From: Blastocatellia bacterium
GTDB lineage: Bacteria > Acidobacteriota > Blastocatellia > UBA7656 > JADIYM01
Length of the DNA: 64,000 bases
Direction: 5' to 3'
NCBI GenBank assembly: GCA_016705245.1
Contig: JADIYM010000003.1
Location: 420,148-484,147 of the forward strand
The translations under genes were made by a program, and so were the position numbers. The notes beneath the pieces were generated by a model. The model was given only the letters and a program-made list of their open reading frames with translations, made no database searches and was not told the DNA's origin. Shown here piece after piece: positions 1 to 64,000 of the stretch. How positions within the stretch are numbered: position 1 is the stretch's first letter; every line of letters starts with the position of its first letter.

Positions 1-817
1 CCGGCGTGCGAGTCAGGCGTTCGTCGGGCTGAACTGCGCAGCCATCCCCGAGACGCTTCTCGAAGACGAGCTCTTCGGGCACGTGAAGGGAGCGTTCACC
101 GGCGCGCAGTCGGCGCGCGTCGGCCGATTCGAGCAGGCCCAGCACGGGACTCTGTTTCTCGACGAGATCGGCTGCATCAACCTGCAGGTCCAGGCTAAGT
201 TGCTGCGGGTGCTGCAGGAGCGAGAGATCGAACGGCTCGGCGACTCGAAGACGATCAAGTGCGACGTGCGCATCATCGCAGCGACCAGCGCCGACCTCGA
301 GAGCATGATCGAAGAGAATTCGTTCCGGCGGGACCTGTATTACCGGCTCAACGTCATTCCGATCAAGATGCCGCCGCTTCGCAGCCGCCCTGAGGACATC
401 CCCCCGCTGGTAGACCATTTCGTCGCGAAGTATTCGAACGAGCTGGGTTTCGAAGATCAGGTCGTCACTCATCTCGCCATCAAGCGGCTGATGAGCTACG
501 ACTGGCCCGGCAACGTCCGGGAGCTCGAGAACGCCATCGAGCGCGCGGTGGTGCTCAGCCGTGGGCGTGGCGAGATCCTGCCGACGGATCTGCCGGCGGA
601 GGTCGTCGGAGAGCGGATTCCGGACCTTATCAGCCAGATCCGGGTTCCCGAGGGCGGCATTAACCTCGAGGACGTTCTCGCAAGCGTGGAGCGGGAGCTG
701 CTCAGGCAGAGCCTGCAGATGGCGTCCGGGAATCAGAGCCAGGCCGCGGAGCTTCTCGGGCTCAAGCGGACGACGTTCCTCGACAAGATGAAGAGGTTGA
801 AGCTCGAGGAGGAGTGA
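1..817 (+). CDS. sigma-54-dependent transcriptional activator (NtrC family), 5'-truncated at window edge; AAA+ sigma54-interaction domain plus C-terminal Fis-type HTH
   Basis: Frame is open from nt 2 upstream of the ORF-table Met. Motifs: [25 protein letters not shown] (GAFTGA), [38 protein letters not shown]. Stop TGA at 815-817. Confidence 0.85.
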
Positions 818-843
818 GCGGGACCGCAGACAAGATCGCGCTA

Positions 844-917
844 AGGCGCAAAGGCGCAAAGTCCAGAAAAGACCTTCAGGGCAGTGAATGCCGTATCTTC
901 CTTTGCGCCTTTGCGCC
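844..917. repeat. Family-A palindromic repeat (inverted GCGCAAAGGCGCAAAG arms, ~40-nt loop), copy A1
   Basis: AGGCGCAAAGGCGCAAAG ... CTTTGCGCCTTTGCGCG; same arms recur at 13679, 17253, 34078, 44822. Confidence 0.8.
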
Positions 918-1089
918 TTTGCGCGAGGCTTGTCCCACTCTTCCGTTCCCCTACCCCTAACCCCCTCCGAACGCTCCAATTGACGCCTGTTTGCGCCCCC
1001 TGTTACTTTACTCGTGCAGGATTGTTAGATTCTTACGGCCGACCCGTTTCAATGGTCGTGTCGAAACGCGAAGGAGCGAGCCCGCTGTA

Positions 1090-1293
1090 ATGTCCGAACC
1101 CTACAACAACAACGCCAACAAGATTTTCTGGTCCGTCTTTGCGACGATCGTCACCATCGGCATCGTGTATGCCGCTTCTATCGGCAATCTCAAGACGTCC
1201 GAGACCTTCGTCGTCAGCCTCCTGTGCGCCATTTCGATCGGCGGACTAGCGTACCTCGACATCAACCCCGCGTTTAACCATCAGCCAGAATAG
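1090..1293 (+). CDS. small membrane protein, 67 aa, two predicted TM helices (hypothetical)
   Basis: ATG at 1090 with GAAGGAG ~14 nt upstream; hydrophobic segments IFWSVFATIVTIGIVYAASI and FVVSLLCAISIGGLAYL; GC3-rich codon use. Confidence 0.45.
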   Translation: MSEPYNNNANKIFWSVFATIVTIGIVYAASIGNLKTSETFVVSLLCAISIGGLAYLDINPAFNHQPE

Positions 1294-1435
1294 CGGGAAC
1301 CGAAAACGCCGCGCCGCGTCTTTTGAGGCGGCGCCGTCAAACCAGTGGGGCGCGGGCAAACGAGACAAGGTCCAATCGACTCTACTGCGTGGAGGCGAAT
1401 CGCCGGTTTTTCCGAATCTGGAGATGTGACGAAAT

Positions 1436-2599
1436 ATGATGTCGGACAAGATGATGTTTGGCGAAGCATTCGACCCGAAGGACAACTTCTTCGCCCGAAT
1501 GCTCAGCAATTTCAAGGCGGCGTGGGCGGCGAGCACCGGCGAAGGTGACGTTCCGGGGGATGCCCCGGTCCACTTCACGATGATTCGTGAGGAGATCGTC
1601 TTCAAACGGCTCGCCGAGCAGCTCGGATTCGCCTTTGGTGAACTGCAGCGCGACCCGGCCGGCTTCGTCAAAGTGCTCGTTTCGCCCGACGAGAGCAATC
1701 CCGACCAGCTCAAGACCCGGCAGGCGGCGTGGGCGCTGACGGTCATCGTGCCGCTCGGCTTGATTGGGGCTTTCCTCTTCGGCATCCTGATCTACTTCAT
1801 GATCTATGGGCGTCCGCTCACGAACGTAGAGGCGTCGACCGACACGCCGCTCTACGACGTCACGATGCTCGACAAGCCGTATGAGAAGCCGACTCCGACC
1901 GACAAGCAGGGCAAGGCCGGCAAGCCGGGTGATGCGGGCGGCGGCGGCGGCGGCAAGAACGAGCCTCAGCCGGTTGCGAAGGGCGTTCCTCCTCAGACCT
2001 CGATGAAGATGGATCAGCCGATCGCCGATCTGACGACGAAGACGCTGCCTCCGCCTCCGCCGAAGCCCCTCAATCTGCCGAACTCGGTGCTTGCGGAAGC
2101 GGTACCGAATCGGACCGACGATCTCTCGCGGCTCGGGGATCCGAATGGCAAGGTGGGACCCGAGTCCGATGGCTCCGGCAAGGGCGGCAACTATGGTTCC
2201 GGCGCCGGCAGCGGCGTTGGTGGCGGTGATGGTCGCGGCGAAGGCGCCGGCCAGGGCTTCGGCCGCGGCGGCGGGCCTGGCGGCAACGGCGGCGGTGGCG
2301 ACGGTGGCGGCGCCTCATCGCGGGTGGCGGTGTCGAAGGCGCGCGTGCTCAACAGCCCGCGTCCGGCGTACACGGAGCAGGCTCGGCAGAACAAGACCCA
2401 GGGCAGCGTGACGCTGCGAGTGACCTTCGGCGCGAACGGACGCGTCAAGTCGGCGTCGGTCGTGCGCGGGCTTCCGGATGGGCTCAACGAAAAAGCCATC
2501 GAAGCTGCCTACAAGCTCAGCTTCGAGCCGGCGCGAAACGGCGCCGGCATACCCGTTGATTCAACGCAGACGGTGAGTGTGAACTTCACTATCAGGTGA
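1436..2599 (+). CDS. TonB family energy transducer (N-terminal cytoplasmic region, TM anchor, Pro/Gly-rich spacer, TonB C-terminal domain)
   Basis: TM LTVIVPLGLIGAFLFGILIYFMIY; PPPPKP and Gly-rich spacer; C-terminal ARVLNSPRPAYTEQARQNKTQGSVTLRVTFGANGRV...FEPARNG typical TonB_C. Confidence 0.75.
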   Translation: MMSDKMMFGEAFDPKDNFFARMLSNFKAAWAASTGEGDVPGDAPVHFTMIREEIVFKRLAEQLGFAFGELQRDPAGFVKVLVSPDESNPDQLKTRQAAWALTVIVPLGLIGAFLFGILIYFMIYGRPLTNVEASTDTPLYDVTMLDKPYEKPTPTDKQGKAGKPGDAGGGGGGKNEPQPVAKGVPPQTSMKMDQPIADLTTKTLPPPPPKPLNLPNSVLAEAVPNRTDDLSRLGDPNGKVGPESDGSGKGGNYGSGAGSGVGGGDGRGEGAGQGFGRGGGPGGNGGGGDGGGASSRVAVSKARVLNSPRPAYTEQARQNKTQGSVTLRVTFGANGRVKSASVVRGLPDGLNEKAIEAAYKLSFEPARNGAGIPVDSTQTVSVNFTIR

Positions 2600-3717
2600 C
2601 CACGAGTACGCAACGCGATGTGACCGACAGGGGGGCTGCTGAAGTTGGCCCCCCTGTCGCCATTGCGGCGAAGGAGCGGATGGTTACGACGGATGTGTTG
2701 CGAATAGGGCCGCTGCCCGAGCCGGGCCTCTTCGACCGGCTCCGAGCGAGTTGGAGCCTCGACGCGCTGATTCCGTCGTTCGAGCCGGATCCGACGATGC
2801 CGCCCCGCAAGGGATTTCGCATCGCGGGCGCGCTTGCACTTGTCGTTCACGCAGGCGTCCTGGTTGCGATCGTGTTGTTCGGTCGATACGCGATCATGAC
2901 GTTCGTCGAGAAGCCGAAAGAGGAATACGTCTGGGTCGCGCCCAACGAATTCCGGCCGGCGGATAATCCGGATACGCCAGGTTCCGAGCCGGCGACCCCT
3001 GACGGCGGACCCGGCGGCTCACCGGCCGACGGCGGCGGCAGCAATACCGACACGAAACCGGCGACGGGAGGCGAGTTGCCACCGACATCGCCCGTGCCAT
3101 CGCCGGTACCGTTGAACCTGCCGCCTCCGCCGACTCCCGTCAGCCTGCCGATGACGGCAACGATTCAGGGTCCGGACCTGGCGGTGCCGCCGCCCGCTGG
3201 TGAGATTGGCCTGCCCGGAGCGCCTGACAAGCCGGGCGAGCCGTCGACCGGTGCTGACGGCGGCCGTGGTGTCGGCGACGGTCGCGGCGATGGAGGAGGA
3301 CCCGGAACTGGCCCCGGATCGGGAAGCGGACCGGGTGGTCCGGGCGGCCGCGGGCCGGGTCCCGGCGGATCGACCGATGGCCGAACTGGTGGTGTCGGCG
3401 GCCCGGGAGGCAACGGCCCCGGAGGCGGGGTACAGGACCGCAATGTGCGGATGGTGCGAAAGTCACCCCCCAAGATTCCGAAGAAGATGGCAGAGAAGGG
3501 CTCTTTCGGAACGGTGAAGCTGAGAGTGACGATCGGTCCGGACGGCTCTATCCTGAGCGTCATACCGGTCAACACGCTCGCCGATGGCGGAACGCAGGCG
3601 GCGATCGACTCGATCTATCGATGTAGGTTCGAGCCTGCCATACGCAACGGCGTGGCGGTAACTGACACCATCATCGTTACGCAGAACATTTCGCCGTTGA
3701 CGGGCTACAGAGAATAG
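2596..3717 (+). CDS. TonB family protein, paralog in tandem (GTG start overlapping upstream stop; alternative Met start near 2797)
   Basis: TM FRIAGALALVVHAGVLVAIVLFG; Pro-rich then Gly-rich spacer; C-terminal KSPPKIPKKMAEKGSFGTVKLRVTIGPDGSILSV...FEPAIRNG TonB_C; ends TAG 3715-3717. Confidence 0.7.
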   Translation: MTTSTQRDVTDRGAAEVGPPVAIAAKERMVTTDVLRIGPLPEPGLFDRLRASWSLDALIPSFEPDPTMPPRKGFRIAGALALVVHAGVLVAIVLFGRYAIMTFVEKPKEEYVWVAPNEFRPADNPDTPGSEPATPDGGPGGSPADGGGSNTDTKPATGGELPPTSPVPSPVPLNLPPPPTPVSLPMTATIQGPDLAVPPPAGEIGLPGAPDKPGEPSTGADGGRGVGDGRGDGGGPGTGPGSGSGPGGPGGRGPGPGGSTDGRTGGVGGPGGNGPGGGVQDRNVRMVRKSPPKIPKKMAEKGSFGTVKLRVTIGPDGSILSVIPVNTLADGGTQAAIDSIYRCRFEPAIRNGVAVTDTIIVTQNISPLTGYRE

Positions 3718-3739
3718 CCACCCCATCGCGCGTCGATTG

Positions 3740-3832
3740 GCCCAGAACCCCGGAGCGTAGCGAGGGGCCGACGTACGACCCAAGTCGCGTGGAGATCACA
3801 GTCGGCCCCTCGCTACGCTCGGGGTTCTGGGT
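3740..3832. terminator. Bidirectional terminator-like hairpin between convergent TonB paralog and hisS (31-32-bp perfect arms, 28-nt loop)
   Basis: GCCCAGAACCCCGGAGCGTAGCGAGGGGCCGAC ... GTCGGCCCCTCGCTACGCTCGGGGTTCTGGG. Confidence 0.6.
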
Positions 3833-3966
3833 CAACCGCTGGCTGTTTTACGACACTTCCTCGCGACCCATTGCGACCCGTGCGTTACCGCGACGGTACT
3901 GATGCGTTGACCGCGCGTCGTTGAGACACGTTCATTACAAACCTATGACTGTCTCCTCATCTGTGT

Positions 3967-5317
3967 TCACCTGTGGACGAGTTCTTTCCCGACCTCAGAT
4001 CGCTCGACCTGCCTCTGTTCGCCGGTTGCCAGGGTCTTGAGCGTGACCTTGCCTGCGGCGCGTTCATCCGGGCCGACAATGGCGACAACCGGATAACCTC
4101 GACCGTCCGCGTATTTCATCTGCTTGCCAACCTTGTCGAGGTCCGGGAAGAGATCCACGCACAATCCGGCTGCCCGAAGCTCCCCCGCCAACGCAATTGA
4201 ATCCCCGATCGACGCCTCGTCCCAGACCGCGACCATCACGTCCGCGACGGTCTCGGCGTCACCGAACATCCCCCGTTCTTCCATCACCACGATGATCCGC
4301 TCGAGTCCAAGTGAAAACCCGCACGCCGGGATCTGCCGCCCGAGGAACATGCCCACGAGGTTGTCGTACCGGCCGCCGCCGCCGAGTGATCCAGCCAGGT
4401 CCGCAACCGCGACCTCGAAAATAGGTCCGGTGTAGTAGCTCAGCCCGCGCGCAAGAAATGGATCGATCCGGAAGTACCTTCCGGCTGCCGTGCCTGCCGC
4501 ATAGCCCACCAGCGTTCGCAGCTCATCGACGCCGGTTTTTCCCGCCTCGTTCTCGCCAACAGCTTCCGCAAGCCGGTCCAGCATCTCGTCCTGCGGCGAC
4601 TCCGCCAGCGCGAGCATTCCAACCAGGTGGTCGATTGCCACGCCCTCGACGCCGCGCTCGGTGAGCTCCTTACGGACGCCGTCAACGCCGATCTTGTCGA
4701 GTTTATCGATGGCGACGAGTGCCGTGCCCTCGAGCGCGGCCGGAATCCCGGCCGACTCGATCAGACCAAAAGTAGCTTCCGGTGATTCAACCGGATCGAG
4801 AAGTCCGTGAACCCGAGCTGCTCGAGCACGGTCGCCACCGCCGACGCCACCTCAACCTCGACCGTCAGCGACGACGAGCCCACGACGTCGACGTCGCACT
4901 GGTAAAACTCGCGAAATCGGCCCTTCTGCGGCCGATCCGCGCGCCACACAGGCTGTATCTGATAGCGCTTGAAGTACTTCGGAAGCTCGTTCTGGTATTC
5001 GGCAACGACACGCGCCAGCGGGACAGTCAGGTCGTACCGCAGCGCCATGTCCGCGACGTCGTTCTCGACCGCCGTTCCGGACGCGAGCGCGCGCTCGATT
5101 TTTCCCCGCGGTGCATGATCTTGAAGACGAGCTGATCGCCTTCCTCGCCATATTTGCCGAGCAGCACCTCGAGTCGCTCACACGCCGGCGTCTCGAGCGG
5201 CTCGAACCCGAACGACCGATATACCGACTTAACCGTGTCGATCACGCGCTCGCGCCTGAGCATCTGGCGCGGCAACAGGTCGCGCATTCCCTTCGCCGGT
5301 TTCGTGCTTGTGGCCAC
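3967..5317 (-). CDS. hisS: histidine--tRNA ligase, split into three ORFs by two apparent single-base deletions
   Basis: N-terminal part (5317..~5100) KGMRDLLP...[11 protein letters not shown]. Middle part [13 protein letters not shown]...[17 protein letters not shown] (motif 2). C-terminal part GGGRYDNL (motif 3) plus anticodon-binding domain. Frame changes at plus-strand T5 run 5099-5103 and A4 run 4768-4771; restoring one base in each rejoins the conserved sequence. Confidence 0.85.
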
Positions 5318-5393
5318 GGAAAACTCCCGGTCGCCGATTCACATGGATTGAAGGGAGCACGAACGCGCTCCCTTCGATCGGCGGCCGGGCATT

Positions 5394-5657
5394 CTACTCG
5401 ATATCGGCCTGGAAACAGGCACGCGACCCACAGCACGCGTGTGGATGTGCGAGGCTGTCGTCGGGACCGGCGCTCGCCATCGTCCCTAGACACCAGTAGA
5501 CCGCCGTCGTCGACACGCCCGTCTGCCACGGCGCCGGATCCGACCGGTCGCCGACGAGCGTCCCGAACGCGGTTTTCGTTCTCAGGAGCCGGCACACGAC
5601 CGGCGGCGTCGCCTCGGCTCGACCGTTTTCGGTCCGTTCCGTCGTCGGGCCCGTCAT
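5394..5657 (-). CDS. hypothetical Cys-containing small protein (87 aa), translationally coupled (ATGA overlap) to the molybdenum hydroxylase operon
   Basis: Start overlaps stop of upstream FAD-subunit gene; GC3-rich; residues C22, C56, C75, C76, C81; no recognisable family. Confidence 0.35.
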   Translation of the reverse strand: MTGPTTERTENGRAEATPPVVCRLLRTKTAFGTLVGDRSDPAPWQTGVSTTAVYWCLGTMASAGPDDSLAHPHACCGSRACFQADIE

Positions 5658-6631
5658 TTCGCGCCTCCAGCCTCGAGCAGGGTTCGCCGGATGACCGTCT
5701 CGAACAGCGTCGTCTTGTAACCGTTTCCCGAGAGAGGAGTTGCGCCCTCGAGCGCGGCCTTCGCCGCAGTTCGCGCGCTCGCGTCATCGAGCGGCTTCCC
5801 GACCAGCACCTTCTCCGCCGCCACGGCGCGATACGGAACCGGCGCCGCCGCGCCGAGCACGATTGACGCCCGCGACACGTTCACGCCGCTCCGTTCGACG
5901 ACCACCGCCACCTCGGCGATCGGCCAGTCGAACGACTCCTTCTCTCCTAGCTTCGTGTATGCGGATCGCGAGCCAGACACCAGCGGCGGAACGACGATAA
6001 GCGTGACAATCTCGTCGGCCCCGAGGCTGTTCTCGCGGTCGACGGCCACGGCCGGAAGCGTGAAGAACTCTTCGGCCCGAACGACTCGCTTGCCTCGAGG
6101 TCCCGTCAGCTCCAGCGAGCCACCGAGCGCCACCAATGCCGTCCCGAGCGCCGACGGATGCACGATCGCGCACACGTCGTTCCTGAAGATCGCGTGGTAC
6201 TGGTTTTCGCCCTTCTGGGCAAAACAGGTCTCACCGCCCTTTTTCAGGCAGTGAAAATCGCGGGACCTGAAATACCAGCACCGCGGTCGCTGCAGTAGGT
6301 TGCCCCCGGCCGTCGCCATGTTCCGGATCTGCGGCGTCGCCGCGTGCCCGGCCGCGTCGGCCAGTGCCGTAAACGACTGACGGACAACGGGATGCACGTC
6401 GAGCTGCGCCAGTGTCACGAGCGGGCCGATGCGCAGTCCCGTCGCGGTATCGCCTTCGATCCGGTCGAGCCCCTTGATGTTGCGGATGTTGACGAGCCGC
6501 TTCGGAGCGTCGAGCCCTTCCTTCAGACGATCGAGCACGTCGACGCCGCCCGCCTTCAGAAGGGATGTCGACCCCATCTGCCCGAGCGCCTCGTCGACCG
6601 TCGTTGCGTTCACCCATTCGAAGGCATTCAT
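5654..6631 (-). CDS. molybdopterin dehydrogenase FAD-binding subunit (CoxM/PaoB/XdhB-like medium subunit)
   Basis: FAD-binding subunit hallmarks: Gly-rich AGG segment (MATAGGNL) and YTKLGEKESFD segment; ATGA overlaps both neighbours. Confidence 0.85.
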   Translation of the reverse strand: MNAFEWVNATTVDEALGQMGSTSLLKAGGVDVLDRLKEGLDAPKRLVNIRNIKGLDRIEGDTATGLRIGPLVTLAQLDVHPVVRQSFTALADAAGHAATPQIRNMATAGGNLLQRPRCWYFRSRDFHCLKKGGETCFAQKGENQYHAIFRNDVCAIVHPSALGTALVALGGSLELTGPRGKRVVRAEEFFTLPAVAVDRENSLGADEIVTLIVVPPLVSGSRSAYTKLGEKESFDWPIAEVAVVVERSGVNVSRASIVLGAAAPVPYRAVAAEKVLVGKPLDDASARTAAKAALEGATPLSGNGYKTTLFETVIRRTLLEAGGAK

Positions 6632-9003
6632 GTTCGGGCTCCCTCCTTCCGGGCAGCGGCCAGCGCCGCAAGCACACGCGCCGGAGTCATCGGTATCTCG
6701 CGCATCCGGACGCCCGTGGCGTTGTAGACCGCATTCGCGATCGCCGCAGCCGTCGGAACGGTTGCCGGTTCGCCTATCCCGCCGGCGTCGGTGCTGCTTC
6801 GGCCCCGGTACTCCTCGATGATAATGGTCTCGATTACGGGCGTTTCCTTCGACCCGAGGATCTTGTACTGCTCCAGATTCGGATTGACCATCAGTCCCGT
6901 GTTGCGATCCAGCTGCCGGTTCTCGTACAGGGCGTAGGAAATGCCCTGCAGCACGCCGCCGTTGACCTGGCTCTCGACGCCGAGCGGATTGATCGGACGC
7001 CCGCAGTCGTGAACCGCGACGACCCGGTCGACGTGGATGACGCCGGTTTCCGTGTCGACGCTGACCTCCACGAACTGCACCCCGCCGTATTTGTCGAACA
7101 CGCGCTTACCGTCCGAGTAGTTTGGCGATCGGGTCGCGAGACTCGAGATCTGCTCTGTTTTCAGGTGTTTCGCCGCCTGTCGGAACGTCATCGACTTGCC
7201 GCCGGTCTTCGCCTCGACCTTTCCGGCGCGCATCAGCACGTCCGCTGCGGGCACTCCGAGATCGGTGGCAACGAGCGCGGCGAGTTGCATCTTCACCAAG
7301 TACGCCGCGTTTCGGGCCGCCGGAGTGATCGAGTTCGTCGTCACGCTGCCGCCCGACGCGGGCCCGTTCGGGAACGCAGTGTCGCCGATCCGGATCGTGA
7401 TGTCGGACGCCTTCAGCCCGAGTTCCTCGGCCACCACCTGCGCAAGGGCGGTGCGAATTCCGCCGCCGATGTCCTGCACTCCCGAGAGCAGCTCCACAGA
7501 ACCGTCGCGGGTGATTCGCACCTCACACGACGAGTCCATGTCAGTGAATCGATACCAGACGGACTGGGCGACGCCGAGACCGCGCTTGACGGGTCCGGCG
7601 TCGCTGCCGGGAGCCTTGCGCTTCGACCAGCCGACGCGCTCCGCTCCGAGTCGACGTTCGGTCCGCCGGGCCTCGTTCGAATCGATCTTGTCGCGCAGGG
7701 CCAGCGGATCGATGTTCAGTTTCTCGGCTACCTCGTCGATCACCTGCTCGAGCGCGAAACAGCCCTGTGGATGCCCCGGAGCCCGGAATGCGGCCGCGGG
7801 ACCGGCATTCACGAACACGTCCGCCTCCTCGGTCATCACCGCCGGGCAGTCGTACATGTTCTGCGCCGGGCCGCCGGCTCCCGCGCCCGTGCCAACGCCC
7901 GCGGTGCCGTAGTTGAGCAGGTGAATCGCCGTCAGTGAGCCGTCCTTTTTCGCGCCGACGCGCAGGATCTGGTGCGAGCTCGGGCGGTTACCGGCCGACA
8001 GGTGCTCGGTACGCCGGTCGAGCATGAGTTTCACCGGAGCGCCGGCTTTTTTCGAGAGGTGCGTCGCGAGGACGCCCTCGTTGCCCGCGCCGAACTTCGC
8101 TCCGAAGCCGCCGCCCATGAACTCGGTGATGACGCGGACCTGGGTCTTCGGCAGGCCGAAGACTTCGGCCAGCTCGTCGCGAACGCTCGATGTTCCCTGT
8201 GTCGAGGCGTAGACCGTCAGTCCATCCGCCTTCCAGTCGGCAACGACGCCATGCGTCTCGAGCGGACAGTGCGTCTGAACCTGCGTTCGGAACTCGCCTT
8301 CGACGACGACGTCGGCTTCCGTAAATCCCTTCCCGACGTCGCCGCGGGGCGGTCCGAACATCCCGCCCTTCACCGGGCCGCGGACGTTGCCGGTCTGCGG
8401 CACGCCGGCCGGCCCGCCGCCGCCTCCCGCAGTCCCCGCCATGTCGGCCGGGGCCGGAAAAACGAGTGGGGCGCCCGGCTTCCGGGCGTCGTCGGCATCG
8501 ACGACGAACGGCAGAACTTCGTAGTCGATCTTCACGAGCTTTGCGGCGTCCTCGGCGGCCTGCGGTGTCGTCGCGGCGACCGCGGCGATAGGCTGGCCCG
8601 CGTACCGGACGATCGGATAATTCGACGAGAGCTCCTTGGTCTTGTCGCTGACTACCGCGCTGCCCATCAGCCGTTCGTGCACGTAGACAGCACGAACGCC
8701 CGGCGCCTTTTCGGCTGCCGAAACGTCGATGGACCTGATGCGAGCGTGCGGAACCGTGGCCCCGACGACCCTCCCGTGAAGCATACCCGGCAGCTTGACG
8801 TCGGCCGTGTAACGGGCGGCGCCGGTTACCTTCAACCGGCCGTCGAGCCTGGGAGTCCGCTTTCCGATCACGGACAGCTCGGCGTTCGGTGGCAGCACAG
8901 GCGGCTCGCTCGCCGGAATCTCGTATTCGACCTCGGTCATCGAACCGCCGGCGATTCCGACCTTGAACTTCTCTTTTCGTGTGGGTTTCGTAGCGTCTTG
9001 CAT
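6628..9003 (-). CDS. xanthine dehydrogenase family molybdopterin-binding large subunit (CoxL/PaoC-like)
   Basis: 791 aa; N-terminal LKVTGAARYTADV..., GGGFG(A)KF, HLLNYGTAG and other motifs of Mo-hydroxylase large subunits. Confidence 0.85.
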   Translation of the reverse strand: MQDATKPTRKEKFKVGIAGGSMTEVEYEIPASEPPVLPPNAELSVIGKRTPRLDGRLKVTGAARYTADVKLPGMLHGRVVGATVPHARIRSIDVSAAEKAPGVRAVYVHERLMGSAVVSDKTKELSSNYPIVRYAGQPIAAVAATTPQAAEDAAKLVKIDYEVLPFVVDADDARKPGAPLVFPAPADMAGTAGGGGGPAGVPQTGNVRGPVKGGMFGPPRGDVGKGFTEADVVVEGEFRTQVQTHCPLETHGVVADWKADGLTVYASTQGTSSVRDELAEVFGLPKTQVRVITEFMGGGFGAKFGAGNEGVLATHLSKKAGAPVKLMLDRRTEHLSAGNRPSSHQILRVGAKKDGSLTAIHLLNYGTAGVGTGAGAGGPAQNMYDCPAVMTEEADVFVNAGPAAAFRAPGHPQGCFALEQVIDEVAEKLNIDPLALRDKIDSNEARRTERRLGAERVGWSKRKAPGSDAGPVKRGLGVAQSVWYRFTDMDSSCEVRITRDGSVELLSGVQDIGGGIRTALAQVVAEELGLKASDITIRIGDTAFPNGPASGGSVTTNSITPAARNAAYLVKMQLAALVATDLGVPAADVLMRAGKVEAKTGGKSMTFRQAAKHLKTEQISSLATRSPNYSDGKRVFDKYGGVQFVEVSVDTETGVIHVDRVVAVHDCGRPINPLGVESQVNGGVLQGISYALYENRQLDRNTGLMVNPNLEQYKILGSKETPVIETIIIEEYRGRSSTDAGGIGEPATVPTAAAIANAVYNATGVRMREIPMTPARVLAALAAARKEGART

Positions 9004-9021
9004 CGGTTCGTCTCCCCGCGC

Positions 9022-9666
9022 CTAGCGGCGCGACACCCTGGCCGCCGCGAGCGTCGCGTCAAAGACCTTCGGGTAGGTTCCGCAACGGCACAGGTTGCCG
9101 CTGACCGCGTCGCGCACGTCATCAAGCGACGGCGACGGGTTTCTGTCGAGCAGCGCCGCGCAACTCATCACCATTCCGGGAGTGCAATATCCACACTGCA
9201 TCGCGTCGTGCTCGATGAACGCTTCCTGGACCGGATGCAGTACGTCGCCCTTCGCGAGCCCTTCGATCGTCGTGACGGCACGGTCACCGACGTCGATTGC
9301 CAGCGTCATGCACGACACGACGAGAGTCTTGTCGAGCAAAACCGTGCACGCCGAGCACGAACCGCGATCGCAAACCACTTTGGTTCCGGTCAGTCCCAGG
9401 TCGTCGCGCAATGCCTCGGCCAGCGTAGTCCGCGGCTCGATGTCGAGCTTGCGGGCGGAGCCGTTCACGTTCAGCGTCACGGCGACACGTCCCGGGCCCA
9501 CCGCGGCAGGACCGGCGAGCGCCGTTGACGCTTCCGTCACCGCGTTCAGGCCAGTCTCGAGGATTGCGGCTCCAGCGGCTCCAAGTCCGGCGCCCTTGAG
9601 AAACCCGCGCCGCGAGACATTTCCACTCGTGACAGGCGAATCGGTCGGTACTGGATCTTCAGCCAT
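9022..9666 (-). CDS. (2Fe-2S)-binding small subunit of molybdenum hydroxylase with twin-arginine (Tat) signal peptide (PaoA-like)
   Basis: Real start at MAEDPV with SD GAAGGAGG upstream; Tat motif SRRGFLKGAGLGAAGAA; two [2Fe-2S] Cys clusters CDRGSCSACTV and CGYCTPG...CRCGTY. The ORF-table start 9825 lies inside an upstream palindrome. Confidence 0.85.
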   Translation of the reverse strand: MAEDPVPTDSPVTSGNVSRRGFLKGAGLGAAGAAILETGLNAVTEASTALAGPAAVGPGRVAVTLNVNGSARKLDIEPRTTLAEALRDDLGLTGTKVVCDRGSCSACTVLLDKTLVVSCMTLAIDVGDRAVTTIEGLAKGDVLHPVQEAFIEHDAMQCGYCTPGMVMSCAALLDRNPSPSLDDVRDAVSGNLCRCGTYPKVFDATLAAARVSRR

Positions 9667-9720
9667 CGTGCCTCCTTCGGGGATGTCGAGAGTACGGACG
9701 AGGGGCGAAATCGTTTCAGC

Positions 9721-9852
9721 CCGTGCAATGCGCGAAGCGCTTTGGAGTGCGGCGTGAATCGCCGCTTTGGATTGTAATTTCGGGTTCCCGGAGAGTGGAA
9801 TCCAAAGCGGCGATTCACGCCGCACTCCAAGGCGCTCCGCGCAGTGCCGACG
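9721..9852. promoter_or_regulatory. Large hairpin (37-bp perfect arms, 25-nt loop, imperfect outer extension) between the PP2C gene end and the Mo-hydroxylase operon start
   Basis: GCGCTTTGGAGTGCGGCGTGAATCGCCGCTTTGGATT ... AATCCAAAGCGGCGATTCACGCCGCACTCCAAGGCGC; sits ~70 nt upstream of the small-subunit start. Confidence 0.5.
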
Positions 9853-9855
9853 AGC

Positions 9856-11357
9856 CTAGTCGCCCTTCGCGAAGACGAAGAACCACACGGCGAACCCCGC
9901 CACCGTCAGCAACGCGAGCAGGATGAAGATCACTCCGAGCCCGATGAGGACCTTGCTTCCGGCCGACTTTCCGGCCTTTTTCGGAGGCTCCATGTCGAGC
10001 GCAGCTGTCGGCGGAATCGGCATCGTCGGGGCTGGCGCGGGCACCGCAACTGGAGGTGGCGAAGCCGGCGCTGCCGCCTGCGGCGCCGGCTGCGGCGGCA
10101 AGGGAGGCGCCGCAACTTGCGGGGCCTGCACTGGTGCTGGCGGCGGCGCGACGGGCATCGACGAAAGCGGGACGGTCGCCTGGTGAGAAGCAGGATCCCC
10201 CGAGGCAAGCGGCGCCGTCGGCATGCCAGCGGCGATATCGTGCATGGCCGGCGGGACGACCACATCGGGCGCGTTTGACGGCGCCGACGGTGCGGGCTGC
10301 TGCAGCCGCGGGATCGCGACGTGGGTCACGGGAATGTCCGAATGCGCCGGTCCCGTCCCGGGTTGGGTTGCGATGAGCTGCATTCCGAGGTTGTCGAGAA
10401 CCCCGTTGACGCTCGGCGGTCCCTGCGCGGCATTCGCCGCCGTGTCCTGGTAATAGTCGAGCTGCTGTCCACCGATGCGCAGCAGGTCGTTCGACGTCAG
10501 CGCGTGCATGCTGCCCGTGATCGAGAACTGTTCGGCCGAGCTCTGGAGTGAAGACCCGTCAAACTGCGCTATGAGCGCCGTGATGTTGTCTTCTCCGCCC
10601 CGGGCGTTCGCAAGCTCGATGAGCCGCCGGCACGCGGCCGCCAGATCCGGCACGTTCTGGACGATCGCGTCGCGCATTTCGTCCGCCGATACCTTGTTCG
10701 ACAATCCGTCCGAGCAAAGCAGCATCGCATCGCCGGCGCACAGGTCTACCGAGGTGACCGCGACGACGACGTCAGGCCGCGTGCCGAGCGCCTGCAGGAT
10801 AACGTTGTTCGGAACCTGATTCGCCTGATCCGGCTGAATCGCCTTTGCGTCGACGAGGAGCTGGACGAGCGACTGGTCCTTGGTGAGTTGCTTGATTCGA
10901 CCGGCGCGCACGAGGTAGGCGCGCGAGTCGCCAACCTGCCCGACGTAGGCCTTGCTGCCGTGGCACAACACCGCCGTCAGCGTGGCGCCCATTCCGGCGA
11001 GGTGCGGATTGTCCTGAGCGTATTGCCAGACCGTGCGATTCGTCCGTTCGACCGCGATCTGCAATCGCTGCGAGACGTCGAGCGGCGTCGAGCCAGGCTT
11101 GAGCATCTCGTCGCGCACGCCGTTGACCGCCAGGTCGCTGGCGATCTCGCCGGCGACCGCGCCGCCCATGCCGTCCGACACGACCATCAGGCTTCCCATC
11201 GAGCCAAGACGGTGGTGGCTCACTTCCGGTGTCAGCCCGGTGTTGCCGGTCGTCAGATCCGCCACGAGAAACAGTCTTCGTTTCCTCGCCGGATCATGCC
11301 GACATCGGTCCGCGCAGAGACGCGGACCTGGACGTCGCCGTTTTGCGACGCGCTCAC
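9856..11357 (-). CDS. PP2C-family Ser/Thr protein phosphatase with Pro-rich linker and C-terminal TM anchor; apparent frameshift near 11270
   Basis: Conserved N-terminus RTDVGMIRRGNEDCF lies in a different frame (11268-11357, GTG start at 11355-11357) from the body (DGMGGAVAGEIAS...). The frame change falls at a plus-strand AAA run at 11269-11271. C-terminal PPPAP repeats plus VLIGLGVIFILLALLTVAGFAVWFFVF. Confidence 0.8.
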
Positions 11358-11396
11358 GCGAGGGGCTCCATGCTGCCGATGGCCACGTTCGTCGTC

Positions 11397-12704
11397 CTAC
11401 TCATCGGCCTCGAATCGGAACAGTTGTTTTCCAATGAGCACGACATCCCCACCATGAAGCTCGACTTCCTGATGGATCTTCACGAAAGTTCCGTTTCGAG
11501 AGTTGTTGTCGATGAGAAAGAACCTCCCGTTTCGTTGGAGGATCCGGGCATGACGGCTCGACATGTAACCGTCGTGCGGAAACTTGATATCACCGTCGAC
11601 GCGACCGATCCCAGTTTCGGTCGGCCTGAGCTGGAAGGTCTCGCCGACGTCTCCGCCCTCCATGATGAGGAGCAGACGGCCCGACTTTGGCGGTGACGCC
11701 ACGGGTGTCGACGACATGACGATCGTGTGCTGGTCGGGCGGCGGCGCCGCACCGGTCGGAGGCGCGGCCTGACCGATGCCGGCCGTAGGCGTCGCCGTCG
11801 GTGTCGGCGTGGTGACGTAGGAAGGCTCGGGAGCCACCACCGGGACGCCTGCCGTCGGAACATCGTCAGTTGCAAAGCCGGTCGTTCCGCCGGCGCCCGG
11901 TGGAGCCTGATCCGGGTCGACGATCGTGTCCAGGTAGGCGGACGGTTCCGGCTGCGGCGGATTGAGGACAGTCGGCAGATATTCGGCAGCTGGCGGCGGC
12001 GCCGGTGGCGCCGGTGCTGCTGGCGGAGGAGGTGTCACCACAGTCGCGGCGCCCCACGCGGGCTGGGGTGGCGGCGGTGGAACCATCTGGCTGAAATCGG
12101 GACTTGGAGTCACGACCGTCTCCGCTCCCCACGTGGGAGCAGGCGGTGGCGGGGGAGGTGCTGCAGGCTGGGGCGGCGCGAACTGGCTGAGGTCAGGAGC
12201 CGGCGTGATAACCGTCGGCGCACCCCACGCCGGCGCTGCCGGCGGAGGAGGAGCCGGAGGAGCCTGTGGCTGTCCGAAACTGGGGTTGGGACTGATCACG
12301 GTCGGGGCGCCCCAAGGCGCCTGTTCCGGAACATGCGGTGGCGGGGCAGTCGGCGGAAGCGGCGGAGGCGGCGTCACGACGGTCGGCGCGCTCCATTGCT
12401 GCGCCGGCGCAGCCGGGGCCTGTACCGCGAGTCGCGAGCCGCACTGCTGGCAGAACGCCCAGTCCGCGTCATTCGTCGCGCCACACGCCGGACAGATGGA
12501 CTTGCCCGCGGGCACGCGTCCACCCGGAGCCTCCATCGCCGGATTTCCCGGAGACGGAATCAGCACCGTCATCGGCATGTCCGCCGCAGCAGGTGCAGCA
12601 GGCCGACCGGGAGCCGCCGCTGCCGCATCGAGCGGCGTCGCGCACATGCGGCAGACGGGCGCGTCGTCCTTGTTTTCCGCTCCACATCGAGGACAGGTGA
12701 TCAT
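11397..12704 (-). CDS. FHA domain protein with N-terminal double zinc ribbon and five Pro-rich W(G/S)APTV(V/I)TP repeats
   Basis: CPRCGAEN...CRMC and CPACGATN...CQQCGSRL; repeats WSAPTVVTPPPP / WGAPTVISPNPS / WGAPTVITPAPD / WGAETVVTPSPD / WGAATVVTPPPP; C-terminal FHA (GRVDGDIKFPHDGYMSSRHARI...NNSRNGTFV). Confidence 0.85.
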   Translation of the reverse strand: MITCPRCGAENKDDAPVCRMCATPLDAAAAAPGRPAAPAAADMPMTVLIPSPGNPAMEAPGGRVPAGKSICPACGATNDADWAFCQQCGSRLAVQAPAAPAQQWSAPTVVTPPPPLPPTAPPPHVPEQAPWGAPTVISPNPSFGQPQAPPAPPPPAAPAWGAPTVITPAPDLSQFAPPQPAAPPPPPPAPTWGAETVVTPSPDFSQMVPPPPPQPAWGAATVVTPPPPAAPAPPAPPPAAEYLPTVLNPPQPEPSAYLDTIVDPDQAPPGAGGTTGFATDDVPTAGVPVVAPEPSYVTTPTPTATPTAGIGQAAPPTGAAPPPDQHTIVMSSTPVASPPKSGRLLLIMEGGDVGETFQLRPTETGIGRVDGDIKFPHDGYMSSRHARILQRNGRFFLIDNNSRNGTFVKIHQEVELHGGDVVLIGKQLFRFEADE

Positions 12705-12897
12705 CGCAGGCTACTCCTCAGATTGGCCCTCCCGACGGTCGACAGCAACGTGCGGACAATCGGCACCACGAGTGTTTCGGTCGGTCGAATCTTACAGGAT
12801 GAGTACGAGCTGAAAGGCTCTTGCGCGAGGATACAACGAAGGCCGAGAAAAACGCAAAAGTGACTTCCGTGCCACGCTCGAGTCGTCGTCGAATGCG

Positions 12898-13624
12898 TCA
12901 TCGGTCCGACTCCGCGACAGCCGCCGCGAGACGCGTCGTGACCGGTCCCGGTGCGGCAAAGCGGTGGATATCGAGTTCCGCGACGGGCTGAACGCCTCGC
13001 GTCGAGTTCGTCAGAAAGACCTCGTGGGCTTCGTGAAGGACGTGAAGCGTGGCGGCGCCTTCGACGGCTCGTATTCGCAATCTCGTTGCGGCCTCGAGGA
13101 CGAGCGCCCTCGTGATCCCCGCAAGGCAGCCGGTTCCGAGCGACGGCGTCCAGAGCTCGCCATCGCGAACCCAGAAGAGGTTCGCCGAAGACGTCTCGAC
13201 CACCTCGCCGCGTTCGTTGAGCACGATGGCATCGTCGAAATCCCGTCGCCGCGCCTCGTCGACTCTCGTCGAGCGCGGCTGCAAGAATCCAGAGATCGGA
13301 GGAACGCGCGCTCTCGTCTCGCCAGGGGCCCGCGGACCCGCGGACCGCTGTAGCCCGCGCACGACCCGTCGAGATCCGGCCAAGCGCCACGAGCTCGGCG
13401 AGTCCAGCTTCGAAGTCGGCGAGCGAATGCTCGAGCGGAACCCCGAGCCGGGCAGCGTGCGACGTGAGCCTAGCCCAGTGACGCGCCGAGTGCCGGACGC
13501 GGCCATCGGAAATACCGAGAGTCGTGAAGACGCCCCATCCGTAGAGAAGGCCCGCCGAGAGCGGCGACACGCGCGCGTCGCCAATCGGAAGGACTGCGCC
13601 GTTTAGCCAGACGAAGGGAACCAC
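12898..13624 (-). CDS. pabC: aminodeoxychorismate lyase / class IV aminotransferase family (PabC-like), disrupted: N-terminal and C-terminal halves in different frames with ~25-30 residues apparently missing
   Basis: N-terminus FVWLNGAVLPIGDARVSPLSAGLLYGWGVFTTLGISDGRV...RGSAGPWR matches PabC/IlvE fold. C-terminus DFDDAIVLNERGEVVETSSANLFWVRDGELWTP...TRGVQPV in another frame. Junction near 13255-13300; no frame supplies the expected Schiff-base Lys segment. Confidence 0.6.
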
Positions 13625-13678
13625 GTCGTGATCATGCGCCGGAGAGCCTTGGCTGCATAGCTCCCATTGCAGCCCTGC

Positions 13679-13772
13679 GACTCTGCGTCTTCACTTTGCG
13701 TCTCTGCGAGAACCTCTTCTCCCGTGCGTGAGGGGGGGTTCTCGCAGAGACGCAAAGTGAAGACGCAGAGTC
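13679..13772. repeat. Family-A palindromic repeat, extended form (~36-bp perfect arms), copy A2
   Basis: GACTCTGCGTCTTCACTTTGCGTCTCTGCGAGAAC ... GTTCTCGCAGAGACGCAAAGTGAAGACGCAGAGTC. Confidence 0.8.
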
Positions 13773-13831
13773 GCATGAAAACTGGGGGTGGAATGGCTAC
13801 TTGATACCTCTCGCCATACGCTCGCACCTTT

Positions 13832-15181
13832 TCACCCCCGCAGCGCCTCGAGCAGCGCCCTCGCCTTCCACATCGACTCGTCGTATTCGCCCTCCGGATC
13901 CGAATCCGCCACGACGCCTCCGCCGACGTTGAACCGCGCCACGTCACCATCGACGTCCATCGTCCGGATGGCGACGCTCCAGTCCATCCGTCCGTCGAAA
14001 GCGCAGTACCCGATGGCGCCCATCGATATCCCGCGGCGGACGCCTTCGAGCTCCTCGATGATCTCCATCGCGCGGATCTTCGGAGCGCCCGTGATGGATC
14101 CGCACGGAAAGGCCGCGCGAAGGAGGTCACACCCTCTCGCCCCGTCTCGAAGTCGCGCCGACACGCGCGAGACGAGGTGGTGAACCGTTGGCAGCCGACG
14201 GTGACCGAAAAGCTCATCGACGGCCACGCTGCCGAACTCGGCGACTCGGCCAAGGTCGTTTCGCACCAGGTCGACGATCATGAGGTTTTCGGCACGATCC
14301 TTCACGCTCTCGACCAGCTCTTGAGCGAGTTTCTCGTCTTCTTCACGCGTCGCCCCGCGAGGCCGGGTTCCCTTTATCGGCCACATCTCGGCGTCTCGGC
14401 CTCGCACGCGAAGGAACCGTTCCGGCGAGGCGCTGACGATCGATCGCCCGGACTCGGCGAGCAGCGCCGCAAACGCCGCCGGGTTACGCTCGCGCAGCCG
14501 AAGAAAGACCTCGGCACTCGTCAACTCACCCATCGGCGCGGCGAATCGCTGCGTCAGGTTCACCTGATAGACGTCGCCCGCGGCGATGTGCGCCTGAGCG
14601 TGCCGGACCGAAGCCGCGTACGTCTGTCGATCGAAGTTCGACTCCGGCTCGAGCGCCGAGACGCCCGGCTGTCGCTCGACCTCCGGCCCGTGTGCGAGCA
14701 GGTCCAGAGCTTCTCGAGCGCGGTCCGTCGCGCGCGCGGCGCGGGCGGAAGCTGCGGCGGGTATTCCCGTCGAGACGACCCAGCTCTCCGAGGTCAGGTA
14801 GTCGTGAAGGACGAGCCGATCGTACAGTCCGATCGACACCTCGGCGCACGGTGCGTCTGTGGCCGCCGTCGCCCGAATTCGTTCGAAGCGCCTGCCGAGG
14901 TCGTACGAGAGAACGCCGATGGCCGCGCCCGGCGGGAATCCGGTGTCGTGCGGGGCCGACTCGAATGCAGCCAACGCAGCGTCGAGGTCAGCGATCGGGT
15001 CACGCTCCGAATCGCCGATCGTGTCGAAGGGGTCCCAGGCGGCAAGCAGCCATCTCGCGGCGACGTCGTCGGCACCCGAACTGTCGAGAATGACCGGTCG
15101 AAGCTCTGGCGAAATTGCCGCGACGACGCGGACGATGCGATCCGCCGTCGCCGCGACCGGTTCGACGATCAGCGTGAAGTA
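13832..15181 (-). CDS. pabB: aminodeoxychorismate synthase component I (PabB; chorismate-binding enzyme family); start uncertain
   Basis: GVLSYDLGRRFE, PIKGTRPRG, DRAENLMIVDLVRNDL, GSITGAPKIRAMEIIEELE match PabB. Protein-like sequence (YFTLIVEPVAATADRIVRVVAAISPELRPVILDSSG) continues upstream of the TTG at 14974 to ~15181 without a canonical start codon, overlapping the S8 protease stop. Confidence 0.75.
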   Translation of the reverse strand, partial: YFTLIVEPVAATADRIVRVVAAISPELRPVILDSSGADDVAARWLLAAWDPFDTIGDSERDPIADLDAALAAFESAPHDTGFPPGAAIGVLSYDLGRRFERIRATAATDAPCAEVSIGLYDRLVLHDYLTSESWVVSTGIPAAASARAARATDRAREALDLLAHGPEVERQPGVSALEPESNFDRQTYAASVRHAQAHIAAGDVYQVNLTQRFAAPMGELTSAEVFLRLRERNPAAFAALLAESGRSIVSASPERFLRVRGRDAEMWPIKGTRPRGATREEDEKLAQELVESVKDRAENLMIVDLVRNDLGRVAEFGSVAVDELFGHRRLPTVHHLVSRVSARLRDGARGCDLLRAAFPCGSITGAPKIRAMEIIEELEGVRRGISMGAIGYCAFDGRMDWSVAIRTMDVDGDVARFNVGGGVVADSDPEGEYDESMWKARALLEALRG

Positions 15182-16623
15182 CCCGCGGCGAATGCTCCGC
15201 CTCCGCTGAGACGGCCGCCCGTCATCAAACGAGAGTCAAAGCCCGGCACAGCCTGCCGGCCGTCAAGCACGCGCGCGCGGATCAACTCCAGCGGCATCTT
15301 CGGGTTCGAGCTCGCGACGAGCGCGGCCATTCCGGCCACGAACGGCGAAGCCATCGAGGTCCCGGACGCGAATCCGTACGCTCCGTCCGGCAGCGTGCTC
15401 AGGATGTCGACGCCAGGCGCGGCGATGTCGACCGACAGCTCGCCGAAGTTCGAGAACGGCGCGATTGTTTCGTTCGGCGAAAGCGCGGCAACCGAGAGGA
15501 TGCCCATGTTCGGGTACGCCGACGGGTAGTGCGGCGTCGCATCGGAATCGATTCCGTCGTTGCCTGCCGCGCAGACGAAGAGGACTCCGCTCCGGATGGC
15601 GCGGTTGATGGCCTCCTCGAGCGCCGCGGAGCGCTCGGTACTTCCCCAGCTGCAATTGACCACACGCACGTTCGCACCGCGCTCGTTCATCTTCAGGATG
15701 TAGTCGATGCAGGCGATCGCATCGCTCGTCTGCCCGCCGCCGGTCGCACCAAGGAATCGGAGCGCCATCACCCGCGTCGTCCAGTTGACGCCAGAGACAC
15801 CGCGATCGTTGTCGCCCACCGCGCCGATGATTCCGGCGACGTGTGTGCCGTGACCGAGGTCGTCGTCGGGATCGCCCGAGTTCGCGATCGCGTCGTATCC
15901 GTGCACGTCGTCAACTACGCCGTTGCCGTCGTCGTCGATGCCATTGCCCGGCGTTTCGCCCTCGTTCACCCAAAGATTCTCGACGAGGTCTTCGTGCTTC
16001 AGGTCGATGCCGCTATCGATGACCGCGACCACGAGGTCCGAGCTGCCCATCCCGTGTTGCCAGGCGCCGACCGCATCTACGTCGACTCCATCCTTCCCTC
16101 CCGGATGACCGTTCACCGGCTGACCGGTGTTTCTGAGTCCCCACTGCTCTCGGAACCGTGCATCGTTCGGCTGCGGGCCAGCCTGATCGACGTGCCAGGT
16201 CGCGTCGAGCTCAGCGTACGCGACGGACTTGTCTCGCCGGAACGCGACGAGCGCCTTCTCGGCGGAGCCCATGTCCGAGAAACCGAGCACAGCCAGCCCG
16301 GGCATCGACGCGAATCGCTCGAGACCGACGCCTTCGCCCGGGCGCTCGGCCTGTGCGATGGTCGCGCCCGAGAGGATCTCCTTGACGATTCGTTCCGGCA
16401 GAGATTCGGTGCGGTACTTGACGAGCACGCGGACCGGACCGCCACTGGTCGGCGTCATCTGCCACGTCGGGCCGACGGGCGCCGTCGAAGGATAGAGAAC
16501 GCAGGGCTCCCGGTCGGACTTCGCTCGACGAGACAGCGTGAAATCGGAGATCCGGCCGGCGACGCCTGCGAGAAGGATGACGAGCGCGCCGACGATGATG
16601 TGCGGCAAGGGATTTCGGGTCAT
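15169..16623 (-). CDS. S8 family subtilisin-like serine peptidase with N-terminal signal/TM segment
   Basis: Catalytic triad contexts VAVIDSGID (Asp), HGTHVAGIIGA (His), GTSMASPFVAG (Ser); N-terminal IIVGALVILLAGVAG. Confidence 0.85.
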   Translation of the reverse strand: MTRNPLPHIIVGALVILLAGVAGRISDFTLSRRAKSDREPCVLYPSTAPVGPTWQMTPTSGGPVRVLVKYRTESLPERIVKEILSGATIAQAERPGEGVGLERFASMPGLAVLGFSDMGSAEKALVAFRRDKSVAYAELDATWHVDQAGPQPNDARFREQWGLRNTGQPVNGHPGGKDGVDVDAVGAWQHGMGSSDLVVAVIDSGIDLKHEDLVENLWVNEGETPGNGIDDDGNGVVDDVHGYDAIANSGDPDDDLGHGTHVAGIIGAVGDNDRGVSGVNWTTRVMALRFLGATGGGQTSDAIACIDYILKMNERGANVRVVNCSWGSTERSAALEEAINRAIRSGVLFVCAAGNDGIDSDATPHYPSAYPNMGILSVAALSPNETIAPFSNFGELSVDIAAPGVDILSTLPDGAYGFASGTSMASPFVAGMAALVASSNPKMPLELIRARVLDGRQAVPGFDSRLMTGGRLSGGGAFAAGTSR

Positions 16624-16672
16624 GTGGACCTCCGCGGCGCGGACCGGGCGGCTGCAGGCCGCCGAGCGAGCG

Positions 16673-16954
16673 TCAGTGTGGATAAATCAGCAGCACGGCG
16701 CCATCGTCTGCCACGTGGCGAATCTGTCGGGCGCCTGCCCGGTAAACGTACGAGCGGCCCCCGGCGTTCGCGATGATTCGCCAACCGGGCGTCATCACGT
16801 CCGCACTCATTTCGCCCGGACGCGACGCGCCAAGCGATGAGTTCGTAAACGTCTCGGCATCGACCGACGTCAGCACGGCTGGAACACCGGCGCGCGTTTC
16901 GGCGTCGGCCAGTGAGATTCGGATGGCGTCGTCTCGGGTAAGCGAAGCAGCCAT
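16673..16954 (-). CDS. hypothetical protein (~93 aa)
   Basis: Open frame with GC3 bias starting MAASLTRDDAIRISL; upstream part of the ORF-table entry (to 17341) translates family-A repeat A3 and is rejected. Confidence 0.3.
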   Translation of the reverse strand: MAASLTRDDAIRISLADAETRAGVPAVLTSVDAETFTNSSLGASRPGEMSADVMTPGWRIIANAGGRSYVYRAGARQIRHVADDGAVLLIYPH

Positions 16955-17252
16955 GCGCGTCAGTCTACCACCGCGTGCGAGGACTGTCGGCCCACCGCTC
17001 GAACTTCGTGCTTGACGCAACGGAGGACACGTCGTATTCTCCGACTTGGACAATTGTCCAAGTCGCTTAGTCGCGCCGGGCGTGGGCCGCGAGAATCCAC
17101 TGTCGGCCTCTCGGAGACTCGCCGCCCGCTCCCGACCGCGACCGATCTCACAGCCCGCTTCGGCGGGTGGCACTGCGCCGGCGATGAGGCAAACTGGCCC
17201 GGCGGCACCGCCTCCCGCTGAGGTTGGCTCGCTAAGAGTCAACAGATAAACA

Positions 17253-17350
17253 CTTTGCGTCTTTGCGTCTTCCTTTGCGCCTTTGCGAGAACCTCTTCTA
17301 GCCGTCAAGAAGTTCTCGCAAAGGCGCAAAGGAAGTCGCAAAGACGCAAG
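17253..17350. repeat. Family-A palindromic repeat, long nested form, copy A3
   Basis: CTTTGCGTCTTTGCGTCTTCCTTTGCGCCTTTGCGAGAAC...GTTCTCGCAAAGGCGCAAAGGAAGTCGCAAAGACGCAAG. Confidence 0.8.
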
Positions 17351-17368
17351 ACAAGCAGTGAAGTTGAC

Positions 17369-19537
17369 TTACTTGCCGACGGCCATTGCGGCCGAGATTC
17401 GGGAGCGCCAGGCCGACTCGATATCAGAGACGGGAACATCGATCGCCGTCGCGCCCCGCACGTCGATCCTGAGGCGGTCACCGCCAACGATACCGATCTG
17501 ACGGCACACGACGCCGAGGCGCGAGCAGATCTCGGCGATCTTCGCGACGGCCCCAACCGGCGCCGACGCAACGACACGCGAGGGTGCCTCGCCGAACAGC
17601 AAAGTCATCGCGTCGAGGTCGACATCGACGTCGACGGTGGCGCCGACCGCCGCTCGCCGGTAACTCGAGAAACAGCACTCGGCCAGCGTTACGGCCAGGC
17701 CGCCGTCCGAGCAATCGTGCGCCGACACGATCCACTCTTCCGTGATGGCCGTTCGCACGGCTTCCTGGACTGCCTTCTCGCGATCGAGATTCAGTTCCGG
17801 CAAAGGACCCGTCAGCACACCGCGCACCGTTGCGAGGTATTCGCTGCCGCCGAGCACGGGCGTCTCGTCGCCGATGAGCAGGACCGCGTGGCCCTCCCGG
17901 GCGAACCACTGCGTCGTCACGTGCTTCGGATTGTCGATCAGTCCGACCATTCCGATGACCGGCGTCGGATATATCCCCCGTCCGTCCGTCTCGTTGTAGA
18001 AGCTGACGTTGCCTCCGGTCACCGGAGTTCCGAAGGCGACGCACGCCTCCGACATTCCGTCGATCGTCTCGCTGAACTGCCACATCACCTCCGGTCGCTC
18101 CGGCGAGGCGAAGTTCAAGCAGTTCGTCACCGCCAGCGGCCGGGCTCCCGTGACCGAAAGGTTTCGCGCCGCTTCAGCGACCGCATGCATGGCGCCGAGC
18201 CGCGGGTCGATCTCGCAGTATCGCGCGTTGCTGTCGAGCGTCATCGCAATCGCCTTGCGCGTCTCCTTGACCCGGAGCACCGCCGCGTCCGATCCCGGGA
18301 GTACGACAGTGTTCGTCCGCACCATGTGGTCGTACTGGTCGTAGACCCACTCCTTCGACGCAATGTTCGGCGACGCGAGCAGCGCCTTGAGCGCGCCCTC
18401 CGCATCGACGTCGACTGCGTTGTGCAGCACCTCGAGGACGACCTGACCCTCGGGTCTCGCCAGCGGTCGATGGTAGACCGGCGCTTCGTCTGTCAGAAAT
18501 ACGTTCGAGATCTCGGCGACGACCTCGCCGTGCTCGAGCACGCGCATCTTCCCGTCGTTGGTTACCTTGCCGACCACGACGGCGTCGAGTTCCCACTTGT
18601 GGAAGATCTCGATGACTTCCCTGGCGCGCCCGTGCGATGCAACGAGCAGCATCCGCTCCTGCGACTCGCTCAGCATGATCTCGTACGGCGTCATGCCGGT
18701 CTCGCGCTGAGGTACGAGGTCGAGCTCGATCTCGACGCCCGTGCCGCCCCGGAATCCCATCTCGCATGTCGAGCACGTGAGGCCGGCCGCGCCCATGTCC
18801 TGAATGCCGACGACCGCGCCGGACCGCATGGCCTCGAGGCACGCCTCGAGAAGCAGCTTCTCCAGAAACGGATCGCCGACCTGAACGGTCGGCCGCTTCT
18901 CGAACGCCTCGTCGTCGAACTCGGCCGACGCCATGGTCGCGCCGTGGATCCCGTCGCGTCCGGTCTTTGCGCCGACGTAGATCACCGGATTGCCGACGCC
19001 TTCGGCCTTGCCGAGAAAGATCTGGTCGCGCTTCATGATCCCGAGCGCGAACGCGTTCACGAGGGGGTTCTTGTCGTAGCGGTCCGCGAAGTGCACTTCG
19101 CCGCCGATCGTGGGGACGCCAAAGCAGTTTCCGTAGTGACCGATGCCTCGCACGACGCCCTCATGCCGCGATCGGCGCGCGCCCATCGTGAAGATGTCGC
19201 GCAGAATGCCGCCGACGCCGGTCGCCGCGCCCTGGAAGGGCTCGATGAAACTCGGGTGGTTGTGCGACTCGATCTTGAACGCGACCGTGTAGCCTTCGCC
19301 GATGTCGACGATGCCGGCGTTCTCACCCGGTCCCTGGACGACGCACTCACCCGTGGTCGGAAGCCGCTTCAGGTGCACGCGGGACGACTTGTAGGAGCAG
19401 TGCTCGCTCCACATGACCGAGAAGATCCCGAGCTCGACAATCGTCGGGGGCCGCTCTAGCAGCTCGACGATCCGGTTGTACTCCTCGGGCGTCAGCCCGT
19501 GTTCGGCAATGACCTCTGGCGTAAACGGCTGCGACAT
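17369..19537 (-). CDS. purL: phosphoribosylformylglycinamidine synthase subunit II
   Basis: Real start MSQPFTPEV at 19537 with SD AGGAGA. The 45 codons upstream in the ORF table translate repeat B1. Conserved PurL motifs ([25 protein letters not shown]...). Confidence 0.9.
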
Positions 19538-19630
19538 GGCGTCTCCTGTGGCGAAACTCGGCGTGAGTCGAACCGGGAACGTTAGCAGAGGATGCGCCCG
19601 GGTGGGAAAGTGGCCGGATTGGGGTGTCAA

Positions 19631-19757
19631 GAAGGCGTAGCCGTACAGAGAGCACAGAGTCACGGAGTGCACGGGCAGACAAACGGATCGTCTCTGTGTG
19701 CTTCGTGACTCTGTGCCCTCTGTCCGGCTACGCCTTCTTCCGGTCCCTGGCTACCGG
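19631..19757. repeat. Family-B palindromic repeat copy B1 (~31-bp arms CACAGAGTCACGGAG-type) plus a ~65-bp flank shared with copy B2
   Basis: GGCGTAGCCGTACAGAGAGCACAGAGTCACG ... CGTGACTCTGTGCCCTCTGTCCGGCTACGCC; flank CTTCTTCCGGTCCCTGGCTACCGG ~85% identical to 28518-28585. Confidence 0.8.
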
Positions 19758-19918
19758 ATCGGGCAGGTCAGGTCCAATTTTCGTGTGAGGGGATCTGGTC
19801 GAAGAATCCGGTAGCTCTCATTGAAGGGCAGAACGTGCCGGTGCTGCACTGCCTCCGAGGCCAGCTCGCAGCGGTCGCAACGTGCTCACCTGGAACCCAC
19901 GTCAATAAGGAGCAACCG

Positions 19919-20371
19919 ATGAATCGCAAGAGCATCCTCACCGTAATCGCAGCAGTCGTGATCCTCTCCGCCGGCTTTGCCGTCGGAGCCCAGGTTTCGC
20001 GCCCGTACCACAACGGCAGTGTCTGGGGGATCGGCCAGATTCGCGTCAAGCCGGGCATGGGCGAAGCCTACAAGACCTATCTCGCCACCGAGTGGAAGAC
20101 CAACCAGGAGGCCATGAAGAAGGAAGGCATCATCCTCTCGTACAAGGTCATTTCGACCGAGGCGCACGGCACGCAGGATTTCAACATGCTCCTGATGACC
20201 GAGTACAAGGACCTCGCGACATACGAGGCGAATCAGGACAAGGCCGACGCCCTCGCGCAACGGATCGTCGGCGACGACAAGAAGCAGGAGCAGGGGTACC
20301 GGGATCGATCCGAGATGCGCGAAGTGCTTGGAAATCGGCTGGGTCGCGAGATCGTCCTGGCGCCGAAGTAG
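19919..20371 (+). CDS. secreted hypothetical protein (150 aa) with signal peptide
   Basis: ATG 19919 with AAGGAG upstream; signal peptide MNRKSILTVIAAVVILSAGFAVGAQ. Confidence 0.55.
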   Translation: MNRKSILTVIAAVVILSAGFAVGAQVSRPYHNGSVWGIGQIRVKPGMGEAYKTYLATEWKTNQEAMKKEGIILSYKVISTEAHGTQDFNMLLMTEYKDLATYEANQDKADALAQRIVGDDKKQEQGYRDRSEMREVLGNRLGREIVLAPK

Positions 20372-20765
20372 GCAACGAACGGAGACCAGTGCGCGGACGG
20401 CCGCCGGGAGTCGAACCCGGAGCGCAAGCAACGGGCCAACTTCCCCGTCCGCGCATGTCCGTAAGACCAGACGCCGGACGATCAATCACGTCACGCGCTC
20501 GGAATCGCACCGTTTCCCGGCCGCAATGGCTATCCCCGGCCATTCCCACCGTCCCGTCCTTCCCGAACATCCCGACCATCGGCACATCCTCGCTCCACGA
20601 CCCCCCGGCAGGTGCCGGGGCCAGCCCTTCAGCGCGTCCAGATTCAGCCGTGTCGTCCGTGGTGTTTCGTCCGCCGCCGCAATCAACTCTTGATGTCTAC
20701 TCCCTGCCCCGTCAAACTGGAGACTCGCGAGGTCAAACGGTATAGCGATAGAGACTCTGGTCGGC

Positions 20766-21341
20766 ATGCCCAGGACAGGTGCACCTTCACAACACGATGT
20801 CACGATACTGCTCGCTCGCTGGAGCGGCGGCGACAAAGCTGCGCTCGACGAGCTCGTGCCGCTGGTGTACTCCGAGCTTCGACGTCTAGCGGCCTCGTAT
20901 CTGCGGCGCCGGTCGGGCCAGCGCCCGCTCGAGGCGACTTCGCTCGTGCACGAGGCGTACGTGCAACTCGCCGATCAGACCTCGATAACCTTCGAGAACC
21001 GGGCGCAGTTCTTCGGCCTCGCGGCAAAGCTGATGCGCGACATCCTCGTCGATCACGCGCGGCGGCGGCACGCGGCGAAACGTGGCGGCAACCAGTTGAT
21101 GTTGTCGCTAGGAGAGGCCGACCGCGTCGGAACGAAGCCTGACGTCGATCTGCTCCTCCTCGATCTTGCGCTGCAGCGACTCGCCGAGAGGGAGGCCGAC
21201 TACAGTCGCGTCATCGAGCTGCGCTTCTTCGGCGGCCTCACCATCGAAGAGACCGCGGTAGCGATGAAGCTCCCGCACGCAACCGTCGAGCGGTACTGGA
21301 ACTTTGCCAGGGCCTGGCTTCGCCGCGAGCTCGAGGCATAG
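20766..21341 (+). CDS. ECF-type RNA polymerase sigma factor, TIGR02999-like (kinase-associated subgroup)
   Basis: DVTILLARWSGGDKAALDELVPLVYSELRRLAASYL...TSLVHEAYVQL and C-terminal region-4 HTH LTIEETAVAMKLPHATVERYW; ends TAG. Confidence 0.8.
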   Translation: MPRTGAPSQHDVTILLARWSGGDKAALDELVPLVYSELRRLAASYLRRRSGQRPLEATSLVHEAYVQLADQTSITFENRAQFFGLAAKLMRDILVDHARRRHAAKRGGNQLMLSLGEADRVGTKPDVDLLLLDLALQRLAEREADYSRVIELRFFGGLTIEETAVAMKLPHATVERYWNFARAWLRRELEA

Positions 21342-21347
21342 AAACGC

Positions 21348-23181
21348 ATGATGTCTCCCTCCGACATGCGTCGTCTCGAGGAGCTGTTTCATCAAGCCGC
21401 CCAGCTCGACGGCGAAGAGAGGGCGGCGTTCGTCTCGCATGTAAAGACATCGGAACCCGAGCTCGGTCTGGAGCTGCAGGCGCTGCTCGAAGCGGACGGC
21501 CGCGAAGGAACGTTCCTGGGTGTGCCGGCCATCGAAGCGGCTCTCGAGGTAATCGAGGAAGCCGCGTCGGAGGTTCACTTTGGGTCGCACGCTCGGCCGT
21601 TACACGGTCGTCTCGCCGATCGGAAAGGGAGGCATGGGCGAGGTCTTTCTCGCCGAGGACTCGCAGTTGGGTCGCAAGGTTGCGCTCAAGCTGCTGCCGG
21701 GTCGTTTCACGGACAGCGAGGATCGTCTGCGCAGGTTCATGCAGGAGGCCAAGGCGGCCTCGGCGCTCAACCATCCGAACATCATCACGATTCACGAGAT
21801 TGGCGACGCTGACGGCACGCACTTCATTGCGACCGAGTTCATCGAGGGCCACACGCTGCGCAGCCATCTCGCCCACAGGAAACTCGCCCTCGCCGAAGCG
21901 GTCGATATCGCGATTCAGGTGACGAGCGCGATCGAGGCGGCGCACAAGGCCGGTATCGCTCACCGGGACATCAAGCCCGAGAACATCATGATAAGGCGCG
22001 ACGGCTACGCGAAGGTCCTGGATTTCGGTCTCGCGAAACTCACCGAGGCGCAACCACCCGGCGAGGCGAACGTGGATACGCACCACAGCACCGCGATCAT
22101 GAGCGGCACGAAGCCCGGGATGATCTTCGGAACGCCGAAGTACATGTCGCCCGAGCAGGCGCGCGGCCTGGTAACCGATGCTAGGACCGACATCTTCAGT
22201 CTCGGCGTCGTGATCTATGAGATGGTCACGGGTAACGCTCCGTTCTCGGGCGAAACGAGCCTGGACGTGGCGGCTGCGATCATCTCGAGCGAACCCGCTC
22301 CGCTGTCCGAGGCAGTGCCCGGAACGCCTGCGGAGCTCGAGCGCATCGTCGCCAAGGCGCTGCGCAAGGACCGCCGCGATCGCTACCAGTCGACGCACGG
22401 CCTGCTCGTGGATCTGAAGAAACTCAAGGAGGAGCTCGCCTTCGGCGAGCGGCTCGAAAGGGACGCGTCGATCCGGATTCCGGCCGGACAACCCCAAGGC
22501 AGCGAAAGGAAGAACCGTACAGGATTACTGTTGGCGCTAGTCGGCCTCCTCATCGCGCTGCCGATCGCCGTCGCCGTAGTGTGGCCATACCTGCGACCAC
22601 CGGCGCCTCCGGCCACGGAGAGCGTTGCGGCGCCAGAGCGCTTCATCAGCTACTGGATCGAGGTTCAGAAGTACCGGGACGGCAAGCCATATCTGGAGCC
22701 GATCCGTCTGCGCGACGACATCAACTTCGAAAAGGACTATCGGCTGCGGCTGAACATTGGCAGCACGCAGAGCGGCTACCTGTACCTGCTGAACGAGGGC
22801 CCGGTGCTCGACGGAGGCGTGCCCTCGTACGTCGTGATGTATCCGACGACCGCCAGCCAGCCTGCGCTGCTCGCCGCCAACCAGCAGGTTCACATACCTG
22901 AGCCGGGCTGGTTTCAGTTCGACGGACAGGAGGGCGTCGAGAAGATCTGGCTGGTCTGGGCCGATCGCGCGGTCGACGAGATCGAAGCCGTGAAGCAGTT
23001 CTCCAACGCACGAGACAAGGGACTCGTCGGCGACGCAGGTCTGCGCGCTGGAGTTGACGCCTTTCTGAAGTCCCACTCCCCTGCCGCGACTTCGGTCGAG
23101 CGGAGCGAGGCCACTGCCGAAGCAACCCTTCGCGGCCGCGGTGATATCCTCGTCCACGTCATCAGGCTCTCGCACCACTGA
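21348..23181 (+). CDS. Ser/Thr protein kinase with sigma-associated N-terminal extension, TM segment and extracellular DUF4384-like domain; apparent frameshift near 21585
   Basis: N-terminal MMSPSDMRRLEELFHQAAQLDGEERAAFVSHV... is typical of kinases paired with TIGR02999 sigma. Kinase motifs IGKGGMGEVFLAED, VALK, HRDIKPEN, DFGLAK, GTPKYMSPE lie in the +1 frame starting ~21580; the frame change falls at TTT 21581-21583. TM LLLALVGLLIALPIAVAVVWPYL; GYLYLLNEGP (DUF4384-like). Confidence 0.8.
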
Positions 23182-23250
23182 CCCTACGTCCGCCCGGACA
23201 CTCCGTGAGGGGGCTCACATCGAATCTGCGGTTCTTTCGTTGGAGTTTGT

Positions 23251-26200
23251 ATGGCAAGCAACACACGCACACTGCTTTCCCTCGTGCTCGTTCTGTGCTG
23301 CGCCCCAGACGTAATCGGCCAGTCGAGCCCGGATGCCCAATCGTTCGGTCCCGAGAAACCCGTCGAGCGCGCTATATCCGGAGCCGAATCGCATACGTAC
23401 CGAGTCGCGCTGACGGCTGGCCAGTTCGTTCTGTTCCGTCTCGACCAGAGGTCCCTCGACTGTGGCCTCGTCCTGTCGGCGCCGGACGGCAAGCAACTCG
23501 CCGAGATGGACTTCACCGGCACCGGCGAACAGGAATCGCTCGCAATCGAGGCAGTCACCACCGGCGATCATCGGCTGACTGTGCAGAGCAATCCGGCGGC
23601 ATCGTGGCTCGGCTCATACCGGCTCGAAGCGACGATCCATACGCCGGCATCGGCATCGGATCGCAAGCAGCTGGTTGCGCAAGCCTGATGTTCGAGAGCG
23701 TGGCGCTCCGAAAGTCCGGCCCGGATGCGGCGACGCAGTCGATCGGGAAGCTCGAACAGGCGCTGGCGATCTGGCGCGAGTTGCAGGAGCCGTCGTGGAT
23801 CGCAGTCACGTTGGGCGCCATCGGAGACGTACTCTACGGCACCGGTCCGGACAAGGCGCTCGAGTACTACGAGCAGGCATTGGCATCTGCACGCGAGTCC
23901 AGATTGCGGGCACGCGAAGCCGCCGCGCTGAGTGCGCTGAGTGGGTTCTGCTACGGCACGCGCGAGTATGAAAAGTCGATCGAATACAGCGAACAGGCCC
24001 TGGTAATCCAGCGCGAACTGAATGATCGGGCTGGCGAGGGCATCACGCTCAACGACCTGGGCATAACGTACAACACGATGCGTCGCGCCGACCGGGCCAT
24101 CCCTTATTACGAGCAGGCGCTGGCGATCAAGCGAGAGCTGAAGGACCGATCCGGAGAAGGAGGCACGCTCGCCGATGTCGGTTGGTCATACCTTGGCGCG
24201 AGCCGGTCGCAGGAGGCGATCGCGAGTTTCGAACAGGCGCTTGCGATCTTCCGCGAACTGAATGACCGGAGCCGCCAGGAAAGCGCCTTGAGCGGCCTTG
24301 GTGTCACAAGTCAGTCGCTGAGCCGGTTCGAGAAGGCCATTGAGTACTTCGAGCAGGCCCTAGTGGTCCATCGCGAACTGAAATCTCGGAGCAAAGAGGC
24401 CGTCACGCTCGCCAGTATTGCGAATGCGTATTCCGCGCTGCGCCGCTACGACAAGTATTTCGAATATGCCGAGCAGGCGCTCGCCATCGCTCGCGAGACC
24501 AAGACCCGTTACGCGGAAGGTCGAACGCTCAGCGACATGGGCGGGGTCTATCTCACGATTGGCCGCTTCGACAAGGCAACCGAGCACCTTGAGCAGGCAC
24601 TGGTCATCAATCGCGAACAGAAGGACGTGATGGTGGAAGGCTTCACGCTCCGCTCGCTCGGAACGGTCTTCAACAAACAAGGCCAGCCGGCGAAGGCCCT
24701 CGAGCAATACGAGCAGGCCCTGGCCATCTTCCGTGCCGCGAAATCCCGGCCGCACGAGGGCGGCACGCTGAACATGCTGGCGCAGGTCAACCGGTCGCAA
24801 CGCCAGTTCGAGAAGGCGATCGAGAACTCGGAACAGTCGCTGGCAATTGCCCGTGAGGTGAAGAATCCAGAGTACGAGTTGAATGCCCTCACGACTCTGG
24901 CCTGGACCGAGAATGACCGTGGGAATCTTGCGGCGGCGCGCTCGCGCATCGAGGAAGGGTTGAACGTCGCCGAGTCGCTTCGGTCCGATCTCGTGAGCCC
25001 GGCTTCGCGCACGTCGCTACTGGCTTCCGTGCAGACTTCCTACCAGCTCTACACGGACATCCTGATGCGCCAGCACAAGGCGGATCCGTCGAAGCGACTC
25101 GACGAACTGGCGGTCGACGTCAGTGAGCGGCAGCGCGCCCGCAGCCTCCTCGATCTTCTCGTGGAGGCCGGCGCCGATTTCCGCAAGGGAGTGGATCCGG
25201 TGCTGCTCGAACGCGAGCAGAGCCTGGCCAGACAACTCAGCGAGAAGGCGCGTACGCCAACTGACACGCCCGAGAAAGCTGCCAGAGTGAAGCTCGAAAT
25301 CGGCCAGCTCGAGACCGAGCTCGAACGGGCACAGGTCGCGATCCGCAAGAACAACCCGCACTATGCGTCGCTCGTTCAGCCACAGCCGCTCAAACTGAGG
25401 GAAATCCAGGCGCTGCTCGATCCGGACACGCTGCTGCTCGAGTACGCGCTTGGGACGGACCGCAGCTACCTTTGGGCGATCACCAGGGATTCTCTCAAGA
25501 GCTACGAGTTGCCAAAGGGAGCGGATATCGAGAAGAGTGCGCTCGCCGTCTACGGATTGCTGAAGACGCGCAATGCCGATATCTCGACAGCTGCCAGCGC
25601 GCTCGCCCAGATGGTGCTCGCGCCGGTCGCGGCTGACCTCGGGACCAGGCGCGTGGTCGTGGTGGCCGACGGCGCGCTGCAATACATTCCGTTTGCGGTA
25701 TTGCCGGCTCCGGCCGTTGCGGATGGGCGTCCGCTCATCGTGGATCACGAGGTCGTGAGCCTTCCGTCGGCATCGGCGCTGGCAGTCCAGCGTGCGGAGC
25801 TTGCGGGCCGGCAGCCGGCTCCGAAGCTTCTGGCGGTCATCGCCGATCCTGTGTTCGATGCCACGGATACACGGGTGAAGGCGGTTGCGCGAAAGCCTGC
25901 GGAGAAGGACGACGTGCAGGTGATCGCGGCGAACGACGCGCGAACGATCGAGCACCTCGCCGAGAACTCGAAGGCCGGCGCCGTGACGAAGCGTGTCGTG
26001 ATCCCGCGGCTTCCCTTCACCCGGCAGGAAGCCACGCGGCTGATCGCGCTTGCGCCGCCGAATTCGAGTCTCGGTGCGGTCGATTTCAATGCGAGTCGCG
26101 AGGCGGTGCTCGGCGGTGATCTTTCCCAGTATCGGTACGTGCACTTTGCGACGCACGGACTGCTGGACAGCGAGCGACCGGGTCTGTCGTCGCTCGTGCT

Positions 26201-26579
26201 GTCCATGGTGGATGCGGATGGCAACCCCAAGGACGGGTTCCTTCGCGCGAACGACATCTACAGCCTGAAGCTGCCTGCGGACCTCGTGGTGCTGAGTGCG
26301 TGCCAGACGGGGCTCGGCAAGGACGTGAAGGGTGAGGGGCTCATCGGATTGACGCGCGGCTTCATGTATGCGGGCGCGGCCCGGGTTGTCGTCAGCCTAT
26401 GGAACGTGAACGACAGAGCGACGGCCGAATTGATGACGAGGTTCTACGAAAGGATGCTGAAGCGGGGCGAGCGGCCAGCGGCTGCGTTACGCGCGGCGCA
26501 GGTGGAGATGTGGAAGCAGAAGCAGTGGCGATCGCCCTATTACTGGGGCGCGTTCGTGCTGCAAGGAGAATGGCGTTAG
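23251..26579 (+). CDS. secreted TPR-repeat CHAT-domain (caspase-like) protein with N-terminal signal peptide and PPC-like domain; apparent frameshift near 23670-23688
   Basis: Signal peptide MASNTRTLLSLVLVLCCAP. More than 10 TPR units of the EQALAI(F/W)RELxDRxGE type. C-terminal CHAT dyad HFATHG and LVVLSACQTG. N-terminal domain is in the +1 frame, ending in TGA at 23686-23688. Confidence 0.8.
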
Positions 26580-26654
26580 CGTGAGTGGATCCGGCGGCGG
26601 GTTGCGGTTTCCTTTATGAAAGAGAAGGCCATCTCGGAAAGGGAGGATGGTGTC

Positions 26655-27572
26655 GTGAGGAAATGGATCTGTCTGTTTGCCGTCGGTCTCTTCATCCACC
26701 TGTCGGTGGCTCAGGCTGTCGCGCAGGATCCCGCGGGGCCAGATGATGGAACGCGGCACCTGTGGAACACTGCGTACATCGCCCCCGCACCCGGCACGAC
26801 CGCGAGAAGGCGCCCCGCGAGGCGAATCTACCGGATTGCTACGCCGAAGGTGCCAGTGGCTGGCGTGACTGCGGACACGGTGGTCGGCGTGACGCTATGG
26901 AGGCTGCGACCGGCGCGCCGGTCCGACGCCGGCGAGCGGATCATCACGCACGAAGGCCCGGATGCTGTCGATTGGGTGCCGGAGCGCGTGTCGTCGACGA
27001 CGCGGCTTGCGCAAGGCGATCGCCTGCGGATCAGCATCGAGGCGGCCCGGACCGGCTACCTCTACGTTGTCAATCGCGAGGAATATGCCAACGGCACACG
27101 CGGCGAGCCGATCCTGATCTTTCCGACGACGCGCACACGCGGAGGCGACAACCAGGTCCGCGTGGGCCGCGTGATCGAGATTCCTGCGCAGGAAGACTCG
27201 CCTCCGTTCTTCACATTGCAAAAGAGCCAGCCCGAGCACGTGGCGGAGAGTGTGACGATCATTGTGTCACCGACGCCGATCGAGGGGTTGAACATTACGG
27301 ACAAGCAGCTGCGGTTGACGGAGGAGCAGGTCGCGGCGTGGGACAAGCAGTGGGGCGGTCAGGCTGGCCGTCTGGAGATGCAGGGTGGTGCCGGCAAGCC
27401 CTGGACGAGCGCGGAGAAGGACGCTGGCTCGGACGGTACGCGATCGCTGACGAAGGCTGATCCGGTCCCGCAGACGGTGTTATACCGCCCCGGCGTCGCG
27501 AGCGACCGCGGCGCGTTGTACCAAGTGAAACTGAACTACGCCCGCCGTTCGCCACGGAACAGGGCGCGGTAG
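26655..27572 (+). CDS. secreted DUF4384-like protein
   Basis: GTG start with GGGAGGA upstream; signal peptide RKWICLFAVGLFIHLSVAQAVAQ; RTGYLYVVNREEY motif resembling the kinase ectodomain GYLYLLNEGP; ends TAG. Confidence 0.65.
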   Translation: MRKWICLFAVGLFIHLSVAQAVAQDPAGPDDGTRHLWNTAYIAPAPGTTARRRPARRIYRIATPKVPVAGVTADTVVGVTLWRLRPARRSDAGERIITHEGPDAVDWVPERVSSTTRLAQGDRLRISIEAARTGYLYVVNREEYANGTRGEPILIFPTTRTRGGDNQVRVGRVIEIPAQEDSPPFFTLQKSQPEHVAESVTIIVSPTPIEGLNITDKQLRLTEEQVAAWDKQWGGQAGRLEMQGGAGKPWTSAEKDAGSDGTRSLTKADPVPQTVLYRPGVASDRGALYQVKLNYARRSPRNRAR

Positions 27573-27610
27573 CGCCCGGCCGCGCACACACGCGACTGTA
27601 GAGCGGCAGA

Positions 27611-27985
27611 TTCCGCGACCGCGGACCGGTCAGTTCCGCGACCGCGGACCGGTCAATTCCGCGACCGCGGACCGGTCAACTCCGCGACCGCGGACCGGTC
27701 AACTCCGCGACCGCGGACCGGTCAACTCCGCGACCGCGGACCGGTCAACTCCGCGACCGCGGACCGGTCAACTCCGCGACCGCGGACCGGTCAACTCCGC
27801 GACCGCGGACCGGTCGATTCCGCGACCGCGGACCGGTCGATTCCGCGACTGCGGACCGGTCAACCTGGGCGACCGCGGAGCGGTCGATGAAGAAGCCTGG
27901 GTCGCGCGCGGGCGAGTGCAGCGAGCCCTCGCGTGACCCGCGGAACCGCCGGCCGCCACGCACCGACCGCGGAGCGGTCGCATCT
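27611..27985 (+). repeat. Tandem array of a 23-bp REP-like unit (about 12 good copies, then degenerate copies)
   Basis: Period 23 (starts at 27611, 27634, 27657, ...); unit contains the palindromes CCGCGG and GACCGGTC; no unique spacers, so not CRISPR. Confidence 0.85.
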
Positions 27986-28262
27986 TCAGTCCCAAAGATA
28001 ACGTGCGTCGCAGGCGACACCGTGCTCGTCGAGTAGTGAGACGAACTCCTCGTCGTAGGACACGCGCCGGTGGTGCTCCTTCTGTGCCGCGATGTAACGG
28101 CGCACGGCGGGCAATTCCGATCTTCCCACGGAGAACCCTCCGTATCCGTCCTGCCAGCTGAAGTCCCTCGAGACCGCCTCGTGGCGTTTCAGCCACGTCG
28201 TTCGCTCGATGCTTCGTCGGGAACACGATGTGCAGGTAGACCTCGATCAGTGTCCGTGCCAT
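27986..28262 (-). pseudogene. REP-associated tyrosine transposase (RAYT, IS200/IS605 TnpA-like) remnant, internally deleted and frameshifted
   Basis: N-terminus MARTLIEVYLHIVFPTKHR in one frame. C-terminus RDFSWQDGYGGFSVGRSELPAVRRYIAAQKEHHRRVSYDEEFVSLLDEHGVACDARYLWD in another. Only ~91 codons total versus ~150-170 for intact RAYTs. Confidence 0.7.
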
Positions 28263-28299
28263 GGGCCTTGCTCTCTTGGCCCATGATCGAAATCCGCAC

Positions 28300-28510
28300 G
28301 GCCTGAGTTGCTTCCCACTCGCAACAAGGCGACCGCCCGGCGGTCGCGCGTGGCTGGCGGCATGCGGGTCGCGCGCAGGCTCGCTGCACTCGCCCCCGCG
28401 CGACCCACGGCTATTTCATCGACCGCTCCGCGGTCGCGGAATTAACGCTCCACGATCGTGGAATTAACGCTCCGCGGTCGCGAATTACCGCTCCGCGGTC
28501 GCGGAATTCA
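28300..28510 (-). repeat. Right inverted terminal segment of the RAYT element plus 3-4 inverted copies of the 23-bp REP unit
   Basis: Reverse complement of 28300-28425 aligns with 27870-27985 (GGTCGATGAA...GGGTCGCGCG...GCGAGTGCAGCGAGCC...). Units GACCGCTCCGCGGTCGCGGAATT at 28421, 28466 and 28487. Confidence 0.7.
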
Positions 28511-28517
28511 CGCTCCG

Positions 28518-28580
28518 CTGTGTGCTTTGTGACTCCGTGCTCTCTGTGCGGCTACGCCTTCGTGCGGTCCCTAGCTACCG
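28518..28580. repeat. Family-B repeat copy B2 (half-palindrome plus shared flank, direct-repeat partner of B1 flank)
   Basis: TGTGTGCTTTGTGACTCCGTGCTCTCTGTGCGGCTACGCCTTCGTGCGGTCCCTAGCTACCGG vs 19690-19757. Confidence 0.7.
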
Positions 28581-28582
28581 GG

Positions 28583-29365
28583 TCAGCCGCACGCAGCCAT
28601 TCTCACGTCGATCAGGAATCGGTCGATCTCGGCGATATTGGGCGCCGCGTCCGGCAACGACGATCGCTCGTATGCACGCAGCATCTCGGCTTCCAGCATC
28701 GAGATCTTCTGGGCGTGTCGCTCGACTTCGTCACGCCCCATGGTCGTGCCATCGCCGGATCGCTTTCGCTCAATGAGGTCGGCAATCCCATCGACGTTGC
28801 GATCCGCGGCGAGCCGGGTCACGTTGCACTCCACCTCTCCAGTCGACATCAAGTGGATTCCCGTCAGAAGCACGCGATAGACATAGAGCAGCGTCTTTAC
28901 CCGCTTCGGCTCCTCGGACGTGAACGCCTTCCATCGTCCGCGGACGAAGCCACGATAGTGATGATAAAGCGTCCGGTTCACGAATCCGTGAGCGAGCGAG
29001 CGGAGTTGCTCGAACTCGGGCCGGGCGACGACGACGTGCGGTGACGTGATCTGTTCGAGGACGTAGCCGTTTTTTGCCACGAGCAACCGCAGGTACTTGC
29101 CGATGTCGTGCGAAAGCAGGTCGATCCGCATGCCGTCGACCGTATCGTCACGGTCGTGCGACTCGCGCGGCGGACGAAGCGAGATTACGGACTCGAGAGG
29201 AAGAACGTGGGCCCCCCGAATGTCCACGTCGCTCTCCGACGACGGAAATCCATAGAGGTGCGCGCCGCTGACTACGGCAAACAATGGAAGTGCTGGGCCG
29301 AGATCCGAGACGAGAGACGCCAGCCACGGAGCGTCTAGTGCGGCCGCATTCCTGCTCATTGACAA
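28583..29365 (-). CDS. nucleotidyltransferase-fold protein (GS...DxD NTase motif; DUF4037/KNTase-like)
   Basis: VVSGAHLYGFPSSESDVDIRGAHV matches the pol-beta-type NTase signature hG[GS]x9-13DxD; 260 aa; flanked on both sides by family-B repeats. Confidence 0.55.
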   Translation of the reverse strand: MSMSRNAAALDAPWLASLVSDLGPALPLFAVVSGAHLYGFPSSESDVDIRGAHVLPLESVISLRPPRESHDRDDTVDGMRIDLLSHDIGKYLRLLVAKNGYVLEQITSPHVVVARPEFEQLRSLAHGFVNRTLYHHYRGFVRGRWKAFTSEEPKRVKTLLYVYRVLLTGIHLMSTGEVECNVTRLAADRNVDGIADLIERKRSGDGTTMGRDEVERHAQKISMLEAEMLRAYERSSLPDAAPNIAEIDRFLIDVRMAACG

Positions 29366-29505
29366 CTCCAGCCCATGGCGTCGACCACGCCGTTCGGCGC
29401 CAGGGCACGGAAAATTCGGTTTACGTTCTGGAGAGCGGCATGAGCATACGCCTGGGGGAGTGGCCGCTCAAGCTCGCAGGATTGCGAGACGACTCGCCTC
29501 CGCGG

Positions 29506-29585
29506 CTCCGTGACTCCGTGTCTCTGTGTGCGCAGCTCTTCAGAGCGCTTCGCACACAGAGACACGGAGTCACGGAGTCACGGAG
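29506..29585. repeat. Family-B palindromic repeat copy B3
   Basis: CTCCGTGACTCCGTGTCTCTGTGTGCG ... CGCACACAGAGACACGGAGTCACGGAGTCACGGAG. Confidence 0.8.
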
Positions 29586-29593
29586 AGGACCCC

Positions 29594-30301
29594 TTATGAC
29601 GCCTTCGCCAGCTCCGCCAGGGCCGCCGCAAGCGACGTGAAGATACCTCGACCGTCCGCGGAGCCCAGTGCATCCTCGCTCGCTCTCTCGGGGTGCGGCA
29701 TCATGCCGAGCACGTTGCCGCGGTCGTTGATGATTCCGGCGATGTTGTTACGCGAGCCGTTCGGGTTTGAGTCCGGCGTTGGCTCGCCCTTCGCATCGAC
29801 GTACCGGAACAGCACCTGTCCCTCGCCCTCGAGCCTCTCGAGCGTCTCGTCGTCGCAAAAGTAGTTCCCGTCGCCGTGCGCGATCGGAATCGACAGCACC
29901 TGGCCCTTCTCGTAGTCGCGCGTGAACATCGTGTCGGACCGTTCGACACGCAGGTTCACATGCCGGCATGCAAATGCGAGGCTTGCATTGCGCAGCAGCG
30001 CGCCCGGCAGCAAACCCGACTCGCAGAGGATCTGAAATCCGTTGCAGATCCCGAGCACGATTCCGCCGTGATCCGCGAACTTCACGACCGAGCGCATTAT
30101 CGGTGAAAGACTCGCGATAGCCCCCGTGCGCAGGTAGTCGCCGTACGAGAACCCGCCCGGCAGGACGATGCAGTCGTACCCGTCGAGATCCGAATCGCGG
30201 TGCCAGATGAAGTCGACCGGCTGGCCAATCACCTTGCTGATGACGTGGTAGGCATCGTGGTCGCAGTTCGACCCCGGAAAGACGACGACTCCGAACTTCA
30301 T
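29594..30301 (-). CDS. purQ: phosphoribosylformylglycinamidine synthase subunit I (glutaminase)
   Basis: [14 protein letters not shown]...GICNGFQIL...HPER motifs of PurQ/class-I GATase. Confidence 0.9.
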
Positions 30302-30543
30302 TCGTGAATCTCCACTCGATAGTCTTCGATGACGGGATTCGACAGGATCTCGCGCGCTATGCGATCGAGCTCGGCGAGCGCCGCCGCCGGCGCGAGTGAC
30401 TCGGCCACTTCGATCTCGAAGTACTTGCCCTGCCGCACCGCGGCGATCGCGTTCGAACCGTTCGTCTCGATCGCGTGATGGATGGCCTTGCCCTGCGGGT
30501 CCAGCACCCCGCGCTTCAACGTCACATAGACTTCGGCTTTCAT
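30298..30543 (-). CDS. purS: phosphoribosylformylglycinamidine synthase subunit PurS
   Basis: 81 aa, [21 protein letters not shown]...; ATGA overlap with purQ. Confidence 0.85.
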
Positions 30544-30558
30544 AGACCTCTCGTTGGC

Positions 30559-31881
30559 TCAGGCCGTCGCCGGACCAAGCACTCGCTCAAAGATTCGATC
30601 CACGTTTCGGAGTTGCGTCCCCAGGTCGAAGACGCGTTCGAGTTCCCCGACCGACATGTGTGCCCCGATTGCCGGGTCCTCGAGCACAAGCTCTCGGAAC
30701 TCACGGTCCTCGTCCCACACTCGCATCGCCTGCGGCTGCACCAGGGCGTAGGCATCCTCGCGGCTCACACCCTTTCGCGTGAGCTCGAGCAGAACCTGTC
30801 CGCTGAAGATCACGCCCCGAAGCGCGTTCAGGTTCTCGCGCATGCGCTCCGGGAACACCACGAGTCCATCGACGAGCCACGTCGTCTTTGCCAGCAGATA
30901 GTCGGTCAGGATGCACGAGTCCGGCAGGATGACGCGCTCCACCGACGAATGCGAAATGTCGCGCTCGTGCCAGAGCGCGTTGTTCTCGATCGCCGGCACG
31001 ACGTTGCCGCGGACGACGCGGGCGAGTCCGCAGATCTGTTCGCAGACGACCGGGTTGCGCTTGTGCGGCATTGCAGACGAGCCCTTCTGTCCCTTGCCAA
31101 ACGGCTCCTGCGCCTCGCGCACCTCGGTCCGCTGCAGGTGCCGCACCTCGAGCGCGATCTTCTCGAGCGTCGAACAGAGCACGGCGAGCGCGGAAACGAA
31201 CTCGGCATACCGATCGCGCTGCACGACCTGCGTCGAAATCGGCGCGAAGCCCAGGCCGAGCCGCTGGCAGACACGCTCCTCCACCTCGGGGTCGAGATGG
31301 GCGAAAGTGCCGACCGCGCCGCTGATCTTCCCGACGCTGACAGCCGCAACCGCGCGGCCGAGGCGCTCGATAGCCCGCTCGACCTCCGCGTAATAGAGAA
31401 GCAGCACGAGGCCGAACGTCGTCGGCTCGGCGTGCACGCCGTGCGTGCGCCCGATCATTGCGGTGTCCTTGTGTTCCACCGCCCGGCGCCGCAGCGCATC
31501 GGCAAGTTCCCGGCACCGTGCGAGCAGGCGCTCGCCCGATGCCTTGAGCAGGAGTCCGTTTGCCGTGTCGACGACGTCCGACGAAGTCAGGCCGTAGTGC
31601 ACGAACCGCGCCGACTCGCCGACGCGCTCGGCGACGGCCGTCGTGAAGGCGATGACGTCGTGTCGCGTCACGCGCTCGATCTCGTTCACGCGAGCGACGA
31701 AGGCCTCGTCGACCGGTGACGCGGACGTCCGTTCGCGAATCGTAGCCGCGTCGGACGCCGGGATCGTCCCCATTTCGGCGTGCACGTCGCAGACCGCGAC
31801 TTCGACGTCGAGCCACGCCTGAAAGCGCGCGACGTCGGACCAGATGGCGCCCATTTCGGGCAGTGTGTAGCGTTCGATCAT
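30559..31881 (-). CDS. purB: adenylosuccinate lyase
   Basis: 440 aa; fumarate-lyase signature [10 protein letters not shown]; N-terminal [16 protein letters not shown] typical PurB. Confidence 0.9.
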
Positions 31882-31912
31882 CTCGTTACGGTTCGGCGCG
31901 ACTCGGCGCCCG

Positions 31913-32707
31913 TTACAGGTTCATCCACGGACTCAGTCCGTCCGGATCGGCGATGCCCACGCGCCGCTCGGCGTCGAACGAAAAGAGTGGCCCGCGCTGG
32001 TCGAGCGCCTGCAGCGCCGCGAGCCTTGCGACCTCAGGGTGGTTCGTGTTCTTCGACAGGTGGGCGAGCACGACGTGCCGGGCCCGGCCGTCGAATTCTT
32101 CCGCGAGAAACGTGGCCACGTGGTCGTTCGAGAGGTGGCCGTGCTTCGAGAGTACGCGCTGCTTGAGCGACCAAGGGTAATGCGGACAGATCTTCAGCAT
32201 CTCGACGTCGTGGTTCGACTCGAGAATGAGCACGTCGGCGCCCCGCACACGGTCGCACACTAGCTGCGTGATGTATCCGAGATCCGTCACGAGCGCGACC
32301 TTCGTTCCGTTCGCCTCAATCGTGATGGCGAAGGAATCGACCGCATCGTGCGGCACCGTGAACGGATGGAAGTCGATCGCGCCGATCTGGAACGACTCGC
32401 TCGATCGGACTTCGGCAAACCGCATCTTCGACTCGAATCGGCCGAACTGGCATGCTTCGCGCGTTGCCGCGGTCGTGTATACCGGCACATCATGGCTGCG
32501 GGCAAAAACGGACACCCCGCGTGCGTGATCGCCGTGCTCGTGGGTCACGATGATGCCGTCGATCGACGACGGGTCGATTCCCGCTTCGGTCAGCCTCCGG
32601 GCCGTCTCGCGCGCCGACAGTCCCACATCCACCAGCACGCGAGTGTCTCCGGACTCGATGTAGAGCACGTTGCCCGAACTCCCCGACCCGATGATCCGGA
32701 CGCGCAT
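31913..32707 (-). CDS. MBL-fold metallo-hydrolase (YycJ-like)
   Basis: HEHGDH metal-binding motif, MRVRIIGSGSSGN N-terminus. Confidence 0.8.
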   Translation of the reverse strand: MRVRIIGSGSSGNVLYIESGDTRVLVDVGLSARETARRLTEAGIDPSSIDGIIVTHEHGDHARGVSVFARSHDVPVYTTAATREACQFGRFESKMRFAEVRSSESFQIGAIDFHPFTVPHDAVDSFAITIEANGTKVALVTDLGYITQLVCDRVRGADVLILESNHDVEMLKICPHYPWSLKQRVLSKHGHLSNDHVATFLAEEFDGRARHVVLAHLSKNTNHPEVARLAALQALDQRGPLFSFDAERRVGIADPDGLSPWMNL

Positions 32708-32715
32708 CTCGCTCC

Positions 32716-33975
32716 TCAGCAGGCGAGCATCTGGCGGTCGAGGTCGATGCCCTCGATGTCGCCCAATGCGGCCAACGCAAAGGCGTCGGCGTGGAAGATG
32801 TCGTTAGCCACGCGCGTGACGTCGTCGCACGTGACCGCATCGATGGCCTTCAGGACCTCGTCGACTGGAATCTGCCGGCCAAAGACCATCTCGTGACGCG
32901 CCAGCCGCGACATTCGATTGAACGTCGACTCGAGCGACAGAACCGTCGCAACCTTGTATTGCTCCTTTGCGAACCGGAGCTCATCCTCGGTGGGGCCGTC
33001 GCGCTTGATGGCGCCGACCTCCTCCATGATTAGCTCAACTACCTCCGGCAGGTTCTCGGGAGAAGCTCCAGCGCCGATGGCGTGAACGCCAGTATCCAGA
33101 AACGCATCGACCGACGAGTAGATTCCGTACACGAGCCCGCGCTCCTCGCGAATGCGCTGGAAGAGCCGCGAGCTCATGCCATCGCCGAGAATCGCGCTCA
33201 TCAGATTCGCCGCGTAGCGGTCCGGCGAGGTCACGACCGGACACGGCGTGCCGAGGACGAGGTGCGCCTGCTCGAGCTCAGGCTTCGAGCGAAGGACGAA
33301 AGCCGGCGCCGTCCGCGGCGCGGTCAGGTCGGCCGCGACCTGATGCTGCGCGAGCCGTCCGAGTGCCGGGGCGAACGCAGCCACCACCGCCTCGTGATCG
33401 AGGTTGCCGGCAGCTGCGACGATCATTCCGTCCGCGCGGTAGCGGCCGGCGTGATAGTCGACGAGGTCGTCGCGCCGCAGGCTCGCGACCGTGTCGAGTG
33501 TGCCCGCGACGGGCCGTCCGAAAGCGTGGTCCGGCCAGAAGTGCTCGGCGAAGATGTCGTGCATGAGCTCGTCCGGCGTGTCCTCGACCATCTTGATCTC
33601 TTCGAGGATGACCTGACGCTCACGCTCGATCTCGTCGACGAGAAACGCGGGGTCGGTCAGCATGTCGGCGATGAGGTCGATTGCCTGTCCGAGTTGCTCA
33701 TCGAGCACGCGCGTATAGACGCACGTCGTTTCCTGACCGGTCGAGGCGTTGAGGTTGCCGCCCTGGCGATCGCCTTCGATTGCGATCTCCTTGGCCGTCC
33801 GGCGCGATGTCCCTTTGAAGATCGCGTGTTCGATGAAGTGCGAGATGCCGTTCAGAGCCGCGGGCTCGTGGCGCGAACCGGTCTCGATCCACACGCCGAC
33901 ACTCGCGGACCGGACGTGCGGCATTCGTTCGGTGACGATGCGGACTCCGTTGTCGAGGCGAGTTGCTTGGATCAT
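32716..33975 (-). CDS. M16 family zinc peptidase (insulinase/pitrilysin-like)
   Basis: Inverted zinc motif HFIEHAIFKGT (HxxEH) plus downstream E; 419 aa. Confidence 0.85.
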   Translation of the reverse strand: MIQATRLDNGVRIVTERMPHVRSASVGVWIETGSRHEPAALNGISHFIEHAIFKGTSRRTAKEIAIEGDRQGGNLNASTGQETTCVYTRVLDEQLGQAIDLIADMLTDPAFLVDEIERERQVILEEIKMVEDTPDELMHDIFAEHFWPDHAFGRPVAGTLDTVASLRRDDLVDYHAGRYRADGMIVAAAGNLDHEAVVAAFAPALGRLAQHQVAADLTAPRTAPAFVLRSKPELEQAHLVLGTPCPVVTSPDRYAANLMSAILGDGMSSRLFQRIREERGLVYGIYSSVDAFLDTGVHAIGAGASPENLPEVVELIMEEVGAIKRDGPTEDELRFAKEQYKVATVLSLESTFNRMSRLARHEMVFGRQIPVDEVLKAIDAVTCDDVTRVANDIFHADAFALAALGDIEGIDLDRQMLAC

Positions 33976-34077
33976 GTTACGAACAACTCAGCGCACCGTT
34001 CGGCGCCGAACTGGTGACCGTAGCACGCGCCGTCAGCGCCCGACAAGCCTTCTGGGCTCCCGGTAGTGGGTCAGTCT

Positions 34078-34172
34078 GACTTCGTCTCGCGTCGACTCGG
34101 TCCTTTGCGAGAAACTCTTCGAGCCGTCGAAGAAGTTCTCGCAAAGGCGCAGAGGAAGACGCAAAGACGCAA
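34078..34172. repeat. Family-A palindromic repeat, degraded copy A4
   Basis: TTTGCGAGAAACTCTTCGA...TCGAAGAAGTTCTCGCAAAGGCGCAGAGGAAGACGCAAAGACGCAAG; outer left arm diverged. Confidence 0.7.
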
Positions 34173-34245
34173 GGTAAGCAGTGAGCCTGCACCATGTTCA
34201 GGATGCGAGTTGGACCGTCTTGACTCGGGCCGGTATTCTCCGACG

Positions 34246-35097
34246 ATGGGAAGCGAGGAAGAGGATCGGATTGCGAACGCGTGGGGCTCCTCGGCCCCGT
34301 ACTGGGAGAAATACCGCGATCGGTTGCGCCAGATGTACGCGCCGCTCACCGATGCGCTTCTCGAGGCGGCATCGATCGCGCCGGGCCAGAGAGTGCTCGA
34401 CGTCGCTGGCGGGGCTGGCGAGCCATCACTCGCCATTGCGGATCGCGTCGGCTCGGATGGGTGCGTCGTCACCACCGACGTTGCCGGAGCGATGGTCGCC
34501 GCCACGGGTCGTGAAGCACAGCGTGCCGGGATCGCGAATCTTCGGTGCGCGGTGTGTTCGGCGCTCGCGCTGCCGTTTCGTGACGGCTCGTTCGACCGGA
34601 GCGTCTGTCGACTTGGAGCGATGTTTTTTCGTGACATCCTGTCGGCCGCTGGCGAAATGTCGCGCGTCACGCGACCGGGTGGTCGTGTGGCTTATGTCGT
34701 CTGGAGCGGGCCGGATCGCACCCCGTTCATCAGCGTCGCGACGGAGGTCCTCGCGCGATTCGTCGCTCCCGATCCCGAACCGCCGGATGCGCTCAATGCC
34801 TGGCGATTCGCGGAGCGCGGCGTCCTCGCGGGCCACCTGCGTGATGCCGGACTCGTCGACGTCTCCGAGACGCCGCTGGCATTCGACATCGCGCTCCCCA
34901 TCGACTTCGACGCATTCTGGAAAATGCGCATCGAGCTGTCCGATACACTTCGCGAGAAGGTGGGTCGACTCGACGAAGCCGTCGCCGCGTCGCTCGACGA
35001 TGCCGTCCGGGAGGCGACGCGATCGTTTTTCCGTTCGGGTACCATGCGCTTTCCCTCCGAGGCGCTCGTCGTCGCGGGATCAACGGCCTCGCACTGA
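34246..35097 (+). CDS. class I SAM-dependent methyltransferase
   Basis: Motif I VLDVAGGAGEPSLAIA; the ORF-table start 34066 lies inside repeat A4, so the internal ATG at 34246 (MGSEEEDRI) is preferred. Confidence 0.7.
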   Translation: MGSEEEDRIANAWGSSAPYWEKYRDRLRQMYAPLTDALLEAASIAPGQRVLDVAGGAGEPSLAIADRVGSDGCVVTTDVAGAMVAATGREAQRAGIANLRCAVCSALALPFRDGSFDRSVCRLGAMFFRDILSAAGEMSRVTRPGGRVAYVVWSGPDRTPFISVATEVLARFVAPDPEPPDALNAWRFAERGVLAGHLRDAGLVDVSETPLAFDIALPIDFDAFWKMRIELSDTLREKVGRLDEAVAASLDDAVREATRSFFRSGTMRFPSEALVVAGSTASH

Positions 35098-35126
35098 CTT
35101 CAACAACAACTCAGGAGACTTCTCGA

Positions 35127-36047
35127 ATGGCAGAGCTGCTCGATGGAAAGCGCATCGCGGACGAGATCCTCAGCGAAGTCCGGAACGACGTTATCGGCAC
35201 GGATGACGCGGGGAGGCGGCCGCCTGGACTTGCCGTCGTACTCGTCGGCGGCGACCCGGCGTCGATTGTCTACGTCGGACTCAAGGTGAAGAAGTGCGCC
35301 GAGCTCGGATTCCACTCGGAGCGGCACAACCTGCCCGAATCCACGACGACGGCCGAGCTCCTCGCGCTCATAGCGAAACTCAACGCCGATCACGCCATCG
35401 ACGGCATCCTCGTCCAGCTCCCGCTCCCGAAGCACATCGCCGAGCAGGAAGTCCTAGACGCGATCGAACCGCATAAGGACGTAGACGGCTTTCATCCGAT
35501 CAATGTCGGTCTGCTCTACCTCGGCCAGGAGAAGCGGGCGTTGACGCCGTGCACACCCAGCGGAGTGATCGAATTGCTCGAGCGTTCGAACATCCCGATT
35601 TCGGGCACGCGCACCGTCGTGATCGGCCGCTCGACGATCGTCGGCAAGCCGATGGCGGCGCTGCTGATCAATCGCAGTGCCACCGTCACCGTCTGCCACT
35701 CGCGCACGGTGGACCTTCCGGCGGTATGTCGAGAGGCCGACCTCCTGATCGCGGCGATCGGGAAGCCCGGCTACGTCACCGATGAATTCATCAAGCCAGG
35801 AGCGACGGTCATCGACGTCGGCATCAATCCCGTCACGGATCCCGCGATGGCGCGCGAGTTCTTCGGCGACGACGAAAAGCGCTTCGCGGCCATCGCGAAT
35901 CGCGGACAGACGCTCGTTGGCGACGTTCACCCGCGGCTCGCCGCGACCGTTGCCGGACGGATCACACCCGTCCCCGGCGGCGTTGGTCCGCTCACGATCG
36001 CGATGTTGCTCAAGAACACCCTGAAGGCCTATCGGCTCGCGATGTGA
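35127..36047 (+). CDS. folD: bifunctional methylenetetrahydrofolate dehydrogenase / methenyltetrahydrofolate cyclohydrolase
   Basis: LDGKRIADEI...VVLVGGDPASIVYV...DGFHPINVG...PGGVGP typical FolD. Confidence 0.9.
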   Translation: MAELLDGKRIADEILSEVRNDVIGTDDAGRRPPGLAVVLVGGDPASIVYVGLKVKKCAELGFHSERHNLPESTTTAELLALIAKLNADHAIDGILVQLPLPKHIAEQEVLDAIEPHKDVDGFHPINVGLLYLGQEKRALTPCTPSGVIELLERSNIPISGTRTVVIGRSTIVGKPMAALLINRSATVTVCHSRTVDLPAVCREADLLIAAIGKPGYVTDEFIKPGATVIDVGINPVTDPAMAREFFGDDEKRFAAIANRGQTLVGDVHPRLAATVAGRITPVPGGVGPLTIAMLLKNTLKAYRLAM

Positions 36048-36072
36048 CAATGCCATCCCGGAACCTGACGAA

Positions 36073-36687
36073 ATGCTGACGGTTGGACTGACAGGCGGCA
36101 TAGCAGTGGGAAAGAGCACGGTGATGCAGACGTTCGCCGAACTCGGCGCGGTGTGCTTCGACGCCGATGCGATTGCAAGGTCGGTTGTCGAACCAGGTCG
36201 GCCCGCGCTCGCGGCCGTCGTCGAGGCGTTCGGGAGTCGCGTCCTTTCGCCGGACGGCTCGCTTGATCGAGCCTCGCTCGGCGAGATCGTCTTCGGCAGT
36301 CCCGAGCGTCGGCGCGAGCTCGAGGCGATTCTGCATCCACCAATCATCGCCGAGCAGGACCGGTTGATTGCGGAGGTTCGAGCGACAAGGCCGGATGCCA
36401 TCGTCATCGTCGACGCCGCGCTCATGATCGAGTCCGGGGGCTACAGGCGTTTCGACGTCCTGGTCGTCGTGCACTGCGCGCCGGAAGTTCAGCGCCAGCG
36501 CCTGATGGCGCGCAATGGCATAACCTCTGAAGAAGCGGATCGACGGATAGCTGTGCAGATGCCTCAAGAGGAGAAGCTCAAATACGCCTCGGTCTCTATC
36601 GACACAACCGGGACCCTCGACGACACCCGACGCCGCACCGAGGCCGCTTGGGAAGAGCTCTGCCTCCTGTCGCGCGAGCGCCAGTAA
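36073..36687 (+). CDS. coaE: dephospho-CoA kinase
   Basis: P-loop LTGGIAVGKST; 204 aa; CoaE-like throughout. Confidence 0.85.
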   Translation: MLTVGLTGGIAVGKSTVMQTFAELGAVCFDADAIARSVVEPGRPALAAVVEAFGSRVLSPDGSLDRASLGEIVFGSPERRRELEAILHPPIIAEQDRLIAEVRATRPDAIVIVDAALMIESGGYRRFDVLVVVHCAPEVQRQRLMARNGITSEEADRRIAVQMPQEEKLKYASVSIDTTGTLDDTRRRTEAAWEELCLLSRERQ

Positions 36688-36756
36688 GCGGTACAGACGC
36701 GACCTGCGCGCTGAACTAAACCGCTGCACGGTAGGTAGCGGGCGGCGGGGAACGGT

Positions 36757-37060
36757 CCGATCACTTCAGTGCGGCCAACGACGAGTCCGCGGTTTCAGCC
36801 ACCGTCCGTGGGACGCTCGCTACCGCTCGCGGCTCGACAAACGGGGACGGGAACGGCGGGCGGCCCCCGTTTTTTGAGCCGCGAGCGGTAGCGAGCGTCC
36901 CACGGACGGTCGACCGGTTCCGATCACTTCTGTCCTTCCGCAACGACGAGTCTGCGAGTTCACGCACCGTCCGTGGGACGCTCGCTACCGCTCGCGGCTC
37001 GAGAAACGGGGACGGGGGCGGGGACGGGGGCGGACGGAGCGTCCTGCCCCCCGCCAGTGG
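36757..37060. repeat. Complex repeat cluster (family D): two direct ~100-bp copies and an inverted partial copy forming a ~35-bp-stem hairpin with a nested GC hairpin
   Basis: ACCGTCCGTGGGACGCTCGCTACCGCTCGCGGCTCGA(C/G)AAACGGGGACGGG at 36800 and 36966; reverse complement at 36867-36912; CCGATCACTTC...CAACGACGAGTC also duplicated (36757/36917). Confidence 0.75.
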
Positions 37061-37177
37061 CAGCCGGCATGAACTGAATGCAACCCGCTCGACATAGCCA
37101 CGGCGCAATCCCGCTGCATCCTGCTCGTGAAACCGCTATGGTAGACCTACGTAACAATCTCTGACCTTCGGCCCCTC

Positions 37178-38170
37178 ATGAGCACGCAACCGATCAACGA
37201 CAGCAGGGACGTTCTCCTCTCGGTCCGTGGCCTCGAGACCCACTTTTTCACGGAAGAGGGCGTCGTCAAGGCGGTCAACGACGTGAGTTTCGACGTGCGA
37301 CGCGGCGAGACGCTCGGCATCGTGGGCGAATCCGGGTCCGGCAAGTCAGTCACGAACCTCTCGATCATGCGGCTCATTCCGGATCCGCCCGGCCGGATCG
37401 TCGGCGGCCAGATACTCTTCGACGGCCGCGACCTGCGCACGATCACGGACGAACAGATGCGCCACGTTCGCGGCAAGCGCATTGCGATGATTTTCCAGGA
37501 TCCGATGACGAGCCTGAACCCGTTCATGCGGATCGGAGCGCAGCTCGAGGAACTGACTAAACTCCACCTAGGCCTCCGATCGGCGGCTGCACGCGCGCAC
37601 GCGATCTCGATGCTCGAGGTGGTCGGCATTCCCGACCCGGCCGCGCGAATCGACGACTACCCCCACCAGTTCTCGGGTGGCATGCGCCAGCGGGTCATGA
37701 TCGCGATGGCGCTATCCTGCAAACCCGAGCTTCTCATCGCCGACGAACCGACGACCGCGCTCGACGTGACGATCCAGGCGCAGATTCTCGAGCTCATCCG
37801 CGAGCTCAAGGACGAGACCGGGACGTCGGTCATTCTCATCACGCACGACCTCGGCGTCGTCGCCGGAATGACGGACAAGATCATCGTGATGTACGGCGGC
37901 TCGATCATGGAGGCGGCGACGACCGAGGATCTCTTCGAGACTCCGAGCAACCCGTACACGCGCGCACTGCTCAAGTCCGTGCCGGATCCGCTTCACGAGC
38001 AGCATCGGCTATTTCAGATACCGGGCATGCCTCCGGATATGTCGCAACTCTCGCCGACGCAATGCCCGTTCGCCGAAAGGTGTCCCGAGGCGGTCGACGC
38101 GTGCCGCGAGGGGTTTCCACCGGTTCACGAAGTTGGACCGGACCACATCTCGCGCTGCTGGATTCGCTGA
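37178..38170 (+). CDS. oligopeptide/dipeptide ABC transporter ATP-binding protein (DppD/OppD-like)
   Basis: Walker A GESGSGKS, signature FSGGMRQR, Walker [10 protein letters not shown]-terminal oligopeptide-transporter domain NPYTRALL...CPFAERCP. Confidence 0.85.
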
Positions 38171-38176
38171 GCACCA

Positions 38177-39267
38177 ATGACCGAGCCGCTCATCACGATC
38201 GACGACCTAAAGGTCCACTTCGACCTCTCGCACCGCGGCCTGATTGCCCGGGCGACAGGACGGGCAAAGGAGAAAATCGTGAAGGCCGTCGACGGCATCT
38301 CGCTCGAGATCCGCCGCGGCGAAACGCTCGGACTCGTCGGCGAGTCCGGCTGCGGCAAGTCGACCACTGGCCGCGCCATCCTCCAGCTGGTCCGCCCGAC
38401 GTCGGGACGGGTCATGTTCGCCGGCAGGAACCTTTCGGAAGTGAAGGACGGCGACATGAAGCCGTACCGGCGGCGCCTCCAGATGATCTTCCAGAATCCG
38501 TACGCATCGCTGAATCCGCGTATGACGGTCGGATCGATCATTGCCGAGCCCATCCGCAACTTCCGGATCAACCTCGGGGAGTCACAATCGGCGGCGCGCA
38601 CACAGGAGCTGATGCGCGTCGTCGGGCTCAACCCGCGATACGTCAAGCGTTATCCGCACGAGTTCTCAGGCGGACAGCGCCAGCGCATCGGCATCGCGCG
38701 CGCGCTCGCGGCCGACCCCGAGTTCATCGTCGCCGACGAGCCGATCTCGGCGCTCGACGTCTCTATTCAGGCGCAGATCATGAACCTGATGGAGGATCTG
38801 CAGGAGCAGTTCGGGCTGACGTACCTGTTCATTTCGCACGACCTGCGGGCCGTTCGACACGTCAGCGACCGCGTCGCCGTGATGTACCTCGGCAAGATCG
38901 CGGAGCTCGCGATCTCGAAGGACATTTACATCCGCCAGATTCACCCGTACACCGGGCGCTCATATCGGCGGTTCCGTCCCCGATCCGAAGGTAGAAGCAG
39001 CGGAAACGCATCGTGCTCCAGGGTGACGTGCCGTCGCCGATCAACCCGCCTCCGGGATGCCACTTCCACACGAGGTGTCCGTACGCGATCGCTGCGTGCG
39101 CGAGGATCGTTCCCGCGCTTCGCGAGATCCAGCCGGAGCACTTCGCGTCGTGCATCCGCGTATCGCCCGAATATCCCGACATCGATGCCGTCGCGAAGAT
39201 GCCGGGTGAGCGGCACTTTGGTGTCGAAGGAGTGGGAGCTTCGCACACAGAGACACGGGGACACTGA
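38177..39267 (+). CDS. oligopeptide/dipeptide ABC transporter ATP-binding protein (DppF/OppF-like), disrupted: frame change near 38953 and in-frame TAG at 38992-38994
   Basis: Intact through Walker [31 protein letters not shown]. Conserved continuation ALISAVPSP...[31 protein letters not shown] lies in the +1 frame, interrupted by a TAG. The last ~15 codons translate repeat B4. Confidence 0.7.
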
Positions 39268-39326
39268 GACACTGAGTCTGCTCATCTCAGTGACTCCGTG
39301 TCACCGAGCCTCTGTGTGCGAAGCTC
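39236..39326. repeat. Family-B palindromic repeat copy B4
   Basis: GAGCTTCGCACACAGAGACACGGGGACACTGAGACACTGAG...CTCAGTGACTCCGTGTCACCGAGCCTCTGTGTGCGAAGCTC. Confidence 0.8.
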
Positions 39327-39336
39327 TGCCTTCCCT

Positions 39337-40700
39337 CTACAACCGCACGACCTTGGCGGCCAGCTCGGGCGTCAGCATGCCCGACGTGATGTTGCGGGTG
39401 TCGACGACGAGTTTCGCCAGTCGCAGGACTTGCGCGTAGTCGACGCCCTCGTGATCGGTCACCACGACGACGCAGTCCGACTGACCGATCGCTTCATCCG
39501 TCAGATCGATGCTCGACATCGTCGAATCCGCCCGGGTCGATCCAGGCGACGGTCCGTGGTCGTCATCGAGCCGCAATGTCGGCACGTGCGGATCGTGGTA
39601 CGACACCGAGGCACCCAGATCCATCAGCTTGTCTATGATCGACAACGCAGGCGATTCGCGCACGTCGTCGATGTCGCGCTTGTACGCCACTCCGAGCACG
39701 AGCACGCGCGAGCCATTCACCGCCTTTCGATGCCGGTTCAACCCTTCGGTGATCAGGTTGATCACGTGCTGGGGCATCCGCGAGTTCACTTCCTCCGCAA
39801 GGCCGATGAACTTTGCCTCGAAGCCGTGCACACGCGCCTTCCACGACAGGTAGTGCGGATCGAGCGGGATGCAGTGGCCGCCGATGCCAGGGTCCCGGAT
39901 AGAAGGCCATGAACCCGAACGGCTTCGTCTTCGCAGCGCCGATGACCTCCCCACGTGTCGATGCCGAGCTGGTAGCACATCTGGGCGATCTCGTTGACGA
40001 GGCCGATGTTCACCGCGCGAAATGTGTTCTCGAGCAGCTTTGCCGCCTCGGCGACCCGCGCTGAAGACACACGGTGGACGGTCTCGACGACCGTGCCGTA
40101 GAGCGCTGCCGCAACCAGCGACGATGGTTCCGAAACGCCGCCGACGACCTTCGTGATGTTGCGCGTCTGAAAAGTCGGGTTCCCTGGATCGACGCGTTCG
40201 GGCGAGAACGCCAGGAAGAAGTCGACGTCGAGCTCGAGTCCCGAGGCCGCGAGGATCGGCAACAGCACTTCGTCCGTCGTGCCGGGGTACGTCGTCGACT
40301 CGAGGACGATGAGCTGTCCGGGTCGCATCGCCGCGCGGATCCGCTCCGCGGCGGAGAGGATATACGAGATATCGGGCTCCTTCGTCTTGTTGAGCGGCGT
40401 CGGTACGCACACGATGATCGCGTCGATCTCCGTGAGTCGCTCGAAGTCGACGGTCGCGCGCAGCCGGCCCAGGTCGACCAGCCTTCGCACTTCGTCGGTC
40501 GGAACGTCCTGAATGTAGCTCGAGCCCGCGTTGATCTCGGCGGCCTTCTCTTCGCTGATCTCGAAGCCCGTCACGTCAAACCCATTCGATGCGAACTCGA
40601 CCGCCAGCGGGAGACCGACATAACCTAGGCCGACGACCCCGACGCGCACCGTCCGCGCCTGGATGCGCTCGACAAACTCCGTGCTTCGCTCCGTACCCAT
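39337..40700 (-). CDS. UDP-glucose/GDP-mannose dehydrogenase family (nucleotide-sugar dehydrogenase), two apparent single-base insertions
   Basis: N-terminus [14 protein letters not shown] (NAD Rossmann). Conserved middle [28 protein letters not shown] is recovered only by removing one G from GGGG (~39916) and one C from CCC (~39889). C-terminal part matches the family. Confidence 0.8.
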
Positions 40701-41709
40701 TCAGTCCCTCGTATGGGCGGCATCGGCCGCCGCGATCAACTCGTCCACCGACAGCGTCGCCGTTCCAACTTTGCCGACCACGACGCCGGCCGCGATGTTC
40801 GAAAGCACAGCCGCTTCGCGCATCGTCGCTCCCGCCGCAAGCGCGAGCGCCAGCGTCGCGATGACCGTGTCGCCCGCGCCCGTCACGTCGTAGACCTCTC
40901 GCGCCATTGTAGGCACGTGAACGGCCGAACCGTCGTCATCCACCAGAGTCATACCCGACTCGCCGCGCGTGATCAGCACTGCCGGGCCGCCGAGCATCTG
41001 CTGCAACCGTTGGCCGCACGCCTCGATCTCGTCGTCAGTGCCCGCCGGAAGTCCGGAGGCGGATTCGGCTTCGTGGTGATTGGGTGTGATGACCGATACC
41101 GGCGTGTATTCGTGGAAGCGGCGAACCTTGGGATCAAGGCAGACCACAACGCCGCGTTGGCGCGCCATTGCGAGCGCTCGCGCGCGCGTCGCCACCAAGC
41201 AGGCCCCTGTCATAATCCGAAACGACGACGGCCGATGCGTCGTCCAATGCGACCGCAAAGGCCTCGAGGAGTGCGTCGGCGATGTCGGCGGAAACCGGAT
41301 GACGCCGTTCGCGGTCGGCGCGAACGACCTGCTGGCTGTGTGCGATGATTCGCGTCTTCGTCGTCGTCGGACGTGTCGCATCGCGGACGACCGTGGTCGT
41401 GTCGACACCGGCCAGGCGGAACTCGGCATCGAGAAGGTCGGCGTTCGCATCGTCGCCAGTCACACCAACGGGCCGCGCGTGGGCGCCGAGCGCGACGACG
41501 TTTGCGACGACATTGCCGGCGCCTCCGAGGTGCTGTGACTCTCGGTCCACTTCGACGACCGGGACTGGCGCTTCGGGCGAGATGCGGCGAACGGCTCCCC
41601 AGATGAACCGGTCGAGCATCAGATCGCCGAGGACGACGATTCGCTGCGCCCCAAATCCATTCGAGATGTCGAGGATCCGGGCCGGATCCAGGTGAAGCGC
41701 TCGCGTCAC
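40701..41709 (-). CDS. D-glycero-beta-D-manno-heptose-7-phosphate kinase (RfaE/HldE domain I, PfkB family), apparent frameshift near 41230
   Basis: N-terminus IVVLGDLMLDRFIWGAVRRISPEAPVPVVEV...HLGGAGNVVANV. C-terminus DVTGAGDTVIATLALALAAG in another frame. GTG start 41709 with GGAGGT upstream; GTGA overlap with GT9 stop. Confidence 0.75.
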
Positions 41710-42725
41710 GCGGGTACCTCCAGGAGGACAGATTCGATGGCTTCGTCGACGGAGGCGGCCTGAACCTGCCCGGCCGACCGGGCCCTCACGGTTCGCCACG
41801 GTCCGGACGACCAGGGCCGCCAGAGATCGATATTCGAGGGTCCGAAAATCACGACCAGAGGACGGGCAAAGGCCGCCGCGATATGGGCGGGACCGCTGTC
41901 ATTGCCGACGAAGAGCGCTGCGCGCTCGATGAGCCCCATGGTTTCGGCGAGCGATAGATCGGGCATCGGCACCCCATCGCGACCTGACGCCTCGCGAACG
42001 AGCTCGGCGTCCCGCCCAACGACGATCGCGTGCATTCCGCGATTCTCGAGCAGCCGCGTTGCAAGAGACGCGAACTGCGCTGCCGGCCAGCGCTTCGATT
42101 CGAGCGACGCCTCGACGTGGAAAACGGCGAAAGTCCTTCCCGACAACCCGGCCTCGTCGAGCCGCCTCTCGATCTCGGGGACCGCCGCCGCCGGAGTTCG
42201 AAGACTCGTCGGCCCGCCGGATTCGACCGGAATGCCGATGCCGGCGAGCAGGGCCAGCTGATGTTCGACCGTGTGCACGTGTGATCGCCTCCATACGTCC
42301 AACGAGGACGTGACCCGGCAGTTCGACAGGCCGGCGAATTGGTACCCCGCGAAACCGACTCGAATCGGGGCCCCGCTCGCCAGTCCAAGCAGCGATGCAG
42401 TCGATCCGCCGTTCAGGTTAACGGCCAGGTCGTAGCGCTCGCGCCGGATTTCGGGGACGGCACGAAGCCGCGCGGTCGTGGACCGCCCGACTGTCACGAC
42501 GCGCCGGACGTCCGGATGCGATTCGAGCACGGGCGCGCAGAACGGCTCGAGTGCGACATCTACGTCGACATCGGGCCGCCAGCGCTTGAGCGCCGAGATG
42601 CAGGGCGTCATCAACACGGTATCGCCGATCGAGCGGAGACGGACGAGAAGCACCCGCTCGATGCGATCGAGCACTGGTGGCCGGCCGACGAACGACGCGA
42701 CGGGGATGTCAGGCCGCGTCGCCAT
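41706..42725 (-). CDS. glycosyltransferase family 9 (ADP-heptose:LPS heptosyltransferase-like)
   Basis: 339 aa; [24 protein letters not shown]-terminus and [13 protein letters not shown]-terminal motif typical GT9. Confidence 0.8.
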
Positions 42726-42894
42726 CCTCCTCGATCCTGGCCTCGTCGATCAGCATGACGGGAATATCGTCGCGGATCGGATACACCCGATGGCATTCGG
42801 GACAGACGAGCCCGCTGCCGTCCGCCTTCAACTCGACCTTCGCCTTGCACGCGGGGCAGACGAGGATCTCGAGCAGATCGCTGTGAATGGCCAA
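42709..42894 (-). CDS. Trm112/YcaR-like small zinc-finger protein (DUF343)
   Basis: TTG start with AGGAGG 7 nt upstream; [16 protein letters not shown]...[25 protein letters not shown]; hidden at the 3' end of a long spurious ORF (42709..43878). Confidence 0.65.
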
Positions 42895-43059
42895 ACGAAT
42901 CGCCTCCTGAACGAATCGGCAGTGCTGCGGAACCCCGAACTCTACCCGCCGCCCGGGGTGTTGGCAAGCACGGCCGACGGACCCGGAATCGTCGCCGAAT
43001 GTGCGAGAATGCGCGGCGGATCGCACGTCGCGTACCCATTCCACCAACTCGAGCACACA

Positions 43060-44799
<1,740 letters not shown>

Positions 44800-44821
44800 G
44801 GTCGACGGGCCAGGTTGTTTC

Positions 44822-44896
44822 GCGCAAAGGCGCAAAGTACACCGGATTCACCGGCTATTTCACACCTGCAATTTTTGCCCTTTGCGCCTTTGCGCG
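44822..44896. repeat. Family-A palindromic repeat copy A5
   Basis: GCGCAAAGGCGCAAAG ... CTTTGCGCCTTTGCGCG, same arms as A1 with a different loop. Confidence 0.8.
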
Positions 44897-44939
44897 AAAT
44901 TTCGGCTATCCGTTGCCCCGTCAGGTCGCCCGGACGTAA

Positions 44940-45457
<518 letters not shown>

Positions 45458-45461
<4 letters not shown>

Positions 45462-46648
45462 CCTCCCCGCCGCGCGTCCCACTTGCCGATCGACTCGCCA
45501 GGATGACCTCGTCGTCCACGCTGCGAGTGCTGCAGATGACCGAGAAACTCCGCGCCGAAGGCATCGACGTGATCAGCCTCGGGGCCGGCGAGCCGGATTT
45601 TCCGACACCCGAGAACATCCGCGAGGCTGCGATCACCGCGATCGAAGCCGGTTTCACGAAGTACACGTCCGCGGGCGGTATTGCCGACCTGCGTCGCGCG
45701 ATCATCGAGCGCATGCGGCGGGACTTTGGCGGCGAGTACGGAATGGAGGAGGTCATTGCCACGGTCGGCGGCAAACAGGCGATCTTCGAGGCCATCGCCG
45801 CGATCGTGAATCCTGGCGACGAGGTGCTCATTCCGGCGCCGTTCTGGGTAACGTTTCCCGAGGTCGTGCACTTCTGCGGCGGCACACCGGTCTTGATCGA
45901 CACAGAGCCAACGCAGTTCCAGCTGACCGCGGATGCCGTGCGCGAGCGGATTACGCCAAAGACGAAGCTGCTCGTCGTGAACTCGCCGAACAACCCGACC
46001 GGCCGCGTCGTGCCGGCAGAAGAAATGCGCCGGATCGTCGAGGTCGCGGCCGAGCACAACATCTGGGTGCTCATCGACGACTGCTATCTCTACTTCGTTT
46101 ATCCGCCGGTCGCGCCGTTCTCCGCTATCGGCCTGCCTTCGGAGTTGCGCGATCGTTGCCTCGTCACCGGGTCGTTCTCCAAGACATATGCGATGACCGG
46201 ATGGCGTATCGGCTACGCCCTCGGTCCGTCGGAGTGGATCAAGGCCATGCTGATGATCCAGAGTCACTCGACGTCGAATCCGACATCGATCAGCCAGTAT
46301 GCCGCGATCGAGGCTTTTGCCGGGCGACAGGACTCGGTCCGCGAGATGCTCGACGAGTACCGGAGGCGCCGTGACTGGCTCATTCCGGCACTCAACGACA
46401 TACCGGGAATCACGTGTGTGATGCCCGAGGGCGCGTTCTACGCTTTGCCGAACGTTCGGGGAGTGCTTGCAGATGACCTGCCTACGTCCCGTGCTCTTGC
46501 CGATGCCCTCCTCGAACACGCTGGCGTCGCGGTGACATCCGGCTCGGCGTTCGGTGCTGAGGGGTACATTCGACTGTCGTACGCTACGGCACTTGATGAC
46601 CTGCAGCGCGCTGTCGAGCGGATTCGGGATTTTCTCGATCGAAGGTAG
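45458..46648 (+). CDS. pyridoxal-phosphate-dependent aminotransferase, class I (aspartate aminotransferase-like)
   Basis: SFSKTYAMTGWRIGY (PLP-Lys context), NSPNNPTG; 396 aa; ATGA overlap with coaD stop. Confidence 0.8.
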
Positions 46649-46942
46649 CCGGGCCGATGCGGAGCGAGGGCTGGAGGTTCATCTCGAGATGCGAGAGGCT
46701 CAGGTCGGCCCGTCGCTTCGCTCCGGGTTCTGGGCCAATCGGTGTGCGTGGCGGTCGGGCCGGATCGGCATGTGGTGGGACCGCCGGTGCGCGTGTCGGA
46801 CGGCCCGGAGCGGCACCTGGTGGGCCGACGGTGCCTTCGTCAGGCGCGTGGACGATCAGCGCCGAGAGGGCAGGCAAACGACTGAGGTGGGCCCCCCGGC
46901 GTTTCTGGCCGGGGAGCGCGAAGACGATGTTCTGACTCCCGC

Positions 46943-47158
46943 TCAGAACTTCGTGATGCTGATGTCCTGGTCGGCGTCCGAGTGGAACTTCTTGTAGAAG
47001 ATCACGAAGGCACACACACAGAAGACCGCGATTCCGACAATGGCGAGAATCATGTGCGTGAAGCCAGCTGACTCCGTATTGTGCTTCGCGTACTCGTTGA
47101 ACTCGTAGATCGCAAAGGCCGCAGCCGCCAATCCCACTACCCAGAGCAGAGCTTGCAT
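46943..47158 (-). CDS. small membrane protein (71 aa, two TM helices), hypothetical
   Basis: ATG 47158 with GAGGAG upstream; LLWVVGLAAAAFAIY and ILAIVGIAVFCVCAFVIFY. Confidence 0.45.
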   Translation of the reverse strand: MQALLWVVGLAAAAFAIYEFNEYAKHNTESAGFTHMILAIVGIAVFCVCAFVIFYKKFHSDADQDISITKF

Positions 47159-47245
47159 ACCTCGTCTCCTCAACGGTCCTCGGACTCGGAACTCGTCGTA
47201 TCAATGTTGTCGAAATGGTTTGGGAGAAACCCGGATGGCCGCATT

Positions 47246-48304
47246 ATGGCTTTCGACTTCATGCGTGTCAACGGGATGCGTTTTCGGTCACGACCCTGCT
47301 GCAACCTCAAGCGGCAGAGTGGCGTATCACGATTCGTGCCGCGCAATCTCATTGCAGTGCTGGTTCTGGCCGGACTGATGTGGACGGCGCCGGGCGAACC
47401 ACGCGCGGCGGCGCGATTACCGCTGCAGGACGACGAGATCGTTCGGCTCGAATCCGACCTCGTCACGGTCGACGTTGCGGCCACCAATGCCAGGGGTGAG
47501 CCGGTCACGGATCTCAAACTCCACGAAATACGCCTATTCGAGGACGGCGCCGCCCGGTCGATCGACTTCTTCGCTTCGGCAGCCCTACCGGACGTGTCAC
47601 GCCCCCTGGCCGTCGTCATAGCTCTCGATACGTCCGGGAGCATAACGCGCGACGAACTCGAGATTCAGCGGCGCGCGGCCCTGCAGTTCGCGGACCTCGT
47701 TCGGCCAGAGTCACTGTTCGCGGTCGTGGCCTACAACCACGAGGTTAAGGTCCTCCAGAAATTCACCGCCGAGAAGCGCGATATCAGCAAGGCGTTCGAC
47801 AAGATCAAGGATGTCGGCGGCGCGACGCGAATCTTCGACGCGCTCGACCAGTCGGTGTCGATGCTCGCAAAAACACCGTCGACTCGCAGTGGACGCAAGA
47901 TGCGTCGCATAGTCGTCACCATCACGGATGGAATCGACAGTTCGAGCACGATCAACTCGATTGAGCTCATCCGTCGGGCGGTAGCCGCAAATGCGACGAT
48001 CTACTCGATTACCCTGCCGTCCTACATCCAGGCGCTCGACGGAACCCGGCGACGGGCTCTCACGATCCTGGATGCTCACGGCATCGTCCCGGCAACGGGC
48101 GGCGTGGATTTCTCGGCGGACGGCGATGACTACGCCCCATTCTTCAAGGCCATTGCCGGCGACGCCGCCGGTGGCTACCAGGTCGCTTTCTACCCGTCGG
48201 ACGCGGCTAAACGCGACGGGAAGCCGCACGCGGTTCGGATCGAGGTCACGCGCCCCGGGGTTCAGCTTCGCTCGAGTCGACAGAGCTACGAGATATTGCG
48301 CTGA
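47246..48304 (+). CDS. von Willebrand factor type A (VWA) domain protein with signal peptide
   Basis: MIDAS DTSGS; LIAVLVLAGLMWTAPGEP signal-like segment; start ambiguous among ATGs at 47246, 47261 and 47276. Confidence 0.7.
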   Translation: MAFDFMRVNGMRFRSRPCCNLKRQSGVSRFVPRNLIAVLVLAGLMWTAPGEPRAAARLPLQDDEIVRLESDLVTVDVAATNARGEPVTDLKLHEIRLFEDGAARSIDFFASAALPDVSRPLAVVIALDTSGSITRDELEIQRRAALQFADLVRPESLFAVVAYNHEVKVLQKFTAEKRDISKAFDKIKDVGGATRIFDALDQSVSMLAKTPSTRSGRKMRRIVVTITDGIDSSSTINSIELIRRAVAANATIYSITLPSYIQALDGTRRRALTILDAHGIVPATGGVDFSADGDDYAPFFKAIAGDAAGGYQVAFYPSDAAKRDGKPHAVRIEVTRPGVQLRSSRQSYEILR

Positions 48305-48355
48305 TCGGCACGTCGCCGCGTGCATTCCGGTGTGCACCTGTGCTCGAATTGCCGA

Positions 48356-49606
48356 ATGCGAGCAACACCCGGCACGATGGCCATTCTCGTTGGCGGGGGA
48401 CCCGCCCCAGGCATCAACTCTGTCATTGCGGCCACCGCAATCGAGGCAATCAACGCGGGGTTTACGGTACTCGGCGTTCAGGACGGCTTCAAGTGGCTCG
48501 TCAGGCGTGATCCGTCGCAAATGCGGAAGCTGGGCATTCCGGACGTCTCGAGAATTCACCTCGCGGGCGGCTCGGTCCTCGGGACCTCGCGCGAAAATCC
48601 GACGAAGTCGCCGGAGCGACTCGATGCGGCTGTCGAGACTCTTCTCGGCGCGGGCGTCACACACCTCGTCACGATAGGCGGTGACGACACGGCGCTCTCA
48701 TCGAGCTCAGTGGCCGCGCACTCGGGCGGTCGCATTCGCGCGGCGCACGTCCCGAAGACGATCGACAACGATCTGCCGCTCCCACCTCACATTCCCACGT
48801 TCGGCTTCCAGACGGCCCGGCACGTCGGCGTCGAGCTCGTGCAGAACCTGATGGAGGATGCCCGGTCCACGGGACGGTGGTACGTCGTTGTTGCGATGGG
48901 TCGAAAGGCGGGACACCTCGCGCTCGGCATCGGAAAAGCCGCTGGCGCGACGCTGACGATCATCGGAGAGGAATTCGGGCGCGACGTCGTCCCCTTCGCT
49001 GAGTTCTGCGACATCGTCGAGGGCTCGATCATCAAGAGGCGCGCTGCTGGCCGGAACCACGGTGTCGCCGTGCTCGCCGAAGGGCTGATCGAAAAACTCG
49101 ATCCGGCCGAACTCGAAGGCCTGCAGGATGTCGAGCGCGACGACCACGGCCACGTGCGTTTCGCCGAGGTCGATCTGGCGCGGCGCGTCAAGGTAGAGGT
49201 ACAGGGCCGTTTCCTCGACCGCGGAGTCAGGGTGAACATCTCGGCAAAGACCATCGGGTACGAGCTCAGGTGCGCGCCGCCGATTCCGTTCGACGCCGAA
49301 TACTGCCGCGATCTCGGATTCGCGGCAGTGAGATACCTTCTGTCCGGAGAGAGCAATGCCATGGTCAGCATTCAGGGCGGCAAGCTCGTTCCGCTGCCCT
49401 TTTCGGCGATCCGCGATCCCGAGACCGGAAAGACGCGCGTTCGACTCGTCGACACGTCGAGCTCGGGCTACCGCGTCGCTCGCGAATACATGATCCGACT
49501 CGACGAAAGCGACTTTGAGCGAACAGATCGGATTGCACGGCTCGCGGCGGCGGCTCGAATGGAGCCCGACGCATTCGTTGCCCGATTCGGATACCTGGGA
49601 CGGTGA
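48356..49606 (+). CDS. 6-phosphofructokinase family, pyrophosphate-dependent type by motif (GGDD, PKTIDND)
   Basis: GGGPAPGIN, GGDDT (Asp replaces the Gly of ATP-PFK GGDGS), PKTIDNDL (Lys replaces Gly), MGR. Confidence 0.8.
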   Translation: MRATPGTMAILVGGGPAPGINSVIAATAIEAINAGFTVLGVQDGFKWLVRRDPSQMRKLGIPDVSRIHLAGGSVLGTSRENPTKSPERLDAAVETLLGAGVTHLVTIGGDDTALSSSSVAAHSGGRIRAAHVPKTIDNDLPLPPHIPTFGFQTARHVGVELVQNLMEDARSTGRWYVVVAMGRKAGHLALGIGKAAGATLTIIGEEFGRDVVPFAEFCDIVEGSIIKRRAAGRNHGVAVLAEGLIEKLDPAELEGLQDVERDDHGHVRFAEVDLARRVKVEVQGRFLDRGVRVNISAKTIGYELRCAPPIPFDAEYCRDLGFAAVRYLLSGESNAMVSIQGGKLVPLPFSAIRDPETGKTRVRLVDTSSSGYRVAREYMIRLDESDFERTDRIARLAAAARMEPDAFVARFGYLGR

Positions 49607-49611
49607 TATCA

Positions 49612-50850
49612 ATGCGACTCGAACGAATCGGGGTCCTCGTTGGAGGAGGACCGGCGCCTGGCACGAACGGAGTGATTGCAGCGGTTGCCATCGAGGGAAT
49701 AAACCGCGGCTGCTCGGTTCTCGGCCTCCACAACGGGTTCGAATGGCTGGCCCAGCATTTCACGGACGAACAACACGAGCTTTCGATCGCAGAAGTCTCG
49801 CGAATCCACTTGCGGGGCGGAACGATCCTCGGCACGTCGCGCATCGATGCGGCGCAGGACGAGCGGTCCCTCGAGAACACGGTGCTCGCGCTGCAGAAGC
49901 TTCGCGTCGAGGCGCTTGTTGCCATTGGCGGCGACGACGTTCTGCGAAGCGCCGCGGCCCTCGAGCGGGCGTCGAACGGCGCCATCCGCGTCGCGTTCGT
50001 TCCGAAGACGATCGATAACGACGTCTGGCTGCCGCTCCCGATTCCGACACTCGGCTATGAAACCGCGCGGCACGTCGGGGTCCGGATGATCCAGAACCTC
50101 ATGGAGGATGCCAAGACGACGGGCCGATGGTACATCGCCGTCACCATGGGCCGGCCGACGGGTCATCTGACGTTAGGGATTGGCAAGGCCGCAGGCGCGA
50201 CGGTGACGATCATCCCGGAGGAGTTTGGCACCCGCGACGTGTCGCTCGATGACATCGCCGACATTCTCGAGGGATCCGTGATCAAGCGACGCGCGAGCGG
50301 GCGCGACTTTGGCGTTGCCGTCCTCTCTGAGTCGCTCGCCGAGCGAATGCGCAGCGACGAGGTCGCGGAGCTCGCCGATGTCGATCGGGACGCCCAGGGC
50401 AATATCCGGGTCACTGAGATCGACCTCGGGCGGAAGGTGAAGAACGCCGTCCAGTCGCGGCTCGAGCGCCGGGGAATTTCGACCACGATCGTCGACAAGA
50501 CCATCGGCTACGAGTTGCGCTGCGCTGCACCTATACCGTTCGACGCCGAATACGCGAGGGATCTTGGTTACGCGGCGGTCACGCACCTGCTCGACGGGGG
50601 TACGGGAGCCATTGTGATCCTGCAGGGAGGTGAGTTCCATCCGGTGCCCTTCGCCGACGCGCTCGATCCGGTGACCGGCCGCGGACGGATGCGGTACGTC
50701 GACATCGACACGGAGGGCTACAGGGTAGCTCGCGAGTACATGGTGCGAGTTGAACCCGAAGACTTCGAGGATCCGGAGCAGGTGTCGAAACTCGCGTCGG
50801 CCGGGGCGATGACGGTGGAGGAGTTCACCGCGCGGTTCTCGGCTCAGTGA
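49612..50850 (+). CDS. 6-phosphofructokinase family paralog in tandem, also PPi-type by motif
   Basis: MRLERIGVLVGGGPAPGTNGVI, GGDDV, PKTIDNDV, TMGR. Confidence 0.8.
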   Translation: MRLERIGVLVGGGPAPGTNGVIAAVAIEGINRGCSVLGLHNGFEWLAQHFTDEQHELSIAEVSRIHLRGGTILGTSRIDAAQDERSLENTVLALQKLRVEALVAIGGDDVLRSAAALERASNGAIRVAFVPKTIDNDVWLPLPIPTLGYETARHVGVRMIQNLMEDAKTTGRWYIAVTMGRPTGHLTLGIGKAAGATVTIIPEEFGTRDVSLDDIADILEGSVIKRRASGRDFGVAVLSESLAERMRSDEVAELADVDRDAQGNIRVTEIDLGRKVKNAVQSRLERRGISTTIVDKTIGYELRCAAPIPFDAEYARDLGYAAVTHLLDGGTGAIVILQGGEFHPVPFADALDPVTGRGRMRYVDIDTEGYRVAREYMVRVEPEDFEDPEQVSKLASAGAMTVEEFTARFSAQ

Positions 50851-50996
50851 CTTCGTGCGGTGCAGGAGAGTGGACAGAATTCACGGGATTTGAAGAGGAT
50901 TGTCGGGACGGCTTGATTGAGGTTGTGGCGCGCTCGGATTCTCAACAAGCATTCCCTCGAATCCTCGGAAAATCCTGTCAATCCTGTCCACTCTCT

Positions 50997-51045
50997 CGCT
51001 TCGCACGCAGAGACACGTAGGCACAGAGTGGTGACGCAGCGAGGC
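50997..51045. repeat. Family-B repeat, partial/degenerate copy B5
   Basis: CGCTTCGCACGCAGAGACACGTAGGCACAGAGTGGTGACGCAG. Confidence 0.5.
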
Positions 51046-51094
51046 CGCGCGAACCTCTCGGCTCGCACGGCCTCGCCAGTCGTTGAGGCGACGT

Positions 51095-51586
51095 CTAGCC
51101 CTGCGGAGGCTTCGGCGCGGGAGGCGCGGGAGGCTTCGGCTGTCCACCGCCACCGTCCGCCTTCGGGGCTGCGGGCGCAGTTCCCTGAACGGGACTCGTA
51201 CCTGGAGTCTTCTTCGGCTCTTCGCCGACCTCGAGCACGCAGTCGCCGAACGTCACCCGAAGCGCCGCTGCTTCGGCCACGGGCTTCACCTCGAGCGTCT
51301 TCGTCCGAATGATCGTGTTGTTGCTTACCCGACCGGAGAGCAGAACGCTTTCGGCTTCGACTTCCCCGGCGATTTCGCCCTCCGAGGTGATCTGCCCGAC
51401 GCGCATCTTGCCGAACACCGCGCCGCCGGTCGCGACGGTCAACGACGGAGCGTGGACCTCGCCCTCGACGCGGCCGCTCACGGCCACGGGGCATTTCGAA
51501 ACGATCGAGCCCTTGAACTCAGTCCCTTCTTCGACAAGGGTCTTCTTGACGCTCGCTGCTGCTTCAGCTTTCTTCGGATCCGCCAT
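51095..51586 (-). CDS. bactofilin family cytoskeletal protein with C-terminal Pro-rich tail
   Basis: Repetitive beta-helical core GSIVSKCPVAVSGRVEGEVHAPSLTVATGGAVFGKMRVGQITSEGEIAGEVEAESVLLSGRVSN; tail PKPPAPPAPKPPQG. Confidence 0.8.
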   Translation of the reverse strand: MADPKKAEAAASVKKTLVEEGTEFKGSIVSKCPVAVSGRVEGEVHAPSLTVATGGAVFGKMRVGQITSEGEIAGEVEAESVLLSGRVSNNTIIRTKTLEVKPVAEAAALRVTFGDCVLEVGEEPKKTPGTSPVQGTAPAAPKADGGGGQPKPPAPPAPKPPQG

Positions 51587-51613
51587 GCCGGCTCCCTCCT
51601 CTTTCGGTGTGCG

Positions 51614-52880
51614 TTACCGGTGATTGTTGGCGTGCAGGATTCGCATCCGCAGCTTGCAGCCGGGCTCGAACGCGAAATGCGTCGACTGATCCGGCTGCTG
51701 CACAACTCCAACGACCGATCCGTGCGAACTGACGACCAGCCGCTTCGGTCCGACGATGCCCGGGCTCGCACCTTCGAAAAACTGTCCGTGGATCGTGATG
51801 TTCCCACCACCGGTGATCTGGCAGTCGACGAGGACGCCATCCTGCCCGACGACGAGTTCCGCGCCTTCACCAAGAGCGATCGAACACTGCTCGAAGCGGC
51901 TTTCGATCTCGACGTACGCCGACTGACCGAACTCGAGGTTCGCGTTTCGAAGCACGTCACCCTTTCCGAAGTAGCGCTTGATCCGGTCATCACCGCCACT
52001 GGCGGTCGCCGCGGCGACCGCTGCAGCCGCTGCCGCCTTGCCCGACAGCACCGCCGCAATCTGATCACCCGTAACCCGGACCGATCCGTCGCCGTCAGCG
52101 CTGTTGTCGACCCACTCGGCAATAACGCCTTCGACATCGCCGCCACCTGCCTCGATGCCGAACACCTTCGCGCCGGTCAGGATCGCGCCTGCGAGGCGTG
52201 TCCCGGAAATGGACGCCCGTCGAAGGTCGGCGCCCGTCAGGTCGGCTCGCGTGAGATCCGCCTTCGAGAGATCCGTCTTCGAAAGGTCAGCACCGGCGAG
52301 CTTGGCGCCGCGGCCGACGACGCCCGAGAGATTCGCGTCGGCAAGGATGGCCCCCGTCAGGTCCGCCTCCTCGATGTTCGCGCGCTCCACGTTCGAGCTC
52401 GTCAGGTTGATCTTCGACATCTTCGCGCCGCTCAGGTCGCACTCGACGAGGTCGGCATACGAAGCATCGGCGTCGCTCAGATCGGCTCCACCAAGCTTGG
52501 CTTCATCGATCTGGGCATACATGAGGTGCGCTCCGGAGAGGTTCGCACCTTCGAGATTGGCGCCCTCGAGGTTGGCGCGATTGAGTTTCGCGCCGGCCAG
52601 GATGGCCATCTCGAGGTTGGCTTCCTCGAGGTCGGCCTTCTCGAGGTTGGCTCCCGTCAGGTCCGCGCCAAGCATCTTAGGCCTCCCCCATGCTCGCGTT
52701 CGCCAGATTCGCCCCCTTGAGTTTCGCCTCCTCGAAGTTAACGCCTTCGAGATCCGTGCGACGGAGGTTCGCGCCTTCGAGGTTTGCCTTCGAAAGGTCG
52801 ACGCCCGAAAGGTCGGCACGTTCGAGGCTTTCGCCCTTCTGGACTTTCTCCAGAACTTCTTCTCTAGTGAAATCTGCCAT
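51614..52880 (-). CDS. pentapeptide-repeat protein (~420 aa), apparent frameshift near 52686
   Basis: More than 30 A(D/N)L(S/T)GA pentapeptide units. N-terminal 67 aa (from 52880, SD GGGGAGG upstream) are in a different frame from the body; the junction is at a C5/G5 run at 52686-52690. Confidence 0.75.
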
Positions 52881-52930
52881 TGGAGTCGCTTACCTCCCCA
52901 GAAACTTTGGTCGCTACGTCTGGCGAATGC

Positions 52931-54348
52931 TTACAGCGGGATGTTCTCGGCGCCGCCTTCAACGAGGAAGGATGCGAGCCGGTCGATTCGGCGTTCAAAC
53001 GGGAGCTTCTCGATCTCGTGGATCAGGTCGACCTCGCCAAGTTGCGCAAGGACGACATTGATCTGCAGCAGCGTATCCTGCCGCGCCTGCCGAAGCCGCT
53101 TCTTTTCTTCCGCGGCTTCTTCCGTCCAACCGTTCGACGCACGCTCGTAGCCCTCTTGCTGGGCCTTGAGGTCGCCGATGAGCGTCGCAAGCTTCGCCCG
53201 TTCGGCCGTGCGGTTCGCATCGGGCGCCACCGACTGGATCTCGGCGCGATAGCCCTGGAACTTCTCAACAATCTTCGCACCCAGCCAGTCGGGGATTCCC
53301 GCCGTTGCGGCGAGGTCCTCGGCCTTTGCCAGGAAGAACACTTCAAGCGTCGTGAGGCCGGCGGCATACAGCTTGTCGACCGTGACCTTTCGAACGTCGG
53401 ATACCTGCATGAGCAGCGAGTGGATGATGATCGACTCGCGCTGGTCGCGCTCGGCGTCGAGCGTGAAGGCCTGCGGCATCAGCTCGATGAGCGTGTCGTA
53501 GGTCGAAATCAATTCTTCGCGAATCTCGCCCGTGATCATGCGTCCTTCGCTGTTCGACGCGAGCTCGAGAATGGCGTCGAAATCCTCGACGGCGCGATAA
53601 ACGTCCTGCAGCTCCATCTTCTCGGCGGCGCGCTTGATCGACAGCACGGCCGGCTGGCAGATGTCGATCCACTCCTTGACCGTATCGCCCCGGTTGATCT
53701 CGATCATGAAGTTGCGGACGGCACGAACGTAATTCGCGGCGATGTCGGCAAACAGATCGCGGATCGGCGCCTGGTCCACAACGACTCCGTGTGAGGAGGC
53801 GTCACCGACGGGAGCGGACTGGCCGCCGCCGGTCGCACCGGCAATCGCGGCGTCGAAGTTCGAGTCGAAATCTCCGAGCAAGTCATCGAGGTCGTCGAGG
53901 AAGCCCTCCCCGAGGTCGCCGCCACCGAGCGGAGCCGTTGCAGGTGCGGGCGTGGGCAAAGGAGCTGAAGCCATTCCCTGAGGAGCCGACGGAGGAGACG
54001 GCGTGAAGGGACTCTGCAGCGGAACCGTCATCTGGTTGATGTTCGGATCGAAAGGCTGCGTCGTAGTGGCCGAGGGCGGAGCCGCCTTGGCTGTTGTTTC
54101 AGCAGAGGAACCAAGCGGAGCGGTAGCGGTTCCCGGTTTGGCGGCCGAGAGGTCCGCGGGAACCGATGTCTTGATGGTCGCGAAGTCCGGAGCGGGCTTT
54201 GGCGGCGACTGAACTGGAGGCGGAGGTGGCGCCGGTTTCGGAGCTGGCGGCGCGGGTTTTGGGGTTTCGCGCTGAACAGGCTGCGCGGGTCGAGGCGGCT
54301 CAGGTTCTTCTTTCTTTTACGTCCGAAGAGTCGCGAGAGAAAGCTCAT
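52931..54348 (-). CDS. hypothetical protein: N-terminal MSFLSRLFGRKRKK, long Pro/Ala-rich linker, C-terminal domain with helix-hairpin-helix-like segment; apparent frameshift near 54306
   Basis: The start ORF (54348) and the Pro-rich frame join if one A is added to the A4 run at 54306-54309. C-terminus LYAAGLTTLEVFFLAKAEDLAATAGIPDWLGAKIVEKFQGY; operonic with pentapeptide and bactofilin genes. Confidence 0.6.
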
Positions 54349-54706
54349 GGATTGTCCTCAAAAAGGCCATGGCCCGACGCCTGCAGCGGCCCCGTCCACT
54401 TGATCGGCAACCACTCACAACGATTACGGCCCGATACCACGATTCTTGCTGGAGGCACAGTAACCTCCCTCTCACTTGTCGACAGAACGGTCAATAACGT
54501 TAGAGCGGGTTGGTCCCGTACCTCAGGAGATGAGACTGGCCTGCCGAATTGTCAGTCGAAATCGGAGCTGTGAAACGCTGTAGTGGAGCGGATGGCAGAG
54601 TATACAGAAAGAGTTGGGGTGTCAATAGGTTGCGCGGATTGCACGGCATCCGGCACGGATGCGAATCGCGCCGCCCTCCAGAGGATCGCATCACCCCTGT
54701 TCCCAG

Positions 54707-55597
54707 TCACTTCGGGGCAGGCCTGGGACCGATCGCCGCCTCTGCCGCAAAGGCCTTGATGGCGTCTCGCCAGGGCCGCATCGGGGCCAGTCCGAGGGCC
54801 TCCGACCGCACGCATCGCATGGCCGAGAAGGCTGGACGCGGAGCCGGAAGCCCCAATTCGGCAACGGTCACCGGAATCAGCTCGACGTCCGATCGTCCGG
54901 CGTCGTCGAGGGCGGCGCGGGCGACGTCAAACCACGTGGCCGGCTCGCCGCTGTTGCAGCAATGAAAGGTCCCCGACGTGTCGAGATTGATGAGCTCGAG
55001 AATCCGAGCGGCCAGGTCCGGGGCGTATGTCGGCAGGCTTCGCATGTCGACGATTCCCTTCAACCGGTTTGTCGCGGAAGCGTACTCGAAGATCCGGCTC
55101 GCGAAGTTCTTGCCTCCGACGCCGAAGAGCCACGAAGTGCGAACAATGAGGGCACCGGGCTGCGCGGCGAGGACCGTAAGTTCGCCTTCGAGTTTGCTGC
55201 GGCCGTAGACGCTGATCGGTTTCGGTGTGTCGTCGGTCGTGTAGGGCTCGCGCTTCGTTCCATCGAAGACGAAGTCGGTACTGACGTGGACGAGCCGGGT
55301 GGCCGATCTCGTGCACGCTTCGGCGAGCAATCCGGGCCCTGCGGCGTTCGCGAGCATCGCGGCCTCCGGATCGCGTTCGCAACCGTCGACATCCGTCATC
55401 GCGGCAGCATTGACGACCGCCGTCGGTCGGTGTCGGCCGAGCGCGCGGGCAATCGACTCGGCGTCGGTCACGTCCAGCTCGGAGCGGCCAACCGCGACGA
55501 TCGGGCGATCTGGCGTCGAGAGCGAAGCGAGCGTGCGTCCGAGCAGGCCGCCGCCACCGGTTACGAGGATCGGGTGGTTCGACATTGGGTGAGACAT
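54707..55597 (-). CDS. rmlD: dTDP-4-dehydrorhamnose reductase
   Basis: ILVTGGGGLLG Rossmann motif, YGRSK catalytic context; start at MSHPMSN preferred over the 5'-extended ORF. Confidence 0.8.
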   Translation of the reverse strand: MSHPMSNHPILVTGGGGLLGRTLASLSTPDRPIVAVGRSELDVTDAESIARALGRHRPTAVVNAAAMTDVDGCERDPEAAMLANAAGPGLLAEACTRSATRLVHVSTDFVFDGTKREPYTTDDTPKPISVYGRSKLEGELTVLAAQPGALIVRTSWLFGVGGKNFASRIFEYASATNRLKGIVDMRSLPTYAPDLAARILELINLDTSGTFHCCNSGEPATWFDVARAALDDAGRSDVELIPVTVAELGLPAPRPAFSAMRCVRSEALGLAPMRPWRDAIKAFAAEAAIGPRPAPK

Positions 55598-55851
55598 ATC
55601 ACGACCGGCTCGGCCAAAAAAAACCTGAACCCCTCCGAGGCCCGTGTCGTAGTGTGCGCTGTTCACGTTCTTTCTGAATTTGCACTGGAGCCGAAATCCC
55701 GCTTGGGCGGGGTGCGGGGGAACCAACTTTTGGGGTGAATTCCGCGGAGGGCCGCGGATAGAGCATCTTCCAGCTCGAACCCGTCAGCTAACCTCGTAGG
55801 CTGGTGGAAGAGCCGTCTGTCAATGGGCGACTCCTGGACTTGCTGTGTCCC

Positions 55852-55905
55852 GGGGCCGCCGCATGAGAGTCTCCGGCTCTCGCGCGGCGGCCCTTTTGAT
55901 TTTAC
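55852..55905 (+). terminator. Rho-independent-terminator-like hairpin (9-bp GC stem plus TTTTGATTTT) in the 400-bp intergenic region upstream of 56003
   Basis: GGCCGCCGC ATGAGAGTCTCCGGCTCTCGC GCGGCGGCC CTTTTGATTTT; no plus-strand CDS precedes it. Confidence 0.4.
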
Positions 55906-56002
55906 GGCCGCCTCGTGAACCTGCGCCGCGCCATGCTTTCTCCTCCTGGGCGCGGCGCCTTTGTCTGCCTACTCCCGCTCCCCGCCTGTTGGAGTGACCG
56001 TC

Positions 56003-56434
56003 ATGTCCACACAGGCATTGGTCCATGTGACCGTCCTCGACGCTTCCGTCGAGACGGCAAACGGCACGCGAACCGGCGTTTGCCGCCTTCGCGTGCGAGC
56101 CGCTCGAAACCTGCCACGCGCCGTCCACCGGGGCACGGTCCGCCTCGCCGGCCTCGAGCAGACCTTGCGAGGCACTTTCCCGTGCCGGCTGCTTCGCCAC
56201 TACGCGGTTGAACGCATCGGTGACGAGCCGGACGGCGCGGTCTATGCCGTGACGATTGACCTGAGCGACGAAGGACACGCCCCCGTGGCGCGCTACGCGC
56301 CGCCGGGAGCCTGCCTCAGGTCTCCGAGCGAACCGATCGAGGTCGTCTGCAAGCGAATTGCCGGCGTCTTCGGCCGCGTGTGCGAGGAGTTTCGTCCATC
56401 ATCGGTCGTCGTCGATCTCGACGCGACTGCGTAA
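56003..56434 (+). CDS. hypothetical protein (143 aa) with weak PilZ-like motifs
   Basis: RLRVR (RxxxR) and DLSDEG (DxSxxG), but ~55 residues apart, longer than the canonical spacing, hence low confidence. Confidence 0.35.
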   Translation: MSTQALVHVTVLDASVETANGTRTGVCRLRVRAARNLPRAVHRGTVRLAGLEQTLRGTFPCRLLRHYAVERIGDEPDGAVYAVTIDLSDEGHAPVARYAPPGACLRSPSEPIEVVCKRIAGVFGRVCEEFRPSSVVVDLDATA

Positions 56435-56488
56435 TTCGCGCGCCACCGCGCGCTGCCAGGAAAGCCAGTCGGCTTTCGGAGGAAGTCA

Positions 56489-58414
56489 ATGAACGTCGTT
56501 GTTCAGTCGACCCTGTTCGGTTTCGCGATCCTCGTGTTCTCAGTCGTGGTCGGATGGATCGTGCCGTCGCTCTACCTGATTCGCGAATCCGAAGTCGGTC
56601 TCGTCGAAAAAAAGGTCCTCGGCGGATCCCTTCCCGCGGGCCGCGTCGTCGCGGCCGACGGTGAGCAGGGACTGCAGGCCCGCACCCTCGCGCCCGGACT
56701 GCACTTCATGCCGAAACCGTTCTTCAAGGTGTGGCGGATTCCGCTCACGCGTGTGCCCCAGGGATTCATCGCCCTCATCACGGCGATCGACGGCGCACCG
56801 CTGCACATCGGCCAGCTGCTGGCGCGAACCGTCGATGGGCACCATAACTTCCAGGACGGCGTGGCCTTCCTGAGCCGCGGCGGTCAGAAAGGCGCCCAGG
56901 TCGGAATCCTGACGCCTGGCCAGTACCGGATAAACACGCGGCTCTTCGAGGTCGACATCGCCGCGGCGATCGAGGTCCCGGAGGGACGCATCGCCACGGT
57001 CACGGCGATCGACGGTGCGCCGCTTCCGATGGGTCAGCTTCTCGGTCGGGCGACGGCCGGCCACAGCAGTTTTCAGGATGCGGAAGCGTTTCTCGCCGGC
57101 GGAGGCCAGAAGGGACCTCAGGTAGAGATCCTGACGCCCGGCATGTATTACATCAACCCGCGGATGTTTGGCGTGAAGCTGGGCAATGCCGTCAAGGTCC
57201 GTACTGGCGAGATCGGCATCGTTGAAGCATTCGACGGCACCGAACTGCGCACCGAGCAGATTCTCGGCGACTCGCTCCGCGGGCACGACGACTTTCAGTC
57301 CGCCCAGGCATTTCTCGACGCGGGCGGCCAGCGCGGTCCGCAACTCGACATCCTCAAGCCGGGGATGTACATCAATCCCCTGCTTTTCGACGTGACGGTC
57401 CAGGACGCCACGGTGATCAACATCGGCGAGGTCGGCGTCATCCGCTCGAACGTCGGGATCCTGCCTCCGGTCGGTGAGGACGGCCGCACTCCGGATCTCG
57501 TCGACGAGGGGTACCGCGGCGTGCTCAAGACCGTGCTCGAGCCGAACACGTATTACCTGAATCCGATCGCGTACGTCGTGTTCCCTATCTCGACGCTCAA
57601 CATCACGATCGACTGGAGCACCGAGAATCGCGACACGCCGCGTGACTCGGTCACGGTGAAGAGCCGCGACGGATTCTCGTTCCCGGTCGACGTCAAGGTG
57701 GTCATTCGGGTCCTCAAGGAGCACGCGCCCCTCGTGGTCTCGAAGATCGGCTCGATCCAGAACGCCGTCGACCGCGTGATTCACCCGGCGATCGGCGCAA
57801 CGTTCCGCAACAATGCCGAGCGTTGTGACGCGCTCGACTTCCTGAACAACCGCTCGGTGCAGCAGGCGAACGCGAAGGACGTCACGACGGTCATGCTTCG
57901 CGAATACGGCATCGAGACCGTCGACGTGCTCGTCGGCAACGTCGGGATTCCCGAAGAACTGCTCAAGACGCAGACCGACCGCTTCCTCGCAAAGGAGCGC
58001 GAGAAGACCTATCGCGAGCAGAAGACGGCGGAGGACACGCGCCGCGAGCTCGAGAGCGCGACGGCACTCGCCAACCAGCAGAAGAACATCGTTGCGGCGC
58101 ACGCTTCGGTCGAGATCTCGAAGTCGTCCGCGGCTGCGATGGTCGCGGCCGCCGAAGGCGAGGCGCGGCAGATCGAGCTTCGCGCCGACGCGAACAGCGC
58201 GGCGTACCAGAAACTCATTGCCGAGATCGGGCGCGAGGGACTCATCGGCATCGAGATGCTCAAGCTCGTGCGCGATGGCCAGATCAAGATCACGCCCGAG
58301 GTGTATGTCTCAGGCGACAGTGCGGGGCCGATGTCAGCCCTGGCGGCAACGATGCTAGGCGGTCGACGCCAGGAGACCTCGATCCGAACGAGCGATGCGC
58401 CACAAGCCGCGTAA
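56489..58414 (+). CDS. SPFH/band-7 family flotillin-like membrane protein with three N-terminal ~60-aa tandem repeats
   Basis: N-terminal TM; repeats ...AIDGAPL..GQLL(A/G)R...FQD..AFL..GGQ(K/R)GPQ..IL(T/K)PG.Y.IN.; SPFH core; C-terminal Ala/Glu-rich coiled-coil AAAMVAAAEGEARQIELRADANSAAYQ. Confidence 0.7.
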   Translation: MNVVVQSTLFGFAILVFSVVVGWIVPSLYLIRESEVGLVEKKVLGGSLPAGRVVAADGEQGLQARTLAPGLHFMPKPFFKVWRIPLTRVPQGFIALITAIDGAPLHIGQLLARTVDGHHNFQDGVAFLSRGGQKGAQVGILTPGQYRINTRLFEVDIAAAIEVPEGRIATVTAIDGAPLPMGQLLGRATAGHSSFQDAEAFLAGGGQKGPQVEILTPGMYYINPRMFGVKLGNAVKVRTGEIGIVEAFDGTELRTEQILGDSLRGHDDFQSAQAFLDAGGQRGPQLDILKPGMYINPLLFDVTVQDATVINIGEVGVIRSNVGILPPVGEDGRTPDLVDEGYRGVLKTVLEPNTYYLNPIAYVVFPISTLNITIDWSTENRDTPRDSVTVKSRDGFSFPVDVKVVIRVLKEHAPLVVSKIGSIQNAVDRVIHPAIGATFRNNAERCDALDFLNNRSVQQANAKDVTTVMLREYGIETVDVLVGNVGIPEELLKTQTDRFLAKEREKTYREQKTAEDTRRELESATALANQQKNIVAAHASVEISKSSAAAMVAAAEGEARQIELRADANSAAYQKLIAEIGREGLIGIEMLKLVRDGQIKITPEVYVSGDSAGPMSALAATMLGGRRQETSIRTSDAPQAA

Positions 58415-58512
58415 GAGAGCTTCGCACACAGGGACGCGGAGACATGGAGGCACGGAGAATCCTGGACTCCGTGCCTCCGTGTCTCAGTGTCTCTGTGTGC
58501 GAAGCTCTCCCT
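58415..58512. repeat. Family-B palindromic repeat copy B6
   Basis: GAGCTTCGCACACAGGGACGCGGAGACATGGAGGCACGGAG...CTCCGTGCCTCCGTGTCTCAGTGTCTCTGTGTGCGAAGCTC. Confidence 0.8.
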
Positions 58513-60055
58513 ACTGCGTCGCGCCGCAGAATCGGCAGAATCGCAACTGACCCTGCAGCGGGCGCCCGCAGTTCCGGCACTTCATGTGCGCGGGAAGGTC
58601 CGCACCCTGAGTCTGGGCGTATGAGCCGGCCGACGACGGAGGCTTCGAGACCACGGGTGGCTTCGGCGGCGGCGCCTTGACCTTCGAGTCCGACCGGAAC
58701 CCGAACTTCGCGAGCAGTCCTCCGCCCGCACTCTTGCGGATGTCTTCGGTGAGGCGTCTGATCTCGGCATTGATCGGCTCGATGCGCCTCGCCTCGTCGA
58801 GCAGATCTTCGGCCTCCTCATTCTTCCCCGCCTTGTGGTAGAGGCGCGCCAACTCGACGAGCGGCTTGATGCTTCTCGGATTCCGGTCGCTCGCCTGGCG
58901 CAGCACCTTGTCGGCCGATGCCATTCCGCCGGGCCGCTTAGCCAGCACGCGCGCGTACGCGACGAGCGTGTCGATGTCGTTCGGTTTCTGGGACAGCGCC
59001 GACTCGAAGCACTGAACCGCCGCGGCAAAGTTCCCCGCAGCCGCTTCGGATTCCCCCATCTGGATGTACGCGGAAGCCAGCAGCTTCAACCGGCCCGTAT
59101 CGCCCCTCGGCCTGGGGGCGGGATACTGCAACGGCGCCGAGTGGCCTCGCTGTACCGGCGCCGGCGGAACGTATGGCGCCGTCCCGTCGAATTCGCCCAT
59201 CGTGATCGGAGCGCCGGCGTGATCTTCGTCGGACTGCATGCTGGCCGCCATATGGATGGCCGCAGCCGCGGTTTCGGAATCCACGACGAAGCCGCTTTCC
59301 ACGGCTTCCTGCCGCTGCCGGAGCAACCGGTCAGTGTCCGAGACCCGCCGATCGTGGAATGGTTCGATGACCCCGGTCAGCCGCAATGCAACGAGCGCCT
59401 TCAGGACCTCGGCTTCGGGAATGCCGGTGACGATCAGCAGATCCTCGAGCTTTGCCTCGGCCGTGATCTGCGAGGCGACCAGACCGTCGAAGAAGCTCAA
59501 AGGAAGGGTCGTGAGCCGGCCGGTGAAGCCCTCGGCCGGAGCCGTGCACTGCGCAAGCGAGCCGACGAAGCTGCGTATGAGCCCCTCGTTCTCCATCCTG
59601 TGCACCGCCTCGAGGATGAGGTGGCTGACGTCGATGCGAATCGGAAGCGGATGTTCCGCCTGAATTCCACCCGTGAATTTCGCCGTCGCGTCAGACGTGT
59701 CGTATGCGCGGCCGAACACGTCGAAGGCATAGTCGGCCAGCCAGACGCGAACCGTCTCGGCATCGCGGAGGTTCTGTTCGAGCACGAGCGAGACGAGCGA
59801 CTTCTTGCGGGTGACCTCCTTCTCGAGCTGGAAAAGCACGAGCCGCTCGGCGGCGCTCTCGAAGCGGCCGGCGCGCGTGAAGTAGGCGGCGAGGCTCTCT
59901 TCCGGGGCGTCCGACACGACGTACACGAGCTCCCCTTCTTCGAAGAACGCCATGCGGAATCGGCCGTTCACGCTCAGCCGGAGCACGCCGGTTTTTCGAT
60001 GATCCGCGATGTCGTGCAGGGACTCAGAGAGTCCAACGACCGATGATTCGCTCAT
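58511..60055 (-). CDS. DUF4388-like N-terminal domain protein with TPR repeats, Pro-rich segment and C-terminal zinc ribbon
   Basis: Real start MSESSVVGL at 60055; the ORF table over-extends to 60655 through Arg-rich junk. N-terminus GLSESLHDIADHRKTGVLRLSVNGRFRMAFFEEGELVYVVSD; TPRs (AGNFAAAVQCFESALSQKPND...); CRNCGRPL...CRFCGA. Confidence 0.65.
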   Translation of the reverse strand: MSESSVVGLSESLHDIADHRKTGVLRLSVNGRFRMAFFEEGELVYVVSDAPEESLAAYFTRAGRFESAAERLVLFQLEKEVTRKKSLVSLVLEQNLRDAETVRVWLADYAFDVFGRAYDTSDATAKFTGGIQAEHPLPIRIDVSHLILEAVHRMENEGLIRSFVGSLAQCTAPAEGFTGRLTTLPLSFFDGLVASQITAEAKLEDLLIVTGIPEAEVLKALVALRLTGVIEPFHDRRVSDTDRLLRQRQEAVESGFVVDSETAAAAIHMAASMQSDEDHAGAPITMGEFDGTAPYVPPAPVQRGHSAPLQYPAPRPRGDTGRLKLLASAYIQMGESEAAAGNFAAAVQCFESALSQKPNDIDTLVAYARVLAKRPGGMASADKVLRQASDRNPRSIKPLVELARLYHKAGKNEEAEDLLDEARRIEPINAEIRRLTEDIRKSAGGGLLAKFGFRSDSKVKAPPPKPPVVSKPPSSAGSYAQTQGADLPAHMKCRNCGRPLQGQLRFCRFCGATQ

Positions 60056-60222
60056 GCCGTGCTCCAGGAGGGGTGCAGCCGAGTGTACTGCACGTGGCAG
60101 GCAACGTCTACGCCGCGGCCCTCGAGCGGATGGCAGCACCGGGGCTTCGGTGCGCTCAAAGAAAAAGAGCGCCCCGGCGAACCGGAGCGCTCTCGAATGA
60201 GCGAGAAACGTGGCGCTCGAAA

Positions 60223-63166
60223 CTAGTTGTCCTGCACGTAGGTACGGCGGAACCCGGTCAGATTGATGTATTGGAAGAACGGCGTCCCAGGCGGCAGGCG
60301 TCGCGGATCGAGGAAGTTCTCGTCGAACACCCAGTTTCTGGTGGGCGGTTGGTACACCTGGTCGCAGCACTTGAACGGGCCGTTGTTGTTGATGCTGTTG
60401 AAGAGATTGATGAGCGAGCCGCAGTAGTTCACGGTGCGACCGCTCCAGTTCTCGCGGAACCGCTTGAAGTTGTGGACGCCACCCGCGAGGTGCGGGTCGC
60501 CGCCCCCCTGATTCGGTCCGTCGGTGGCGTTGAAGCTGATCGTGTCGCCCATCAGCAGGGCGGTGCGAACGGTGGTATCGGTGGTCGGGAACCGCCCGTC
60601 GAGCGTCGTCGTGCCGAAGTCGAACGCCCAGCGGAAGCTCTTGCCGTCGTTCCACTGGTTGCTGAGGATCGACACGGCATCGGCCACGACCGAGGCCGGG
60701 ACCATGTCGCCGCCCGCATTGCGGTAGTCGCTGAACGGCGTCGGCGTGCCGATGGCTACGACACCCGTGGCGTTGTAGTTGCCCTGGATGTAGACGCCCT
60801 GTTCGCTCGCGTACGAGAAGCCCCTGAACTGGTTGCCCGGGAGCAGCGACCCGTTGATGAGACGCGAAGCGCGCCGATTCCAGCGCGTATCGGTGACCGC
60901 CGCGATCGGCGCGTCGAGCCCGGTTGCATACGTCGCCGATTCGCCGTTGCCGAGACCCGCGTTGTCGTAGGAGTGGTTCAGGCCGCCGCTGCGATTGACG
61001 TCTTCGCCGATGGCAAAGCCCGTCGTGTCGGTCGCGTTCGCGACGTACACGTTTTCGCCGTCGTATTCGCCATCATTGTCGAGGTCGTTGCGCCGGTCCG
61101 ACATGTAGACGATCCAGCCGATCCCGCCATTGTCGGGAAGCGACGCGCCGGTGAGACCGTTCGGCATCGTTCCGTCGAAGTCCCCGTTGATGAGCCGCCT
61201 GAAGTTCGCCACGTCGAAATCGATCAAGCCCATGACGCCGTTGACCGGCACCCGCTGGCTGTTCGCATTCGGCATGTAGAGGCTCGTCCAGCTCGTGCCG
61301 CCAGTGTCGGGCAGCGACTCGTTGTAGAGCCCTTCCCGCGTGTCGAACATCATGATCGGGAACGGGACGAGGTGGACGTTCCGGATCGACGACGTCGCCG
61401 CGCCCGGATCGGGCACGGTGAGCCGGATCGGCAAACTCGTTCCGTAGGTGCCGACTCCGTTAAGCGGGCATTCGAAGATGGACTCGCGCGAGTCGAGATA
61501 GGCGTTGACCTCACAAACGACGTTTGCTCCGCGGTTTGCATCTCCGAGCGATGGAACGAAGGTATTGCTCGGGATGAACGAATACACCGACCGGTTCAGG
61601 GCCAGGCGCGCCACGGAAGTCGACTGATTCCCCGCGATACCGAGGAAGTTGTCGGGAACCTGCGGGGCATGGTTCGGGGTGTTGTTCTCGGTCGCCGACA
61701 CCAGGTAGTTGGCGTTGTTCACCTTGAGGGGCGGGCCGGCGATTGCGAAACGCTGGATCTTGAGAATCGCGTCCTGGTCGCCGAAACGCTGGGGTCCCGT
61801 CGACCCACCGCCAGCGGCCAGACCGAGCGGCACCGGCGTCCGATCGGTCATGCCAAGGCTGAGGATGTCGACGGTGATGTCGGTGGCCTCCGGCACCAGC
61901 GTTGCCGGGTTCGTGGCAACCGCCTCGACCTTGATCCACACCGGGCGATCCGCGATCGTCGTCAGACGTTCGCCGTTGATCTTGTGTGCGCGGGGCTGAC
62001 CGCCCCCCCGCGCCGTCGGCCAATAACCCTTCGCCCCGTTGCCGACAGTGTTCGCCGCATTCGGCTGGATAACGGCATTCAGCTGTACGCCGCCCGCTCC
62101 GCCAGGGAGTTGGGCCTGACTGTTGCTCAGCGTCACCCGTATGCAGGGCTTGTTGTAGTAGCGCGAATCGCGAAGAATCGCGTCATCGGCCGGCAGGCCC
62201 CGACGAATGATCGCAACCGGCGGCTGTCCGCCGAGCTGCAGCGGAAGCTGCAGTCGCGGCGTGCGGGCCACGAGGTTCCCGCGGGTGTGCGGAGAACGTC
62301 GGCCAGCCGGCGTTGACCGTGCCGTTCGGCTCGTCCGGATCCGAGTTGGTGATGTCGGGACCGCCGACGACGCTCCCGGACGAGACGATTCGATAGGTTC
62401 CGGTACCGTCGTTCACTCGGACTCGCTGGCCCCAGTTCGTGTAGGGCGACCCGTTGCGGGCCACGTCGACGACAACCTCACCGGCCGCGGTTACACGATC
62501 GCGGAACCGCGTGCTCGTATTGCCGGCCATCAGGTAGATGTCACCGTTTGTGTGCACCCGGCCGCCGAAGTTGAACGGCGGGCCGGGGTGATGCTCCTGC
62601 GGATCGTCGTAGAAGATGCCGAACTGGAAGATCGGAATAGTGTAATTGTTGAGCGTTCGGGTAAGCCGGACCTCGGCATTCGTCGGTCCGAGTGCCGTCG
62701 CGTCCATGCGCCATCCTTCACGAAGCGCAACAAGGCCGGCGAACGGCGAGCTCACGTCGACGGTCGTCTGCTCGGGCGGCTGACCGGGGTTCTCGCGCTG
62801 AAGATCCTGGTCGATGAAGAAATTCGGGAAGCCCGCAGGAACGTCGGCCTCGATGTTCGCGATGTCGACGGCCGTCGGCGTGATCCGGACGTCGAACACG
62901 TCGCTGAAGTTGCGCGACATGTGGTCGAGACTGGCCTGCGCCGCGAAATACGCGTCCGTGTTGGCCTGGTCGTTCGACATCATCAACGTCTCGTTCGTTA
63001 CGCGCGAGATCGTCGCCGCGACGAAGATCGCAAGCAGCGCCATGATCATCACGGCGATGATGATCGCAGTGCCGCGCTGGGACGTTCGGCCGCTTCGCGA
63101 ACGGGACTTTCGGGTGGCTTTCGTGTTCGTCTTCATTTTACTTTCTCCACTTCGAGGGCGGCGCAT
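60223..63166 (-). CDS. large type IV pilus-associated protein with PilX_N-like N-terminus (~980 aa), apparent frameshift near 62280
   Basis: N-terminus QRGTAIIIAVMIMALLAIFVAATISRVTN (prepilin-like hydrophobic segment). N-terminal and C-terminal ORFs overlap at 62183-62271 in different frames; junction at a CCC/GGG run at 62278-62286. Confidence 0.65.
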
Positions 63167-64000
63167 TAAGCCCCGTCACCGGACGGTCGTTCCTCGACGA
63201 CAAGGTTTGGCGTGTAAAACGATCCGTTGACTGTCACGCGAACCGGCTCTCCGGTCTTCGGATCGATCTGGCTGCCACGCAAGGCCACGGTGACGCGCAC
63301 GAGTCGGACGTTCGCACGGTTGGCGTTCCTGGGAACCGGGTTGCCCTCGCCGTCGACGGTCGGGCCGATGTCGTCGACAGTCGTTCCGTCGATGAGCACG
63401 TATTGCACCTGGAAGTCCTCGATGCCGTAAGCAAGTGGCATTTCAACGAAACCGGCGCCACTTCCGCTTCCCCCGGTCGGAACGATACCGCCGAGACCCC
63501 CGTTTTCGACTCCAGCGCCGACGAGCGTCGCCGTCTGGCCGTACAAGCGTCGAATGAGGACGTTCTGATCGTTCACGAAGTAGGTCACCCAAGTGATCCG
63601 CTTGCAGGCCGCAGCCTGGCGCAGCGGTAAGAAGGTACTTCCGCCTCCGGGATTGTTGAGTCCGAGCGGATCTCCCGAAGCGAACCGTAGCTGGTTGCCG
63701 CCGTCGATGTTGGTAAGCGACCCGATCGCCGGCTGCACACCGTCGTCGATGATGTAGACGTAGAGATCGCCCCCAACGGCAGCGGCGTTGTCGGGAAAGA
63801 CGTTGATCGTGTTCGTCGAATGAGCCACCGCATTCACGGCGACGGCCCGGCCGTTATTGAACTGATTATCCTGGTAAACGAACGTGACCGCATCGGTCGC
63901 AACGGTGACACCGTCCACCACGATGGGCTTCACCCCGTCGCCAGGGACGACCGGAGTCAGCCAGTCTACGTCTCCGTCGGTCTCGCCCGGCAGGAACATA
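63166..64000 (-). CDS. type IV pilus assembly/minor pilin protein (PilW-like), C-terminal part; 5' end beyond window
   Basis: Gly/Asn/Thr-rich, beta-strand-rich; stop overlaps the downstream PilX_N gene start (TGATG); frame open to the window end. Confidence 0.5.
   Translation of the reverse strand, partial: MFLPGETDGDVDWLTPVVPGDGVKPIVVDGVTVATDAVTFVYQDNQFNNGRAVAVNAVAHSTNTINVFPDNAAAVGGDLYVYIIDDGVQPAIGSLTNIDGGNQLRFASGDPLGLNNPGGGSTFLPLRQAAACKRITWVTYFVNDQNVLIRRLYGQTATLVGAGVENGGLGGIVPTGGSGSGAGFVEMPLAYGIEDFQVQYVLIDGTTVDDIGPTVDGEGNPVPRNANRANVRLVRVTVALRGSQIDPKTGEPVRVTVNGSFYTPNLVVEERPSGDGA

Follow-up and report, generated by a model that had tools for sequence, protein, structure and literature searches.

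The window analysed here, a 64-kb stretch of Blastocatellia DNA taken at its full length, carries the remnant of a Y1/HUH transposase gene in the gene order purS-purQ-RlaP-remnant-DUF4384-CHAT/TPR. The remnant is enclosed by two inverted arms, outside of which a small hairpin, the REP, is repeated in tandem on both sides (Table 1).

Table 1. Features of the transposase locus, with positions counted from the first letter of the window
Feature	Position	Strand	Details and basis
Gene-distal REP array downstream of the pseudogene	27607..27868	+	11 head-to-tail 23-bp units
Downstream arm, REP sense on + strand	27869..27985	+	inverted repeats I1, I2, I25; three-hairpin fold
Y1/HUH transposase pseudogene (TnpA-Y1 subclass 1.2 by motifs, RAYT-like)	27986..28262	-	translations, PF01797, homologues, alignment
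Deletion junction GCATCGAGCGA/ACGACGTGG	28200..28202	-	alignment columns 155-330
Conserved leader	28260..28327	-	stem CATGGGCC / GGCCCATG (28285-28278 and 28267-28260)
Upstream arm, REP sense on - strand	28328..28437	-	inverted repeats; alignment; fold
Gene-distal REP array upstream of the pseudogene	28438..28518	-	approximately 3.5 degenerate 22-bp units

Repeat arrays and inverted arms

The left array was placed at 27607-27885 by Tandem Repeats Finder (period 23, 12.0 copies, 93% matches). Its unit consists of ATTCCG/AACTCCG followed by CGACCGCGGACCGGTCA, the canonical hairpin in a weakened form, and a repeat search located the 17-nt cores of the 11 variant units at 27616, 27639 and onwards to 27846. 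The 12th unit is the canonical hairpin CGACCGCGGAGCGGTCG at 27870, with which the array spans approximately 27607-27886. The eight internal units are identical, all carrying one hairpin-weakening G-to-C change, and the edge units are divergent. When folded, a single array unit gave -4.6 kcal/mol (z -0.7) versus -8.5 kcal/mol (z -2.7) for the canonical REP. The right array was detected at 28424-28518 in reverse-complement orientation (period 22, 4.4 copies, 85% matches); its unit reads TTAACGCTCCGCGGTCGCGGAA on the + strand and belongs to repeat family D3/D15.

The REP core CGACCGCGGASCGGTC, searched with up to two mismatches, has 18 matches in the window, 17 of them at the locus; 1.12 matches were expected from shuffled sequences and none of 100 shuffles reached 18. 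Within both arrays the units are head-to-tail direct repeats and not REPIN-style inverted pairs, an arrangement for which the first-pass annotation of this DNA had proposed a check. That annotation had recognised the left array as approximately 12 copies of a 23-bp unit, within a few bases of the limits given here, as well as three to four reverse-complement units on the right. It had also described inverted segments of approximately 115 bp; these are present, but the start of 28300 assigned to the second lies approximately 25 nt too far to the left.

In the downstream arm, an outer REP (27870-27886, CGACCGC-GGA-GCGGTCG) is followed by the linker GATGAAGAAGCC, a central hairpin (27899-27939), a spacer and an inner REP (27964-27980), and the arm ends 5 nt from the stop codon of the pseudogene. 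The arms of 31 further loci could be aligned to this one position for position. The upstream arm has the same order, comprising an outer REP (28420-28436), the linker GATGAAATAGCC, a central hairpin (28366-28406), a spacer and an inner REP (28330-28346). The two arms pair with each other over 44 nt (27898-27941 with 28364-28407, 91% complementary) and over 29 nt (27869-27897 with 28409-28437, 93%), and the downstream inner REP is fully complementary to the upstream outer REP (27964-27980 with 28420-28436, 17 nt, 100%). The ATAG tag of the family is retained in the upstream arm and mutated to GAAG in the downstream linker. Between the upstream arm and the gene lies the leader, where, as read off the sequence, a Shine-Dalgarno-like AAGAGAG occupies the loop and the ATG is placed in the stem.

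Other interpretations of the repeats were also considered. A CRISPR-like array was rejected as the units abut with no spacers between them. A known RNA family was likewise rejected; the Rfam search of the locus returned only sub-threshold matches to miRNA models on the array, at 21-28 bits against gathering scores of 50-168. Scans for promoters and terminators at the locus gave nothing exceeding shuffled sequences.

No copy of the REP or of the arms was found in the remaining 63 kb of the window, nor any REPIN-like doublet outside the cassette, and a tblastn search of the window with four family members returned the remnant only. Among genome contigs, the 16-nt core CGACCGCGGASCGGTC occurs in at least 120 stretches, for the most part single hits expected by chance in actinomycetes of high GC content; the scan with this unspecific core also brought up the loci of the related genome DTUACD2. 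The first-pass annotation had suggested that the REP and palindrome families of this genome may now be non-autonomous or mobilised by an intact RAYT elsewhere. A link between the other palindrome families of the window and this transposase found no support, as families A, B and C have no sequence similarity to the arms. The family A palindrome (28518-28584) adjoins the right array; an inspection by eye to the left of 27607 gave no convincing match to its missing left half, and so lent no support to the idea that the cassette had inserted into this palindrome.

Transposase remnant and its subclass

The pseudogene measures 277 bp, compared with 453 bp for the intact gene. It is read from the ATG at 28262 through codons 1-21 (peptide MARTLIEVYLHIVFPTKHRAN) and then, after a frameshift, through codons 81 (approximately) to 150 in another frame (C-terminal peptide SIERTTWLKRHEAVSRDFSWQDGYGGFSV...ARYLWD, followed by the stop codon), ending at 27986. 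Alignment to the intact gene of a close relative (locus L122) revealed a single 176-bp deletion spanning codons 22-80, with which the HUH histidines H55 and H57 (H55-V-H57 in the intact protein P0005) were lost. As 176 leaves a remainder of 2 when divided by 3, the reading frame was shifted. The helix with the catalytic tyrosine (Y115, RRYIAAQ; full motif RRYIAAQKEHH) and the C-terminal tail are kept, but out of frame with the start. The window copy is therefore a pseudogene and its enzyme is dead, because the HUH metal-binding motif is deleted and the frame is shifted. The earlier reading of two transposase termini in different frames with the catalytic middle deleted was thus exactly right.

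The deletion junction, which carries a 2-nt 'AC' microhomology, is identical at the syntenic locus L121 of a conspecific Blastocatellia metagenome-assembled genome, and the deletion is older than the split of the two conspecific genomes. An assembly artefact is unlikely, since the 176-bp gap is common to two independent assemblies.

The joined remnant matched Pfam PF01797 at 25.7 bits (cut-off 23, E=1.3e-5) over profile positions 89-121 only, which bore out the Y1 transposase call made from the letters, and the intact relatives carry precomputed PF01797 assignments. A total of 43 homologues was collected, of which the intact 150-aa proteins are 90-93% identical across the retained C-terminus; several are named 'REP element-mobilizing transposase RayT' by JGI and homologues are annotated as 'IS200/IS605 family transposase' by NCBI. 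The protein family aligns to the IS608 TnpA structure (PDB 2a6m, E=1.5e-4), with the HUH motif at H55/H57 and the tyrosine at Y115. The E. coli RAYT was rejected as the closest structure; it gave no match at E<1, and IS608 TnpA is closer.

Class 2 of the TnpA-Y1 enzymes, which includes the RAYTs, is characterised by the signature Y-x3-NP, whereas subclass 1.2 is defined by Y-x3-Q-x2-HH, WQ, [DN]H[IV]H, a length of approximately 148 aa and a conserved C-terminal tail of approximately 30 aa (Quentin, Siguier, Chandler and Fichant 2018, PMC6006769). The motif Y-I-A-x-Q-K-E-H-H is present in the window copy and in all 19 aligned relatives, and Y-x3-N-P is absent from every one of these. The remnant retains WQDGYG, YIAAQKEHH and the tail RRVSYDEEFVSLLDEHGVACDARYLWD; the intact relatives are 150 aa long with the HUH motif NHVH, DHVH or DHIH, and two of them, P0005 and P0046, have both the HUH motif and the catalytic tyrosine. 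The protein is accordingly assigned, by motifs only, to TnpA-Y1 subclass 1.2 and not to the class-2 RAYTs. This subclass was published with the entry "REP: no" (PMC6006769).

Related loci and conservation of the arms

The window and L121 share the gene order given above and are 98.6% identical over 15.4 kb. Assembly GCA_016704725.1 is conspecific with the window. The L121 array has one extra 21-nt unit relative to the window, and the lesions in the hairpins differ between the two genomes: the loop of the upstream inner REP reads CCGGG in the window versus GGA, retained in L121, and L121 has a 4-nt deletion in an outer REP. Since the deletion, the arms have gathered lesions independently in each conspecific genome.

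A search for intact homologues, as had been suggested for this locus, found 150-aa relatives that are 79-93% identical and in which, as here, the gene lies between an arm and its inverted counterpart, with an array on the outer side of each. Arms are present on both sides of the intact gene and a 9-unit array accompanies it at L122; a 6-unit array and arms occur at L203, and L208 has its upstream arm twice in tandem, a run of three 23-nt REPs and one downstream arm. Some other close relatives (L204-L207) have no upstream arm at all, and symmetrical architecture is therefore not obligatory. The leader is conserved at L122, L203-L207 and L208. Close relatives were located in no fewer than five distinct gene neighbourhoods, which is a better fit to a cassette moving whole, in the manner of an IS, than to a strictly domesticated single-copy RAYT. 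Two further metagenomic relatives, L209 and L210, have undergone independent internal deletions that kept only the C-terminus. Strains of E. coli that have lost their RAYT through a deletion are known as well (PMC3733652).

In DTUACD2, assembly GCA_021463145.1, the intact gene P0046 is accompanied by at least seven gene-less arm copies on at least five other contigs; these dispersed arms are 84-96% identical and have no Y1 coding sequence beside them. Two inverted inner REPs spaced 55-145 nt apart, again gene-less, recur on several contigs. The combination of an intact gene and dispersed arms is a RAYT/REPIN-like relationship. As in REPINs (Bertels and Rainey 2011), gene-less inverted pairs occur alongside one intact gene, but those of DTUACD2 have the long central hairpin arm in addition, in many cases on just one of the two sides.

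More distant relatives were sought by protein alignment in a metagenome scan, in which the matches listed were all 40-54% identical and comprised no further close relatives. An inverted arm was called where its score was no less than double that of the highest-scoring of 20 shuffles; by this measure arms (median 86 nt) were found at 56 of the 67 loci among the matches listed. Tandem arrays were rare in the distant relatives (6/80 loci, among the matches listed). The arm alignment was built from 64 arms, the window's included. In it, 92.3% of the stem cells are paired, compared with 40-50% when the partner column is slid, and double changes fill 267 cells versus 33-43 in the slid controls. G-N-A loops were observed in 52/64 outer and 61/64 inner hairpins. 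The linker [A/G]TAGCC is conserved before the central hairpin, ATAG being the commonest form and GTAG occurring in 13/64 arms; the small G-N-A hairpins have no tetranucleotide tag. The arms form three hairpins with strong covariation in all three. These structured arms contradict the published description of subclass 1.2, not the membership of the protein in it.

Interpretation and comparison with known elements

We consider it highly probable that the locus is the fossil of a REPtron-like cassette. This reading is supported by the occurrence of the same layout around intact genes and by the intact gene of DTUACD2 with its gene-less arms. In its intact form the cassette consists of a single-domain Y1/HUH single-stranded DNA transposase gene of approximately 150 codons, closely bracketed by two inverted arms of approximately 115 bp. 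Each arm is made up of a small hairpin with a G-N-A triloop, a long central one that is tagged with [A/G]TAG and a second small hairpin, and beyond the arms head-to-tail arrays have arisen by amplification of the small hairpin. If IS608 TnpA and the TnpA-REP of E. coli are a guide, the enzyme of the live relatives probably recognises its hairpins when they are folded on single-stranded DNA, and does so in a single sense, which would sit on opposite strands at the two ends of the cassette. It would cut and rejoin DNA beside the hairpins, so seeding local copies and gene-less arm elements. TnpA-REP binds the REP, but not the complementary strand, in single-stranded form and cuts next to the REP, guided by the 5' tetranucleotide (PMC8266576).

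Similarities to the REPtrons of E. coli (yafM), Stenotrophomonas and Marinomonas (Ton-Hoang 2012, Corneloup 2021 PMC8266576) include a small Y1/HUH gene lying between inverted hairpin repeats with sense-specific features, among which the [A/G]TAG tag may be the counterpart of the GTAG found at the hairpin foot in REPtrons, further repeat copies without a gene in a related genome and, as in Marinomonas, a concentration of repeats beside the gene. Palindromic repeats in inverted orientation flank the Y1 gene on both sides in the window, L122, L203 and L208; in place of the GT[AG]G of REPtrons, the window arms have ATAG upstream and GAAG downstream, with the tag preceding the central hairpin. The differences lie in the protein (Y-x3-Q-x2-HH of class 1.2 versus Y-x3-NP of class 2), in the flanks, which are composite three-hairpin arms of approximately 90-115 nt as opposed to simple REPs or BIMEs, and in the outer REPs, which form direct arrays where REPtrons have pairs that alternate or are inverted. 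Nor does the window show a REP family dispersed in high copy number. The original call of a REPtron built on a RAYT is supported as to the inverted repeats flanking a Y1 gene, and the intact gene with gene-less arms in a relative is the RAYT/REPIN relationship that it had invoked, but by its motifs the enzyme is a subclass 1.2 protein.

TIRtrons (Di Nocera et al. 2013, PMC3733652) also have a RAYT-like Y1 gene flanked by long terminal inverted repeats. Their repeats can form a dispersed family as well, and they constitute a well-defined group in Acidobacteria (PMC3733652). However, TIRYTs mostly belong to subclass 2.1, with proteins of approximately 238 aa, a C-terminal HTH and GGGG[AT][CG]A[CG] repeats (Quentin 2018, PMC6006769), while the protein here has 150 aa and no HTH, and the arms are built of hairpins. 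As for subclass 1.2 itself, the present family agrees with the publication (PMC6006769) in its length of approximately 148-150 aa, the HuH motif [DN]H[VI]H, WQ, YI..QKEHH, the tail of approximately 30 aa and an apparently low copy number, and differs in that its members come from Acidobacteria and soil metagenomes, and 56/67 of the listed loci have structured inverted arms.

A separate question is how the arrays grew. The 23-bp array could be a slippage-driven minisatellite that arose from one hairpin without any role of the transposase, any retention of it being due to some use to the host, for instance if it ended or stabilised the transcripts of the convergent genes DUF4384 and RlaP. The identity of the eight internal units with their shared G-to-C change, the one-unit difference between the conspecific genomes despite a dead gene, the start of the array only 35 nt past the DUF4384 stop codon between convergent genes and the folding of a 94-nt array stretch far better than its shuffles (z -3.8) are in keeping with this explanation. 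Against it, arrays of the same REP unit flank the intact genes at L122, L203 and L208, and within this clade the formation of arrays thus belongs to the cassette itself. Arrays are also rare among the distant loci listed, as noted above; the hairpins, moreover, lack a terminator-like T-tract, and the two terminator-like matches in the region are no more than shuffles give. Copy number in the window array changes most probably via replication slippage or unequal exchange, as the core units are identical and the edge units divergent. On balance we regard an array without any part played by the transposase as rather unlikely, and this explanation is compatible with a REPtron-like fossil because it concerns the growth of the array and not the identity of the locus.

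Less probable still is that the locus is what is left of an ordinary autonomous IS200-type insertion sequence which moved whole, the flanking repeats being its ends and not those of a REPtron or domesticated RAYT. The class 1 (IS200-like) motif, the Y1/HUH catalytic core with IS608 TnpA as the best alignment and closest solved structure, the size of the arm-gene-arm core (approximately 700 bp, that of IS200), the presence of close relatives in at least five genomic contexts and the NCBI annotation of the homologues all accord with such an origin. A stem-loop in the 5' leader that takes in the start codon is reported for IS200 as well. The ends of IS200/IS605 elements (IS200, IS608, ISDra2) are asymmetric; their hairpins have one and the same orientation on a single strand, and inverted repeats are lacking. 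The ends here are instead inverted copies, their G-N-A loops and [A/G]TAG tag lying on opposite strands; there is no tnpB, the window holds a single copy with no further identical ones seen, and in DTUACD2 it is the arms and not the gene that have multiplied. Subclass 1.2 is also reported to be low-copy, at 1.7 per genome with paralogues only 36% identical, unlike the copies of an IS (PMC6006769).

That the truncated gene is alive, its C-terminal 74 or so residues (the tyrosine helix and the subclass-specific tail) being expressed as a small DNA-binding or regulatory protein, is very improbable: the C-terminal frame runs for 92 codons without a stop in the window and in L121, the NCBI pipeline calls a 74-aa protein there (P0007) and at least two other independent deletions (L209, L210) keep just the C-terminus, but the conserved ATG and Shine-Dalgarno lead into the wrong frame, the 74-aa call requires a non-canonical start, the retained piece alone falls under the Pfam cut-off (21.8 vs 23 bits), differences between the window and L121 here are 2 non-synonymous to 1 synonymous and so give no sign of purifying selection, and the C-terminus may survive merely through abutting the downstream arm.

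Read as a REPtron-like fossil, the locus represents a known type of element in a decayed state, from a subclass listed as being without such repeats. As a single case, a selfish or domesticated element in decay, it has no evident consequence for the host. The locus is of interest as a way into a Y1/HUH subclass recorded without repeats, which proves to be bracketed by a conserved, covarying three-hairpin arm and may yield both tandem REP arrays and dispersed gene-less elements; it extends the REP/RAYT phenomenon to Acidobacteria and offers a concrete candidate DNA substrate for the biochemistry of an uncharacterised branch of single-strand transposases. We would put forward, tentatively and with slightly less than even confidence, the broader proposal that subclass 1.2, published as an offshoot of the IS200 transposases that is uncharacterised and has no REPs, may form the core of its own widespread REPtron/TIRtron-like system, defined by a composite three-hairpin arm of approximately 90-115 nt that is inverted, set flush against both gene ends and kept by compensatory changes across soil and sediment bacteria. 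To this the Blastocatellia would add REP amplification, dispersed gene-less arms and repeated gene death by internal deletion, and the window would hold the fossil of a family with undescribed DNA substrates. The loci collected here form a natural series, from the intact gene (L122, L203 and L208) through three independent deletions (window/L121, L209 and L210) to gene-less arms (DTUACD2), which could serve to follow the persistence of REP-type repeats, and the changes in them, after loss of the enzyme.

Decay of the Y1 transposase cassette

The first-pass annotation had described tandem arrays, inverted arms and a gene remnant at 27600-28520, and this description was borne out on reading the sequence (see table). 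Complementarity between the two arms was 91% over a 44-nt segment, 93% over 29 nt and 100% over 17 nt. The REP core motif was matched 18 times in the window, with 17 of the matches at the cassette, as compared to 1.1 expected; no shuffle reached 18.

MARTLIEVYLHIVFPTKHRAN starts from a minus-strand ATG at 28262 and is followed by loss of the reading frame; a second frame, SIERTTWLKRHEAVSRDFSWQDGYGGFSVGRSELPAVRRYIAAQKEHHRRVSYDEEFVSLLDEHGVACDARYLWD, ends at a stop at 27986. The joined pieces scored 25.7 bits against Pfam Y1_Tnp (gathering score: 23), covering the last third of the profile only. Protein searches returned intact 150-aa homologues with 90-93% identity across the retained part, several of which carry the JGI name 'REP element-mobilizing transposase RayT', as well as a 74-aa 'hypothetical protein' of a Blastocatellia MAG. 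Against the intact gene of L122, a metagenomic contig, the window aligned with a single clean 176-bp gap (alignment columns 155-330), with the junction at 28200-28202 and 2-nt microhomology. Codons 22-80 were lost and, since 176 mod 3 is 2, the frame was shifted. In the alignment to IS608 TnpA (PDB 2a6m), the HUH histidines H55 and H57 lie inside the lost segment and the catalytic-Tyr helix (Y115) in the retained one; judged from the sequence, the enzyme encoded by the window copy is dead. In a conserved leader stem-loop, CATGGGCC-AAGAGAGCAA-GGCCCATG, the loop holds the ribosome-binding site, and the start codon is part of the stem; this recalls the translational occlusion described for IS200 tnpA.

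The 74-aa protein is located on a 1.16-Mb contig of MAG GCA_016704725.1, where the gene order (purS, purQ, RlaP, remnant, DUF4384, CHAT/TPR) is that of the window. Contig and window are 98.6% identical across 15.4 kb and hence the two genomes are conspecific. The MAG carries the identical 176-bp deletion, which is therefore older than the divergence of the two genomes. Between the copies, the arrays differ in length by one 21-nt unit, and each copy has a private REP-hairpin lesion: in the window the inner-REP loop is changed, and in the MAG the outer REP of that arm has lost 4 nt. Two non-synonymous differences and one synonymous difference separate the retained reading frames, a pattern that a decaying element would show.

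The eight internal array units are identical, and all carry a G-to-C change that destabilises the hairpin (-4.6 vs -8.5 kcal/mol); the edge units are divergent. As array copy number was also altered between the conspecific genomes after gene death, these features suggest that array change is now driven by slippage or unequal exchange. A second palindrome (TCCGCG..CGCGGA) overlaps the hairpin within each unit and would favour slipped structures.

Decay was recurrent. Two metagenomic loci, L209 and L210, retain the C-terminus only, after independent deletions. In L209, codon ~97 is fused to the upstream arm directly past ATAGCC; the L210 fusion joins the leader to almost the same codon. Both 3' breakpoints lie immediately 5' of a perfect intragenic hairpin, ACGGAG-GGTT-CTCCGT, which may be a site prone to deletion or may serve the enzyme as a pseudo-substrate. 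In protein P0001, a frameshift across the HUH region appears to have been compensated.

Intact relatives and the three-hairpin arm

In L122, the intact gene (P0005) lies between sulfatase genes. Upstream are a nine-unit 22-bp REP array and an arm (outer REP, GATGAAATAGCC, long hairpin, spacer, inner REP), followed by a leader of ~85 nt, the gene, an inverted arm 5 nt past the stop and degenerate units. L203, also intact, has both arms and a six-unit array, and in L208, from the related Blastocatellia MAG DTUACD2 (GCA_021463145.1), a pair of tandem arms joined via three 23-nt tandem REPs precedes intact P0046 and a downstream arm. The upstream arm is absent in L204-L207, so the symmetrical architecture is not obligatory. 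At least five different gene neighbourhoods were found among the close relatives, indicating that movement or loss of the cassette has occurred many times.

A metagenome scan identified at least 80 loci with relatives at 40-54% identity. Arms were sought in the 67 loci with 150 bp or more on each side, using as the criterion a score no lower than double the maximum of 20 shuffles, and were detected in 56 (median arm length: 86 nt); in 40 of these, the arm begins within 30 nt of the stop codon. The arms of relatives have one common design and little sequence in common. When 64 arms, among them the two from the window, were aligned with MAFFT, the three hairpins matched column by column. Standard pairs occupy 92.3% of stem cells in the RNAalifold consensus, as opposed to 40-50% when partners were slid by 1-2 columns; double-change cells numbered 267, as compared to 33-43 after sliding. 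The small hairpins have G-N-A loops (outer 52/64, inner 61/64), a conserved [A/G]TAGCC precedes the long hairpin and G·T pairs outnumber A·C pairs (43 vs 23); the arm structure is therefore read in one sense, on opposite strands at the two gene ends. Tandem arrays are uncommon beyond the Blastocatellia clade, with Tandem Repeats Finder reporting arrays for six of the 80 distant loci listed, besides L122. Some distant relatives (L124, L147) have a second, partial Y1 copy less than 2.5 kb from the intact gene.

Class assignment and dispersal of the repeats

The family has 150 aa, the motifs [DN]H[VI]H, WQ and YI..QKEHH, and a conserved tail of ~30 aa; by these sequence motifs it is assigned to TnpA-Y1 subclass 1.2 of Quentin et al. 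2018 (PMC6006769). The Y-x3-NP of class-2 RAYTs is absent, and hence the protein is not a RAYT in the strict sense. The cassette would nevertheless work like a REPtron, its Y1 gene being enclosed by hairpin repeats in inverted orientation and further repeats without a gene lying at other sites (in a relative); the earlier REPtron-like interpretation of the locus is supported. It also resembles TIRtrons (Di Nocera et al. 2013, PMC3733652), whose proteins, unlike this 150-aa family, are mostly of the 238-aa subclass 2.1 with an HTH tail.

TnpA-REP enzymes of E. coli, Stenotrophomonas and Marinomonas bind single-stranded REP but not its complement and cut beside REP with a 5' GTAG as guide, and Marinomonas REPs cluster beside the TnpA-REP gene (PMC8266576). 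By analogy, the same single-strand recognition logic would operate in the subclass 1.2 cassette, where [A/G]TAG with the long hairpin is likely the equivalent of the tagged REP. The locus itself is an ordinary fossil; what was unexpected is the subclass of the protein and the presence, in this subclass, of a conserved arm with three hairpins. In the literature searched for TnpAY1, subclass 1.2, TIRYT and TnpAREP, no later description was found.

Within the 64-kb window, no copy of the REP, the long hairpin or the whole arm was found outside the cassette, nor was a second Y1 gene. In DTUACD2, arm copies 84-96% identical to the P0046 flanks occur on at least five other contigs without Y1 coding sequence. 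Several are inverted pairs of inner REPs, 55-145 nt apart, and are REPIN-like or MITE-like derivatives. In the relative DTUACD2, gene and gene-less arms thus stand to each other as would be expected for a RAYT with non-autonomous repeats; for the source genome, the search for dispersed copies covered the 64-kb window. Two gene-less elements (L010, L082) have in common a conserved non-coding interior of ~145 nt, in opposite orientation on the two contigs, and L091, inside a nested repeat region, has a different interior of 55 nt in two copies, spaced by about 600 bp.

Other repeats and elements in the window

'Family A' comprises near-perfect hairpins of ~100 nt built of 8-nt periodic CACGGAGT/CACAGAGA-type units, with five to six copies per 64 kb and a sequence unrelated to the RAYT arms; similar sequences also occur just upstream of the arrays in L209 and L210. 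'Family B' has four to five copies in the window, and no associated gene was found. One of two further palindromic elements has three 46-nt arms (ACCGTCCGTGGGACGCTCGCTACCGCTCGCGGCTCGA...), 96% complementary, and also matches the conspecific MAG locus (L121 1202-1467); the second, separate element is a hairpin whose arms are 60 nt long. The coding repeats are ordinary protein repeats, and no Rfam family other than RF00379 exceeded the threshold in the window.

Features of the cassette, its relatives and the rest of the window (window positions unless a locus is named)
Feature	Position	Strand or orientation	Details
23-bp array	27607-27885		12.0 copies, 93% matches (Tandem Repeats Finder)
22-bp array	28424-28518	opposite to left array	4.4 copies, 85% matches (Tandem Repeats Finder)
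Variant REP cores CGACCGCGGACCGGTCA	27616 to 27846		11 copies, 23-nt spacing; repeat search
Canonical REP cores CGACCGCGGAGCGGTCG	27870, 27964; 28420	28420 reverse complement	7-bp stem, GGA loop
Degenerate REP core	28330		repeat search
Inverted arms	about 27869-27985 and 28328-28437	inverted	repeat search
Leader stem-loop	28260-28285; L122 2712-2737; L203, L204-L208	- (window)	conserved
Intragenic perfect hairpin	28131-28146; L209 ~225-245; L210 ~1140-1160		encodes YGGFSV
C-terminal Y1 fragment	L124 2590-2697		immediately upstream of intact gene
Y1 paralogue	L147 93-446	opposite to intact gene	43% identical
Gene-less arm elements (DTUACD2)	L010 1241-1383; L082 5360-5498		
'Family A'	19628-19739, 29486-29589, 39225-39327, 50851-51010, 58415-58518		
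'Family A' half copy	28518-28584		right half only; directly adjoins right REP array
'Family B'	832-926, 13676-13775, 17252-17349, 34102-34184, 44816-44838		long hairpins, periodic TTTGCGCC / AAGGCGCAAAGG units
Two further palindromic elements	36776-37021 and 9725-9847		
c-di-AMP riboswitch (ydaO/yuaA leader, RF00379)	55679-55817	+	91 bits vs gathering score 38
Coding repeats	52283-52835 and 23737-24865		15-nt periodic repeat (pentapeptide-repeat-like); 120-nt TPR repeats within CHAT-domain gene

Follow-up and report, generated by a model that had tools for sequence, protein, structure and literature searches.

Three adjacent genes in a 64,000-nucleotide stretch of a Blastocatellia bacterium genome, referred to here as the window, look like a self-contained operon for a heteromeric bactofilin cytoskeletal module that is tethered to the membrane in trans, a reading that we regard as moderately probable. 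The genes occupy positions 51095-54348, point in the same direction on the minus strand and are separated by spacers of only 50 and 27 nt. A GAGG-type Shine-Dalgarno sequence precedes each of them. They encode, in order, a helix-hairpin-helix (HhH) adaptor, a pentapeptide-repeat protein and a bactofilin:

52931-54348, minus strand: gene 1, adaptor protein, 472 aa after restoring one base (the repaired protein is P0001)
51614-52880, minus strand: gene 2, pentapeptide repeats and a predicted bactofilin-fold C-terminal domain, 421 aa when intact
51095-51586, minus strand: gene 3, canonical bactofilin (Pfam PF04519), 163 aa, intact open reading frame (ORF)

An earlier note, made from the letters of the window, had described three co-directional minus-strand genes with short gaps, and this layout stands; its lengths of about 470 and 420 aa for genes 1 and 2 were, however, read across two frame changes, and neither gene is a continuous ORF in the window. 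The note had also held that this is not a described module, and full-text literature searches did not find a description of such a three-gene arrangement.

Bactofilins are widespread scaffolds. To our knowledge, only a handful of types of bactofilin partner have been recognized (cell-wall enzymes, PadC/ParB, and flagellar or stalk factors), and we know of few functions beyond topoisomerase protection for the very numerous pentapeptide-repeat proteins. The trio offers a definite cellular setting in which a protein of the latter kind can be tested, model-based evidence that the bactofilin fold may reach beyond what Pfam recognizes, and a candidate for the in-trans membrane targeting of a bactofilin that lacks a membrane-targeting sequence (MTS). 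If the proposal is true, it would provide the first structural cytoskeletal role for a pentapeptide-repeat protein. The module can be tested in the cultured Labilithrix luteola DSM 27648, and its three small soluble proteins lend themselves to in vitro work.

Conservation of the Triad

The triad is present in the same order and on the same strand in 42 of the 52 loci that carry a gene-1 homologue. Five more of these loci are cut by contig ends and are consistent with the triad as far as their sequence reaches, and the remaining five have the gene-1 homologue without genes 2 and 3. The carriers, about 40 species, belong to Blastocatellia/Chloracidobacterium (Acidobacteriota) and to Polyangiaceae/Labilithrix (Myxococcota), L. 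luteola DSM 27648 included. Among 185,579 species representatives, homologues were confined to Polyangia-type genomes and Blastocatellia, and the suborder to which Myxococcus belongs yielded none. Starting from three distant bactofilin orthologues, the reciprocal test recovered the same three genes in every case (3/3). When ORFs were clustered across the 52 loci and the window, no other conserved neighbor was common to more than six loci, and the flanks are variable. The co-conservation in related genomes that had earlier been proposed as a check is thus borne out, order and strand being kept in 42/52 loci amid variable flanks.

The spacing across loci is typical of an operon, with median spacers of 36 nt and 10 nt and frequent 4-nt overlaps, and the operon has no internal terminator-like site on its coding strand. 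One metagenome-assembled genome (MAG) carries three separate copies of the triad (L014, L027, L036). Natural fusions, moreover, cover both gene junctions: single ORFs join the pentapeptide domain, the gene-2 C-terminal domain (C-domain) and the bactofilin (P0361, P0413, P0414, P0421), placing the C-domain directly before a full bactofilin, and others join the HhH protein to the pentapeptide domain and C-domain (P0415, P0393). For P0421, two independent assemblies (L064 and L065) give the same sequence.

The notion that common descent or chance alone accounts for the adjacency of genes that are functionally unconnected is exceedingly improbable and was already disfavored, given that the triad is kept across two phyla among unrelated flanks, occurs three times in one MAG, has overlapping stop and start codons and is found as fusion ORFs. 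The earlier claim of a single functional module built by the three genes around a bactofilin is accordingly supported by the 42 loci in two phyla, the tiny spacers and the fusions across both junctions; the further suggestion in the note that it could be a polar or septal complex is speculative. Two minor observations belong here. Some of the fusion ORFs may be artefacts of assembly indels, occurrence in two assemblies being seen only for P0421. PatA_N-domain genes near the triad in two lineages are a probable coincidence, because they are mutually unrelated by BLAST and absent elsewhere.

Frame Lesions in the Window

According to the ORF listing, gene 1 appears in the window as two ORFs, one of 106 aa (54028-54348) and one of 366 aa (52931-54031), and gene 2 as a 67-aa ORF (52677-52880) followed by a 353-aa ORF that starts from an ATG at 52675. 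The lesions responsible were placed by comparison with a contig that is 99.7 % identical (L053) and with six contigs of 99.45-99.6 % identity (L054-L059):

54315-54318, minus strand: frame lesion 1, a run of four A residues that is a run of five in all near-identical contigs, one A being missing
52676-52678, minus strand: frame lesion 2, TAAG where the near-identical contigs read TAC (…ASMGEAYMLGADL…)

The second lesion introduces a TAA stop and moves the frame by +1. Both affected genes are intact, at 472 and 421 aa, in the seven contigs of at least 99.4 % identity (L053-L059), L054-L059 among them for the 421-aa gene 2, and after the one-base repair the gene-1 product matches the database protein P0001 at all of its 472 aa (100 % identity). 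A different repair of gene 2, deletion of a G from a GGGGG run, restores the frame but yields GRPK and not the true GEAY, and was rejected since L053 shows the change to be TAC to TAAG.

The lesions are most likely consensus errors of the window's assembly, because about 13 indels of 1-2 nt, mainly changes in homopolymer length, are private to the window in the roughly 35 kb compared, and unrelated genes are also affected; a PP2C phosphatase gene near 11268, for example, is truncated by one such private indel. Were the lesions real mutations, genes 1 and 2 would be pseudogenes or split genes and the module would be in the course of being lost from this organism. Of eight near-identical sequences, only the window indeed has the two lesions, each of which lies in the early part of its gene, and the second is no pure homopolymer slip, leaving TAAGATG, in which an in-frame ATG comes after a stop. 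The pattern of private indels is nevertheless that of consensus error, and the operon shows few substitutions relative to its relatives, the repaired proteins being identical or nearly identical to intact ones, so that ongoing loss is improbable. Programmed frameshifting or phase variation at the A-run was likewise dismissed, the run being only 4-5 nt long and the same kind of indel occurring in unrelated genes and intergenic DNA. In an assembly with such frequent small, mainly homopolymer indels, oddities at the level of ORFs need to be checked against relatives. For the protein encoded at 32716-33975 of the window, no exact match was found on record.

A Bactofilin without a Membrane-Targeting Sequence

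The product of gene 3 is a bactofilin by a clear margin, matching PF04519 over residues 16-104 (E = 7.3e-13) with a score of 49 bits, where the cut-off is 27.9, and the same Pfam family is assigned to all 120 listed of its 307 homologue clusters (E ≤ 0.001). The core is followed by the Pro-rich tail that the earlier note had reported:

about 51224-51541, minus strand: bactofilin core
51098-51223, minus strand: Pro/Lys-rich bactofilin tail

The N-terminus of this protein, MADPKKAEAAAS (MADPKK…), begins without the hydrophobic residues of an MTS, has a hydrophobic moment of 0.13 and is represented by M[AST]DPK in orthologues. The consensus of the bactofilin MTS is MFSKKKK, and that of BacA (MFSKQAKS) has been experimentally defined (PMC12448750). 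Judged by its sequence, the gene-3 bactofilin lacks an MTS of the MFSKKKK type, an element that is typical for the family and not obligatory.

A Pentapeptide Protein with a Predicted Cryptic Bactofilin-Fold Domain

The second protein was correctly recognized earlier as a pentapeptide-repeat protein: it matches PF00805 with E = 1.2e-65, and its tandem A(D/N)LXX repeats are those of a quadrilateral β-helix. A structure model adds a second, smaller β-helix at its C-terminus:

52160-52880, minus strand: right-handed quadrilateral β-helix of pentapeptide repeats (PF00805), ~240 aa
51635-51979, minus strand: cryptic bactofilin-fold domain, predicted, ~115 aa, a three-faced β-helix of 5-6 windings

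The pentapeptide helix is strongly acidic, with a net charge of -16 and a pI of 4.5 as calculated on a 98 %-identical orthologue (L001); in many orthologues the domain is mildly acidic, at -2 to -6. It is joined to the C-domain by a linker of ~40 aa that is modeled with low confidence and was read as flexible, and the C-domain ends in the motif FxFEPGCxLRM+I.

The C-domain is predicted to have the bactofilin fold on the strength of the structure model. Pfam gives no Bactofilin match to it at E ≤ 10, only a weak match to G8, and HHalign places the probability of a relationship with the operon's own bactofilin family at 1.6-4 %. A profile of the C-domain, run against 1.84 billion representatives, retrieved 179 clusters; the ten that were checked with Pfam were all pentapeptide proteins, none of the ten being a stand-alone bactofilin. 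Small right-handed β-helices may converge on the same fold. With its own C-terminal domain predicted to fold as a bactofilin, the pentapeptide protein would be more than a client of the bactofilin.

It is proposed that the C-domain stacks end-to-end with the bactofilin, either co-polymerizing with it or sitting at filament ends. If the C-domain stacks in this way, the filament would therefore be decorated with rigid, acidic pentapeptide rods, which could serve as a docking surface. A different possibility is that the C-domain caps, nucleates or limits filaments and so regulates their length or position without being part of the lattice. Because FEPGCxLR in the last winding resembles the bactofilin FG[DE]CxLE, only the C-terminal end of the C-domain may suit a bactofilin, and the far divergence of its sequence from bactofilins is as expected if a single stacking interface had been kept; the bulky rod, moreover, lies on the N-terminal side of the domain. 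The rod need not block the N-terminal face, however, given the ~40-aa low-confidence linker, and the fusions that put a full bactofilin directly after the C-domain fit incorporation in tandem, like that of HalA (PMC11459167), at least equally well. A purely capping or length-limiting role is thus unlikely, and co-assembly of the C-domain with the bactofilin is the reading that is carried forward here.

The Adaptor Protein

Gene 1 has at least 139 homologues, all annotated as hypothetical or as HhH-domain proteins. The earlier designation as a Pro-rich HhH protein is right as to the HhH; the protein is better described as an adaptor that combines an MTS-like peptide, a degenerate HPt-like bundle and an HhH:

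54310-54348, minus strand: N-terminal peptide MSFLSRLFGRK(K)K, amphipathic and polybasic, a putative MTS by motif conservation
53795-54309, minus strand: Pro/Ala-rich linker, disordered by composition, ~170 aa (residues ~14-185)
roughly 53831-53911, minus strand: conserved acidic helix in the linker, GFLDDLDDLLGDFDSNFDAA
53480-53770, minus strand: HPt-like four-helix bundle without the phospho-accepting His
53261-53404, minus strand: HhH segment of the Rad51/RadA N-terminal type, by family profile
52949-53209, minus strand: C-terminal long helical hairpins, by AF2 model

The basic N-terminal peptide noted earlier is present, and the motif M[SG][FILV]F[SDT][RK]LF is kept at the N-terminus in orthologues of both phyla; some orthologues (e.g., L023, L028 and L039-L042) have no MTS-like start. 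The peptide has a hydrophobic moment of 0.3-0.5, compared with 0.41 for the MTS of BacA (MFSKQAKS), resembles the bactofilin MTS consensus MFSKKKK and probably binds the membrane. The Pro/Ala-rich linker had been put at ~250 aa; the disordered region is there, at about 170 aa and interrupted by the conserved acidic helix. It is variable in length and aligns poorly across homologues, and its pLDDT is low except in that helix.

The gene-1 model has a pLDDT of 86.7 and contains a CheA-P1-like and a RadA-NTD-like portion; in the region of the C-terminal hairpins, the AF2 helices 240-264, 269-295 and 299-326 exceed a pLDDT of 90. In the bundle, the His of the CheA ALHTLKG sequence (HxxKG motif) aligns with a position that is not conserved and is a Leu in the window's AVLSIKRAA; a single gene-1 orthologue (P0090/L020) has a His there. 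The HhH-like segment that had been noticed in the C-terminal domain is supported by the family profile, which matches the RadA N-terminal domain with E = 1.7e-6 (2bke; E = 0.0066 for 1pzn). Pfam HHH_5 (PF14520) matches the window protein alone only weakly (E = 0.014-0.03, 15-16 bits against a cut-off of 27), and precomputed matches to it are on record for many homologues. The hairpin region carries the conserved motifs RxARxxTLL and LPFE+K. An NCBIfam GltJ match to the Pro-rich region (E = 0.002) reflects low complexity only and was set aside.

The homology of the HhH to the Rad51/RadA N-terminal domain raises the alternative of a scaffold linked to DNA or the nucleoid, in which the HhH would bind DNA while the acidic rod would mimic DNA, as in MfpA/Qnr, and hold or regulate a DNA-binding enzyme on the bactofilin platform, loosely like BacNOP–PadC–ParB. 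Bactofilins of M. xanthus organize chromosome segregation proteins, according to work cited in PMC12448750. The charge calculations, however, led to this idea being downgraded: gene 1 is acidic in its structured part, with a net charge of -16 in L001 and a median of -6 for the orthologues, and about neutral in the HhH segment, which speaks against a simple DNA-binding role for the HhH. The pentapeptide domain is itself only mildly acidic in many orthologues and scores far below the NCBIfam cut-offs for Qnr (penta_rpt_Qnr, 77 bits against 240) and MfpA (mfpA, 57 against 360), outside both families, and genes for ParA, ParB or topoisomerases are absent from the conserved neighbors. A DNA-linked role is, for these reasons, improbable.

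In the preferred reading, that of a membrane-tethered heteromeric filament, the amphipathic polybasic peptide of gene 1 would bind the inner membrane, the ~170-aa disordered linker would bridge the gap to it, and the helical C-terminal part (the His-less HPt-like bundle, the Rad51-type HhH and the hairpins) would attach to the polymer or to a client. Gene content, domain assignments, the conservation in two phyla, the operon-like spacing, the fusion proteins and the predicted folds are results of the analysis; hetero-assembly, tethering in trans and the cellular role are inferences. A fuller picture, in which a hidden family of pentapeptide-fused bactofilin-fold proteins resides in or on the filament, a separate adaptor provides membrane attachment, the degenerate bundle connects the scaffold with a signaling partner, of the response-regulator type or another, and Acidobacteriota (Blastocatellia) and Myxococcota (Polyangia) have shared the module by horizontal exchange, is as a whole possible and is put forward tentatively.

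Relation to Known Systems

Like C. crescentus BacA/BacB–PbpC, H. neptunium BacA–LmdC and H. pylori CcmA–Csd5/7, the triad combines a PF04519 bactofilin and disordered Pro-rich tails with an adjoining second, here predicted, bactofilin-fold protein and an accessory protein, and as in canonical systems the scaffold would be expected to act at the membrane. It differs in that its bactofilin has no MTS, the MTS-like peptide residing on a separate adaptor, and in that Pfam does not recognize the fold of its second bactofilin-like protein, which is fused to a pentapeptide β-helix. Cell-wall enzymes (PBP, M23 peptidase), with which the bactofilin forms a module in BacA–LmdC and BacA–PbpC, are absent among the conserved neighbors and from the flanks annotated for L054-L059 and L067-L071.

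Several features of the individual proteins also set them apart from better-known relatives. The gene-2 protein is about twice as long as MfpA, Qnr, AlbG and EfsQnr, is always encoded with a bactofilin, and has the predicted bactofilin-fold domain where those proteins have a short C-terminal dimerization element. The gene-1 bundle, unlike CheA P1/HPt, is followed by no kinase domain and, with the one exception given above, lacks the phospho-accepting His, and the HhH, unlike that of Rad51/RadA, is followed by no recombinase domain and belongs to a domain that is acidic overall. The M. xanthus BacNOP–PadC–ParAB system resembles the triad in pairing a bactofilin scaffold with a dedicated adaptor, likewise in Myxococcota; PadC differs from the triad's adaptor, which has no ParB-like or ParA-binding domain and is instead made up of the MTS-like peptide and disordered region followed by the HPt-like bundle and the HhH.

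The halofilins of Haloferax volcanii share a divergent bactofilin fold, HalA having tandem bactofilin domains and HalB a transmembrane domain, and AlphaFold models helped to define their architecture (PMC11459167). They are detected by Pfam or by HHpred (89-98 % probability; PMC11459167), whereas the triad's C-domain is not (HHalign below 5 %), and the triad further differs in being bacterial, in having a pentapeptide helix as its fused module and in having a dedicated adaptor gene. The fusions of pentapeptide domain, C-domain and bactofilin (P0421 and others) nonetheless have a tandem layout of two β-helices that recalls HalA.

Layout of the Operon and Lesions in the Window

The minus strand at 51095-54348 holds three coding regions in one direction, with spacers of 50 nt and 27 nt and a GAGG-type ribosome-binding site ahead of each. 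Gene 1 encodes a helix-hairpin-helix (HhH) protein, here called the adaptor, gene 2 a pentapeptide-repeat protein and gene 3 a bactofilin. The genes and domains that the earlier note described here are real, but two of the open reading frames are broken in the window, most likely through assembly error, leaving the bactofilin ORF as the only intact one.

Coding regions and frame lesions of the triad in the window
51095-51586, minus strand: gene 3, bactofilin, 163 aa, intact
51614-52819 from GTG, minus strand: gene 2, part b; the ATG at 52675 makes better biological sense as its start
52677-52880, minus strand: gene 2, part a, a 67-aa ORF of pentapeptide repeats
52931-54031, minus strand: gene 1, part b, a 366-aa ORF in a frame different from that of part a
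54028-54348, minus strand: gene 1, part a, a 106-aa ORF, start MSFLSRLFGRKRKK
near 54315-54318, minus strand: lesion in gene 1, one A of an A5 run missing relative to near-identical contigs
52676-52678, minus strand: lesion in gene 2, TAAG in place of TAC; true sequence …ASMGEAYMLGADL…

In gene 1, the Pro-rich frame has about 90 open codons ahead of the earliest possible start codon, and the pentapeptide register of gene 2 runs on across the break, indicating that the earlier reading had crossed two frame changes. Near-identical contigs from NCBI MAGs, ENA metagenome assemblies and Logan comprise one that is 99.7% identical to the window (L053) and six at 99.45-99.6% (L054-L059). All six encode gene 1 (472 aa) and gene 2 (421 aa) without interruption; in L053, gene 1 is intact and gene 2 is open as far as the contig end. 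A one-base repair of gene 1 yields 100% identity to a database protein (P0001) over 472 aa. About 13 indels of 1-2 nt are private to the window over the ~35 kb compared with these contigs, mostly homopolymer length changes; those private against at least two contigs lie at 3751, 4771, 5103, 11268, 19175, 19546, 19609, 20620-20624, 21581, 55904, 52677 and 54318. The indel near 11268 is just upstream of a PP2C phosphatase ORF (469 aa in the window vs. 500 aa in relatives), and several others fall in intergenic DNA. As this pattern extends to unrelated genes and intergenic DNA, the sequence comparison indicates that the frame changes in genes 1 and 2 are probably assembly consensus errors rather than selective decay of the operon. 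It further suggests that the assembly behind the whole window retains small-indel errors, so that caution is due with the window's other broken ORFs.

Conservation of the Triad

A gene-1 profile, run against 185,579 species with a single genome for each, retrieved 52 loci. When the domains were searched separately by tblastn, the order gene 1, pentapeptide part, C-terminal domain of gene 2 (C-domain) and bactofilin was kept, with strand, in 42/52. Five more are interrupted by contig ends yet are consistent over the part present (L009, L040, L048, L049, L051), and five have a gene-1 homologue without pentapeptide or bactofilin genes (L032, L038, L043, L045, L052). These lone homologues, with the N-terminus MGLFSKLFKSN…, are probably paralogues; the genes next to the one at L045 (8956-10320) resemble FliO/FliP- or SctR-type export-apparatus components. 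L027 also has a second gene-1 paralogue, upstream and in the opposite orientation.

The hosts of the 42 triads form two groups. One is Blastocatellia and Chloracidobacterium, together with some differently titled records that group with these. The other comprises Polyangiaceae and Labilithrix; among its members is the cultured strain Labilithrix luteola DSM 27648 (L023), whose triad lies at about 8.850-8.854 Mb of NZ_CP012333. One MAG carries three separate triads (L014, L027, L036). Clustering of all flanking ORFs found no further gene common to more than six loci, and the triad thus moves as a unit in changing surroundings. A reciprocal start from three distant bactofilin orthologues (49-55% identity) led to the same two upstream genes in 3/3. 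The triad's spacers have medians of 36 nt and 10 nt; stop/start overlaps of 4 nt are frequent, and no terminator-like site was found on the coding strand within the operon. The proposal that the three genes form a conserved module is therefore strongly supported, by the number of loci, the two host groups and the changing flanks. No PBP, M23 peptidase, PadC/ParB or similar known bactofilin client was associated with the triad.

Genes with a PatA_N domain (PF14332) occur near the triad in two separate lineages.

PatA_N genes
window 58514-60016, minus strand
L023, 12477-13730
L046, 10964-12220
L067, 5510-6769
L069, 6465-7760

The window-lineage gene also encodes TPR repeats and lies ~4 kb upstream of the triad; the Labilithrix-type gene comes directly after the bactofilin, with a TetR gene next. 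BLAST shows no similarity between the two PatA_N proteins, and the association does not recur elsewhere; it may be either coincidental or the sign of a fourth partner specific to a lineage.

Single-ORF fusions of triad genes span both junctions.

Natural fusions
Pentapeptide–C-domain–bactofilin: proteins P0361, P0413, P0414, P0421
HhH–pentapeptide–C-domain: proteins P0415, P0393
L064 1695-3488 and L065 160-1953: pentapeptide–C-domain–bactofilin, 597 aa, identical in both assemblies
L066 1058-3574: HhH-adaptor–pentapeptide–C-domain, 838 aa

The same P0421 sequence occurs in one JGI and one Logan contig, downstream of a gene-1 homologue, and in the P0415 contig the bactofilin comes next with a 4-nt overlap. 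Some fusion ORFs may be assembly artefacts; P0421 was assembled twice independently. About 10-15 members retrieved in the C-domain family search are unusually long or C-terminally extended and are candidate fusions.

A Predicted Bactofilin Fold in the Pentapeptide-Repeat Protein

Residues 1 to ~240 of gene 2 are pentapeptide repeats (PF00805, E = 1e-65). This part is strongly acidic (net charge −16, pI 4.5, as measured on L001, a 98%-identical orthologue). Even at E ≤ 10, Pfam matches nothing in the last ~120 residues. An AlphaFold2 model built from 61 sequences (mean pLDDT 90.6, ~95 in the C-domain) consists of the pentapeptide helix, a linker of ~40 residues, part of it modelled with low confidence, and the C-domain, which has three short strands per 19-20 residues. 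The model superposes clearly better on bactofilin structures than on other beta-helix matches. Although the structure search gives no aligned ranges, these matches would belong to the C-domain, because the four-sided 20-residue coil could not superpose so precisely on a three-sided ~18-residue coil. HHalign of the C-domain against the operon's bactofilin family reached a probability of only 1.6-4%. The C-domain resembles the bactofilin superfamily by structure and not by sequence, and since sequence methods are blind to the relationship, it is described here as a predicted bactofilin fold, homology unproven.

The C-domain family is small, with 179 clusters at 50% identity from a profile search of 1.84 billion representatives. 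In full-length members, it typically occupies residues ~257-410 of ~410-425 aa, and all 10 of the longer members examined with Pfam have pentapeptide repeats.

A Bactofilin and Its Candidate Membrane Adaptor

Gene 3 encodes a canonical bactofilin (PF04519, 49 bits vs. a cut-off of 27.9) with a Pro/Lys-rich tail, an ordinary family member apart from its N-terminus. [quoted passage not shown] The N-terminus of gene 3, MADPKK…, kept as M[AST]DPK in orthologues, is without the hydrophobic character of such an MTS (hydrophobic moment 0.13 vs. 0.41 for the BacA MTS). Myxococcota members of the subfamily (L011, L021, L023, L026, L029, L039, L041, L046 and others) have in common a short motif in the tail, (K)SVPPP or SVRPP and then …NG near the C-terminus, possibly a partner-binding linear motif; Acidobacteriota members have PKPP or KGKKGQ-type tails instead.

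The more than 139 homologues of gene 1 are all annotated as hypothetical or HhH-domain proteins. The N-terminal peptide of the family, M[SG][FILV]F[SDT][RK]LF and then basic residues, is conserved, occurs in both phyla and equals the BacA MTS in amphipathicity. There follows a Pro/Ala-rich region of variable length (~170 aa in the window), ending in a conserved acidic helix (F..LL.D.D..F.A). The C-terminal ~290-aa domain is all-helical (modelled with pLDDT 86.7) and combines, in this order, a fold similar to the CheA-P1-like phosphotransfer bundle (HPt) but without its defining His, an HhH homologous by family profile (E = 1.7e-6) to the N-terminal domain of Rad51/RadA, and long helical hairpins. 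One Myxococcota orthologue (P0090, L020) has a His exactly at the CheA phospho-His position (PSVHAIKSAAE vs. ALHTLKGMAG), absent from all other adaptor orthologues examined; it may be left over from an ancestor with a functional HPt. The account of the two partner proteins is thus refined, gene 2 having a C-domain of predicted bactofilin fold and gene 1 being an adaptor with an MTS-like peptide.

The HhH and the acidic rod might suggest a nucleoid-linked role, in which the HhH would bind DNA and the rod act as a DNA mimic. The structured part of gene 1 is, however, acidic, with a net charge of −16 in L001 and a median of −6 over the orthologues; its HhH segment is about neutral, and DNA binding is therefore not favoured on sequence grounds. 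Moreover, gene 2, a genuine pentapeptide-repeat protein, is outside the Qnr/MfpA family, whose models fail on it, and conserved Par or topoisomerase neighbours are absent, making this role distinctly improbable.

Proposed Heteromeric Module

Domain content, conservation, operon-like layout, fusions and predicted folds, all directly supported, are consistent with a heteromeric bactofilin module, a picture that we favour with modest confidence. In it, the C-domain would stack on the bactofilin through beta-helix ends, the mode of bactofilin polymerisation and of the arrangement of two bactofilin subdomains in the archaeal HalA chain (PMC11459167). In BacA and TtBac, a Phe (F130 and F105, respectively) is critical for polymerisation. 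The proposed stacking would yield a filament that is heteromeric, or else capped or nucleated, and bears rigid acidic pentapeptide rods. That gene 2 caps or regulates filaments with no co-polymerisation is a serious alternative, though an unlikely one. Within the favoured heteromeric module, the adaptor is the best candidate for attaching the bactofilin to the membrane in trans, as the bactofilin is without an MTS and the adaptor has, on a long and flexible linker, a peptide that resembles one. Contacts with the polymer or with a client would be made by the adaptor's HPt-like/HhH/hairpin domain. Full-text literature searches on bactofilins and the module's other features found no description of the triad. 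Such a module, argued here from prediction and comparative genomics only, would come as a surprise to both the bactofilin and the pentapeptide fields.

Other Features of the Window

A 641-aa Band_7 (flotillin-like) protein is encoded at 56489-58414 (plus strand), with three ~70-aa internal repeats in its N-terminal half (…IDGAPL..GQLL…F(Q/S)D..AFL..GGQ+G.Q..IL.PG.Y…); its gene has a private in-frame 3-nt deletion at 57370. Near-identical strains differ at 44829-44881 and 17287 in the number of copies of an 8-nt unit, CGCAAAGG (reverse complement CCTTTGCG); 47373-47425 aligns poorly with L054 only. Tandem paralogous phosphofructokinase genes (PF00365) at 48320-49606 and 49603-50850 (plus strand), overlapping by 4 nt, converge on the bactofilin gene and are kept in the near-identical contigs.
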